From Alphaproteobacteria bacterium (GTDB lineage: Bacteria; Pseudomonadota; Alphaproteobacteria; CAAHEQ01; UBA3637): a DNA stretch of 36,786 bases. Positions within the stretch are counted from its first letter, which is position 1, and every line of letters begins with the position of its first letter. The stretch spans positions 1 to 36,786 of the forward strand of contig JAZUQR010000024.1 in assembly GCA_045605805.1 (NCBI GenBank). The letters are read 5' to 3'. The position numbers and the translations under genes are program-made. Shown here piece by piece: positions 1 to 36,786 of the stretch. The notes beneath the pieces are model-generated. The model was not told the DNA's origin, searched no databases, and was given only the letters and a program-made list of their open reading frames with translations.

Positions 1-105
1 GAGGAAGGTCCTGATGGGAATGGTAGATTTGTTGGTGGATGTTGCTATGGAACGGTGCAGCCAGGTGATGCCTATCAAGGTATTGGAGATACTTGTATAG
101 AGTAA
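1..105 (+). CDS. 3' end of a truncated Cys/Gly-rich protein (EEGPDGNGRFVGGCCYGTVQPGDAYQGIGDTCIE*)
   Basis: Frame 1 is open from base 1 to TAA at 103-105 and is followed by a terminator hairpin; composition resembles the Cys-rich protein at 2880. Confidence 0.6.
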   Translation, partial: EEGPDGNGRFVGGCCYGTVQPGDAYQGIGDTCIE

Positions 106-129
106 TCACGCCTATATCATAAACCAAAA

Positions 130-157
130 CCCCCGATACACAATCGGGGGAGTTTTT
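130..157 (+). terminator. Intrinsic terminator
   Basis: CCCCCGAT-ACACA-ATCGGGGG followed by AGTTTTT. Confidence 0.8.
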
Positions 158-207
158 ATCGCTATAAAACCTAAAAAATGAAAAAAAACTTTTTATCTGA
201 AAAAGGT

Positions 208-236
208 TTGACATTTGGTTGAAAAAAGTGTATCTT
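208..236 (+). promoter_or_regulatory. sigma70-type promoter of lysS
   Basis: TTGACA-17 nt-TATCTT. Confidence 0.6.
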
Positions 237-271
237 CTTTTTTGTAATTTGTCTGATGAAAGGATTATAAA

Positions 272-1756
272 ATGACAATGGATGAAAACTTGGGGCATGA
301 ACAACGCCAAATTCGTTTGGAAAAATTGAAAAAATTGGAGGATATGGGGCTGAACGCTTATCCCCATTGCTATAAACCCAATGCCACATCCAAAAGCCTT
401 TCGGAAAAATATGCCGAGTTACCACCGGATACACAAACAGAAGATGTGGTATCCGTGGCCGGTCGTGTGCGTGCGGTGCGCAATTCGGGTATGTTTATTG
501 ATATTTTTGATACCACTGGAAAAGTGCAAATCTATACATCAAAAGAACATTCTGAACAATCGGTTTTAGATTTGTTGGACTTGATTGATATCGGTGATGT
601 GATTGGGGTGACGGGAACAGTGCGTCGCACAAAGCGGGGTGAATTGTCTGTGAATACCCAAGAAATTAAGATGTTGGCAAAGGCTTTGTTGCCGCTGCCA
701 GAAAAGTTTCATGGCCTAACGGATATTGATACAAAATATCGCCATCGTGAGGTGGATATGATTATGAACCCCGAAACAATTCAAACTTTGATCAAACGCA
801 GTCAGATTATTGAATCCATTCGTCAATTGCTGATTAAAAAAGGGTTGGTAGAAGTGGATACACCGATTTTGCAAACAATCAAAGGTGGGGCAACGGCCAA
901 ACCGTTTATTACGCACCATAACAGCTTGGATATGGAACTGTTCTTGCGTGTGGCACCGGAATTGTTCTTGAAACGATTGATTGTGGGGGGGATGCCCGGG
1001 GTTTTTGAGTTTGCCCGCAACTTTCGCAACGAAGGAATGGATACAACACACAACCCCGAATTCACTGGTTTTGAGGTGTATATCCCCTATATGGATTATA
1101 ACGATATGGCTGATTTGTTTGAAGACATTGTGCGTACTGCTTGTCAGGCTGTGAATGGTACTTTGAACATTGAATATGATGGCAAAAAGTTTGATTTGTC
1201 CAAACCGTTTGCTCGTGTTACAATGAACGAAATGATTCAAAAATATGCTGGCGTTGATTTCTTGGCCATTCAAACGGATGAAGAAGCCCGTAAAGTGGCC
1301 GAAGATTTGGGGGTGCATGTGGATGAAAATGATGATTGGGGCCATTGTATGGCGGCTGTATTTGAAGAAAAATGCGAAGCCCATCTGATTCAGCCAACAA
1401 TTGTGATGGATCACCCTAAATCCTTAAATCCATTGTGTAAAACGCACCGCAGCGAACCTCGCTTGGTGGAACAATTTGAACCTTATATCAACGGCACAGA
1501 AATGGGCAACGCCTATACAGAATTGACCAATCCGTTGGATCAGCGTGAACGCTTTGAAGCCCAAGTCAAAGCGCGTGAAGCCGGTGATGAAGAGGCAGAT
1601 ATGATGGATGATGATTTTGTTGAGGCTTTGGAACACGGTCTGCCACCCACAGGGGGAATGGGGATTGGTATGGACCGTTTGGTTATGTTTTTAACAGGCA
1701 ATACATCTATTCGTGATGTGTTGGCATTCCCCACAATGAGAAAATTAAACAAATAA
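272..1756 (+). CDS. lysS: Lysine--tRNA ligase, class II
   Basis: N-terminal OB-fold (VAGRV...GKVQ), motif 2 FRNEG..HNPEFT, motif 3 GMGIGMDRL. Confidence 0.97.
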   Translation: MTMDENLGHEQRQIRLEKLKKLEDMGLNAYPHCYKPNATSKSLSEKYAELPPDTQTEDVVSVAGRVRAVRNSGMFIDIFDTTGKVQIYTSKEHSEQSVLDLLDLIDIGDVIGVTGTVRRTKRGELSVNTQEIKMLAKALLPLPEKFHGLTDIDTKYRHREVDMIMNPETIQTLIKRSQIIESIRQLLIKKGLVEVDTPILQTIKGGATAKPFITHHNSLDMELFLRVAPELFLKRLIVGGMPGVFEFARNFRNEGMDTTHNPEFTGFEVYIPYMDYNDMADLFEDIVRTACQAVNGTLNIEYDGKKFDLSKPFARVTMNEMIQKYAGVDFLAIQTDEEARKVAEDLGVHVDENDDWGHCMAAVFEEKCEAHLIQPTIVMDHPKSLNPLCKTHRSEPRLVEQFEPYINGTEMGNAYTELTNPLDQRERFEAQVKAREAGDEEADMMDDDFVEALEHGLPPTGGMGIGMDRLVMFLTGNTSIRDVLAFPTMRKLNK

Positions 1757-1767
1757 AGGAGGACAAA

Positions 1768-2034
1768 ATGAAAAAGTTTGTGAAAAAAATAATGGATTTG
1801 GATACACCGGTTTTAACCGAGATGTTGGCCGCAAAATTGGCCCCATTTGCCAAAGTATTGTATGCCGTTTTGTTGGTGATTATTGCCTTTGGATTTATCG
1901 GTTCCTTGGGTTTGCTGTTCAGCGGTGATATTTCCTTATTCTTGGCAACCTTATTGGGTCTTGTTGCCGAGTTTACCTTGGTGCGCATGTTCTGCGAATA
2001 TCTTGTATCCGCAAACCCAAAAGCCAAAAAATAA
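1768..2034 (+). CDS. Small membrane protein with two hydrophobic segments (DUF4282-like)
   Basis: AGGAGG RBS, two hydrophobic helices, 'VRMFCEYL' ending; the family call is tentative. Confidence 0.7.
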   Translation: MKKFVKKIMDLDTPVLTEMLAAKLAPFAKVLYAVLLVIIAFGFIGSLGLLFSGDISLFLATLLGLVAEFTLVRMFCEYLVSANPKAKK

Positions 2035-2046
2035 GGGGAGCTGGTT

Positions 2047-2123
<77 letters not shown>

Positions 2124-2144
2124 TTTTTTTTGAAGGAAACAAGA

Positions 2145-2531
2145 ATGTTGGGCATTGTTTTGGCAGCACATTATCCGTTGGCCGATTCCATGAAACAGGT
2201 GTTGGAACATATTGTTGGCCCAATGCCTGATATTGCCGTTGTCAATGTTCCCGAAAGCGTGGATACAGAGGTATTGCGTCAGGAATTGGCGGATAAAATC
2301 ATCTCGGTCAATGAAGGACAGGGCGTTGTAGTCGTGACAGATATCTATGGGGGCGTGCCGTCCAATCTGGCGGTCTCGTTGTCTGGAAAAACGGTGCGTG
2401 TGATAAGCGGTATGAATGTGCCAATGCTGGTGAAGTTGGTTCGTCTGCGTGAGAAAGGCTTGGACGAGGCGGTTCATGAGGCGGTTCAAGCGGGTGCAGC
2501 TTTCATTTTGCAGGCAGAAAAGGAATCATAA
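2145..2531 (+). CDS. PTS EIIA, mannose/fructose family (ManX-like)
   Basis: IVLAAH phospho-His, TDIYGGVPSN and GMNVPML motifs; adjacent to HPr. Confidence 0.9.
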   Translation: MLGIVLAAHYPLADSMKQVLEHIVGPMPDIAVVNVPESVDTEVLRQELADKIISVNEGQGVVVVTDIYGGVPSNLAVSLSGKTVRVISGMNVPMLVKLVRLREKGLDEAVHEAVQAGAAFILQAEKES

Positions 2532-2532
2532 A

Positions 2533-2811
2533 ATGGCCACAGCAACAAAGCGTGTAAAAATTCAAAACTTAAAAGGGTTGCATGCTCGGGCAACAGCCAC
2601 TTTTGTGAAATTGGCGGAAACTTTTCAAAGCGAAATTATGGTGTCTAAATCAGGGGGAACGCCCATGTCTGGCAAGTCTATTATGGGTCTGTTGATGTTG
2701 GCCGCCCCGTTGGGGGATACCTTAAAGATTTGTGCCGAAGGTCCTGATGCGGAAAAAGCGGTCAAAGCGTTGGCCGATTTGGTGCGAAATAAATTTGGGG
2801 AAGAAGCATAA
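2533..2811 (+). CDS. ptsH: Phosphocarrier protein HPr/NPr
   Basis: GLHARA (His15) and KSIMGL (Ser46) motifs; start moved to ATG 2533. Confidence 0.93.
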   Translation: MATATKRVKIQNLKGLHARATATFVKLAETFQSEIMVSKSGGTPMSGKSIMGLLMLAAPLGDTLKICAEGPDAEKAVKALADLVRNKFGEEA

Positions 2812-2819
2812 TTGGGTTC

Positions 2820-2847
2820 TTGACAAAAGTCAAAAAAACGATAGATT
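2820..2847 (+). promoter_or_regulatory. Promoter with a palindrome (TTGAC-AAAA-GTCAA) overlapping the -35 box
   Basis: TTGACA-16 nt-TAGATT; inverted repeat at 2820-2833. Confidence 0.45.
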
Positions 2848-2879
2848 AAAATCAGAAAACAGCAAAAGGAGGATCTCTG

Positions 2880-4043
2880 ATGAAACGGATGATTGTATTT
2901 TTGGGCATGATATGCATGGCCACTTCTGCGATGGCGTTTGGCGGCGGTGGTGGGGGCCACGATTCCACAAAATATAATCGTTATAAGGCTGGGGTAGATA
3001 ACTTTGGGGTTCATATTCATCCGGATAATCCCCCGTTGGACATTCGTTTTTATGACATCAAGGATGATGCAAATGCCCAGCCGTGTCAAGCTGGTGCAAA
3101 TGTCTATTGCTGTAAAGCAGGGTATGTTGTGGATGTCGCCACCAGCAAGTGTGTGGCGTGTCCGTCTGGCTCTGTGGCCACTTTGGAGGAAAACTTCAAA
3201 TGCACAGTGTGCGTTGGGGAAATGATGCCAAATCAGGATAAGTCATCTTGTATCATGCCAGAACCCATCTGCGAAGGCACCGTTTGTGGGGCGAATTGTT
3301 GCCCAACCGGAGCAACTTGTACCGAAGGCAAGTGTTGTTACGGGGAAACTTGTGCTGGTGAGGGGCAAGAACTGTATTGTGCTTTTACAAATGCTCAAGG
3401 TGAGTGCGAGTCTTGGTCTACCTGTGCCGAAGGAAAAAGTACAGGTGCTTCCATTGTTGGCGTGAAATCTGAATATGATGATGGCTGCTATGGTGCCTGT
3501 GCTGGTGAGAGGCAAGAACTGTATTGTGCTTCTACAAATGCTCAAGGTGAGTGTTACGACTGGTACATCTGTGCCGAAGGGAAAAGCAGCGGTGATTCAA
3601 TTGTGGGTGTGAGTGGGGCTTATGGTGCCTGTGCTGGCGCAGGTGAAGAGCTGTATTGTAGCAAAACAAATGAGTCTGGTGAGTGCTTGTCTTGGGGTAC
3701 CTGTGACGAAGGCAAAAGTAGCAAAGATTGGATTGTGAATCTAGATTCAAGAAAGGGAGCAGAAGATATGTGGGCAGCTGGTGCCTGTGCAGGTGAGAAT
3801 GAGGAAGTCTACTGTGCTCATGCAACAGCAATGGGTGAGTGTTACGAGTGGCTGACCTGTGCCGAAGGGAGAAGTACCAAAGATTGGATTGTGGATGTGA
3901 AATATAACAGTGGTGCTCTTGGTGCTTGTGCTGATGAGAACGAGCGGTACTACTGTTCTGGAAAAATAAGTACGGGTGAATGTTTTAACTGGGTAACCTG
4001 TCCAGCCGATAGGTTTGATGAAACAACACAAACTTGTAATTAA
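2880..4043 (+). CDS. Secreted cysteine-rich repeat protein, unknown function
   Basis: AGGAGG RBS, Sec-type signal peptide ending SAMA, G6 tract, very high Cys content, five C-terminal repeats. Confidence 0.88.
   Translation: MKRMIVFLGMICMATSAMAFGGGGGGHDSTKYNRYKAGVDNFGVHIHPDNPPLDIRFYDIKDDANAQPCQAGANVYCCKAGYVVDVATSKCVACPSGSVATLEENFKCTVCVGEMMPNQDKSSCIMPEPICEGTVCGANCCPTGATCTEGKCCYGETCAGEGQELYCAFTNAQGECESWSTCAEGKSTGASIVGVKSEYDDGCYGACAGERQELYCASTNAQGECYDWYICAEGKSSGDSIVGVSGAYGACAGAGEELYCSKTNESGECLSWGTCDEGKSSKDWIVNLDSRKGAEDMWAAGACAGENEEVYCAHATAMGECYEWLTCAEGRSTKDWIVDVKYNSGALGACADENERYYCSGKISTGECFNWVTCPADRFDETTQTCN
3351..4040 (+). repeat. Five coding tandem repeats with core C-x8-C-x8-C-x2-W-x2-C
   Basis: Units start at 3351, 3498, 3630, 3786 and 3927 (first four are 49, 44, 52 and 47 aa); units 1 and 2 are closely similar in DNA. 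Confidence 0.9.
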
Positions 4044-4060
4044 AAAAATAAAGCCACACT

Positions 4061-4091
4061 TCCCCCGACATAAAAATCGGGGGATTTTTTT
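4061..4091 (+). terminator. Intrinsic terminator
   Basis: TCCCCCGA-CATAAAAA-TCGGGGGA followed by T7. Confidence 0.85.
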
Positions 4092-4128
4092 ACTTTACAA
4101 CCATTCTTAAAGGTGGTAAGATATTTTT

Positions 4129-5427
4129 ATGACAACATTTTATTTTGATTCTTTTCTGTTTAACAAGGAAAAAGGAACGGTTTCGTTTTATTATCACATT
4201 GACAAGGGCGAAAGTTTTGAAGAGGTCATTACTTTTCCAAATGCACCGTTTCAATTGGATAATGCACAAGAACAAGTGTTGCATCAGATTTTGTTTTTGG
4301 CGCATATCGCCTGTGGTATCAGCTATTATAAAGCGTTTTTATGTGATGAGATTCGGGTTTTATCGGGTGTTTTAACCAAAGAGCAAGCCGCCTTTTTTGA
4401 TGCGTTTTATTTGAAAGGTTTGGGCGAATTTGCCGTTCAAAATCATTTGAACCTGCAAGGAAAGATTCATTTTCCCTATGGACAGGTTGACACTGATTTG
4501 CCTCAGGTTTCCTTAAATCCTTCGGCTTTGGTGCCGGTTGGAGGGGGCAAAGATTCTTGTGTGGTGATGGCTTTGATGAAAGATTTGGGTGTCTCATCAG
4601 TGGGCGTTTCGTGTGGCACTTCCCGCGCCCAAAAAGATTGCTGTGACAAAATGAATGTGCCTTATTTGGTTTTTTTACGCCAAATTGACAAGCGTTTATT
4701 ACAGCTGAATCAAGAAGGAAAAGTGTTTAACGGACATATTCCCATTACAGGCGTGTTGGCCTTTTTGCTGTGGGCTTTGGCCATATTGCGGGGGGATAAA
4801 TATGTGGTGATGGCGTGTGAAAAATCGGCCAATAGTGGCAACTTGATGCAGGGTGATTTGGTTATCAATCATCAATGGTCAAAGTCGGTGGAGTTTGAAA
4901 AAATGTTTGCCTCTATGACCCAAAAAATTACCCCAGACTTTCGGTATTTTTCTTTGTTGCGCCCAATTTCAGAAGCCCATATTGCCAAGCTGTTTTGCGA
5001 AAAATGCACCCCTTGCTTTGATGTGTTCACAAGTTGTAATAAGGCGTTTAAGTTAGACTTGAACAAGCGGATTGACAGGTGGTGTGGAGAATGTGACAAA
5101 TGTCGCTTTGTCTTTTTGATTTTAGCCCCTTTTATGGACAAAACCACTTTGGTGCGCCTTGTTGGCCGAAATCCATTGAATGAATCAGAACAGATTCAAG
5201 GTTATCAAGAATTGTTGGGGCTGAGTGGACACAAGCCCTTTGAATGTGTGGGGGAAGTGGATGAATGCAGATGGGCTTTTTATCAATTAAAAATGCATCC
5301 CGATTGGCAAGAAGATGTGGTGGTGCGGGCTTTGGATGTGCCGATGGTTCACCACCCCTTTGATGTGTCCGCAGAACACTTTATTCCAGAGGAATTGGCA
5401 AATGTTATGGCAGACTTTGAAGTGTAA
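4129..5427 (+). CDS. murL: UDP-MurNAc-L-Ala-L-Glu epimerase MurL
   Basis: GGGKDS loop, NGHIP, NHQWSKS..FE, WCGECDKC and KPFECVG motifs; overlaps a murD-family gene. Confidence 0.85.
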   Translation: MTTFYFDSFLFNKEKGTVSFYYHIDKGESFEEVITFPNAPFQLDNAQEQVLHQILFLAHIACGISYYKAFLCDEIRVLSGVLTKEQAAFFDAFYLKGLGEFAVQNHLNLQGKIHFPYGQVDTDLPQVSLNPSALVPVGGGKDSCVVMALMKDLGVSSVGVSCGTSRAQKDCCDKMNVPYLVFLRQIDKRLLQLNQEGKVFNGHIPITGVLAFLLWALAILRGDKYVVMACEKSANSGNLMQGDLVINHQWSKSVEFEKMFASMTQKITPDFRYFSLLRPISEAHIAKLFCEKCTPCFDVFTSCNKAFKLDLNKRIDRWCGECDKCRFVFLILAPFMDKTTLVRLVGRNPLNESEQIQGYQELLGLSGHKPFECVGEVDECRWAFYQLKMHPDWQEDVVVRALDVPMVHHPFDVSAEHFIPEELANVMADFEV

Positions 5428-6574
5428 AAAAATTGCCGTTTGGGGTATGGGCAAGGAAGGGATGGCGGTGTGCAAAGTATTGCAAGAAAAAGTGCCGTCT
5501 GCAACCCTTGTTGAAATAAGTGAAGATAATGTGACAGACCTTTTTGGGTGTGATGTTTTGATTAAATCTCCAGGGGTATCGCTGTATCGGGCAGAAATCC
5601 AACAGGCAAAACAAAAAGGTATTGTTGTGACAAGTGGTACAAATCTTTTTATGAAAAACAAAAATCCCAACACAAAGGTGATTGCTATTACCGGAACAAA
5701 GGGCAAAAGTACCACTTCAAGTTTGTTGGCACATACGCTTAAAAACTATGGCTTTCGGGTGGCCTTGGGGGGAAATATCGGTGTTCCATTGGTTTCTCTT
5801 GTTGATGAACCGGCCGATTTCGTTGTGGCTGAACTGTCGTCATATCAATGCGCTGATTTTGAAGGAGAGCCGGATATCAGTGTGTTGTTGAACCTGTATC
5901 CAGAGCATTTGCAATGGCATACCTCGCACCAACAATACTATGCCGATAAACGCCAGATGTGGTACAAGGGGCGGATTCGGATAGATGGTTCAAATCTATC
6001 TGTTCAGGTGAAAGATGGTTTTTTTTATGATGAATTGAATCAGTTATTTTCTGTGTCGCACTTGAATTTGAAAGGCAATCATAATGCGGGCAATGCCTGT
6101 GTGGTGTTGAGTGTGTTAAAACAGCTTGGTTTGGATTTGACAAAGGCTGGGCGGGCGTTTGAAACTTTCCAAGCCTTGCCTCATCGCTTACAGATAATTG
6201 CCGAAATTGATGGCATTACTTATGTAGATGACAGTATTTCTACAACGCCAGAAACGGCTGTTTGTGCAATGGAAACTTTTAAGGACAGACCTGTTGTTTT
6301 ATTGGTTGGTGGGTTTGACAGAGGGCAAGACTATGATGCCTTAAACCGCTATATTCAGCAAAATCATATTCAAGCCATTGCAATGCCTGTGACAGGAGAT
6401 AGAATTGAGTCGCCTTATCATGTCAATACGGTGAAAGAGGCTGTGGCTTTGGCCAAACAGATTGCCCAAAAAGGGGGGGTTGTATTGCTTTCTCCGGCTG
6501 CGCCAAGCTATCATCAGTATCAAAACTTTGAAGAACGGGGAGATGATTTTGTGCGGGCTGTAAAAGAGGCTTGA
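5402..6574 (+). CDS. murD: MurD-family ligase (probably MurD2, adding L-Glu)
   Basis: KSPG, ITGTKGKSTT, ELSSYQ, LPHRL, DDSISTTP and LLSPAAPS motifs; start moved to ATG 5402. Confidence 0.9.
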   Translation: MLWQTLKCKKIAVWGMGKEGMAVCKVLQEKVPSATLVEISEDNVTDLFGCDVLIKSPGVSLYRAEIQQAKQKGIVVTSGTNLFMKNKNPNTKVIAITGTKGKSTTSSLLAHTLKNYGFRVALGGNIGVPLVSLVDEPADFVVAELSSYQCADFEGEPDISVLLNLYPEHLQWHTSHQQYYADKRQMWYKGRIRIDGSNLSVQVKDGFFYDELNQLFSVSHLNLKGNHNAGNACVVLSVLKQLGLDLTKAGRAFETFQALPHRLQIIAEIDGITYVDDSISTTPETAVCAMETFKDRPVVLLVGGFDRGQDYDALNRYIQQNHIQAIAMPVTGDRIESPYHVNTVKEAVALAKQIAQKGGVVLLSPAAPSYHQYQNFEERGDDFVRAVKEA

Positions 6575-6599
6575 CAAATGGTTGAAAATCTGATATAAT
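6571..6599 (+). promoter_or_regulatory. Consensus sigma70 promoter of rpmI-rplT
   Basis: TTGACA-17 nt-TATAAT. Confidence 0.85.
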
Positions 6600-6672
6600 C
6601 CTTTTGTTTTCCGAACGGGCTTATTCAATTGGCTGCCCCGAGGATGTCATAACAATAACAAAAGGAAAGAAA

Positions 6673-6876
6673 ATGCCAAAATTAAAATCTAAAAGCTGCG
6701 TGAAAAAACGCTGCAAACTCACCAAAAATGGAAAAGTGAAAACCGGTCATGTGAACAAACGCCACTTGTTTATTCACAAGGATAAAAAACGTACACGTCA
6801 AGCACGTCGTACTCAGGTTGCTTCCACAACAGTGAGCAAAATTTTGAAGTTCTTTATTCACGGGAAAGGAGTGTAA
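6673..6876 (+). CDS. rpmI: 50S ribosomal protein L35
   Basis: MPKLKSKS..KKR..T..GKVK pattern; directly upstream of rplT. Confidence 0.93.
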   Translation: MPKLKSKSCVKKRCKLTKNGKVKTGHVNKRHLFIHKDKKRTRQARRTQVASTTVSKILKFFIHGKGV

Positions 6877-6879
6877 CCT

Positions 6880-7233
6880 ATGGCAAGAGTCAAACGTGGC
6901 ACGATTGTCCGTGCAAAGCATAACAAAATTTTGAAAATGGCCAAAGGATATCGTGGTCGTAATTCCAAAGTCTTTACAATTGCTAAAGAAAAAGTGGAAA
7001 AAGGTTTGCAATATGCATACCGTGATCGCAGAGCCAAAAAAACAGACATTCGCCAATTGTGGATTGTTAGTATCAATGCGGCAGTACGTGCAAATGGTAT
7101 GGTCTATTCACGCTTTATGAACGGCTTGAAAAAAGCCAATATCGTGTTGGACCGCAAGGTTTTGGCCGATATCGCTTTGAATGATGCCAAAGGCTTTGAA
7201 GCCTTGGTGGAAAAAGCCAAAGCTGCTTTATAA
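6880..7233 (+). CDS. rplT: 50S ribosomal protein L20
   Basis: MARVKRG, AYRDRR and RQLWI..INAA motifs. Confidence 0.98.
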
Positions 7234-7252
7234 CAAGCGACTATGCTTTTAT

Positions 7253-7286
7253 AAAAAACACCGGCTGATTTGTCGGTGTTTTTTTT
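7253..7286. terminator. Bidirectional terminator between rplT and the methyltransferase gene
   Basis: AAAAAACACCGGC-TGATTT-GTCGGTGTTTTTTTT. Confidence 0.85.
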
Positions 7287-8004
7287 AATCCAGCTCTTTT
7301 CCATCTCGCAACAGCTTGTTTGCGCTGGAAGTGGGCTTATTTGTTTGGGTGTGCAAAATTAAAGGTGGGTGGATGGTGGTTGGTTTTTTTGAACCCAAGA
7401 TGCCACGCACGATAATTCGTTTGGCATTTTGCCCTGCCTTTGAATAAATCGGAATAATTTCAATAGCCCCTAACTTTTGTTCTAATGTCGCCAAAATTGA
7501 TGTCAACATTTCCGGCCGGTGAATCATGGTAAAAGTGCCTTTTGCCCGAATATGTTTTAAGCAATAAAAAATCCAATTATCCAAATTAAAATGGGCAGCA
7601 TAGGCAATTTCTTGTTCTTTGTTTTGGCGTGACAAACCGGTTGTATCGTAAAAGGGGGGATTTGTCACCACATGGTGAAATTGTTGGCCTTTTAATGGAT
7701 CTGTTCCTTGGAATAAATCTGTTTGGATGACGGTGATTTTATGATCATTTAAGATGGCATTTTCTTGAATCAATTGCACCAGATTTTCTTGTACCTCCAA
7801 AGCGGTTAGGTGGATGGGCATACGGGCCCCGATGCAAAATCCTATCACGCCATTGCCAGCCCCCACATCCAAAACAGAATCGCCTTGTTTGGCTTTGACA
7901 GCAGCGGCTGCCAAAACGGCATCAGAAGTTGCTCGTAATCCTTTAAGAGATTGTCTTAACTTGATTTTGCCATTCAAAAAATCATCTATGGTCACTTGTT
8001 TCAT
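7285..8004 (-). CDS. tRNA1(Val) A37 N6-methyltransferase (TrmN6/YfiC family)
   Basis: VLDVGAGNG SAM-binding motif, NPPF motif, IHRPE. Confidence 0.85.
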   Translation of the reverse strand: MKQVTIDDFLNGKIKLRQSLKGLRATSDAVLAAAAVKAKQGDSVLDVGAGNGVIGFCIGARMPIHLTALEVQENLVQLIQENAILNDHKITVIQTDLFQGTDPLKGQQFHHVVTNPPFYDTTGLSRQNKEQEIAYAAHFNLDNWIFYCLKHIRAKGTFTMIHRPEMLTSILATLEQKLGAIEIIPIYSKAGQNAKRIIVRGILGSKKPTTIHPPLILHTQTNKPTSSANKLLRDGKELD

Positions 8005-8043
8005 GGTGGTTATTATAGAAACAAATGGTTCAAAAGTAAAGAC

Positions 8044-8622
8044 TTATTTTTTCAAACGAGCGTTTGTGCGTTCAATGGCTTGAAAAATATCTTGGGGGGT
8101 GTTGGCAAAGTCAACAAAATCAATTTGGTCAAACAAAACTGTGCCAGATTTTTGCATATTTTCTAACAGCTGTTTCATTGGGTCCCAAAAGCCGTTAAAA
8201 TTCAAAAAAATCACAGGCTTTTCGCTTCTGTCACCCAATTTGGCATGAACCCCTTGTGAGGCGATTTCATCCATTGTTCCCCAACCTCCTGGGGCAACAA
8301 GCAACGCATCGGCACTTTCCATCATGATCTGTTTGCGTTCATGCAATGTATCCACCACAAGCAGTTCGCCCTCACCAAAAATGGAAGTATCCTTGCATTG
8401 TTTGTGTAATAAAGAGGGAATGGTGACACCCAATACTTTTCCTCCGGCAGAACGAGCCCCTTTGAAAGATTCACCCATCAAACCTTCATCACCCACACCA
8501 TAAATCATGGTAATTCCTTTTTGGGCAAGCAGGGCGGCCGTTTCAAAAACAGGTTTTCGGAACTCTTGTGCCACATTGTCACTGGCAGAGCCAAACATGG
8601 CGATTGCTTTATATTGTGTCAT
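8044..8622 (-). CDS. LOG-family (TIGR00730-like) nucleotide phosphoribohydrolase
   Basis: GLMG, ERK and PGGWGTMDE motifs. Confidence 0.88.
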   Translation of the reverse strand: MTQYKAIAMFGSASDNVAQEFRKPVFETAALLAQKGITMIYGVGDEGLMGESFKGARSAGGKVLGVTIPSLLHKQCKDTSIFGEGELLVVDTLHERKQIMMESADALLVAPGGWGTMDEIASQGVHAKLGDRSEKPVIFLNFNGFWDPMKQLLENMQKSGTVLFDQIDFVDFANTPQDIFQAIERTNARLKK

Positions 8623-8623
8623 T

Positions 8624-8743
8624 TTACTCCTTGATAATATATTTTTGCGGATATGTTGAGTTTTCGGGATGAATGGGCATGCTCATCCGTCCGCAGGCGG
8701 AAAGGATAAAACAGAACAGGAAAAGTAAAATTATTTTTTTCAT
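8624..8743 (-). CDS. 39-aa lipoprotein (MKKIILLFLFCFILSACGRMSMPIHPENSTYPQKYIIKE), absent from the ORF track
   Basis: Basic N-terminus, hydrophobic core, lipobox LSA|CG; stop lies 1 nt before the LOG start; promoter TTGACT-17-TATGCT just upstream. Confidence 0.8.
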   Translation of the reverse strand: MKKIILLFLFCFILSACGRMSMPIHPENSTYPQKYIIKE

Positions 8744-8795
8744 ATTGTCAGCATAATCTAAAATCCGCCAAAAGTCAATTCAAAAAAACTTGTTT

Positions 8796-9614
8796 TTATA
8801 TTTCTGGTCGTAAATCGGGCGCTAAATCCCAATAGGGTTCTTTTTCGTGTATCGGCATAATAAGCGGGGTATAGTTGTCAACACTTATTCCCAAGGGGTT
8901 GAGTAATGTTTTTGGTCGTTTGAATGAAGTGCGTATAAAGATTTTAGTTCTTTCACGATTGACTGCTTTTGAGATTTTACAATCGATACATTTTTTTGAA
9001 TTATCGGTACAGTTGCATTCAGAAACTAAATCATCTGTGATGGGCAGATCGTATGTTTCAATAATGGCTTGCCATAAATTGGAATGAATGACTTTTAGGT
9101 CAAAGATGTGTGTTTCTCGGATTAAACTTTTGCCTCGTGTTTCTTCCAGCATTGTTCGTGCTTTTTGTTGAAAATTACTGAACAACTGTGGCTCAGACAG
9201 TTGTGCCACAACCCCTGTGTTTCCCCAATTATATTCCATTGTATCTATGGCCCAGACGGTGCTGTTTCGTGCAATCAGATATTCACGCAACCGGTCTTCG
9301 GTGACCAACAGCATAGGATCCACAATAATACTTGCAGATTCATTGGCTTTTAATTGTTTGTTCAAGGGATCTATGCTGAATATTTGCCATGTGGAACCTT
9401 TTCTGATGGAAACATCTAAATGGGTGATTTGATAGTTCAAGAAAGTTGCAAAGATTATTAAAAGGGCACTTAAAAGGACAACAGATATTGTTAGGGTTCG
9501 GGTCATTTTGAAAAAGACACGTTCCGGTAATGCCGACACATTAAGGCGCAAAGGATAGACTTCCAATTCGTCTTTTAAGTTTTCGGGAAATGCTTCTTTG
9601 TTATGTTTTGACAT
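8796..9614 (-). CDS. Bitopic membrane protein, VirB8-like
   Basis: Single TM near the N-terminus, 'LREYLIARN' helix and C-terminal NPLG-x-x-V-x-x-Y typical of VirB8; extra Cys cluster. Confidence 0.6.
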   Translation of the reverse strand: MSKHNKEAFPENLKDELEVYPLRLNVSALPERVFFKMTRTLTISVVLLSALLIIFATFLNYQITHLDVSIRKGSTWQIFSIDPLNKQLKANESASIIVDPMLLVTEDRLREYLIARNSTVWAIDTMEYNWGNTGVVAQLSEPQLFSNFQQKARTMLEETRGKSLIRETHIFDLKVIHSNLWQAIIETYDLPITDDLVSECNCTDNSKKCIDCKISKAVNRERTKIFIRTSFKRPKTLLNPLGISVDNYTPLIMPIHEKEPYWDLAPDLRPEI

Positions 9615-9726
9615 ATTCTCCTCACTGTGATAGGTTTAGGATATAAAAAAAAAATTGCGGATGCAAGAAAAAACTTGTGATTTTGAAGAAAATATGCCCT
9701 AATGATATCAGAACACAGGAGGATGG

Positions 9727-10131
9727 ATGAAATCTGTTTTTTATTTTATGTTTTTTTTAGGTTTTGTTTGCCTTGGTTGTAATGCTTTTGCCAAGATGAC
9801 GGATGCAGAACGGTTGGGTATTATGGCCGGTTCTGCCGTTGCATGTGGGGCGACAAAAAAGTTGGACGATTTTGAATTGATTGCTTCTCGTATTTTGGCC
9901 AATCAATCTGCCACAGACGAAATTGAAACTGCCAATGTGCGTCGCTATATGGAAACAAAATATCGTGTCATGAATATGCAAAAGATGGATATGGAAACTT
10001 GTGACGAAGTGTTGCGCCAATTCAATGCCTTGCCGATTTTTCAATCGGTTGTGTATGCGGATGGTTCGGTTAAATTGCCGGATGGTAAATGGTCTAAACC
10101 CCTCAGAAAAGTCAAACACAAGAAAAAATGA
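9727..10131 (+). CDS. Hypothetical exported protein
   Basis: AGGAGG RBS, signal peptide ending AFA, ATGA overlap with recG. Confidence 0.75.
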   Translation: MKSVFYFMFFLGFVCLGCNAFAKMTDAERLGIMAGSAVACGATKKLDDFELIASRILANQSATDEIETANVRRYMETKYRVMNMQKMDMETCDEVLRQFNALPIFQSVVYADGSVKLPDGKWSKPLRKVKHKKK

Positions 10132-12173
10132 GACCTAGCTTATTAAATCCATTATTTGCCAATGTTGATTCGTTCAAAGGAATTGGACCCAAACTTTCTT
10201 TGTGGATTCACAAACTTTGTGGTGATAAAGTGGTGGATGTTTTGTGGCATTTCCCTTCGGGAGTGAAGCTGCGTCCGATTTTGGACAAAGTGCCGTTTCA
10301 GCCGACTTTGGGAACAATTCAAGTGGCGGTGACGGCCCATCAAATCTCCAAAATGCGTCGCAAACCTTGTGTGGTTTTTGGCAACAGTGCTTTGGGGGAG
10401 GTGCAGCTTGTATTTTTTAATTATCACGCTTCTTTTTTGAATCAAAAAATGGCGGTTGGACAATCGGTGTGGGTGTCTGGTGTGATGGTGTATGAAAACA
10501 GCTTTATCAAGGTTGTGCATCCAGATTATATTGAAACAGATATTTCTAAAATCCCACAATTTGAAGCAGTTTATCCCTTAAAGGCAGGGGCAAATGGAAA
10601 GGTGGTGCGCAAATTGATTGAACGCATTTTGCCCACTTTGCCCTCATTGCCGGAAGAAATTGATGATTCTTTGTTGAATAAGCGGCATTGGCCAACTTGG
10701 AAACAGGCTGTTGAATTATTACATTGTCCTAAAACGCCCGAAGATTTATTGCCCTGTGTGCCGGCAAGGGAACGGTTAGCCTATGACGAATTGTTGGCGA
10801 ATCAGCTGATGTTGCATCTTGTGCGTCGGCAAAATAAAAAACAGGCCGGAAAAGTATTGCCCATACAAAATCAATTAAACCTGAATTTGCCTTTTGAATT
10901 GACACAGGCGCAAAAACAGTGTTTGAAAGAGATTCGGGATGATTTGGCTTCTTGTGACAGGATGGTTCGCTTATTACAAGGGGATGTTGGGTCTGGCAAG
11001 ACAATTGTTGCTTTATTGTCGGCACTACAAGCTATTGAAAACGGGGCGCAAGTGGCGTTGTTGGCTCCCACAGATATTTTGGCCCATCAACACTTTGACA
11101 AAATAAAATCCTTTTGTCGGGAATTGCCGATTGAAGTGGGGCTTTTAACAGCCCGTGAAAAGGGCAAAAAACGGCAAGAGATTTTGGAAAGATTGCGCTT
11201 GGGTCGTTTGCACTTACTGATTGGAACGCATGCGCTTTTGCAAGAAGATATTGTTTTTCAAAATCTTGGGCTTGCAGTGATTGATGAACAACACCGTTTT
11301 GGTGTGAAGCAAAGGCTTGCGTTGGCCGAAAAAGAAAAGGGGGTGAACTTGCTTGTGATGACGGCAACACCTATTCCTCGCACGCTTGCTTTAACAACCT
11401 ATGGTGATATGGATGTGTCTGTTTTGGGTGAAAAGCCAGCTGGACGGCAACCCATTGAAACCCGCGTGATGCCTCTTGGAAAAATCCCAGAACTGATTCA
11501 CAAAATAAAAAGCAATCCCACTCAGGTTTATTGGGTTTGTCCGTTGGTTGAAGAATCAGAATCTTCTGATTTAATGGCGGTACAAAAACGATATGCTGAA
11601 TTATGTGCCTTTTTCCCTCAGCAAGTGGGGCTTGTTCATGGGAAGATGAAAGCAGACGCAAAAGACAAAGCTATGCAGGATTTTATTGCTGGTAAGACAA
11701 AGATTTTGGTTTCTACTACTGTGATTGAAGTGGGGGTGGATGTGCCTTCGGCCGGTTTGATGATTGTAGAGCATGCTGAACGCTTTGGCTTGGCAACATT
11801 GCATCAGCTGCGAGGGAGAGTAGGGCGTGGTCAAGAAAAAGCGGTGTGTTTATTGTTGCATGGCCGTTTGTCGGCAATTGCCAGAGAACGTTTGTCTGTG
11901 CTGCGTGAGTCGGATGATGGGTTTAAGATTGCTGAGGCTGATTTGAAATTGCGTGGTTGTGGCGAGGTTTTAGGGGTGCGCCAAAGCGGTATGCCTTTGT
12001 TCCATATTGCACAAATGCCAGAGCATGCGGATTTGTTGTTGCTTGCGAATCAAGAGGCGGGGCGGATTTTGAAAGAGGATGCTTTTTTTCAAACAACTCG
12101 TGGACAAGCGGTTAAAAATATGCTATACCTATTCCAAAAGGAAAAATGCTTGGATTTGTTGAAAGCGGGTTAG
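10128..12173 (+). CDS. recG: ATP-dependent DNA helicase RecG
   Basis: GDVGSGKT, DEQHRFG, TATPIPRT and QLRGRVGRG motifs. Confidence 0.97.
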   Translation: MRPSLLNPLFANVDSFKGIGPKLSLWIHKLCGDKVVDVLWHFPSGVKLRPILDKVPFQPTLGTIQVAVTAHQISKMRRKPCVVFGNSALGEVQLVFFNYHASFLNQKMAVGQSVWVSGVMVYENSFIKVVHPDYIETDISKIPQFEAVYPLKAGANGKVVRKLIERILPTLPSLPEEIDDSLLNKRHWPTWKQAVELLHCPKTPEDLLPCVPARERLAYDELLANQLMLHLVRRQNKKQAGKVLPIQNQLNLNLPFELTQAQKQCLKEIRDDLASCDRMVRLLQGDVGSGKTIVALLSALQAIENGAQVALLAPTDILAHQHFDKIKSFCRELPIEVGLLTAREKGKKRQEILERLRLGRLHLLIGTHALLQEDIVFQNLGLAVIDEQHRFGVKQRLALAEKEKGVNLLVMTATPIPRTLALTTYGDMDVSVLGEKPAGRQPIETRVMPLGKIPELIHKIKSNPTQVYWVCPLVEESESSDLMAVQKRYAELCAFFPQQVGLVHGKMKADAKDKAMQDFIAGKTKILVSTTVIEVGVDVPSAGLMIVEHAERFGLATLHQLRGRVGRGQEKAVCLLLHGRLSAIARERLSVLRESDDGFKIAEADLKLRGCGEVLGVRQSGMPLFHIAQMPEHADLLLLANQEAGRILKEDAFFQTTRGQAVKNMLYLFQKEKCLDLLKAG

Positions 12174-12174
12174 G

Positions 12175-12621
12175 ATGACAGTTAAGTTCACATTACAGCC
12201 ACCCGAGGTGACCAAAAGATTACGCAAGGAGTTTCATCACAAACGATTAAACAGGGTGTTTGTGTTGTGGCTTTACAGAACAGGGCGCTTAAATGCGTAC
12301 AGCCATGAAATAGATTTAATTCGTGCCTCCAGAGGCCGTGCGCCTTCCAACTTTGATGTGCATCATATTGTGCCTTTATCGGGGGGTGGTACAAACCGAT
12401 TTTCAAATATGTGTTTAATTGAACGCAGCTTACATCGCTTTATCAATAAAAAATGTTTTGATCCGGCTTTGAAAAACATTAAAATTGGTGAAACGGTTAT
12501 TATCAATGTGCCGGATTTTCCTCGTGTTGCTTTGCGCAGAGAATATAATGGGTGGATTGATAAAATCTTACAGCAATCCAGAAGTGCAAACAGATTTTAC
12601 AAGTTTTTACGAAAAAAATAA
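12175..12621 (+). CDS. HNH endonuclease-domain protein
   Basis: HHIVPLSGGGTN..SNMCLI...H motif. Confidence 0.8.
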   Translation: MTVKFTLQPPEVTKRLRKEFHHKRLNRVFVLWLYRTGRLNAYSHEIDLIRASRGRAPSNFDVHHIVPLSGGGTNRFSNMCLIERSLHRFINKKCFDPALKNIKIGETVIINVPDFPRVALRREYNGWIDKILQQSRSANRFYKFLRKK

Positions 12622-12651
12622 AAAATCCCCCCTTGTGAATAGGAGGGATTT
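12620..12651. terminator. Terminator between convergent genes (stronger on the - strand)
   Basis: - strand AATCCCTCCT-ATTCACA-AGGGGGGATT followed by a T-run. Confidence 0.75.
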
Positions 12652-12664
12652 CAAAAGTACACGC

Positions 12665-13396
12665 CTAACGGCCTTGTTTTTTTGTAAAGAGATTTTGAAG
12701 CAGATTTTGTTTAGTGCTTTCTGTTGTTTCTTTGGTGGAATCACAGCGTTTTTGGTCGTTCATTTCCAACATTTTGTCCATTTGTGCAAAGACAGATTTA
12801 ATATCTTTAATTCCCCAACGGGCAATAAGCGCTTTTTGATTTTCTAATTCAGCCCAATTCAATCCCTTTGGATTATCACGCAATTGACGATAAATATACA
12901 ACAAGTTATTGATATTGTTGATGGTTATTTTATACTCACCACGGATGGTGCTTGTATTTGCTTTTTGATAGTTGATATCAATGCCAGGAAATTGTTTTTC
13001 AAGGGCAGTTTTGCTTTGCATAAGATTGTTAAAATGTGCCGCAACCATTGCAGATGGCACATAAGTTTGTTTTTTATTTTTCAGCACTTGTGTGCTGTTA
13101 AAATCATCTGCACCGCTGTTGACATAAGCAATCACTGTTTGATATTGTTGTCGACGCAAATCAAAAATGAAGGGTGAGGCCATGTTTTCGTCATCCAAAT
13201 AAGGCTTGATGGCATCAAAAAAGTTGGTTGATTTTTGCCAATGCTTTGTTTTTTTCGGATTGTGCGACAAATAGTCGCAAGCCTCTTTTTCAAACTCGTT
13301 TGTATCTACGAAAAAAGATTTGCCGGCAGCTATCACTTCATCCATGGTAATTTGCTGGCGCTGTTCATCTGTTAAATTGTCCCAATTTTCGTTCAT
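12665..13396 (-). CDS. Hypothetical hydrophilic protein with a basic C-terminal tail (...FTKKQGR)
   Basis: 243-aa ORF with AAAGGA RBS and its own promoter and terminator. Confidence 0.8.
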   Translation of the reverse strand: MNENWDNLTDEQRQQITMDEVIAAGKSFFVDTNEFEKEACDYLSHNPKKTKHWQKSTNFFDAIKPYLDDENMASPFIFDLRRQQYQTVIAYVNSGADDFNSTQVLKNKKQTYVPSAMVAAHFNNLMQSKTALEKQFPGIDINYQKANTSTIRGEYKITINNINNLLYIYRQLRDNPKGLNWAELENQKALIARWGIKDIKSVFAQMDKMLEMNDQKRCDSTKETTESTKQNLLQNLFTKKQGR

Positions 13397-13427
13397 ATTG
13401 TATCCTTTCTGATTGAATATGAGGACT

Positions 13428-13455
13428 ATTATACCACAGAATTGTTATTTGTCAA
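13428..13455 (-). promoter_or_regulatory. Strong sigma70 promoter of the 243-aa ORFan
   Basis: TTGACA-16 nt-TATAAT with an extended -10 TG. Confidence 0.7.
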
Positions 13456-13465
13456 GTTATAGGGT

Positions 13466-13669
13466 TTAATAGTGTGGCGGTGGTGTTTCTTCTGATTGAG
13501 GTTTGACAATGGATACATCAATACTATCCCGCAATGAACGATAATCTCTTTCCAAGCGGTCAATCAGTTTTCCTTGACGAATGACAACGGTATTCAGGTC
13601 ATCCACTTGTGCTTCTAAATCGGCAATGTGGCGTTCAATATCAGTCAGACGTTCTGTGTGTTCAGACAT
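13466..13669 (-). CDS. slyX: SlyX family protein
   Basis: Short coiled coil ending in PPPHY. Confidence 0.9.
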   Translation of the reverse strand: MSEHTERLTDIERHIADLEAQVDDLNTVVIRQGKLIDRLERDYRSLRDSIDVSIVKPQSEETPPPHY

Positions 13670-15309
13670 TATATTTTTAACCTTTCAGATACTTCTTCTT
13701 TGCCTAAAATACGCATAATAGAACATAAATCAGGGCTTTGTGTGCGCCCTGTGATGGCTACCCGCAAGACTTTGGCCACATCGGCCACAGAGCCTTTATA
13801 TCCGGATGGATTGGCTTTGTAGGCTTTCATATCTGTTGCAAAACCGTTTTGTTCGGCAACCTGTTTTACCTTTGCAAACCATGCTTGATTGTCATCCGAA
13901 GGGTTATAAATCTGGGCAAAATCGGCTGCCACTTTTTGGATATCTTCATGTGAAAGAGGGGCTAAAGCTGTTTCATCATAGACAGGGCGGTTAAAGAAGA
14001 AAGAAGTTTCTTTTTCGGCATCTTCCCATTTGAACAAATCTTTTCTGGATTTGGCGCCAATACCTCGTTCAATATTGAAAATGGCGATACATTTTTCACG
14101 ATTGTTTTCCAATAAGGTGGCAAAATCGGGTTTATATTCTTTTGCCCAAGTTGTGACTTTTTCATAAACTCGCTCAGCGCTCATTCTGGCTACCACTTCA
14201 CGGGCGATACTGTTCAATTTTACCATATCAAATAACGCCCCTGCTGTGTTTGAAATTTTGTGAATGTCCATTGGAAAATCCAATACAGGAACATCTGGGT
14301 TTTGTTTTCGCCAATCTTCAAAGCTGGCATTCATTAAATTCAGAAGATATTCCAATACGGCATCTTGGGGATAACCATGTTCCGCAAAATAAGCGATATT
14401 TGCTTCCGGATCTAAACGCTTGGAAATCTTGCGACGCTTTCCATCTTCTCCCAATTTTTGTAATAACGCATGGTGCGCATATTTTGGGGGTTGCCATCCC
14501 ATCATGTGGAACAACTGAATATGTAAAGGCAACGAAGATAGCCACTCTTCACCACGAACGACATGGGTTGTGTGCATCAAATGATCATCAATCAGGTGAG
14601 CAAAATGGTAAGTGGGTAAGCCATCATTTGCCTTGATAATCACAACATCAATATCGTATTCAGGTAAAGATACTTTTCCTTTTAACAAATCTTCCACAAC
14701 GATACGTTTGGAATAATCTCCATTAGAGCGCAGACGAATACAGAAAGGTTTGCCTTCCTTCAAGTTAGACAAAATTTCTTCATCGGTTAAATGACGACAT
14801 TTGGCATAGCGTCCGTAATATCCAGGACGTAATCCTTGCTTTGTTTGAATCTTACGCACCATATCAATTTCATTGGGAGTACAAAAACAAGGATATGCTA
14901 ATCCCTTTTTCACCAGCTCTTTGGCAAACGCCTGATAAATGTCTTTACGCTCGGATTGTGTATAGGGTGCATACACGCCTTTTTCATTGCCCGATAAAGT
15001 ACGACCTTCATCAGGGTGAATCCCATAGTGAGCCAATGCGCCCAATACAACTTCTACTGCCCCTTCTACTTTGCGCTTTTGGTCGGTATCTTCTACACGC
15101 AAAAAGAAGACACCATTGTGTTGATGGGCTAAACGTTCTGCCATAAAACCTTGATAAAAGTTTCCAATATGTAAATAGCCGGTTGGGCTGGGTGCTAAAC
15201 GGGAAACAACAGCCCCTTCCGGTAATTGCCGTGGCGGATACTTTGCCAAAATTTCATCCACAGAAGGCAACGGATTCGGAAACAATAAATCTAAAATTTC
15301 AGGTGTCAT
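13669..15309 (-). CDS. gltX: Glutamate--tRNA ligase (long form)
   Basis: RLAPSPTGYLHIG, RVEDTD, AYPCFCT, THVVRGEEW and KISKR motifs. Confidence 0.96.
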   Translation of the reverse strand: MTPEILDLLFPNPLPSVDEILAKYPPRQLPEGAVVSRLAPSPTGYLHIGNFYQGFMAERLAHQHNGVFFLRVEDTDQKRKVEGAVEVVLGALAHYGIHPDEGRTLSGNEKGVYAPYTQSERKDIYQAFAKELVKKGLAYPCFCTPNEIDMVRKIQTKQGLRPGYYGRYAKCRHLTDEEILSNLKEGKPFCIRLRSNGDYSKRIVVEDLLKGKVSLPEYDIDVVIIKANDGLPTYHFAHLIDDHLMHTTHVVRGEEWLSSLPLHIQLFHMMGWQPPKYAHHALLQKLGEDGKRRKISKRLDPEANIAYFAEHGYPQDAVLEYLLNLMNASFEDWRKQNPDVPVLDFPMDIHKISNTAGALFDMVKLNSIAREVVARMSAERVYEKVTTWAKEYKPDFATLLENNREKCIAIFNIERGIGAKSRKDLFKWEDAEKETSFFFNRPVYDETALAPLSHEDIQKVAADFAQIYNPSDDNQAWFAKVKQVAEQNGFATDMKAYKANPSGYKGSVADVAKVLRVAITGRTQSPDLCSIMRILGKEEVSERLKI

Positions 15310-15355
15310 GGTTTTTCCTTTCTTTCAATTAGCGGAGAGTATATCATATTTTTGC

Positions 15356-15384
15356 TTGATTTTCAAGGGGGATTTTGTTATAAT
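15356..15384 (+). promoter_or_regulatory. sigma70 promoter of argS
   Basis: TTGATT-17 nt-TATAAT. Confidence 0.65.
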
Positions 15385-15411
15385 AGAACAAATTTTAACA
15401 AGGAGTATGAA

Positions 15412-17151
15412 ATGAATTTGCTGAATCTGATAACCATTAAAGTGTCACGGGCTTTTGAACAGGCTGGCTTTGCCTCAGACAATGTGTTAGTGCGTGCCGC
15501 TGACAGACCAGATTTGGCGGATTATCAATCAAACGGGGCATTGGCGTTGGCTAAGTCATTGCATCAAAATCCACGAGAGGTGGCCGAAAAAATTATACAG
15601 GAATTGAAAAAAGATGATTTCTTTGCAGATGTTTCTGTGGCGGGCCCCGGTTTTATCAATATGAAAATTAAAGATGAAGAATTGGTGCGCTTATCGGGTG
15701 AAATCCTGACTGAGGCAAAGGCGGGTTTTGAGCGAAAAGAAAATCCAAAAACTGTTGTGCTAGATTATTGTGGGCCCAATGTTGGCAAGGTTTTGCATGT
15801 GGGGCATTTGCGTTCTGGCAACATTGGTGATGCGGTGCGCCGTATTATGCAGTTTGCTGGTGACAAGACGATTGGTGATGCCCATTTGGGCGATTGGGGG
15901 CGGCCTATGGGGTTGGTTTTAACAGAATTACAGCATCGTTGGCCGGATATGCCTTATTTTCAGCCAAATTATTCGGGCGATGAAGGGTACATCATTCCTT
16001 TTTCTTTGGCAGATGTGACTGAGGCTTATCCGATTGCTTCGGCCAAAGCAAAGGAAGACGAAGCCTATATGAATCAGGCCAAAAACTATACTCGTGAGTT
16101 GCAACAAGGCAATAAAGGCTTGCGTGATTTGTGGGAAAAGTTTGTGGCTTTAACAAAGGCGGATGCCCAAGGATTGATGGAAAACTTGAATGTTTATTTG
16201 GATTTATGGTGGGGCGAAAGTACGGTCAATAATCGGTGTAATGAGATGATTGAACGCCTTAAAAAATCGGGCGATATGGTGTTGGATGACGGGGCTTGGA
16301 TTGTGCGATTGGATGAAAAAACACCTCCGGCTATTTTGGTGAATTCGGCCGGCGCAACCATGTATGCCGCTTCGGATTTGGCCACGATAGAGGCTCGTAT
16401 GGATGCGTTTAAGCCAGATGTGATGATGTATTTTACAGATGCCCGTCAATCATTGCATTTTGATCAGATTTTTAAGGTTGCCAGAAAAATAGGGATTGTG
16501 CCTGAAACCGTTTGTATGGAATATCAAGGCTTTGGTTCGGTGAATGGGGAAGATAACAAGCCTTATAAAACGCGTGACGGGGGTGTGCCGACTTTGCGTT
16601 CTATTATTGATTCGGCTGTGGCAAAGGCTCGTTCCAAAATGGAAAATGGTGATATGGGGCGGGATTTATCGGATGCCGAAAAAGATGAGATTTCTCAAAT
16701 TGTTGGTGTGGCCGCTTTGAAGTTTATGGATTTGATGAACGACAAAGTGAAAAACTATGTCTTTGATGAAGAACGGATGATTAGTACAGAGGGTAAGACA
16801 GGGCCGTATTTGCTGTATGCAATGGTGCGGATGAAGTCTGTTTTGGAAAAAATTGGTTTGCCCCAAAATGACACAATTCAGTTGTCAACACCGGTGGAAA
16901 GAAAGTTGTTGCTGAACCTATATACTTTTCCAGAAAATGTTCAAATTGCCTATGACAATCGGGCACCTCATGTGATTGCGGATTATTTGTATAAGTTGTG
17001 TCAAGATTTCAATTTATTCTATCACGATTGCCCAATGAAAGAGGCTGAGGCTGAGATTAAAAACAGTCGTTTGAACTTGGTTCAATATACCTTGAAAGTG
17101 GCCTTATTATGCGCAGATATGTTGGGCCTTAAAGTGCCGGACAAGATGTAG
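15412..17151 (+). CDS. argS: Arginine--tRNA ligase
   Basis: PNVGKVLHVGHLRS, GDWG, YKTRDG, G.TGPYL.Y motifs and terminal Met; start after AAGGAG RBS. Confidence 0.96.
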   Translation: MNLLNLITIKVSRAFEQAGFASDNVLVRAADRPDLADYQSNGALALAKSLHQNPREVAEKIIQELKKDDFFADVSVAGPGFINMKIKDEELVRLSGEILTEAKAGFERKENPKTVVLDYCGPNVGKVLHVGHLRSGNIGDAVRRIMQFAGDKTIGDAHLGDWGRPMGLVLTELQHRWPDMPYFQPNYSGDEGYIIPFSLADVTEAYPIASAKAKEDEAYMNQAKNYTRELQQGNKGLRDLWEKFVALTKADAQGLMENLNVYLDLWWGESTVNNRCNEMIERLKKSGDMVLDDGAWIVRLDEKTPPAILVNSAGATMYAASDLATIEARMDAFKPDVMMYFTDARQSLHFDQIFKVARKIGIVPETVCMEYQGFGSVNGEDNKPYKTRDGGVPTLRSIIDSAVAKARSKMENGDMGRDLSDAEKDEISQIVGVAALKFMDLMNDKVKNYVFDEERMISTEGKTGPYLLYAMVRMKSVLEKIGLPQNDTIQLSTPVERKLLLNLYTFPENVQIAYDNRAPHVIADYLYKLCQDFNLFYHDCPMKEAEAEIKNSRLNLVQYTLKVALLCADMLGLKVPDKM

Positions 17152-17611
17152 GTTCGCTTGGCGGTTGTATCAGGTGGATGACTTGACATTTTTTTTGAAG
17201 GGCGTACTGTAAACTGCGGTATGCCCCTCCGAAAGAATAGGGGATATAGCCAATTATGAATTGACTGCGGCTGATGACCCATTCGTTGCGTTTGATGATT
17301 TTGAAACGGAATGGGATTTTGTTTAATTCCATGGGATAGAGAAAACTTGAAAAAGCAATCTGTGTGTTATGCAAATCATTTTCATATGACAAGACATAAC
17401 AGATATTCAAATGATATTGTGGAAAGTCGTGTTTGAATTGCATGGCAATTTGGCTTGACACGATTTCAAAATTGCCGTTATTTCCCACATAAAATGTATT
17501 GACTTTATGTTTTTCTACCAATTCTGTCATAATTTGTCGGATACGGTTGCTCAATTCGTTTTTTGATAGCAACAGTTCATGGTGACCGATAAAAGCACAG
17601 GATTTTCTCAT
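17129..17611 (-). CDS. SLOG-superfamily protein (YspA/DUF1273-like)
   Basis: CAFIGH N-terminus, G..G.FE, RNEWVI..S and GGAY..L.YA motifs; GAAGGA RBS; overlaps the argS 3' end convergently by 23 nt. Confidence 0.75.
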   Translation of the reverse strand: MRKSCAFIGHHELLLSKNELSNRIRQIMTELVEKHKVNTFYVGNNGNFEIVSSQIAMQFKHDFPQYHLNICYVLSYENDLHNTQIAFSSFLYPMELNKIPFRFKIIKRNEWVISRSQFIIGYIPYSFGGAYRSLQYALQKKCQVIHLIQPPSEPTSCPAL

Positions 17612-17636
17612 TTGATTTTATTTCCTTCAAGTCTTA

Positions 17637-17667
17637 AAAGAGAAAACCCACTTCTCAAAAAGTGGGT
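17637..17667 (-). terminator. Intrinsic terminator ending RNA-B
   Basis: ACCCACTTT-TTGA-GAAGTGGGT followed by TTTCTCTTTT. Confidence 0.8.
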
Positions 17668-17865
17668 GGATGTTAGAAACTATTCACATCAAGCAAGATA
17701 GTCCTGCCTATTCAGGCAAAAACCCTATTCGGCAGGCATCCACCCCTATAACAGGTAGATGCCCGACAAAGAAAATAATACACCTTTCGTACGAAAGGAT
17801 ATAAAATTCGTTTGCCCTTGATGTGAAAAGGTTTCTACACCCTTTGTTTGGGTGGGCCCCCAAAC
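17640..17865 (-). ncRNA. Candidate structured RNA 'B' (~225 nt), family unrecognised
   Basis: Own promoter; 5' hairpin GTTTGGG/CCCAAAC; closing stem 17817-17842 pairs with 17668-17693; three internal hairpins; terminator. Confidence 0.65.
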
Positions 17866-17871
17866 AAAAAG

Positions 17872-17900
17872 AGTATAGCAAATCAAAAAATGAAATGCAA
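17872..17900 (-). promoter_or_regulatory. sigma70 promoter for RNA-B
   Basis: TTGCAT-17 nt-TATACT with an extended -10 TG. Confidence 0.7.
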
Positions 17901-17940
17901 TAAAAAAAACGGAAGCCGAATTTTCTCCTTTGTTAAAAAT

Positions 17941-17965
17941 TAAAACCACCTGAAAATCAGGTGGT
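17941..17965 (-). terminator. Intrinsic terminator ending RNA-A
   Basis: ACCACCTGA-TTT-TCAGGTGGT followed by TTTAATTTTT. Confidence 0.8.
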
Positions 17966-18220
17966 CGGAGAGTTCGTAAATCAAAACATAATGCAAATGA
18001 TCCCTGTGGTCTTTAAGATTACGCCCCCGAAAGGGCGCAACCCTTGAACATACACCACAAGCTCCCCGACCATAAGTCAAGGGTGGAGTTGAAATGGGTA
18101 TTTACTTACAAGAAGAAAACACACCATTTCGGGTAGGGTGTTCAAACTACCCCATTATGTTTGAGCTTACGAGGCTCCGATACCTTATTCAGGCACTGTG
18201 GACAAGGTTTCGCCTTATCC
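17942..18220 (-). ncRNA. Candidate structured RNA 'A' (~280 nt), family unrecognised
   Basis: Own promoter; two 5' hairpins; closing stem 18153-18180 pairs with 17965-17993; four internal arms; potential pseudoknot; G-U pairs form only on the - strand. Confidence 0.7.
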
Positions 18221-18227
18221 GTTTCTT

Positions 18228-18256
18228 ATTTTATGATATCTTATTTTGTTTGTCAA
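18228..18256 (-). promoter_or_regulatory. sigma70 promoter for RNA-A
   Basis: TTGACA-17 nt-TAAAAT. Confidence 0.8.
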
Positions 18257-18280
18257 GCAATAATTTATAAAATAACCTTC

Positions 18281-18318
18281 AAAAAAAAACGGAAGCCGTG
18301 TGACTTCCGTTTTCTTTT
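18281..18318 (-). terminator. rpsA intrinsic terminator
   Basis: AAAACGGAAGTC-ACAC-GGCTTCCG followed by T9. Confidence 0.9.
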
Positions 18319-18331
18319 AAGACAGGCAGAT

Positions 18332-20038
18332 TTATTCTGCGTCTTTTTTGGCTTTCTTGGCTTTCTTTTCCAAGGCTGCGCCCAAGATATCGCCCAAAGA
18401 GGCACCTGAGCTTGTAGAGCCATATTCTTCCAAAGCACGTTTTTCATCATCAATTTCACGAGCTTTGATAGACAAGTTCACTTTGTGGGCTTTGTTATCC
18501 ACAGAAGTGATTTTGGCATCCACTTTTTCACCAATGGCAAAACGTTCTGTTTTTTGTTCGGAACGTTCTTTGGCCAAGTCTGTGCGTTTGATATAGCCTT
18601 TCACACCATTGACATCAACTTCAATGCCGTTTTCTTCAATAGCGGAGACAACAGCGGTGACCACTGCACCCTTCTTGATGCCTTCCATAGAACCGGCTGT
18701 TGGGTCTTCTGTCAATTGTTTGATGCCCAAAGAAATGCGTTCTTTTTCAACATCAATGTCCAAGATTTTGGCTGTGACAGACATACCTTTTTTATAGTCT
18801 TTGATGGCTTCTTCGCTTGCTTTATCCCAAGACAAATCAGAGCTGTGAATCATGCCGTCCAAGTCTTGTGTTAAAGACATAAAGACACCAAATTCAATTA
18901 CATTCTTGATTTCGCCTTCAACGATATCGCCTACTTTGTGTTCAGCAGCAAACTTTTCCCAAGGATTTTCTTGTAATTGTTTGATGCCCAAAGAAATGCG
19001 GCGTTTTGTTTCATCAACTTCCAAAACAACCACTTCAACTTCTTGACCCAAAGCAACAATTTTGTTTGGATGTGTGTTTTTCTTTGTCCAGCTCATTTCT
19101 GATACATGGACCAAGCCTTCAACGCCATCGCCTAAATCAACAAAGGCACCGTAATCTGTGAGGTTGCTGATTTTTCCTGTCAATTTATCGCCCACATGGA
19201 ATTTGTCTTGAACACCAGCCCAAGGATCGGCTTCCATTTGTTTCAAGCCCAAAGAAATGCGGCCGGTTTCTTGGTTGAATTTGATAATTTGGACTTTAAT
19301 TGTTTGTCCAATTGTCAAGATTTCTTGCGGGTTGTTGATGCGCTTCCAGCTCATATCTGTGACATGCAACAAGCCGTCTAATCCACCCAAATCAATGAAT
19401 GCACCATAATCTGTGACATTTTTAACGGTACCTTCAACCACTTGACCTTCGGACATAGTTTTGATGATTTCAGATGTTTGTTCTGCTCTGGCTTCTTCCA
19501 AAACAGCACGACGAGAGACAACAATGTTGCCACGTGCTTTATCCATTTTCAAAATAGCAAATGGTTGTTCAACGCCCATCAATGGGGAAATATCACGAAT
19601 TGGACGAATGTCAATTTGGCTGCCAGGTAAGAAGGCTGTTGCGCCTTTCAAATCAACCGTAAAGCCACCTTTGACACGGCCAAAGATTGTACCGTTCACA
19701 TGTTCGCCTTTTGTCATGGCAACTTCCAAATCGCCCCATGCTTCTTCACGACGAGCTTTTTCACGAGACAAAACGGCATTGCCTTCACGATCTTCATAAC
19801 GTTCAATGAAGACTTCAACCACATCACCCACATTTACAGCTTGAACGCCAAATTCGGAAAGAGGGATGCGACCTTCGGATTTTAAGCCCACATCAACGAT
19901 AACTTCGTCATCATCAATGCGTGTCACTGTTCCAGAAACGGTTTTGCCTTGTAAAGCAGAGCCTGTTCCCATGTATTCATCTAATAATGCACCAAAATCT
20001 TCTGTCAATTCCGGTGTGTTTTGTTTTTTATTTGTCAT
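18332..20038 (-). CDS. rpsA: 30S ribosomal protein S1
   Basis: DVGLKSEG and repeated S1 domains (YGAF.DL, GL.HV..MSW, RISLG.KQ). Confidence 0.98.
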   Translation of the reverse strand: MTNKKQNTPELTEDFGALLDEYMGTGSALQGKTVSGTVTRIDDDEVIVDVGLKSEGRIPLSEFGVQAVNVGDVVEVFIERYEDREGNAVLSREKARREEAWGDLEVAMTKGEHVNGTIFGRVKGGFTVDLKGATAFLPGSQIDIRPIRDISPLMGVEQPFAILKMDKARGNIVVSRRAVLEEARAEQTSEIIKTMSEGQVVEGTVKNVTDYGAFIDLGGLDGLLHVTDMSWKRINNPQEILTIGQTIKVQIIKFNQETGRISLGLKQMEADPWAGVQDKFHVGDKLTGKISNLTDYGAFVDLGDGVEGLVHVSEMSWTKKNTHPNKIVALGQEVEVVVLEVDETKRRISLGIKQLQENPWEKFAAEHKVGDIVEGEIKNVIEFGVFMSLTQDLDGMIHSSDLSWDKASEEAIKDYKKGMSVTAKILDIDVEKERISLGIKQLTEDPTAGSMEGIKKGAVVTAVVSAIEENGIEVDVNGVKGYIKRTDLAKERSEQKTERFAIGEKVDAKITSVDNKAHKVNLSIKAREIDDEKRALEEYGSTSSGASLGDILGAALEKKAKKAKKDAE

Positions 20039-20191
20039 AAAAATACCTTAATTTTTTTGGTTGGCCAATGGTTATAAACCACGGACTTTATGTGTTCTTC
20101 AAACCAATATCGGGGACGAACACAAAACCCGACATACTTTCCCACTTTGAAAAAGCAAGACAAGTATATCAGGTTTTTGAAAAAAAAGCAA
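20039..20191 (-). promoter_or_regulatory. rpsA promoter and ~120-nt structured leader
   Basis: TTGCTT-17-TATACT at 20163-20191; leader stems GTGTTC/GAACAC and TGGTT/AACCA. Confidence 0.55.
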
Positions 20192-20203
20192 GCCTTTTTT
20201 GTT

Positions 20204-20725
20204 TTACAAAATATCAGAACCGCATAAGGCATTTAAGTCAACGGCTTTGCCGCTTAAACGCATGGTGACATCTTCAACGCTTCCGTCTTCCATTTGTTCG
20301 TTTCTTACGGTGAAGTCAATATCAGAAACGCCATTCATTTGAATCATGGTTGTCAACAGTTTTCGGCACATGCTACCCTTGATGCGCTCTCCGTTTTTAT
20401 CGGCTACTTCGGCCACAAATTCGGTGCCAGTGAACGCACGGTCTTCATCCCGTGGGGCCTTAAAGGTAATCACATAGTTTTGTGTTTTGCCACGATATTT
20501 CCTTAAAAACTCATCCATTTCATCTGCTGATTGCAATTTTGTGGAATGTAATGCAGCCAAAATTTGAATGCTGTTCAAATTGATTTGGTGGATGATGCTG
20601 TTGATTTCGTTTTTATTCATGGCCCGCTTAAAACCGATGACGCCTCCAATTGATAATAGACCGATAATAGCCAAAACAGCCAAGATTTCAATGGCTGAAC
20701 GCCCAGATTCTGTTGAATTTTTCAT
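20204..20725 (-). CDS. Prepilin-like protein (class III signal peptide)
   Basis: MKNSTESG|RSAIEILAVLAIIGLLSIGG with Gly-1, Glu+5 and a hydrophobic helix; AAGGAG RBS before ATG 20725. Confidence 0.8.
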   Translation of the reverse strand: MKNSTESGRSAIEILAVLAIIGLLSIGGVIGFKRAMNKNEINSIIHQINLNSIQILAALHSTKLQSADEMDEFLRKYRGKTQNYVITFKAPRDEDRAFTGTEFVAEVADKNGERIKGSMCRKLLTTMIQMNGVSDIDFTVRNEQMEDGSVEDVTMRLSGKAVDLNALCGSDIL

Positions 20726-20783
20726 TTTCTCCTCCTTATATAGATAGAAAAAGGATAGCGTGTTTTTTTTGAAAATGCAAGAT

Positions 20784-21314
20784 TTATTTTGTTGGTTTGC
20801 AACCGCAATAGGTTTGACGATAGAGTTGATGCATTTTGGCAAGGCGTTCTGATTTTTCCAAGCCCCCATTTTTACGCCAATTGGTTGTATCGTAGGGTAA
20901 ACCTGTTTCCTGTTCCACCTTTTTACCGGCTTGACAAACTTGATTAAAATCTTTGAATCTTGAAATGCCTAACACAGATGTCATGCGGGTAAAGCCATTT
21001 TGTTTGGCATAGTCGGCACATACTTTCAACCGCAGATAGAAGCACACATCACAGCGTTTGCCTTTTTCTGGTTCGTTCAGTAAATCTTTTGTGGCTTTAT
21101 CCCACATATCCGTTAAATAATCGCCTTCAATAAATGGAATATGGTAAAAATTGCAAATGCGTTTATTTTCTTCCAAACGGCGTTGATATTCCGATTCCGG
21201 TTTGATGTTTGGATTAAAAAACATAACGGCAAAATCTTGTTTTTTTTCGGCCAAATCAGCTATTACGCCCACAGAACAGGGTGCGCAACATGAAACCAGC
21301 AATAACTTATCCAT
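20784..21314 (-). CDS. queH: Epoxyqueuosine reductase QueH (DUF208)
   Basis: CCAPCS, NPNI.P..EY..R, E.G.RC..C...RL and YRQ.YCGC motifs. Confidence 0.92.
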   Translation of the reverse strand: MDKLLLVSCCAPCSVGVIADLAEKKQDFAVMFFNPNIKPESEYQRRLEENKRICNFYHIPFIEGDYLTDMWDKATKDLLNEPEKGKRCDVCFYLRLKVCADYAKQNGFTRMTSVLGISRFKDFNQVCQAGKKVEQETGLPYDTTNWRKNGGLEKSERLAKMHQLYRQTYCGCKPTK

Positions 21315-22008
21315 CTTTTCTCCTTTGAATATCACGATAAAGTTGGGGGCGGGATGAGGGTAATTCCCCCAAGTGGGTGCTTAAAAAATGGCCGGTTAAA
21401 GTAAGACCATCTGTTAAATCCTCGTTTGAATAGGGGGCTGATTCCTGCCATAAAAAACGGGGCAATTTTAACAGTTTGTTGTGATAGGGTAAGCCTTTTT
21501 CTTTGCTGACAGCTCGGCCTGTTTTTGGGGAAATATAGGCCAAGTCAAGGCTGTTGCCACCCCCAGCACATTCTGTCATATCCAGTGCAAAGCCAAGGGC
21601 ACTTAAAAGTTCTGTTTCAAATCGGATGTAATTTTTCAAAAAATGATTGTTTGCCAAATTGTTCAAAAAAAACAATGTTTGCTCGTGTAAAAAATCGTAA
21701 ATCTGGCGTTCGGGTAAAGATTTGTCTAAGATGGCACACAGGTTCACCAGCACATTTAATCGGCCGATATCATCCAAAAATAAGGGGGCATAGGCTTTGA
21801 TTTCCTCTATATAAAAAGTGCCAAGCTGTTCGGGAAGTCGTGCTTTCCATGTGGCTTGAACAAGTGTGCCGATTTCGGGTGGCGTTTTCTTTTTTAAGAC
21901 ACCCAAATGTCGGCCATATTCTTTGGTAAATAGACTGATGATAAAGGTGTTTTCGCCCAATGTTTTTTTTCCTAATACCAAGGCATTGTGTGTGGTGAAC
22001 TCAGGCAT
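21307..22008 (-). CDS. recO: DNA repair protein RecO
   Basis: ARLPEQLG, GFALD and ISPKTGRAVS motifs; follows era. Confidence 0.92.
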   Translation of the reverse strand: MPEFTTHNALVLGKKTLGENTFIISLFTKEYGRHLGVLKKKTPPEIGTLVQATWKARLPEQLGTFYIEEIKAYAPLFLDDIGRLNVLVNLCAILDKSLPERQIYDFLHEQTLFFLNNLANNHFLKNYIRFETELLSALGFALDMTECAGGGNSLDLAYISPKTGRAVSKEKGLPYHNKLLKLPRFLWQESAPYSNEDLTDGLTLTGHFLSTHLGELPSSRPQLYRDIQRRKDG

Positions 22009-22894
22009 TAAAATCTAATCCCCACGGTTTGTATTGGTTTGGATCGTTCGCCCAATTTTCTCGCACCTTAACAAACAAGAATAGGTTCACTTTTTTATTC
22101 AGTTGTTTTGAGATTTCTAACCGAGATTGTTGGCCGATTTTTTTTATCATTTGTCCGCTACGGCCCAAAATTATCATACGATGAGCAGGGCGTTCTACAA
22201 TGATGTTTTGTTCAATGCGAATGCTTTTTTCTGTTTCTTTGAACAGGGTTGTTTCTACGGTCAGATGATAGGGCAGTTCGTTTTGCAGATTCATAAACAG
22301 TTTTTCCCGAGTGACTTCGGCTGCAAACAGCCTGTCGGGCATATCTGTCATTTCATCTTCGGAAAATAACCACGGTGCTTTGGGGGTTTGCTTTGTTAGG
22401 TAATCCAATAAGTCGGGTACGCCTTTTCCTGTTTTGGCAGAAATATAAAAAATGGCACTCCATAAAGGCATTTTTCCCAATTCTTCGGCTAAAACGGCCA
22501 TTTTTTCGGGGGTGGTTTGGTCAATTTTATTGACAGCCAGAACGGCTTTTTGTTTTGATTTTGTTAGGTTGTTGATAATCAAGGTGGTGTTAGCATCAAT
22601 GCCTTTTTTCGCATCAATTAAAACCAGACGCATATCTGCTTCATCCGATTGTGTCCACGCACCGGCCACCATAGCCCGATCCAACCGGCGAGAGGGTTTG
22701 AATATGCCGGCTGTATCCACCAAAATCAACTGTGTATTTTCTTTCACATAGATGCCACGCACTTTGCCCCGTGTGGTTTGTACTTTGGGTGAAACGATAG
22801 AGATTTTGCTGCCAATAATGTAATTGAGTAAGGTGGATTTTCCTGCGTTTGGTGCGCCCAAAATGGCCACAAATGCACATTTTTGATTAGTCAT
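22001..22894 (-). CDS. era: GTPase Era
   Basis: GAPNAGKS, DTAG, NKID and KH domain; start moved to MTNQK. Confidence 0.96.
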   Translation of the reverse strand: MTNQKCAFVAILGAPNAGKSTLLNYIIGSKISIVSPKVQTTRGKVRGIYVKENTQLILVDTAGIFKPSRRLDRAMVAGAWTQSDEADMRLVLIDAKKGIDANTTLIINNLTKSKQKAVLAVNKIDQTTPEKMAVLAEELGKMPLWSAIFYISAKTGKGVPDLLDYLTKQTPKAPWLFSEDEMTDMPDRLFAAEVTREKLFMNLQNELPYHLTVETTLFKETEKSIRIEQNIIVERPAHRMIILGRSGQMIKKIGQQSRLEISKQLNKKVNLFLFVKVRENWANDPNQYKPWGLDFNA

Positions 22895-23507
22895 GATATT
22901 GCTCCAATAAGTTTTGGGCCGCCTCTTTTTCTGCTTCCTTTTTGTTGTGTCCAACGCCAAAGGCAGTTAAATCGGCCACTTTGATTTGTACCTTAAATAC
23001 AGGATTATGTTCGGTTCCCATTTGATCCAGCGTTGTATAAACTGGCAGACATTTGAATGTTTTTTGCGCCCATTCTTGACAGGCGGATTTGGGATCTTGC
23101 GGGGCTTGGATATTAGATTCCATCAATGGTGTCCAGACTGGCAGAACAAGATCTTTCACGGCTTGTAATCCTTGGTCTAAATATAAGGCCCCCAATATGG
23201 CTTCGCACACATCAGACAAAACCGAGTTGTTTTCACGCAATTCGTTATCTGTGGTTTTAACCATTTTGTTTAGGTGCCACAGGTGGGCTACATCAGCCAA
23301 GGTTTCTTCCCGAGTAAGTGCCACAAAGCGTTTTGCCAATGATCCTTCTTTTTCTTGGGGATAAGCCTTATAAAGCATTTCGGCAACGATAAGCCCCAAG
23401 ACTCTGTCGCCCAAAAATTCTAAACGCTCATAAGCGGCTGCTTTTGTGCCACAGGCCAATTTTATGGCTTGATCAAAAAGCTGAGGGTTTTTGAACAGTG
23501 TACGCAT
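22887..23507 (-). CDS. rnc: Ribonuclease III
   Basis: ERLEFLGD signature, D.CEAILGA.YLD, C-terminal dsRBD; TGATG coupling to lepB. Confidence 0.95.
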   Translation of the reverse strand: MRTLFKNPQLFDQAIKLACGTKAAAYERLEFLGDRVLGLIVAEMLYKAYPQEKEGSLAKRFVALTREETLADVAHLWHLNKMVKTTDNELRENNSVLSDVCEAILGALYLDQGLQAVKDLVLPVWTPLMESNIQAPQDPKSACQEWAQKTFKCLPVYTTLDQMGTEHNPVFKVQIKVADLTAFGVGHNKKEAEKEAAQNLLEQYHD

Positions 23508-24277
23508 CAGTGTATCTCCGTAAAAATGCGTTCCAGACGCAAAAATTGTGTCCAACGCCAAAATTGAAAAAACCATCCATTCCCGTTGGTGGAATAAAAA
23601 ATCAAACGGGCTTTACCTTCTAACAATTCTTCATCAACTAACCCAAAAATACGAGAGTCTTGCGAATTGTCACGATTATCTCCCATCACAAAATAGTGAC
23701 CTTCGGGAATTGTCACTGGTTCGGTATCGTCCAATTGCATCGTATCAGCCAATTCATAAATATCATGTGCCACACCATTTGGTAAAGTTTCTTTATAGCG
23801 AATATATGTTTGCCATCCGCTTTCGGTTAGCCAATCTTCTATGGCAATTTGTTCACGGGGAACCATTTGCCCATTCAAAATCAGACGGCCGCCTTGCATT
23901 TGAACAATATCCCCCGGCATGCCGATGACTCGTTTGATATAGTCTGTTTTTCTGTCAGTTGGCAACTTAAAGACAATCACATCTCCTTGTTGGGGTGGGT
24001 TATTAAACAGCCGACCTTTTGGAATCAGTGGTATTGAAAAAGGAAAGGAATGTTTTGAATAACCATAATCGTATTTGCTGATAAACAGATAATCGCCAAC
24101 CAACAAGGTGGGAACCATAGAGCTTGATGGGATATTATAAGGTTCAAAGGCACAAGAACGAATGGTAAGGGCAAGGAGTGCCAACCAAAAAAGTTGAATC
24201 CATTCTTTGCGTTGCTTCTTTTTTGCTTCTTGCTCTTTTTTATCAAGTTGTTCTATATCCGAAAATTGTGAGTCCAT
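23507..24277 (-). CDS. lepB: Signal peptidase I
   Basis: IPSSSM.PTL, YIKR and GDNRDNSQDSR motifs. Confidence 0.96.
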   Translation of the reverse strand: MDSQFSDIEQLDKKEQEAKKKQRKEWIQLFWLALLALTIRSCAFEPYNIPSSSMVPTLLVGDYLFISKYDYGYSKHSFPFSIPLIPKGRLFNNPPQQGDVIVFKLPTDRKTDYIKRVIGMPGDIVQMQGGRLILNGQMVPREQIAIEDWLTESGWQTYIRYKETLPNGVAHDIYELADTMQLDDTEPVTIPEGHYFVMGDNRDNSQDSRIFGLVDEELLEGKARLIFYSTNGNGWFFQFWRWTQFLRLERIFTEIH

Positions 24278-24441
24278 AGTTTTATCCTTTCACTTTGAAA
24301 AAGAGTGTATCATAAATAAAGAAAAATGTCCATAAAAACAAAAAAAACTTCAAAAAAACAAAAAAATGTGAAATTAAATTAAAAAAAAATATAATAAAAT
24401 CAAAAAGATATAAAATAGTTCAAAAAAAATCAATCAAACGC

Positions 24442-24470
24442 TTGATTTATTTGTGTTTATGTGATACTAT
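24442..24470 (+). promoter_or_regulatory. Promoter of the fadL-like gene, downstream of a long A-tract region
   Basis: TTGATT-17 nt-TACTAT. Confidence 0.55.
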
Positions 24471-24503
24471 CTTATGCGTTGAATAACAAAAAAAGGAGAA
24501 AAT

Positions 24504-25727
24504 ATGAAAAAATTATTGTTATTAGGAACTGCCGTTTTAATGGGAACAACTGTTCAAGCCGGTGGTTTTCAACTTTCCGAATATTCCACAACATCCATTG
24601 GCCGTGCGTTCGCAGGCGCAGGGGTTGTTGGTGATGATTTTTCTGCTATTGCTTTTAACCCTGCCGGTATGGCCTTGAATAAAAGCGGATTTCAAGTTGG
24701 GGCTAGCTTGGTTTCTATGATTGGCAACGTCAAAGGTTCTGTTGATAATGGAACTGTTGGTAAAAAAGGTAAAGTTCGGGCTCATAATGTTGTGCCGTAT
24801 GCCTTTGGTCAATATGCTTTGAATAAAAAAATGCGTGTGGGTGTGGGTGTGTATGTGCCATACGCTTTTTCTTTGGAATATAATGACGGATGGTTTGGTC
24901 GTGGTCATGGCAAAAAATCCGAAATTAAAACCATTACCTATGCGTTGGCGTTCAGCTATAACATTGCGCCTTGTTTGACAATTGGTGCCGGTGTGCAAGC
25001 TCAAACATTGGATGCCCGTTTAACCAATGATGTGGATGCATATACACCTTATAATTTAGGATATAATTCTGATATGAAAGGGGATGGTTTCAATGTGACC
25101 GGTAATATCGGTATCATGTATCAACCTCGCAAAAACACTCGTTTTGGTGTGTCCTATCAAATGAAATCAAATCATAACTTGAAGGGCGATCATCATTTGT
25201 ATGTGGGGACAGATTTGTATGGTGATATTCATGCCAAATTGGTGTTGCCTGAATACCTGTTGATTTCGGGATATCATAAAATGGATAAATGGGGCTTTTC
25301 GGCTTCGGCAAAGTGGACAAGATGGAGCCAATTTGACACATTGGACATTTACTCCAATTATACAGGAACAGATATGCCTGTGGGGGCTGTGCATGAAAAT
25401 TGGAAAAACACATGGACTTTGTCGGCCGGTGTGGATTATGATTGGTCCGAAAAAACAACCCTGCGTGCCGGTTTAGCTTATGACCAAACTGGTATCAAAG
25501 GGGCAGAGTTCAGAACCGCTCGGTTGCCCGATTCTGATCGTTGGATTGCCAGTGTCGGGGCAAGTTATCAGATGACAAAAAATATGTCGCTTGATATGGC
25601 CTATGCACATATGTTTATGAAAAAAGGAAACAGTGCTCATAAACAACCGAATGGCGGCAGCAGACTTGATGCAAAATATGATTCTCAAATCAATATTTTC
25701 AGTGTGGGCTTTCAATATAAGTTTTAA
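24504..25727 (+). CDS. fadL: FadL/OmpP1-family outer-membrane long-chain fatty acid transporter
   Basis: Signal peptide, GFQL.E.S...GRAFAG, NPAG, PDSDR and C-terminal Y.F. Confidence 0.9.
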   Translation: MKKLLLLGTAVLMGTTVQAGGFQLSEYSTTSIGRAFAGAGVVGDDFSAIAFNPAGMALNKSGFQVGASLVSMIGNVKGSVDNGTVGKKGKVRAHNVVPYAFGQYALNKKMRVGVGVYVPYAFSLEYNDGWFGRGHGKKSEIKTITYALAFSYNIAPCLTIGAGVQAQTLDARLTNDVDAYTPYNLGYNSDMKGDGFNVTGNIGIMYQPRKNTRFGVSYQMKSNHNLKGDHHLYVGTDLYGDIHAKLVLPEYLLISGYHKMDKWGFSASAKWTRWSQFDTLDIYSNYTGTDMPVGAVHENWKNTWTLSAGVDYDWSEKTTLRAGLAYDQTGIKGAEFRTARLPDSDRWIASVGASYQMTKNMSLDMAYAHMFMKKGNSAHKQPNGGSRLDAKYDSQINIFSVGFQYKF

Positions 25728-25738
25728 GGCCTAAATAT

Positions 25739-25773
25739 ACCGCATCTGTTGAATGGACAGGTGCGGTTTTTTT
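25739..25773 (+). terminator. Intrinsic terminator
   Basis: ACCGCATCTGTT-GAATG-GACAGGTGCGGT followed by a T-run. Confidence 0.85.
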
Positions 25774-25886
25774 AATTAAAATCAATGAAATATAAAATAA
25801 TATGAAAGTTTTGTGACATTTTTGTTGCAAAATTGTGATAAATTGTTTATAGTTATTTTGGGATGAACGAAAACAAAGGAGAAAAT

Positions 25887-28055
25887 ATGAAAGATTTTGT
25901 TCGTTTTTTATTGCGCTGTGTCTTGCGTGTGATGAAGGTGCGTGTCTCATTTCAACTTGATGAAGATGCGGCTTGGCCCGAAAAAGGGATTTATATATCC
26001 AATCATGCTTCGTGGTTGGATCCGGTGATATTGTTTGCTTTTTTACCAAACAATCCTGTGTTCTTATTGCATGGCAAATTGTATCGCAACAAATGGATTC
26101 GCTTCTTTTTGCATTATGCTGAAATAATGGAGTTCAATTACATTGATGTGACAGACACCAAAAAGGTGATTGAACTTATCAATCAAAATCGTTATTGCTT
26201 GATGTTTCCAGAAGGATGTATGACTGATACTGGGGATATTATGAAAATCTATGAAGCACCAGCAGTGGTTGTGGACAGGACTGGCGCTCCGTTGATTCCT
26301 GTGTGGATTAGTGGGGCTGAATATAGCCCGTTTGCCCCAGAAACGAGGGGGAAAGTGCCACATCGTCCTTTTCCGAAGATTAAAGTGAAAGTGGCGGCTC
26401 CGGAATATGTGGAAATCAATGATGACTTAAAGCGTCAACGGGATTATTTGCGTGATGTGACTTATCATTTATTAAACAAAATGCGTTTTGAAATGAACTT
26501 CAAAAGCAACATTACTTTATTCAAAAACTTTGTGCGCATTTCCCGTATTTATGGAAAGGAAGGGCTGTTTAAGCGGCGTGAGTTTGTGGAAGATATCAAT
26601 CGCAAGCCTCAAACCTACAAAGATGTTTTGTTAAAAAGTTATGTTTTAGGACAAAAGTTTGCTCAAAAAACTGCTGTGGGCGAAAATGTGGGCTTGATTT
26701 TGCCCAATATGGTTGCCACTTTGGTGACATTTTTGGGGCTTTCTGCTTATGCTCGTGTGCCGGTTATGTTAAACTTTTCGCTTGGTGCTCCGATTGTGGT
26801 GGGAATGTGTAAAACAGCCTGTGTCAAACGGGTGATTACCTCTAAGGCCTTTGTGTTAAAGGCCAAATTGGAAGAAGTTATTGATGCTTTGAAAGCGGCA
26901 GATATTAAAATTACTTATTTGGAAGAAGTACCAAAAACAATTACTTTGAAGGAAAAGTTGACCGGTTTGTGGTATTACAAAATTAAAAAGATTCCTGTGG
27001 AACAAAAAAGTTCTGATGCTGGTGTGATTTTGTTCACTTCCGGTTCGGAAGGAACGCCAAAGGGGGTGGTTTTGTCACACAGCAATATCATTGCCAATGT
27101 GAACCAAACTCGTTCTTTTGAACAACTTACTATGGAAGATTTGTTATTTAACTCGTTGCCAATGTTCCATTCGTTTGGTATGTGTGTGGGAACATTCTTT
27201 ACCATTTTTTCGGGGGCTCGTTTGTTCTTGTTTCCCTCTCCGTTATTGTATAGAACAATTACAGAGTTATTGTATGAATTAAAGGTGACGGTGATGGCGG
27301 CAACGGATACTTTCTATAAATCCTATGCAAACATTTCTCATCCGCATGATTTTAGACATGTGCGTTTGTGCTATGCCGGTGCTGAAGCCGTGAAACAAGA
27401 GACTCGTGATGCTGTGTCGGAACGTTTGGGGGTGCGTTTGATGGAGGCTTATGGGACCACGGAATGTTCTCCTGTGTTATGTGGCAACAATATGTTGTTT
27501 AATAAGTTTGGTACTTTGGGTAAAGTAGCTCCGGCCATTGATTATCGCTTAGAAGCGGTTGATGGTATTAAAGATGCCGGTGAGTTTGTTGTGCGTGGGC
27601 CAAACATTATGAAGGGTTATTTATATGCAGATAATCCAGGTGTGTTAGTACCGGTTGAAGATGGTTGGTATCACACAGGTGATGTGGTTCAAGTGGATGA
27701 ACTGGGCTATGTGAAAATTGTAGATCGTGTGAAACGCTTTGCTAAAATTGCTGGTGAGATGATTTCTTTGACAGCTGTGGATAATATCGCTGTGTCTATT
27801 TGGGGAACGGATGAGTTCCGTTGTGGCACAGTGGCAATTCCTTCGGATAAGAAAGGTGAACAAATCGTGATGGTCACGAATAATAAAGAGGCTTCTCGGG
27901 CCACTTTTGCAGAATATGTTCGTGAAAAAGGACTGAGTGAATTATATATTCCTGTGGAGTTCTTATATAGAGAAGAGTTGCCTTTATTGGCCACCGGTAA
28001 AGCCGATAATGTCAGCTTGAAAAAGTGGGTGTTAAAGGAAAAGGGGCTTGCTTAA
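25887..28055 (+). CDS. aas: Bifunctional acyltransferase / acyl-ACP synthetase Aas
   Basis: NHASWLD and FPEG (PlsC-type); FTSGSEGTPKG, YGTTE and WYHTGD (AMP-binding). Confidence 0.9.
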   Translation: MKDFVRFLLRCVLRVMKVRVSFQLDEDAAWPEKGIYISNHASWLDPVILFAFLPNNPVFLLHGKLYRNKWIRFFLHYAEIMEFNYIDVTDTKKVIELINQNRYCLMFPEGCMTDTGDIMKIYEAPAVVVDRTGAPLIPVWISGAEYSPFAPETRGKVPHRPFPKIKVKVAAPEYVEINDDLKRQRDYLRDVTYHLLNKMRFEMNFKSNITLFKNFVRISRIYGKEGLFKRREFVEDINRKPQTYKDVLLKSYVLGQKFAQKTAVGENVGLILPNMVATLVTFLGLSAYARVPVMLNFSLGAPIVVGMCKTACVKRVITSKAFVLKAKLEEVIDALKAADIKITYLEEVPKTITLKEKLTGLWYYKIKKIPVEQKSSDAGVILFTSGSEGTPKGVVLSHSNIIANVNQTRSFEQLTMEDLLFNSLPMFHSFGMCVGTFFTIFSGARLFLFPSPLLYRTITELLYELKVTVMAATDTFYKSYANISHPHDFRHVRLCYAGAEAVKQETRDAVSERLGVRLMEAYGTTECSPVLCGNNMLFNKFGTLGKVAPAIDYRLEAVDGIKDAGEFVVRGPNIMKGYLYADNPGVLVPVEDGWYHTGDVVQVDELGYVKIVDRVKRFAKIAGEMISLTAVDNIAVSIWGTDEFRCGTVAIPSDKKGEQIVMVTNNKEASRATFAEYVREKGLSELYIPVEFLYREELPLLATGKADNVSLKKWVLKEKGLA

Positions 28056-28116
28056 AGTAAAAAAAATACTTGTTTTTTAACCAAAGAGGCAGTATAATTC
28101 GTATAGAGGGGAAAAT

Positions 28117-28740
28117 ATGAAACTTGATACAAAGTCAAAAATTGTGGAAACGGCAATATATGAATTTGCTGCCAATGGTTATGATCAAACAACAACCCGA
28201 GATGTGTTGTTGAAGGCCAAGGCGAATGTGGCGGCTATCAGTTATTATTTTGGTAATAAAAACGGCCTTTATACCGAGATTTTAACCCGTATTGCTAATC
28301 GTATTTCTGATGCTTTCAAAGATTTGTTGGAAGAATATACGCAAATTAAAGACAAAAAAATTTCTTCCGATGAAGCTGAAGTTTTGTTGAAAAAGTTTGT
28401 TCGGGTGTTTGTTGAATTGTTTTGTTCGGACAAGTTGACAACGGCTATGTGTATGATTTTTGTGCGTGAGTATGTGGAACCGTCTCCTGATTTTAAGCCT
28501 TTTTTTACTGATATCAATGCCGCTTATCGCCGTATTTTTGTGGATTTATTGGTGCGTGCTAATAATCGTGAAATTACACAAAAAGAAGCTGTATTTCAAG
28601 TGATTATGTTGTTTTCTTTTATTTTTACTTTAATTTCACGCAAGCGGATTATTATGGAAGCTATGCAATGGGCAGAATATACGCCCCAAGCTGTGGATGA
28701 AATCTTGGCTGTTTTATACAGAAGTTTGTTTAGAAAATAA
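28117..28740 (+). CDS. TetR-family transcriptional regulator
   Basis: N-terminal HTH: FA..GY..TTTR....A.ANVAAISYYFG.K..LY. Confidence 0.9.
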   Translation: MKLDTKSKIVETAIYEFAANGYDQTTTRDVLLKAKANVAAISYYFGNKNGLYTEILTRIANRISDAFKDLLEEYTQIKDKKISSDEAEVLLKKFVRVFVELFCSDKLTTAMCMIFVREYVEPSPDFKPFFTDINAAYRRIFVDLLVRANNREITQKEAVFQVIMLFSFIFTLISRKRIIMEAMQWAEYTPQAVDEILAVLYRSLFRK

Positions 28741-28754
28741 AAAGGGGGAATAGA

Positions 28755-29594
28755 ATGGCAAAAAAGTTGATTCCGATGGCAATTTGCTATGATTTTGATG
28801 GTACTTTATCTCCTGGTAATATGCAAGAATATGGCTTTATGAGTGCTTTGAATCAAAAATCGGCCTCAGATTTTTGGAAGGAGTCCAACGGTTTGGCGTG
28901 CCAAAAGCAAGCAGATACGATTGCGGCCTATATGTGGCTTATGCTGAATAAGTTGGCCGAAAAAAAGATTGCCCCCACACGCAAGGCTTTTCAATTTTAC
29001 GGGGCGGATATTGAATTGTATGCCGGTGTTGAAACTTGGTTTAATCGCATCAATGCTTATGCCAGAAAAAAAGGTGTTTGCTTGAAACATTATATCATTT
29101 CTTCCGGTTTGAAGGAAATGATTGAGGGGACAAAGATTGCAAAGAACTTTAAAGCCATTTTTGCTTCTTCGTTTATGTATGATGATAATGGTGAGGCTTT
29201 TTGGCCGGCCATGATTTTGAATTATACCAGTAAAACGCAATTTATTTTTCGCATCAACAAAGGTTGTGAAGATTTGACGGATAATACAACAGTGAATCAA
29301 TTTATCAGTGATAACCAAAGGCCTGTGCCGTTTGCAAATATGATTTATGTTGGGGATGGTGAAACAGATGTGCCTTGTATGAAGATGGTTAAATTACAGG
29401 GCGGTCATTCTGTGGCTGTGTACAGAAATGGGAAAAAGGGCTTGGCAAAAGTGCATCATTTAATCAAGGACAATCGGGTGAATACCTGTGTGCCAGCTGA
29501 TTACAGGGCAGGTAAGCCTTTGGAAAAATATATTCAGTCTGTGATAGACAAAGTTTCGGCAGATTATGCTGTGAAAAATCAAGAAATCAATTAA
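28755..29594 (+). CDS. HAD-superfamily hydrolase
   Basis: DFDGT, ISSG, K and GDGETD motifs. Confidence 0.88.
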   Translation: MAKKLIPMAICYDFDGTLSPGNMQEYGFMSALNQKSASDFWKESNGLACQKQADTIAAYMWLMLNKLAEKKIAPTRKAFQFYGADIELYAGVETWFNRINAYARKKGVCLKHYIISSGLKEMIEGTKIAKNFKAIFASSFMYDDNGEAFWPAMILNYTSKTQFIFRINKGCEDLTDNTTVNQFISDNQRPVPFANMIYVGDGETDVPCMKMVKLQGGHSVAVYRNGKKGLAKVHHLIKDNRVNTCVPADYRAGKPLEKYIQSVIDKVSADYAVKNQEIN

Positions 29595-29599
29595 AAAAT

Positions 29600-30541
29600 T
29601 TAATCTTTGTATGAGGCCCGTTTGATGCGGTCGTTGATGGCACGACCCAACCCTTCCATTGGGATGGGTGCGATGGCAATTTTTGTGAATTGTGTTTGTT
29701 CTTCGGCCAAATGCATAAAGGAAAACAGGTTGGCAGTTGCTTCTTGTAAATTGCCGCTGGGACTTAGGTTCAAATGGCCATTGATGTTGCCAAAACCAAT
29801 CATAAACTCGTCAGGGGCTGGGGTGGTGACATTGATGCGTGTTTCGTATTTTGGGGCATAATGCTTTAACATTTGTCCGGGGGAAGAGGGCAGGTTAGGA
29901 TTGCCCCCCGAAATCAGAACAGGTTCGTTTAAGAAATCGGCAATTTCTTCCATAGGGATACCCCCCGCACGCAACAGGACAACACTTTTCCCTGTTAAAT
30001 CAATAATAGTGGATTCCACGCCCACAAGGGATGGGCCTCCGTCCAAAATCATAGAAACATTGTTGCCCAAACTGTCCAGTACATGTTGCGCTGTGGTTGG
30101 GCTGATGCTTTGGGAACGGTTGGCAGATGGGGCCACGATGGGCGTATTGCTTTTGCGAATCAATTCCAATGCAACAGGGTGATTCGGCATTCGTACGCTG
30201 ACGGTTGGTAAGCCGGCACACGCCAAATCAAGTGATTGGACCTTTTGTTTGCGAGGTAGAACCATTGTTAATGCCCCCGGCCAAAACTGTTTTGCCAAAG
30301 CATAAACCCGCGTGTCTGTTTCGGCATAGTCTGTTAAAAAATCCACTTCGGCAATATGCGAGATAAGCGGATTAAAACTGGGGCGATTTTTTGCTGCAAA
30401 GATTTTGGCCACTGCTTGTGCGTTATAGGCATCTGCGCCCAAGCCATAAACAGTTTCGGTTGGGAAGGCCACCACTTCGCCTGATTGGATAAGGGTGGCG
30501 GCTTGGGTGATAAAATCGTTTGTTGCGGGAAAAATCGGCAT
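29600..30541 (-). CDS. tsaC: L-threonylcarbamoyladenylate synthase (Sua5-type TsaC)
   Basis: PTETVYGL, K.RP..NPLI.H, APSAN and SPG...HYAP motifs. Confidence 0.95.
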   Translation of the reverse strand: MPIFPATNDFITQAATLIQSGEVVAFPTETVYGLGADAYNAQAVAKIFAAKNRPSFNPLISHIAEVDFLTDYAETDTRVYALAKQFWPGALTMVLPRKQKVQSLDLACAGLPTVSVRMPNHPVALELIRKSNTPIVAPSANRSQSISPTTAQHVLDSLGNNVSMILDGGPSLVGVESTIIDLTGKSVVLLRAGGIPMEEIADFLNEPVLISGGNPNLPSSPGQMLKHYAPKYETRINVTTPAPDEFMIGFGNINGHLNLSPSGNLQEATANLFSFMHLAEEQTQFTKIAIAPIPMEGLGRAINDRIKRASYKD

Positions 30542-30576
30542 AAAAAATCCCCGAGCCGAAACTCGGGGCTCCTTTT
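30542..30576 (-). terminator. Terminator after the ferredoxin gene, abutting the tsaC start codon
   Basis: CCCCGAG-TTTCGG-CTCGGGG followed by ATTTTTT. Confidence 0.75.
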
Positions 30577-30577
30577 A

Positions 30578-30811
30578 TTAGGCTTGTGGTAATTCAGCCG
30601 CTTTTTCAGCGTTGAGTTTTACCCATTTTTCGTCTGCTTCGTCAGCAGAAACGATGGCACCTTGCGGACATTCGCTTACACAAACACCACAATCAATGCA
30701 AGTATTTGGATCAATATACATTTGTGTTTCACCTTTATGGAAAGCACCCACAGGGCAAACTTCCACACAAGCACCACACAATACACATGAATCATTGACT
30801 ATTGAAGCCAT
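30578..30811 (-). CDS. 2x[4Fe-4S] ferredoxin
   Basis: Two CxxCxxCxxxCP motifs. Confidence 0.95.
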   Translation of the reverse strand: MASIVNDSCVLCGACVEVCPVGAFHKGETQMYIDPNTCIDCGVCVSECPQGAIVSADEADEKWVKLNAEKAAELPQA

Positions 30812-30902
30812 ATTTTTCTCCTTTTCTAAAATTGAACAGGGCTATTATAAATAGGTTTGAAACAAAATGCAAGTGTTTTTTTCGTATGTTGACATATAAG
30901 TT

Positions 30903-30931
30903 TTGACAAAAATAGGATTATGTTGTATACT
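30903..30931 (+). promoter_or_regulatory. sigma70 promoter of the 88-aa ORFan
   Basis: TTGACA-17 nt-TATACT; a second TTGACA lies at 30889-30894. Confidence 0.7.
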
Positions 30932-30968
30932 ATCTCTGTTTCACATGTATAAAGTAAAGGAGAGAACG

Positions 30969-31235
30969 ATGGATGATTATGCGCAGCGTTTAGCTAGTGG
31001 TGGGTATTACCCTGAGGATGATTCTTTTGAAGCACAATTGATAAGAGAAAAAATACAATGGGAGATTAGTCTTGTGGAACATGAGATTCGACGGTACAGA
31101 AAGGTGGAGGAGGAGAACAAAAAGAAGGCCAGGGAACGCTATCTGTGGACGAAGAAACAAAAAAAACAACAACAGCAGAATGGAGAACAACCTTCGGCCG
31201 CATTGTTGGCCAAAAAGTTGAATGGCGGACGTTAA
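30969..31235 (+). CDS. Hypothetical charged protein with a basic C-terminal tail (...LLAKKLNGGR)
   Basis: AAGGAG RBS before ATG 30969; own promoter and terminator. Confidence 0.75.
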   Translation: MDDYAQRLASGGYYPEDDSFEAQLIREKIQWEISLVEHEIRRYRKVEEENKKKARERYLWTKKQKKQQQQNGEQPSAALLAKKLNGGR

Positions 31236-31258
31236 GTGGATGTTGTTTCAAGATTTCT

Positions 31259-31289
31259 TCCCCCGATACACCATCGGGGGATTTTTTTT
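31259..31289 (+). terminator. Intrinsic terminator
   Basis: TCCCCCGAT-ACACC-ATCGGGGGA followed by T8. Confidence 0.88.
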
Positions 31290-31354
31290 GCTTGATTTTT
31301 TGCTTTGCTTTTGTTAGACTGGTTGCAGTTTTAACCGTATAAAAGGAGTTGGGG

Positions 31355-31861
31355 ATGATGAAATACTGTGCGTTTTTGGTGGGATTGCTTGTTGGTGGTG
31401 CTTGTTTTGCTGCGGATGTGGAAGTGCTTGGCACCTTTGACGAATGGTCGGCCTATAACTATCAAGATGGGGCGGAGCATGTGTGCTATATGGCCACTCA
31501 ACCCATTAAATCACAAGGTAAATACACAAGGCGTGATGATGTGTTCTTGATTGTGACGCATCGTCCGCAAGATAACACTTTTGATGTGGTGAATGTGGTG
31601 GCGGGTTATACTTATCGTTCCACAAGTAAGCCTGAAATTAAGGTGGACAAAAATCAATATATTCAATTAAAGCGCCATGAAGATACTGCTTGGGCCAAAG
31701 ATGCGGCAACGGATGTGAAATTGGTGAACCAGATGAAAAAAGGAAGTCAGGCTGTGCTGATTGGGACTTCGGCACGAGGCACGAAGACAACTGATACTTT
31801 TTCTTTGAAAGGTTTTTCAAAGGCGTATGAAACGATCAATAAAGCATGTGGGCGAGAGTAA
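31355..31861 (+). CDS. Invasion associated locus B (IalB)-family exported protein
   Basis: Signal peptide; F..W.AY......CY, AW, MKKG and T.DTFSLKGF..A......C motifs. Confidence 0.82.
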   Translation: MMKYCAFLVGLLVGGACFAADVEVLGTFDEWSAYNYQDGAEHVCYMATQPIKSQGKYTRRDDVFLIVTHRPQDNTFDVVNVVAGYTYRSTSKPEIKVDKNQYIQLKRHEDTAWAKDAATDVKLVNQMKKGSQAVLIGTSARGTKTTDTFSLKGFSKAYETINKACGRE

Positions 31862-31868
31862 AAAGTTT

Positions 31869-32711
31869 ATGATGGATGCTGATTATTTTAAAACTTCTTC
31901 CTTTCAAGAAATTGAAAGAAGTGCTTTTTCTTCAATACAGCGTATTTTCCCATGTGAAGATGATTTGCTTGATAAAATTCCAATAGATAAAATTGTTTCT
32001 TGTTTTAAAAATAATTTGAAAAAATCATCCCATCCTTTTTTAATTCGGATTGTTGGACAGTCTGGATCTGGCAAATCAACTCAGCTTTTTCCCGCTCTTC
32101 AATACGCATTAAAGAGTGATGTATATGTGAAGATTAATGTTGGAAGTTTTGCTGTTTTTCACCCAAAGTATGAGCTTTTTCAAGAAAAAGACCCTGGTCA
32201 AATGCGAGAAAAGACAAATGGTTTTGCCCTGCGTGCCTTGGTTCTTTTTTATAAATATTGTATTTTGAATCGTATCAACATTGTCTTGGATATGACTTTG
32301 TTGGAACCAGAAATAGATCTTTACCTGATGACATTGGCTAAAAAGATGAATTATCAAATACATATGCATGTTCTTTGTGTTCCCAAAAAAGTATCGGATA
32401 CATTTATTCGGTTGCGTCAAAAGGAAACAGGACGCTATGTTTGGATATCTTCAAGTCACTATTTTTTTTCAGCTTTGGTGCCTTGTTTAAAAGCACTTAC
32501 TAGTTCCTCTTTGTTCAACAAAAAAGATCGGTTGGTTTTGTGGTCGCATTATCTTGGGCGCCCTTTGAAACAAACTCATTTAGCTAATCATGATGCAGTG
32601 TGTGTGTTACAACGCTATCAGACGGGAAATTTTTGTATTAAAAATCCCAATAGTCTTTTGAAGACAAAAAGATATTGGATGAAATTATTTGTAGGAGAAT
32701 TGTATGTATAA
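31869..32711 (+). CDS. P-loop kinase, zeta-toxin-like
   Basis: GQSGSGKST Walker A, F...HP.Y, NIVLD.T and R...TGR.V lid pattern. Confidence 0.65.
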   Translation: MMDADYFKTSSFQEIERSAFSSIQRIFPCEDDLLDKIPIDKIVSCFKNNLKKSSHPFLIRIVGQSGSGKSTQLFPALQYALKSDVYVKINVGSFAVFHPKYELFQEKDPGQMREKTNGFALRALVLFYKYCILNRINIVLDMTLLEPEIDLYLMTLAKKMNYQIHMHVLCVPKKVSDTFIRLRQKETGRYVWISSSHYFFSALVPCLKALTSSSLFNKKDRLVLWSHYLGRPLKQTHLANHDAVCVLQRYQTGNFCIKNPNSLLKTKRYWMKLFVGELYV

Positions 32712-33591
32712 TTTTTTTTCGCCAGATGAAAATGAACTGAGGTCAGTTATTCAAACAACATTAGCAAAACAGGATGAAGTGAAATCTGTATCTACTATTC
32801 AAACCGGATGGACAAATATTACAATGGATGTTCAAGGGGAAAAACAGGCATACATTTTTAGATTTCCTCGTAATTTATTTTTTGCGAATATGATCATGAA
32901 GGATTGTCTTTTTTGTAATTTTTTACGAGGAAAAGTTTGCTTGCCTATTCCCCAAATGGAACTTGTTTTTAATCAGAATCGTCCTTTTTCTGTGCATCCT
33001 AAAATTGTGGGAGAATCTTTGTTGTCGAAAATGGATGAATTGACAAATTCGGATCAAGAAAAAATTGTAGATGATTTAAGTGGTTTTTTAACGCAATTGC
33101 ATACTTTGTCGCTCAGTTGTAAGCCGGACGAGGTCACCCAAACGCTGGGTGAATTTTTGGATGATTTGGCTGGCGTGCATAATGGTGATTATAATTTTTC
33201 ATATCATATGCCCTTGCATTTAATGGAAAAAGATAGGTCAAATTTAAAGTTGGTTCATGGTGATTTTCACCCTGGTAATATTTTAATTCATGAAGGACGT
33301 GTGAGTGGGATTATTGATTTTGCGTTTGCTTCTTTGTCGGATGAACATGCCGATTTAGGACGATTTGTTGGGCGTTCTAATGCAAATTTAGGGCATGCTC
33401 TGGTAGAGGCTTATCAACAAAAAACAAACAAGTTGTGCAATCAAAAGAAAATTGATGATGTGGTTGATGTTTTTAAATATGTTGAATATAAATATGTTCA
33501 ATATATGCAATCATACCACCCCGAAATTACGATCTCTGACTTTGTTTTAGATGCCGTGGCATCAGCTATGCAAAAATTTGAAATTGCTTAG
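32704..33591 (+). CDS. Aminoglycoside phosphotransferase/choline kinase-fold protein
   Basis: GW.N, YIFRFP, HGDFHPGN Brenner motif, GIIDF. Confidence 0.85.
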   Translation: MYNFFSPDENELRSVIQTTLAKQDEVKSVSTIQTGWTNITMDVQGEKQAYIFRFPRNLFFANMIMKDCLFCNFLRGKVCLPIPQMELVFNQNRPFSVHPKIVGESLLSKMDELTNSDQEKIVDDLSGFLTQLHTLSLSCKPDEVTQTLGEFLDDLAGVHNGDYNFSYHMPLHLMEKDRSNLKLVHGDFHPGNILIHEGRVSGIIDFAFASLSDEHADLGRFVGRSNANLGHALVEAYQQKTNKLCNQKKIDDVVDVFKYVEYKYVQYMQSYHPEITISDFVLDAVASAMQKFEIA

Positions 33592-33673
33592 ATTCAACAA
33601 AAATTGGATATAATTTCATTGCTTTTTTGATTTTATTTTGATAAAATAATTATCATGTAAAGGTAGGTTCAAG

Positions 33674-34735
33674 ATGAAAAAAGAGCTTATTGGATTGTCG
33701 TTTGATGAGTTAAAAAAAGAACTTGAAAGTATTGGTCAAAAATCTTTTCGTGCCAAACAGTTGTGGCAATGGATTTACAACAAAGGGGAAACTGATTTTG
33801 ATAAAATGTCAAGTTTATCAAAGGATTTTCGTGCACTGTTAAAGGAAAACTATATGGTGACGCACCCCACTATTGTGACCGAACAAATCTCAACCGATGG
33901 CACACGAAAGTGGTTGATGCGTTTTCATGACGGGGCGGAAATTGAAACGGTTTTTATTCCTGAGGAAGATTGTGGCGCTGTGTGTGTTTCCAGCCAAGTT
34001 GGCTGTGCGCAAGGATGCAAGTTTTGTCACACCGGCACACAAAAGCTGATGCGTAATTTAACGGCCGCTGAAATGGTGGGGCAGGTGATGTCTGCCCGAG
34101 ATGCTTTGGGCGAATGGCCCACAAAAACAGATGAAAATCGGTTGCTGTCTAATGTGGTGTTTATGGGAATGGGGGAACCGCTTTATAACTTTGATAATTT
34201 GAAAACGGCTGTGGCTATTTTGAATGATGGGGATGGTATGGCCATTTCAAAACGCAAAATTACTGTGTCTACCGCCGGTCGAGCGGATAAGATTCCAGAG
34301 CTTGCCGATTGGGGGGTGAAGTTGGCTATCAGCTTGCACGCACCAAATAATGAACTGCGCAACCAATTGATGCCTTTGAATCGCAAGTTTCCTTTGGAAG
34401 ACTTGATGGCGGCTTGTAAGGCGTATCAGCAACGTTGTGAACGCAGGCACTTTATCACGATGGCCTATTTGTTGTTGAAAGATGTGAATGATTCTTTGGA
34501 TCAAGCGCAAGAGCTGACCGAACTGGTGAAAGGTTTGGAAGTGAAGTTTAATTTGATTCCTTTTCATCCTTGGGAAAACTGTGCTTTTGAACCATCCAGC
34601 AACAATCAGATTCATCGCTTTGCCAAGTTTTTGGAAAGTAAGTGGTTTGCTGCTCCTATTCGCAGAACAAGGGGCGAGGATATTATGGCGGCCTGTGGCC
34701 AATTAAAGACCGAGCATAACAAGAAAAAATGTTAG
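33674..34735 (+). CDS. rlmN: Dual-specificity RNA methyltransferase RlmN
   Basis: CVSSQVGCAQGCKFC radical-SAM motif, MGMGEP, AACGQL. Confidence 0.96.
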   Translation: MKKELIGLSFDELKKELESIGQKSFRAKQLWQWIYNKGETDFDKMSSLSKDFRALLKENYMVTHPTIVTEQISTDGTRKWLMRFHDGAEIETVFIPEEDCGAVCVSSQVGCAQGCKFCHTGTQKLMRNLTAAEMVGQVMSARDALGEWPTKTDENRLLSNVVFMGMGEPLYNFDNLKTAVAILNDGDGMAISKRKITVSTAGRADKIPELADWGVKLAISLHAPNNELRNQLMPLNRKFPLEDLMAACKAYQQRCERRHFITMAYLLLKDVNDSLDQAQELTELVKGLEVKFNLIPFHPWENCAFEPSSNNQIHRFAKFLESKWFAAPIRRTRGEDIMAACGQLKTEHNKKKC

Positions 34736-36561
34736 TTCATTTTTTCGGCAAGTTGCATCCATTCCTTTTCGGCTTCGGCAATTTGCATTTCTGTTTCTTT
34801 CAATTGTTTTTGAATGGTTGCATAATTGCAGTTGGGTTTGAGCAACTCATCCAAATGTTTTTGGCGGATTTTTTCCAATTCGGAAACCTGTTTTTCCAGT
34901 TTTTTTAATTTTTGCTGAACCCCATAGAGAGATTCTTTTTTTTGTTTTGATGGAGGTGTTGGGCTGGGTTTTTGTGGTGGTGTTTGTTCTTTCTGATCAG
35001 TTTCTAACAGTAATTGCTTATAATCATTCAAATCGCCATCGTATTCTTTACAGGTGCTGTCTTTCACAAGCCACAAAGTATCGCAGACGGATTCCAAAAT
35101 ATGAAAGTCGTGTGTGATTAAAATAACAGTACCGTTGAATTCGTTTAAGGCATCGGCAAGGGCTTGGCGGCCTTGTAAATCAAGGTGGTTTGTGGGTTCG
35201 TCTAAAATCAGGATTTGGGGTTTTTCCAAACAGATTTTTGACATCAACAAACGGGCTTTTTCACCCCCAGATAGTGTTTTGATTGGGCTGAGTGCTTGGT
35301 CGGCTGTGATGCCGAAGGCGGCCAAATATGACCGTATTTTTTCTTCTTTTTCTTCGTTCAAGAAGGGCTTAATATAATGGATGGCAGTGCTGTTGGGGGG
35401 TAGTTCTTCTTGTTGATGTTGGTTAAAATAGCCAATGCGCAATTTTTTGGATTGGATAATTTGGCCTTCTTGTGGTTTAAGGGTGCCGACCAACAGCTTT
35501 GCCAGTGTAGATTTTCCATTGCCGTTTTGGCCCAATAACCCAATGCGATCATTATTGCCAATTTGAAGATTGAGGTGTTTCAAAATGGGTTTGTTGGGTT
35601 CATAACCTGTGGCCACATTGTTCAGTTTAATACACGGAGCCGGCATCACATAAACCTGAGGAAAATGAAACTCATCTTGTGCTTCTGTGGGAACGGTTTC
35701 CACTGGTTGATTGTTGAGCTTTTCCAATAGCTTTAGGCGACTTTGCGCTTGTTTGGCTTTGGTGGCCTTATAGCGAAAGCGGTTGATATAGCTGTATAGC
35801 TTTTCTTTTTTTAAGGCCAAGCGTTCCGATTGTCGGGTGCTGTTTTGCTGTTTTTGTTGGAAGGTGGTTTGAAAAGTCGTTAGATTGCCTTTATATAACA
35901 CTAATTTCTTGCCTTCAAAGTGCAAAATATGGGTGCAGAGATTGTTGAGTAAATCTTGGTCGTGGCTGATGATTAAAAGGGTGCCTGTGTATTTTTGAAG
36001 ATATTTTTCAAGCCATAGTACTGCTTCCAAATCAAGGTGGTTTGTGGGTTCGTCTAACATTAAAATGTCTGGGTTTTGGAACAGGGCTGCTGCCAGAGCC
36101 AATCGCATCCGCCACCCCCCCGAAAACAGTTTAACAGGGCGGTTTAAGTCGCTGTCAGAAAAGCCAAGTCCTTTTAAGATGGTTGCTATTCGTGCTTCGG
36201 CTGAATTGGATTGTAATAAAATCAGGTGGTCCATTATTTCGGCCAAATCTTCGTTAGGGGCTTGGGCGGCTTTTTCACGCCAATACATCAGGTCTTTATG
36301 GCGGGACAAGACAAAGTCCAAAATGTTGGTTTCTAAGTCGGGGATTTCTTGTTCGGCACAGGCAATTTTTTTGTGCGAGGGGATGAAAATGCGCCCTGTA
36401 TCTATGTCTGTTTTGTTTTGGATGGCTTTGAACAGTGTAGATTTGCCACAACCGTTTTTGCCAATGATGCCCACTTTTTGCCCATCGGTGAGTTGGCACG
36501 AGCTGTTTTCCAAAAGAACTTTGTTTCCAATGTGAATCCGAATGTTTTCCAAACTAATCAT
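34732..36561 (-). CDS. ABC-F family ATPase
   Basis: Two ABC domains (GKNGCGKS/FSGGW/LDEPTNHLD and GQNGNGKS/LSGGE/LDEPTNHLD), linker, C-terminal coiled coil, no TM segments. Confidence 0.93.
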   Translation of the reverse strand: MISLENIRIHIGNKVLLENSSCQLTDGQKVGIIGKNGCGKSTLFKAIQNKTDIDTGRIFIPSHKKIACAEQEIPDLETNILDFVLSRHKDLMYWREKAAQAPNEDLAEIMDHLILLQSNSAEARIATILKGLGFSDSDLNRPVKLFSGGWRMRLALAAALFQNPDILMLDEPTNHLDLEAVLWLEKYLQKYTGTLLIISHDQDLLNNLCTHILHFEGKKLVLYKGNLTTFQTTFQQKQQNSTRQSERLALKKEKLYSYINRFRYKATKAKQAQSRLKLLEKLNNQPVETVPTEAQDEFHFPQVYVMPAPCIKLNNVATGYEPNKPILKHLNLQIGNNDRIGLLGQNGNGKSTLAKLLVGTLKPQEGQIIQSKKLRIGYFNQHQQEELPPNSTAIHYIKPFLNEEKEEKIRSYLAAFGITADQALSPIKTLSGGEKARLLMSKICLEKPQILILDEPTNHLDLQGRQALADALNEFNGTVILITHDFHILESVCDTLWLVKDSTCKEYDGDLNDYKQLLLETDQKEQTPPQKPSPTPPSKQKKESLYGVQQKLKKLEKQVSELEKIRQKHLDELLKPNCNYATIQKQLKETEMQIAEAEKEWMQLAEKMN

Positions 36562-36655
36562 ACACATGATTATATTATAAAGATGTTGTTTATTCAAGTT
36601 TTTTGTTTATATTATACAATATATAAGGTAAAAAGGATGTATGACGGGAGGCACA

Positions 36656-36786
36656 ATGCTTCAAGTACAGGTTCAAGAAAGAAACACTAACCCATTGAAA
36701 AATAACGAAAAAAATTGTTCAAAAAAAAGGGGGGGGGGTATTGCCAATTCTTCATAACAGGGGGCAACGCCCGCTGTTTGATAAAC
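36656..36786 (+). other. 5' end of a possible phase-variable gene with an A8-G10 tract (36721-36738)
   Basis: GGGAGG RBS then ATG 36656; frame stops at TAA 36755-36757 with G10, but stays open to the window end with G9 or G11. Confidence 0.45.

Follow-up and report, generated by a model that had tools for sequence, protein, structure and literature searches.

The two structured RNAs encoded between rpsA and a YpsA-like SLOG gene are probably cis-acting 5′ leaders, i.e., conditional attenuators of riboswitch-like build, on the − strand of the window (the whole 36,786-nucleotide stretch of DNA analyzed here). These RNAs, here called units 1 and 2, are one copy each from two families not previously described, and neither has a match in Rfam. 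Both leader families occur in gut and other Alphaproteobacteria, before many surface-protein, regulator and SLOG genes. Judging from the sequence, there is good reason to expect that unit 2 controls the SLOG gene of the window. The original prediction of a dedicated RNA–SLOG module was not borne out, as each unit is a copy of a multi-copy leader family found before many unrelated genes. The best reading is that SLOG is a frequent target of the leaders, not their defining partner.

Structure and strand of the two units

The two units do encode structured RNAs, on the − strand. Every element originally described in the rpsA–SLOG gap was found in its place (Table 1), including the 10-mer, which is exact in both units. 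They also fold better than dinucleotide-shuffled sequences, as had been anticipated: none of 200 shuffles folded as well on the − strand as unit 1 (MFE −118.7 kcal/mol, z −8.98) or unit 2 (−101.6 kcal/mol, z −9.71), and the + strand gave z values of −5.73 and −5.96, respectively. The proposed G-U bias was recovered in the family alignments, where helix G.U pairs versus A.C cells number 106/22, 43/14, 77/4 and 86/7. Since G.U exceeds A.C in the helices, the strand that pairs is the transcribed one, which indicates RNA-level selection on the strand of the gene.

Table 1. Features of the rpsA–SLOG region (positions in the window)
Feature	Position	Strand	Remarks
rpsA end	18332		720-nt gap to the start of the 160-aa ORF (17611)
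rpsA intrinsic terminator	18279..18320	−	terminator scan; 3′ half (18282–18298) repeated exactly at 17902–17918
Unit 1 promoter TTGACA-17-TAAAAT	18228..18256	−	11/12 matches (promoter scan)
Unit 1 P0, 5′ hairpin at predicted transcript start	18200..18220	−	MFE fold
Unit 1 Pg hairpin, GAAUA loop	18180..18196	−	MFE fold; contains 10-mer (18186–18195)
Unit 1 P1 hairpin GAGC..GCUC	18163..18177	−	99.1% paired
Unit 1 closing-stem 5′ strand (CS5′)	18153..18162	−	pairs with 17984–17997 (MFE fold)
Unit 1 R1 CCCUUGAC	18076..18083	−	partner is R2 (MFE fold)
Unit 1 R2 GGUCGGGGAG, SD-like	18062..18071	−	complementary to R1 and to R3
Unit 1 long hairpin Ph, invariant internal loop GUAUGUUCA / UAAAG	18002..18061	−	invariant alignment columns
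Unit 1 b (AUCA), CS3′ strand, b′ (UGAU)	17980..18001	−	short helix b:b′ brackets closing-stem 3′ strand
Unit 1 PK 3′ strand (UUACGA), AC, R3 CUCUCCGACC	17963..17979	−	R3 overlaps terminator 5′ strand
Unit 1 intrinsic terminator and U tract	17934..17966	−	terminator scan, hairpin 17966–17944
Unit 1 relic RBS AAAGGAGAAAATT, without start codon	17919..17933	−	adjoins 17-nt repeat 17902–17918
Unit 2 promoter TTGCAT-17-TATACT	17872..17900	−	read from sequence; absent from promoter scanner's list
Unit 2 P0, 5′ hairpin	17846..17865	−	MFE fold; 6/6 pairs change on both sides
Unit 2 P1 hairpin, loop UGUAGAAAC	17828..17843	−	90.6% paired
Unit 2 closing-stem 5′ strand	17817..17827	−	pairs with 17684–17697 (MFE fold)
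Unit 2 R1 GGGCAUCUACC	17754..17764	−	partner is R2
Unit 2 R2 GGGGUGGAUGCC, SD-like	17735..17746	−	complementary to R1 and to R3
Unit 2 hairpin Ph CCUGCC..GGCAGG, GAAUA-type internal loops	17703..17736	−	contains 10-mer (17709–17718)
Unit 2 b (CUAU), CS3′, b′ (AUAG), PK 3′ strand (UUUCUAA), R3 CAUCCACCC	17664..17701	−	
Unit 2 intrinsic terminator and U tract	17636..17667	−	terminator scan, hairpin 17667–17646
160-aa YpsA-like SLOG protein gene	17129..17611	−	RBS GAAGGAAA at 17621–17628

Homologues were collected as had been suggested, and their covariation supports all the helices, weakly in some. In the 3′ domain, 95.5% of alignment cells are paired for unit 2 (16/23 pairs changed on both sides) and 95.7% for unit 1 (13/26); the full unit 2 alignment reaches 93.0% (26/38), and the 5′ part plus PK of unit 1 93.4% (10/20). 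None of 500 shuffles of any of the four alignments reached the observed value, and just 23–56% of cells pair when the 3′ partner is shifted by 1–3 columns. Cognate duplexes are more stable than non-cognate ones for PK, CS, P0 and Ph.

The unit 1 P1 loop, UCGUAA, is complementary to a 3′ tail, UUACGA (17974–17979), and this pairing holds in 90.7% of cells, with GC/AU and AU/UA/CG swaps (cognate −5.6 vs. non-cognate −1.6 kcal/mol). The loop of unit 2 P1 pairs with its own tail, UUUCUAA (17673–17679), where 6/7 pairs change on both sides (−7.9 vs. −2.5 kcal/mol). The closing stems behave similarly (−10.5 vs. −2.7 kcal/mol in unit 1; −12.2 vs. −3.4 kcal/mol in unit 2). Changes on both sides affect 4/4 counted P0 pairs, 8/8 outer and 3/4 distal Ph pairs and 2/4 pairs of b:b′ (100% paired) in unit 1, and 6/6 outer Ph pairs (98.4% paired), 3/4 pairs of b:b′ (97.7% paired) and 5/8 terminator pairs in unit 2. 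The two helix segments of unit 1 Pg are 98.1% and 95.4% paired.

Alternative pairings and two expression platforms

Segments R1, R2 and R3 can engage in anti-antiterminator, antiterminator and terminator pairings that exclude one another. They show three-way co-variation, and in divergent copies of unit 2 R1 co-varies with both R2 and R3; an GGUUGGAAGG-type R2 pairs with the R1 and R3 of its own copy at −12.1 and −16.3 kcal/mol, against about −5 to −11 with main-type partners. R1:R2 of unit 2 is 97.9% and 90.6% paired in two segments, its variation being mostly one-sided (G.U to G-C), and R2:R3 is 100% paired with 3/9 pairs changed on both sides. R2:R3 of unit 1 is 99.6% paired over 26 distinct copies and shows no double changes, so that the alternative pairing of this unit is drawn from conservation and complementarity. 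R3 shares 3–4 nt with the 5′ strand of the terminator (4 nt in unit 2).

Folding programs favor different members of this triplet. The RNAalifold consensus of unit 2 chooses R2:R3; single-sequence full-length MFE folds form R1:R2 in 26/32 unit-2 copies and pair R2 upstream in 23/26 unit-1 copies, and R2:R3 is absent from every full-length MFE fold of the family copies. Under a nested model, which cannot score pseudoknotted pairings, forcing it carries a penalty of +0.4 to +28.4 kcal/mol in unit-2 and +4.8 to +21.7 kcal/mol in unit-1 copies; all that this penalty implies is that the ON state would need assistance.

The leaders come with two expression platforms, an intrinsic terminator or a hairpin masking the Shine–Dalgarno (SD) sequence. 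Of the unit-2 family copies, 25/34 have a hairpin with a U tract, and of the unit-1 family copies, 22/27 have a hairpin followed by at least 5 T in 9 nt. Nine unit-2 copies were scored as lacking a U tract, seven of them before SLOG genes; their SD region repeats R2 and their R3:SD duplex averages −9.6 kcal/mol, vs. −4.3 in terminator-type copies. The SD-masking design is also found in GC-rich relatives of unit 1. Promoter-like sites lie upstream of 25/27 unit-1 family copies (TTGNNN-N16-18-TANNNT) and at the equivalent place in 33/34 unit-2 family copies. Start codons follow the hairpin end at a median of 25.5 nt in unit-1 and 29.5 nt in unit-2 copies, which leaves no space for a separate promoter.

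Each cassette runs from a sigma-70 promoter through P0, a putative sensor domain of ~150–220 nt and the expression platform to the RBS and gene. The putative sensor comprises P1 with its loop-to-3′-tail pairing, the long-range closing stem, Ph with invariant internal loops and R1/R2/R3. In the presumed default OFF state, R1:R2 would pair and leave R3 free, so that it could build the intrinsic terminator with R4; where a copy lacks the U tract, R3 would instead mask the SD sequence, itself a copy of R2. In the ON state, R2:R3 would close a three-way junction with Ph and b:b′, which would remove half of the terminator stem or free the SD. Such a flip would require a trigger that binds to the conserved loops and junction. 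Tentative candidates are a diffusible signal of the cell, for instance a nucleotide second messenger, and a protein or RNA factor; we think the two about equally likely.

A metatranscriptome run contained a 243-nt contig spanning 17589–17831, from the unit 2 body through the terminator to the SLOG start. With a depth of 3 and possible DNA carry-over, it faintly hints at expression.

Distribution, downstream genes and the link to SLOG

BLAST found matches in 27/61 relatives, and nhmmer over 66 loci retained 28 unit-1 and 34 unit-2 copies. Covariance models extended this to 73/80 genomes of the window's family for the unit-2 type (662 matches) and 53/80 for the unit-1 type (104 matches); the genome of the window contributes 6 copies of the unit-2 type and 1 of the unit-1 type, and two others, G013 and G100, carry 48 and 50 unit-2 copies, i.e., up to about 50 per roughly 1.2-Mb genome. 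Copies within a genus are kin and thus non-independent, and some loci returned by different tools are one place (e.g., L073/L074 and L046/L044). Among 151 genomes sampled from the class, 21 carry the unit-1 type (20/150 without one unpublished genome, G119), 11 the unit-2 type and 2 SLOG, so the leaders have a much broader distribution than the protein with which they had been proposed to form a module.

Genes behind the leaders encode pilin-like proteins, lipoproteins, an outer-membrane barrel, XRE regulators and YpsA-like SLOG proteins. The regulons of the two families overlap, with pilin-like, Cys-rich secreted, lipoprotein and SLOG genes found behind both. In the BLAST-selected set, a non-SLOG gene follows 22/34 unit-2 and 26/28 unit-1 copies (the remaining 2/28 have no called gene), and a SLOG gene lies behind only 1 of 18 further model-found copies in G013. 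The regulon is heterogeneous, and no single metabolite obviously links its genes.

The SLOG label stands for the protein family and fold, though not by direct matching, since the protein of the window hits 0 Pfam families even at E ≤ 10. PF06908 is matched at E ≤ 0.001 by 23/31 of its relatives, the family profile finds 2nx2 at E = 0.0011, and the predicted model (pLDDT 92.8) has YpsA 2nx2 as best PDB fold match (TM 0.72). The co-occurrence that had been predicted does hold in Alphaproteobacteria, where 25/26 SLOG-family loci have a leader directly upstream (16 unit-2, 9 unit-1). It did not extend to Firmicutes: 0/26 SLOG loci have a convincing leader, and the unit-2 model found nothing in 5/5 SLOG-carrying genomes.

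The suggestion that the RNAs could serve the SLOG gene as attenuator leaders is a good fit for unit 2. By comparison with its relatives, unit 1 is here an orphan, an intact leader that has lost its outer-membrane-protein gene. We call it so because relatives have that gene behind unit 1: an RBS equal to that of unit 1 is followed by the ATG of a 198-aa OMP_b-brl gene, and contigs of other strains run on into this gene after 17921. The score of the orphan, 101.4 bits, is on a par with the roughly 105 of its gene-linked relatives, which may reflect recent loss or a role in trans. Having lost its gene, unit 1 would at most supply read-through transcription to the unit 2–SLOG cassette. The tandem placement of the two units is accidental and peculiar to this strain.

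Alternative readings and comparison with known systems

The original prediction favored RNAs acting in trans. Two independently transcribed, stable ncRNAs working as scaffold, guide, decoy or antitoxin in a functional module with the SLOG protein would agree with a promoter and terminator for each unit, a default fold that would yield terminated transcripts of ~230–290 nt, the intactness of the gene-less unit 1, the leaders directly upstream of nearly all alphaproteobacterial SLOG-family loci and the resemblance of the SLOG fold to the nucleic-acid binder DprA (TM 0.64). We consider this improbable, given the many non-SLOG genes behind both families, the presence of the RNAs in families without this SLOG, gene starts ~25–30 nt past the hairpin, SD-masking variants that are sensible only in cis and the strain-specific tandem pair. 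About as doubtful, for different reasons, are constitutive cis 5′ UTR modules that sense no signal and act as mRNA stabilizers, leaky terminators or settings of translation efficiency. A 5′ hairpin at +1 is a classic mRNA stabilizer, the default fold with R1:R2 and terminator is strongly favored, and there is no known ligand or factor. However, the three-way co-variation, as well as the R2-like SD kept in terminator-less copies, is hard to explain unless alternative pairings are used, and unpaired junction and internal-loop nucleotides are strongly conserved across distant families, which suggests a candidate binding site.

It is also conceivable, albeit very improbable, that selection acts on DNA, with the helices being inverted repeats of invertible promoters (invertons) or part of a miniature mobile element spreading promoter cassettes before surface-protein genes. 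High copy number, mostly surface-protein targets in gut bacteria, promoter and RBS sequence common to whole cassettes, identical terminators bounding cassettes within a genome and the 17-nt direct repeat flanking unit 1 would all suit such an element. Cassettes are indeed likely to have been duplicated as DNA, yet this leaves the conserved RNA structure unexplained. DNA repeats would lack the strand bias seen in every helix set; the strand of the gene folds much better; the long inverted repeat does not include the promoter; and in place of one terminal-repeat pair there are numerous helices, nested and crossing, along with unpaired loops that are conserved. Contigs of 4 runs, which hide rare variants, contain no strand-change joints.

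As conditional cis-acting leaders, the units resemble T-box leaders (RF00230), which are likewise multi-copy, ~200–300 nt long and carry a conserved sequence within an antiterminator competing with an intrinsic terminator; lineage-specific T-box variants mask the SD instead of terminating. The T-box model has no match in this region of the window even at E ≤ 10 and none at the gathering score in 20 member loci. The units differ in their loop-to-tail pseudoknot, closing stem and R1/R2/R3 triplet, in a regulon of surface proteins, regulators and SLOG rather than aminoacyl-tRNA synthetases or amino-acid genes, and in occurring in the Alphaproteobacteria searched and not in Firmicutes. The three overlapping alternative pairings that decide terminator formation resemble trp-type 1:2/2:3/3:4 attenuators, except that here the competing segments sit inside a large covarying sensor domain; no conserved leader peptide was found, the AUG stretches in R2 and Ph having no conserved frame in alignments inspected by eye.

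Large, highly structured RNAs with their own promoter and terminator have also emerged from comparative genomics as OLE, GOLLD, ROOL, raiA and HEARO; none of these Rfam families matches the units, which differ in being 5′ leaders that carry expression platforms and have a gene 25–30 nt downstream. The c-di-GMP-I and -II riboswitches (GEMM; RF01051, RF01786) are two structurally unrelated classes controlling common kinds of genes (pili, surface proteins and regulators), with many copies in some genomes. Our two families share this pattern. Neither riboswitch model matches the units, whose sensor domain has about double the size. The host genome has genes for 2 GGDEF proteins. Concerning the downstream protein, B. 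subtilis YpsA (DUF1273, PF06908) is its best fold match with only 11% identity in the structural alignment, and the branch to which the protein belongs is shorter and divergent, being found in gut Alphaproteobacteria and Oscillospirales-type Firmicutes.

Two structured leaders between rpsA and a SLOG gene

The original prediction described something real and new, but its meaning is a different one: the two folded RNAs of the gap between rpsA and the SLOG gene, here unit 1 and unit 2, are two copies of leaders, one of them orphaned. Every point of it that is open to inspection in the sequence itself was borne out, i.e., two − strand units with promoters, hairpins and terminators, and a 10-mer that is an exact match between them. 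Both units also fold far better on the − strand than dinucleotide shuffles (unit 1, −118.7 kcal/mol, z −8.98; unit 2, −101.6 kcal/mol, z −9.71; 0/200 shuffles equal in each case), and folding of the + strand is clearly poorer (z −5.73 and −5.96, respectively).

Features of the window around the two units. G, C and L numbers, here and in the text, denote genomes searched, their contigs and loci fetched from them.
Feature	Position	Strand	Basis or remark
tRNA	2047–2120		cmscan, Rfam 15
221-aa ORF upstream of rpsA	20204–20869	−	matches 0 Pfam families up to E = 10; 62–64% identity kept in G005 and G009
rpsA	20038–18332	−	six S1 domains
rpsA intrinsic terminator	18320–18279	−	terminator scan
rpsA–ORF gap		−	720 nt, holds units 1 and 2, ends at the 160-aa ORF
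17-nt direct repeat	17902–17918 and 18282–18298		exact; rpsA terminator 3′ half; flanks the unit-1 cassette
Unit 1 promoter, TTGACA-17-TAAAAT	18256–18228	−	promoter scan
Unit 1 transcribed region	~18222 to 17940	−	
Unit 1 terminator and U tract	17966–17944	−	terminator scan
Unit 2 promoter, TTGCAT-17-TATACT	17900–17872	−	from sequence
Unit 2 transcribed region	~17866 to 17640	−	
Unit 2 terminator	17667–17646	−	terminator scan
SLOG gene (160-aa ORF)	17611–17129	−	behind unit 2

Neither unit belongs to any family of Rfam 15 (4227 models) at a covariance-model score at or above the gathering threshold, the check proposed for novelty. At that score, cmscan of the whole window returned the tRNA and nothing else, and 20 loci with family members returned tRNA only; 13 GC-rich member loci gave 0 matches at E ≤ 0.01. 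When region 17550–18400 was searched at E ≤ 10, the 26 weak matches were all far under gathering, the best with 24.1 vs 47 bits. Literature searches by sequence word and topic found no publication on these motifs, although supplementary tables of large motif screens may list them; the main text of one report of thousands of candidate structured RNAs from human microbiomes (PMC8040213) holds 0 matches to the search terms, and its supplementary tables could list the motifs. Both leader families are regarded as undescribed.

Common layout, covariation and spread of the two families

The families to which the two units belong, unit-1 type and unit-2 type, have one common layout and unrelated sequences. 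From 5′ to 3′, it begins with the 5′ hairpin P0, an extra GNRA-type hairpin (unit 1 only) and P1, a small hairpin with a loop complementary to the 3′ tail (pseudoknot, PK). Next come a closing stem (CS) that spans a long range, several hairpins that vary between copies, the R1:R2 hairpin and Ph, a conserved hairpin whose internal loops are invariant (GUAUGUUCA/UAAAG in unit 1, GAAUA-type in unit 2). The 3′ strand of CS is bracketed by a 4-bp helix, b:b′, and is followed by the 3′ strand of PK, R3 and the terminator. Such a reciprocal loop-to-tail pseudoknot, combined with a proposed three-way co-evolving switch, is an unusual architecture.

Covariation among the collected relatives speaks for the predicted structures. 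In MAFFT alignments of the 3′ domain, 95.5% of cells are paired in unit 2 (16/23 pairs changed on both sides) and 95.7% in unit 1 (13/26); the corresponding values are 93.0% (26/38) for full unit 2 with PK and P1 and 93.4% (10/20) for the unit 1 5′ part with PK. In all four counts, 0/500 column shuffles reached the observed percent paired or the covariation score, and pairing fell to 23–56% when the 3′ partner was slid by 1–3 columns. In the more divergent copies, R1 and the closing stem are not placed correctly by MAFFT, and cognate and non-cognate duplex energies were therefore compared free of alignment: −7.9 vs −2.5 kcal/mol for PK and −12.2 vs −3.4 for CS in unit 2, and −5.6 vs −1.6 and −10.5 vs −2.7, respectively, in unit 1.

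G·U pairs greatly outnumber A·C cells in the helices (106/22, 43/14, 77/4 and 86/7), from which it follows that selection acts on the gene-strand RNA; the same excess is evidence against DNA inverted repeats. It thereby bears on an invertible promoter (inverton), which calls for near-perfect DNA inverted repeats around the promoter and both orientations in populations. The promoter lies outside the long repeat, and we hold this explanation to be very unlikely. Strand-change joints were absent from the contigs of 4 runs, where contigs can hide rare variants.

Both families are multi-copy. BLAST with the gap sequence gave matches in 27/61 genomes, several per genome, including a second, partial unit 2 copy on contig C8 of the window's own genome, with a gene for a paralogue of the 160-aa protein behind it; profile searches of the fetched loci yielded 28 unit-1-type and 34 unit-2-type copies. 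With one covariance model per type, built on the conserved 3′ domains, the window's own genome contains 6 unit-2-type copies and 1 unit-1-type copy. Across 80 genomes of its family, the unit-2 type is found in 73 (662 matches) and the unit-1 type in 53 (104 matches). In a class sample with a single genome for each family (n = 151), the unit-2 type is present in 11 and the unit-1 type in 21 (20/150 if the unpublished genome G119 is left aside), and in a phylum sample of 151 genomes, the 7 unit-1-type carriers are every one of the same class. Some 1.1–1.3-Mb genomes of the window's family reach 38–50 unit-2-type matches, and G013 has 18 of the unit-1 type. As kin are not independent, all these copy and genome counts describe spread and are not statistics. 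The class-level unit-1-type carriers include complete genomes of 1.9–4.3 Mb, which may be cultured strains and offer a route to experiments.

Shared descent of the two families was considered. Two elements were matched by both models and may be intermediates: G030:C2:~224-319 (71.8 bits with the unit-2 model, 33.7 with the unit-1 model) and G054:C3:~2167-2266 (39.2 and 30.6). They are just two, and when 20 unit-1 loci were searched with the unit-2 model under default filters, 0 matches came up at E ≤ 10; therefore, only a common layout is supported and homology is not. In another locus, L069:1764-1841 (G008:C18), a unit-1-type promoter and P0 hairpin are followed by unrelated sequence (nhmmer, model columns 6–83 only), making it a candidate for a leader that is truncated or a hybrid.

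Genes behind the leaders and the origin of the tandem pair

All copies have the same order: promoter, 5′ hairpin, structured core, hairpin, RBS and ATG. A promoter-like site is present in 33/34 unit-2-type and 25/27 unit-1-type copies, a hairpin followed by at least 5 T in 9 nt in 25/34 and 22/27, and the median distance from hairpin end to start codon is 29.5 and 25.5 nt, respectively. The succession that characterizes an attenuating leader, namely promoter, leader, terminator and a gene with no promoter of its own, is thus found in the copies and at the window's own sites.

Among these copies, which were picked by similarity to the window and are thus biased toward SLOG-linked ones, the unit-2 type (n = 34) precedes YpsA-like SLOG genes (12), a 59-aa lipoprotein (6), pilin-like genes (7, and 3 incomplete ones that share the N-terminus), other lipoproteins (2), a Cys-rich secreted protein (1) and others (3), and the unit-1 type (n = 28) precedes pilin-like genes (10), a 198-aa outer-membrane beta-barrel (3; PF13505, 3.6e-20), lipoprotein-like (3) and Cys-rich secreted proteins (3), others (7) or, in 2 cases including the window's own copy, no gene. 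Of 18 further copies found by the models in G013, at least 7 are before pilin-like genes and 1 before a SLOG gene. In distant Alphaproteobacteria, the unit-1 type is located before XRE (HTH_3) regulators, of which one genome has seven paralogues with such a leader, and also before a RovC_DNA-bd protein, lipoproteins and membrane proteins.

The label "pilin-like" is based on a GRSMVEMLGVLA-type N-terminus; in Pfam, its support amounts to one weak N_methyl match (E 0.0085), below the cut-off. These proteins of 250–475 aa have undergone a very large expansion in ~1.1-Mb genomes, mostly with a leader for each gene, as in G013 (L016, L042, L047, L049, L051, L054, L161–L178) and in other genomes with 38–50 matches. 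The one at L038 has weak teneurin-like EGF matches (one just over the Pfam cut-off) and a Hint match below the cut-off. A third, distinct leader precedes two pilin-like genes (G000:C3:~11750-12150, locus L041, and G000:C20:1-340); it has its own GC-rich terminator and a run of 10 G, which could undergo slipped-strand phase variation. A palindromic repeat of the GTCATTGCGAG...CTCGCAATGAC type sits between leader and gene at L045:~500-590 and also inside N-terminal coding regions (L047, L049, L051, L054), and a related GGAATGACGG-type repeat is found upstream of cassettes in G306 (L151–L157). At L037 (G019:C22:12534-15633), three cassettes of a unit-2-type leader and the 59-aa lipoprotein gene stand in tandem with ~440 nt spacing.

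As for the SLOG gene itself, the window's protein matches 0 Pfam families at E ≤ 10. Among its aligned relatives, PF06908 (YpsA) is found in 23/31 at E ≤ 0.001, with 2e-08 as the best value, and the family profile matches YpsA 2nx2 (E 0.0011). The AlphaFold2 model of the 160-aa protein (pLDDT 92.8, pTM 0.87) has the same YpsA structure as its best Foldseek match (TM 0.72), followed by ShosA, DprA, a Moco carrier protein, LOG-like proteins and the ThsA SLOG domain, so that the modeled fold is SLOG (Rossmann-like).

The linkage of the RNAs to SLOG genes, central to the original prediction, held in one lineage but not beyond it. A scan of one genome per species gave 52 loci of this SLOG family, split by record title into 26 from gut and rumen MAGs of Alpha- or other proteobacteria and 26 from Firmicutes. 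In the former, 25/26 have a leader directly upstream (16 unit-2 type, 9 unit-1 type), the exception being L089. In the latter, 0/26 have a convincing one: L099 is matched weakly and in part, around its RBS and gene start (E 0.0092), no other Firmicutes locus matches, and the unit-2 model has 0 matches in 5/5 SLOG-carrying Firmicutes genomes. Within the class sample, the SLOG profile is found in 2/151 genomes, vs 11 and 21 for the RNAs, which excludes SLOG as a universal trans factor. Because of this, SLOG is a regular target of the leaders in one lineage and not their defining partner. The notion of a private pair of trans-acting RNAs for SLOG was abandoned, as the families are multi-copy and lie before many non-SLOG genes; the YpsA-like gene is now seen as a regular regulon member in Alphaproteobacteria, with no RNA partner of its own.

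The tandem pair has its own history. In G005 and G009, rpsA is followed by its terminator, the unit-1 cassette, the 198-aa outer-membrane barrel gene and the same terminator again. In the window, the unit 1 RBS (AAAGGAGAAAATT) abuts the 17-nt copy of the terminator 3′ half, and an RBS that runs straight into a terminator copy indicates that the barrel gene was deleted here. In other strains, metagenome contigs run on past 17921 and enter the barrel gene, and one metagenome contig has the same arrangement as the window. Since relatives and other strains keep the gene that the window has lost, the window's unit 1 is an intact orphan leader, with a covariance-model score of 101.4 bits vs ~105 for its neighbors. 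An rpsA 3′-UTR element was rejected, since unit 1 is beside rpsA in the closest relatives only. In the relatives G005, G009 and G008, one cassette after another ends in the complete terminator hairpin, which, together with the 17-nt repeat, suggests that cassettes duplicate or recombine through terminators.

A proposed conditional switch and its possible trigger

The segment R2 (GGGUGGAUG in unit 2, GGUCGGGGAG in unit 1) is complementary to both the upstream R1 and the downstream R3, and R3 shares 3–4 nt with the terminator 5′ strand, making R2:R3 a mutually exclusive antiterminator pairing that overlaps the terminator stem. The proposed ON fold, R2:R3, is paired in 100% (unit 2) and 99.6% (unit 1) of cells, and in the unit 2 RNAalifold consensus, it forms a three-way junction with Ph and b:b′. 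Minimum-energy folds of single sequences give the proposed OFF fold, R1:R2 with closing stem and terminator, in 26/32 unit-2 and 23/26 unit-1 copies. In divergent unit-2 copies, R1, R2 and R3 change together: a GGUUGGAAGG-type R2 pairs with its own R1 at −12.1 and its own R3 at −16.3 kcal/mol, vs about −5 to −11 with main-type partners, and the main-type R2 shows the reverse pattern, with its own partners preferred.

No U tract was scored in 9 unit-2 copies; of these, 7 are before SLOG genes, and in these SLOG-linked copies the ribosome-binding (SD) region copies R2 (GGGGUGGAU-N-AUG). The mean R3:SD duplex is −9.6 kcal/mol in copies lacking the U tract vs −4.3 in terminator-type copies, and the SD-masking design also occurs in GC-rich unit-1 relatives. 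Two interchangeable expression platforms on one sensor are a feature of cis-regulatory switches. Forcing R2:R3 costs +0.4 to +28 kcal/mol in a nested energy model that ignores the crossing PK and CS pairings, from which we read the ON state as needing a stabilizing partner.

We consider it probable that both families are conditional attenuator leaders acting in cis; in Alphaproteobacteria, their targets would be large sets of genes for exported proteins, regulators and SLOG proteins. Other kinds of control were weighed against this. AUGs in R2 and Ph could open a leader peptide, but read by eye they have no conserved frame, and leader-peptide attenuation was rejected. The T-box (RF00230), with a model that takes in both the specifier-loop-bearing Stem I and the antiterminator sequence, is absent among the E ≤ 10 matches in 17550–18400 and, at gathering score, from the window and the 20 member loci. 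In type III toxin–antitoxin systems, the antitoxin RNA upstream of the toxin is encoded by short direct repeats in tandem; a repeat search of 17000–18500 returned no tandem array but scattered two-copy repeats of at most 22 nt, so that membership of this kind is not supported. CsrA was discarded as a trans factor since no match to its gene was found in the 98.9%-complete genome.

For cis-acting attenuator leaders, a small molecule and a macromolecular factor are about equally likely as the trigger. The two types of expression platform and the conserved junction nucleotides are at most indirect signs that the leaders may be riboswitches. As the genome encodes 2 GGDEF proteins and 1 RelA/SpoT, c-di-GMP and ppGpp remain candidates; the units and member loci differ from known c-di-GMP riboswitches in matching neither the c-di-GMP-I (RF01051) nor the c-di-GMP-II (RF01786) model. 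A far-reaching version, which we hold to be rather unlikely as a whole, is that the two families are separate classes within one new riboswitch system, which would sense an unrecognized cellular signal, e.g., a nucleotide-derived messenger. It would govern a "surface-ome" regulon in Alphaproteobacteria with up to ~50–65 leaders per 1.1-Mb genome, most of them before the expanded pilin-like family, and the YpsA-like SLOG protein, whose gene nearly always stands behind one of these leaders, would provide feedback by synthesizing, binding or degrading the signal. In a variant, all leaders would compete for one limiting antiterminator, so that few of the many pilin-like paralogues would be expressed at once, giving surface variation at the RNA level.

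If control by these leaders is true, Rfam 15 lacks two regulatory RNA families that are abundant and occur across the class, and most of the controlled genes encode exported or surface proteins. A regulon this large and well defined would pose an orphan-riboswitch problem. Some ~1-Mb gut or rumen Alphaproteobacteria would then have ~4–6% of all genes under leaders, an estimate that divides the 66 leaders of G013 by a gene count assumed at ~1 per kb.

The 20 sequencing runs listed include 1 RNA run, which contained 0.07 of the sampled words and at whose coverage gaps in the region are uninformative. It gave a 35-nt piece on unit 1 and one 243-nt contig (17589–17831) that passes from the unit 2 body through the terminator to the SLOG start; with a depth of 3 and possible DNA carry-over, this is only a hint of read-through past the unit 2 terminator.

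Four SLOG-linked unit-2 copies (L002, L018, L023 and L044) have, in the distal part of Ph, a further R1/R3-like copy, AUCCACCCC, to which R2 is paired in their minimum-energy folds, and this subfamily may have a four-way competition.

Follow-up and report, generated by a model that had tools for sequence, protein, structure and literature searches.

RNA-A, which lies on the - strand of a 36,786-nucleotide stretch of alphaproteobacterial DNA (the window), is a genuine, strongly structured RNA. It is ~280 bases long and is a member of a large family of alphaproteobacterial gene leaders, most of which has not been described before. Our analysis establishes this family, its helices, the two alternative pairing partners of a strand that we term mid, and the overlap of one of these partners, e', with an intrinsic terminator. 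On the model that we consider probable, with a probability of roughly 0.6, these leaders would act in cis as attenuators, in which a pseudoknotted junction would constitute the ON state.

The neighbour of RNA-A upstream on the - strand is rpsA (18332-20038), which encodes ribosomal protein S1 with six S1 domains and whose terminator (18320-18279, - strand) is situated 3' of rpsA and 5' of the RNA-A promoter. This promoter (18256-18228, - strand) consists of TTGACA (18256-18251) and TAAAAT (18233-18228) separated by a 17-nt spacer and matches the consensus in 11 of 12 positions; the homologues in relatives have TTGnnn-N17-TAnnnT at an equal distance from the first hairpin, as judged by eye. Transcription is expected to start at ~18221. 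At the 3' end, GACCACCUGA-UUU-UCAGGUGGUU (17966-17944) and the U run that follows form an intrinsic terminator of 10 pairs, 5 of them G-C, spanning 17936-17966 on the - strand. As judged from the sequence, RNA-A is therefore a predicted transcript of ~280 nt extending from about 18221 to 17940 on the - strand, and the limits of 17942-18220 proposed in the first-pass annotation coincide with this promoter-to-terminator transcription unit.

The minimum free energy of RNA-A calculated by RNAfold was -118.7 kcal/mol, compared with -77.1 +/- 5.4 kcal/mol for 200 dinucleotide shuffles (z -7.75), and none of the shuffles reached an equal value. As the helices read in the first-pass annotation were also reproduced, the structure is real and far above chance. 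That annotation had described a nested junction, and all the strings it quoted were located on the - strand where it had placed them: a closing stem (18180-18153 with 17993-17965) that encloses arm 1 (GGGTAG/CTACCC, 18152-18147/18136-18131), arm 2 (GAAATGG/CCATTTC, 18130-18124/18097-18091), arm 3 (CCTTGAC/GTCGGGG, 18082-18076/18070-18064) and arm 4 (CTTGTGGT/ACCACAGG, 18061-18054/18010-18003). The RNAfold minimum is essentially this junction, but it is just one of two conserved folds, and its energy is not comparable with that of the pseudoknotted alternative, which RNAfold cannot score. Arm 4 shows strong covariation in homologues, and arms 1-3 recur in relatives. Within the closing stem, UCGUAA:UUACGA and AAACAUAAUG:CAUUAUGUUU covary strongly in homologues, whereas for UCAA:UUGA and CGGAG:CUCCG other partners have better support, given the covariation of GAGC:GCUC, AUCA:UGAU and GGUCGGGGAG:CUCUCCGACC.

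The known families of structured RNA did not account for this element. A search of the whole window against Rfam 15 at gathering score returned a tRNA at 2047-2120 as the sole passing match, a search of the region 17500-18400 at E<=10 returned nothing relevant to RNA-A, and no family was matched at gathering score by 20 homologous loci. The earlier judgement that RNA-A is not tmRNA, RNase P, SRP or 6S RNA agrees with the lack of an Rfam match at either threshold. Its broader expectation of a real non-coding RNA, rich in structure and containing pseudoknots, proved right.

Read from 5' to 3' on the - strand, RNA-A begins with two hairpins of the minimum-energy fold (18220-18180), namely GGAUAAGG/CCUUGUCC (18220-18200) and GUGCCU/AGGUAU (18196-18180), the first of which is kept with different letters in L002, a relative of the same genus. 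Hairpin 1 (18177-18163) comprises a, GAGC (18177-18174), a single C, the loop b, UCGUAA (18172-18167), and a', GCUC (18166-18163), and is followed by the tail c, AAACAUAAUG (18162-18153), which pairs with c' (17993-17984). In the variable arm region (18152-18091), the stem GGGUAG:CUACCC is combined with a loop knot, ACACC:GGUGU, and is followed by GAAAUGG:CCAUUUC (18130-18124/18097-18091), which overlaps GGUGU by two bases. This region 3' of c differs among members, in which either a simple hairpin or an H-type knot of different sequence is found (by eye); equivalent knots are CCACC:GGUGG in L041, GGUGCUG:CAGCACC in L054 and UGGUGG:CCACC in L038 (by eye), and a counterpart of arm 2 with other letters, AAAAGGU:ACCUUUU, is present in L010. 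The mid hairpin (18088-18062), which is arm 3 of the nested fold, has the 5' strand CUCC-A-CCCUUGAC (18088-18076), a loop and the mid strand GGUCGGGGAG (18071-18062). The P5 arm (18061-18003) is formed by CUUGUGGU:ACCACAGG (18061-18054/18010-18003) and a distal helix with a UUCG-type loop, and contains an internal loop, GUAUGUUCA (18053-18045)/AAAG (18014-18011), that hardly varies, the loop letters being the same in 48 sequences. Hairpin 2 (18001-17980) consists of d, AUCA (18001-17998), the spacer UUUG, the loop c', CAUUAUGUUU (17993-17984), and d', UGAU (17983-17980). The last part (17979-17963) contains the tail b', UUACGA (17979-17974), A17973 and e', CUCUCCGACC (17972-17963).

Covariation supports a conserved fold, missed in the first-pass annotation, in which a three-way junction, made of GGUCGGGGAG:CUCUCCGACC, P5 and a small hairpin, is locked to the 5' hairpin by two loop-to-tail pseudoknots. 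By a script parse, 110 of 134 distinct elements have 4/4 a:a' pairs and 6/6 b:b' pairs in the geometry of hairpin 1, with the 134 showing more than 20 different versions of b/b' and no fewer than 9 of a/a', and b' sits one base before e' in the parsed elements. RNA-A has the same leader module, a(4)-1..3 nt-b(6)-a'(4) with b'(6), one base and e', in the form GAGC-C-UCGUAA-GCUC with UUACGA-A-CUCUCCGACC. The strand c (6-11 nt, directly 3' of a') is complementary to c' in the listed members, with differing letters and lengths. As c' is the loop of the hairpin d:d' just before b', the loop of each hairpin pairs with the 3' tail of the other.

For the three-way junction (mid:e', P5, P5a and d:d'), 95.6% of the cells in 48 sequences were paired versus 80.7% after shuffling, and 207 cells showed double changes versus 60 after shuffling, a result equalled by 0 of 500 shuffles. 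When a:a', b:b' and one arm stem were added to the junction in 29 full-length GC-rich sequences, 97.3% of the cells were paired versus 85.0%, and 143 double changes were counted versus 41 in shuffled sequences, which was again equalled by 0 of 500 shuffles. The b:b' helix was 100% paired in the 29 sequences, with compensatory changes in 5 of its 6 pairs. Both sides were changed in 8/8 pairs of P5 in the set of 48 sequences and in 4/4 pairs of d:d'. The mid:e' helix was 99.8% paired, and its variation was nearly all wobble-compatible and on the e' side; because the search pattern fixed the letters of mid, compensatory change in mid is visible only in other types. Folded alone, the 3' domain adopts the junction (-49.6 kcal/mol, z -5.75), and when the upstream strand and the terminator are included, the minimum is still the junction, with the terminator broken; at full length, the minimum is the nested fold with the terminator intact. 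In long-stem members, c:c' and d:d' may exclude each other sterically, so the 'ON' fold drawn as a single structure remains a model.

The first-pass annotation had also proposed a long-range pseudoknot between the loop of arm 1 (TTGAACA, 18145-18139, - strand) and the internal loop of arm 4 (TGTTCAA, 18050-18044, - strand). This pairing, UUGAACA:UGUUCAA, is exact in RNA-A, but its complementarity is not kept among homologues, the very observation that had been named in advance as its refutation. Counting exact complements, we found UGAACA 45-75 nt upstream of GGUCGGGG in only 11 of the 66 fetched loci with the loop UAUGUUCA, 9 of which are close relatives of RNA-A or their duplicates, and UGGACA 15-75 nt upstream in 0 of the 81 loci with the loop UAUGUCCA; these counts rule out the 7-bp loop-loop pairing as a feature of the family. 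Moreover, all 48 aligned members have GUAUGUYCA unchanged, with the partner present or absent, and the 7-mer is common, occurring 26 times on both strands of the window. The loop letters are engaged locally, as ACACC (18141-18137) and GGUGU (18125-18121) form an H-type pseudoknot, whose equivalents elsewhere have different, covarying letters (by eye). The conserved pseudoknots are thus b:b', c:c' and the local H-type knot, not the 7-bp pairing. In L012, the loop UGGAUA matches UGUCCA, a single case noticed by eye.

These results bear directly on the possibility that RNA-A is a ribozyme, an aptamer or an RNP scaffold built on a single nested five-way junction with the 7-bp loop-loop pseudoknot, which we regard as very improbable. 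Such a molecule would agree with the RNAfold minimum, with the exact complementarity in RNA-A, with the 6 bp plus G-U retained in the same-genus loci L002-L007 and L022, and with the case of L012. However, the exact complement is rare or absent across the fetched loci, the invariant GUAUGUYCA persists where its partner is missing, and the helices a:a', d:d' and mid:e', which covary, do not exist in the nested fold. For a ribozyme in particular, no ribozyme family was matched in Rfam 15 and nothing found points there.

The attenuator model, to which we now return, rests on the alternative pairing of mid. GGUCGGGGAG can pair either with the strand just upstream, CCCUUGAC, as in arm 3, or with e', CUCUCCGACC. 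By eye, the same triplet of upstream strand, mid and e' is seen with other letters as CUCCAACC, GGUUGGAAG and CUUCCAACC in contig 10 of the window genome (G000), as CAUCUACC, GGGUGGAUG and CAUCCACCC in RNA-B, a second element of the window, as AUCUCCCGAUC, GACCGGGAGAU and CUCCCGGUC in genome G054, and as CACCCUGAC, GGUCGGGGUG and CACCCCGAUC in L021. The 5' strand of the mid hairpin varies together with mid in other types, and mid and both of its partners change jointly in L021, RNA-B, L163, L165 and L166 (by eye); these joint changes were read by eye and not counted, since the types cannot be aligned by columns. The first four bases of the RNA-A terminator, GACC, are the last four of e', and e' overlaps the terminator stem by 3-4 bases in RNA-A, RNA-B (ACCC) and the G054 element L166 (GGUC), and by just 1-2 bases in L163 and L164. 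No obvious terminator was seen 3' of e' in the GC-rich members, and control there would therefore be exerted on translation or otherwise.

In the model, the leader would be ordered as promoter, 5' hairpins, hairpin 1, tail c, variable arm, mid hairpin, P5, hairpin 2, tail b', e', terminator, ribosome-binding site and ORF. In the OFF fold, mid would pair with the upstream strand, the mid hairpin serving as an anti-antiterminator; we propose that e' would then be free, so that the terminator would form and transcription would stop. In the ON fold, mid:e' would act as the antiterminator and close the three-way junction with P5 and hairpin 2, withdrawing GACC from the terminator stem, and this junction would be tied to the 5' part by b:b' and c:c'. 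The logic would be that of a 1:2 / 2:3 / 3:4 attenuator with three strands. That this switch governs how far transcription continues into the downstream gene, and that the junction is the ON fold, is our inference. The input could be a ligand, a protein or the kinetics of folding. No ligand pocket in the variable arm was found to be conserved across types; the invariant GUAUGUYCA/AAAG and GGUCGGGGAG could be a ligand pocket or a protein site. The anatomy of RNA-A is compatible with the riboswitch-like regulatory role that was suggested at first pass.

Similar to classical attenuators and terminator-type riboswitches (the trp leader, the T-box and the targets of PyrR and LicT), the leader has three strands in a row whose pairings exclude one another; the last strand is shared with the intrinsic terminator, and the regulated ORF follows right after. 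In contrast to these systems, a whole arm plus a hairpin lies between strands 2 and 3, and the proposed antiterminator of the leader is a three-way junction that two pseudoknots connect to the 5' end. RNA-A matched neither the T-box nor any riboswitch family in Rfam 15, and unlike trp-type attenuators, the leader family has no conserved leader peptide. A 16-codon frame (AUG 18127 to the UGA in CCUUGAC) is shared by the window and L002 but is shifted out of frame in L005 and missing from GC-rich members (by eye), and leader-peptide attenuation was therefore rejected. A small ORF from the invariant AUG of GUAUGUYCA was set aside, as its frame and stop differ between L038 and L054 (by eye), and so was a pairing of the loop of the GC-rich downstream hairpin (GGGGCGCA) with the loop of the first hairpin, which was inconsistent across L032, L038, L054 and L089 (by eye).

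The closest named relative of RNA-A is sRNA-Xcc1 (RF02221), which was first found in Xanthomonas campestris and has so far been treated as a trans-acting sRNA. The RF02221 model gave no match to RNA-A in 17500-18400 at E<=10, and its cut-off of 53 bits was not reached; homologues of RNA-A scored 20-24 bits against the same cut-off. The Rhizobium copy L091 had sRNA-Xcc1 as its sole Rfam match at E<=10, at 20.7 bits and aligned helix for helix. RNA-A has the RF02221 junction layout of a closing helix of 9-10 bp, two hairpins and a joining strand of 6-7 nt. Common to both are a closing helix rich in G/C, an A-rich internal loop in the first hairpin, a second hairpin that is short, and the 6-7-nt joining strand followed by RCC, and both families are multi-copy and linked to mobile DNA. 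RNA-A differs from sRNA-Xcc1 in the GGUCGGGGAG/GUAUGUYCA signature, the extra arms and the total length of ~280 nt. Given the weak model scores and the common architecture, RNA-A is a divergent, extended relative of sRNA-Xcc1 and no member of RF02221 by Rfam's criterion.

The RF02221 entry is limited to the junction of 87 nt, and Rfam classes it as an sRNA gene and not among leaders. In three RF02221 members that were inspected (66-76 bits), the same 5' module as in RNA-A, comprising a, b, a' and c, was found to be complementary to the member's own joining strand and hairpin loop, and two of these three true members, L167 and L168, have a ribosome-binding site and an ATG close downstream. In the window genome, RF02221 matched two other sites at 33-34 bits, both of which have the whole architecture followed by lipoprotein-like ORFs (signal peptide ending in Cys; by eye). 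A fourth member, RNA-B, follows RNA-A directly on its downstream side and was missed both by RF02221 and by R1, our covariance model of the RNA-A 3' domain. Both models matched the sites G054 C6, G206 C6 and G206 C11, and in a phylum sample of 151 genomes, 24 had RF02221 matches above cut-off. Literature searches by conserved strings, motif keywords and sRNA-Xcc1 in the accessible texts found no description of the subfamily or of the 5' module.

The family is widely distributed. By blastn, seven genomes of the same genus contain the element at full length, and many others contain its 3' half, with up to 13 per genome, and a two-block pattern scan of a species collection yielded at least 120 stretches. 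The pattern matches listed are, by record title, mostly from Alphaproteobacteria, including Rhizobium, Shinella, Rickettsia, Celeribacter, Sphingomonads, Micavibrio and gut MAGs labelled 'Azospirillum', and also from Acidobacteriaceae. R1 matched 51 of 80 genomes of the same taxonomic family, with 0-18 copies each and 18 in a genome of 1.1 Mb, and 26 of 151 genomes of a class sample with one genome per family (25 of 150 without the unpublished genome G115). The window genome has exactly one copy of the RNA-A subtype; judging from which genomes carry the AT-rich form, this genome of 1.21 Mb very probably belongs to a small alphaproteobacterium of the gut type. The GC-rich form occurs on 214 plasmid records, 173 of which were typed as conjugative. 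A phage origin was rejected, as there were just 2 and 1 weak matches in 50,697 phage records.

The position of the relatives is that of a leader. In 23 of 27 rows of relatives, a same-strand ORF (>=70 aa or running off the contig) starts <=60 nt from e', its ribosome-binding site lying 10-15 nt past the terminator, and the plasmid copies are always upstream of a same-strand gene, in all six contexts with annotated records. This cargo includes an outer-membrane beta-barrel protein (77 bits), an autotransporter (97 bits), pilin-like proteins with an N_methyl motif just under cut-off, lipoproteins, regulators of the XRE, AraC and MarR types, traM, and a small ORF that precedes an AHL synthase gene; by their N-terminal sequences, further cargo ORFs are glycosyltransferase-like, methyltransferase-like (L096, L102) and recombinase-like.

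No same-strand gene was found directly downstream of RNA-A itself. The cargo-junction remnant (17930-17902, - strand) consists of AAGGAG (17930-17925) without a start codon and then of half a terminator, CGGCUUCCGUUUUUUUU (17918-17902), which repeats the 3' half of the rpsA terminator (about 18298-18281). The rpsA-RNA arrangement continues in L002 and L003, the synteny with the window ending just past AAGGAG. In L002, the ribosome-binding site is followed by a 198-aa OMP_b-brl ORF, the one scoring 77 bits, and then by a full second copy of the rpsA terminator. From this comparison, the downstream ORF was probably deleted in the window genome. With its cargo ORF lost, RNA-A is an orphan that can make just a short terminated RNA, and the window holds a relic copy without cargo adjoining a cargo-bearing member, RNA-B. 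That the RNA was kept intact after the loss of its cargo could mean that it has a function of its own.

This last point leads to another explanation, that RNA-A is a stand-alone, trans-acting sRNA, of which the ~280-nt transcript or a processed junction of ~110 nt would have other mRNAs or proteins as its targets, while leak-through would be all that reaches the neighbouring downstream genes. We consider this unlikely, although several features speak for it: RNA-A has its own promoter and a strong terminator, it is intact though its cargo is lost, and its 3' domain folds stably alone. In addition, sRNA-Xcc1, known in this form from Xcc 8004 only, is a discrete 88-nt RNA of Xanthomonas whose mapped ends match the junction domain (PMC2996969). 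Against this explanation stand the same-strand ORFs with their closely spaced ribosome-binding sites and the six of six plasmid contexts; the gap before the downstream ORFs is short and shows no promoter for them, and the candidate seeds b' and c' are paired in cis and differ between copies.

A further explanation, which we consider still less likely, is that the leader gates harmful or costly genes by folding back in the manner of hok, a type I toxin mRNA, with b:b' and c:c' locking the leader until RNase processing or slow refolding, rather than a ligand, releases it. The conservation of the long-range 5'-3' pairings and the frequency of membrane or surface proteins and regulators among the cargo are consistent with such gating, as is the existence of sRNA-Xcc1 as a discrete piece; in integron cassettes of Xanthomonas, a relative precedes the toxin gene symE (bioRxiv 10.1101/2025.06.18.660453). 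However, no processing sites are known, much of the cargo (the XRE, AraC and MarR regulators) is not obviously toxic, and the terminator overlap points to control of transcription.

GEMM elements control pilin- and surface-type genes and regulators. RNA-A and its relatives are like these c-di-GMP riboswitches (GEMM-I/II) only in the kind of cargo, namely pilin-like, outer-membrane, autotransporter and lipoprotein genes and regulators; unlike them, RNA-A has another size and architecture and matches them neither in sequence nor in structure. A second-messenger input to the leader is possible. Genes for GGDEF and RelA/SpoT proteins are present in all 5 carrier genomes tested, so their presence does not discriminate. 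One GGDEF gene adjoins an element in G054, an anecdotal observation.

More broadly, we tentatively suggest, while regarding it as unlikely, that the sRNA-Xcc1-like RNAs, including the GGUCGGGGAG/GUAUGUYCA subfamily, do not act in trans but are very widespread and so far unrecognised cis-acting switches in Proteobacteria and Acidobacteria. In these, the three-way junction with its two pseudoknots would sense a global signal (for example, a nucleotide second messenger such as c-di-GMP) and activate genes for surface proteins (pilins, autotransporters, porins and lipoproteins), regulators, and conjugation or quorum sensing, many of them on mobile DNA. The family, which is missed by current annotation pipelines, is a candidate for a new riboswitch or attenuation mechanism. 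If the attenuator model holds, the poorly understood sRNA-Xcc1 would be the visible tip of a large superfamily of leader RNAs with an unusual architecture, combining reciprocal loop-to-tail pseudoknots with a three-strand switch, and these leaders would front surface proteins, regulators and genes of conjugative plasmids such as traM.

Judged by its sequence, RNA-B (window 17640-17865, - strand), which lies immediately downstream of RNA-A, the leader-type RNA that follows rpsA, shares the architecture of RNA-A and counts as another member of its superfamily. All of its elements are on the - strand, beginning with a promoter (TTGCAT-17-TATACT) and a first hairpin, which are followed by the 5' module hairpin (AGGG-UG-UAGAAA-CCUU), tail c (UUCACAUCAAG), the mid hairpin (CAUCUACC/GGGUGGAUG) and P5 (CCUGCC/GGCAGG, with the loop GAAUA/GAAUA). 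Hairpin 2 (CUAU-c'-AUAG) lies 3' of P5, and b' (UUUCUA) separates it from e' (CAUCCACCC), which overlaps the terminator at 17667-17646. A ribosome-binding site and a 160-amino-acid ORF without a Pfam match (17129-17611, - strand) complete the unit. RNA-B was missed both by R1, our covariance model of the RNA-A family 3' domain, and by the Rfam sRNA-Xcc1 model (RF02221); the sole Rfam match in the window was a tRNA gene (2047-2120, + strand, 64.8 bits).

Two further, sRNA-Xcc1-like leaders, each scoring in the 33-34-bit range, under the Rfam cut-off, were located in the same genome at G000:C10:126266-126348 (- strand; locus L163, 567-649) and G000:C30:33771-33853 (+ strand; locus L164, 472-554). 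Each has the promoter, 5' module, switch and terminator, and lies upstream of an ORF whose signal peptide is of the lipoprotein type. Together with RNA-A and RNA-B, therefore, this 1.2-Mb genome contains at least four members. Contig C10 also carries, on the - strand near oriented position 131995, a solitary hairpin (ACUCCCCGA-UUUUUG-GGUCGGGGAGU) with the letters of the mid hairpin, the remaining parts of the element being absent.

In G013, a 1.1-Mb genome of the same genus, the junction model gave 18 matches. Because several of these lie at contig ends (C21:10-101, C84:82-173 and C70:77-166), repeats of the element have probably broken the assembly. The two G013 cargo ORFs that were read (L008 and L024) are just 20-25 amino acids long or cut off, and in sister genomes (L009, L011 and L025) the element has pilin-like ORFs with GRSMVEMLGVLAI downstream of it. 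At L158 (G054:C18:19000-24500), the leader (junction at 2207-2322) follows a PAS-GGDEF protein gene (601-1953) and precedes two autotransporter-like genes, whose products both begin MKLS(Q/K)SA(S/A)GILSARYR. GC-rich members from Alphaproteobacteria and Acidobacteria (L032, L038, L044, L054, L084, L089, L091, L094, L109 and others) share an extra hairpin, GCGG-GGGCGCA-CCGC (loop GGGRCGYA), 30-70 nt after e', in the stretch that leads from the junction to the start codon; their cargo ribosome-binding site is often GGGGAG, resembling the internal GGGGAG.

The rpsA terminator hairpin occurs on both sides of the promoter-RNA-ORF cassette, at 18281-18298 and 17902-17918 in the window and at 1413-1437 and 2406-2430 in the same-genus locus L002. 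The two copies match within each genome but differ in sequence between the genomes, an arrangement that may stem from an insertion at a terminator hairpin or from the duplication of one. As integron cassettes are reported to carry sRNA-Xcc1 relatives (bioRxiv 10.1101/2025.06.18.660453), hairpin-targeted mobility may be regarded as a lead.
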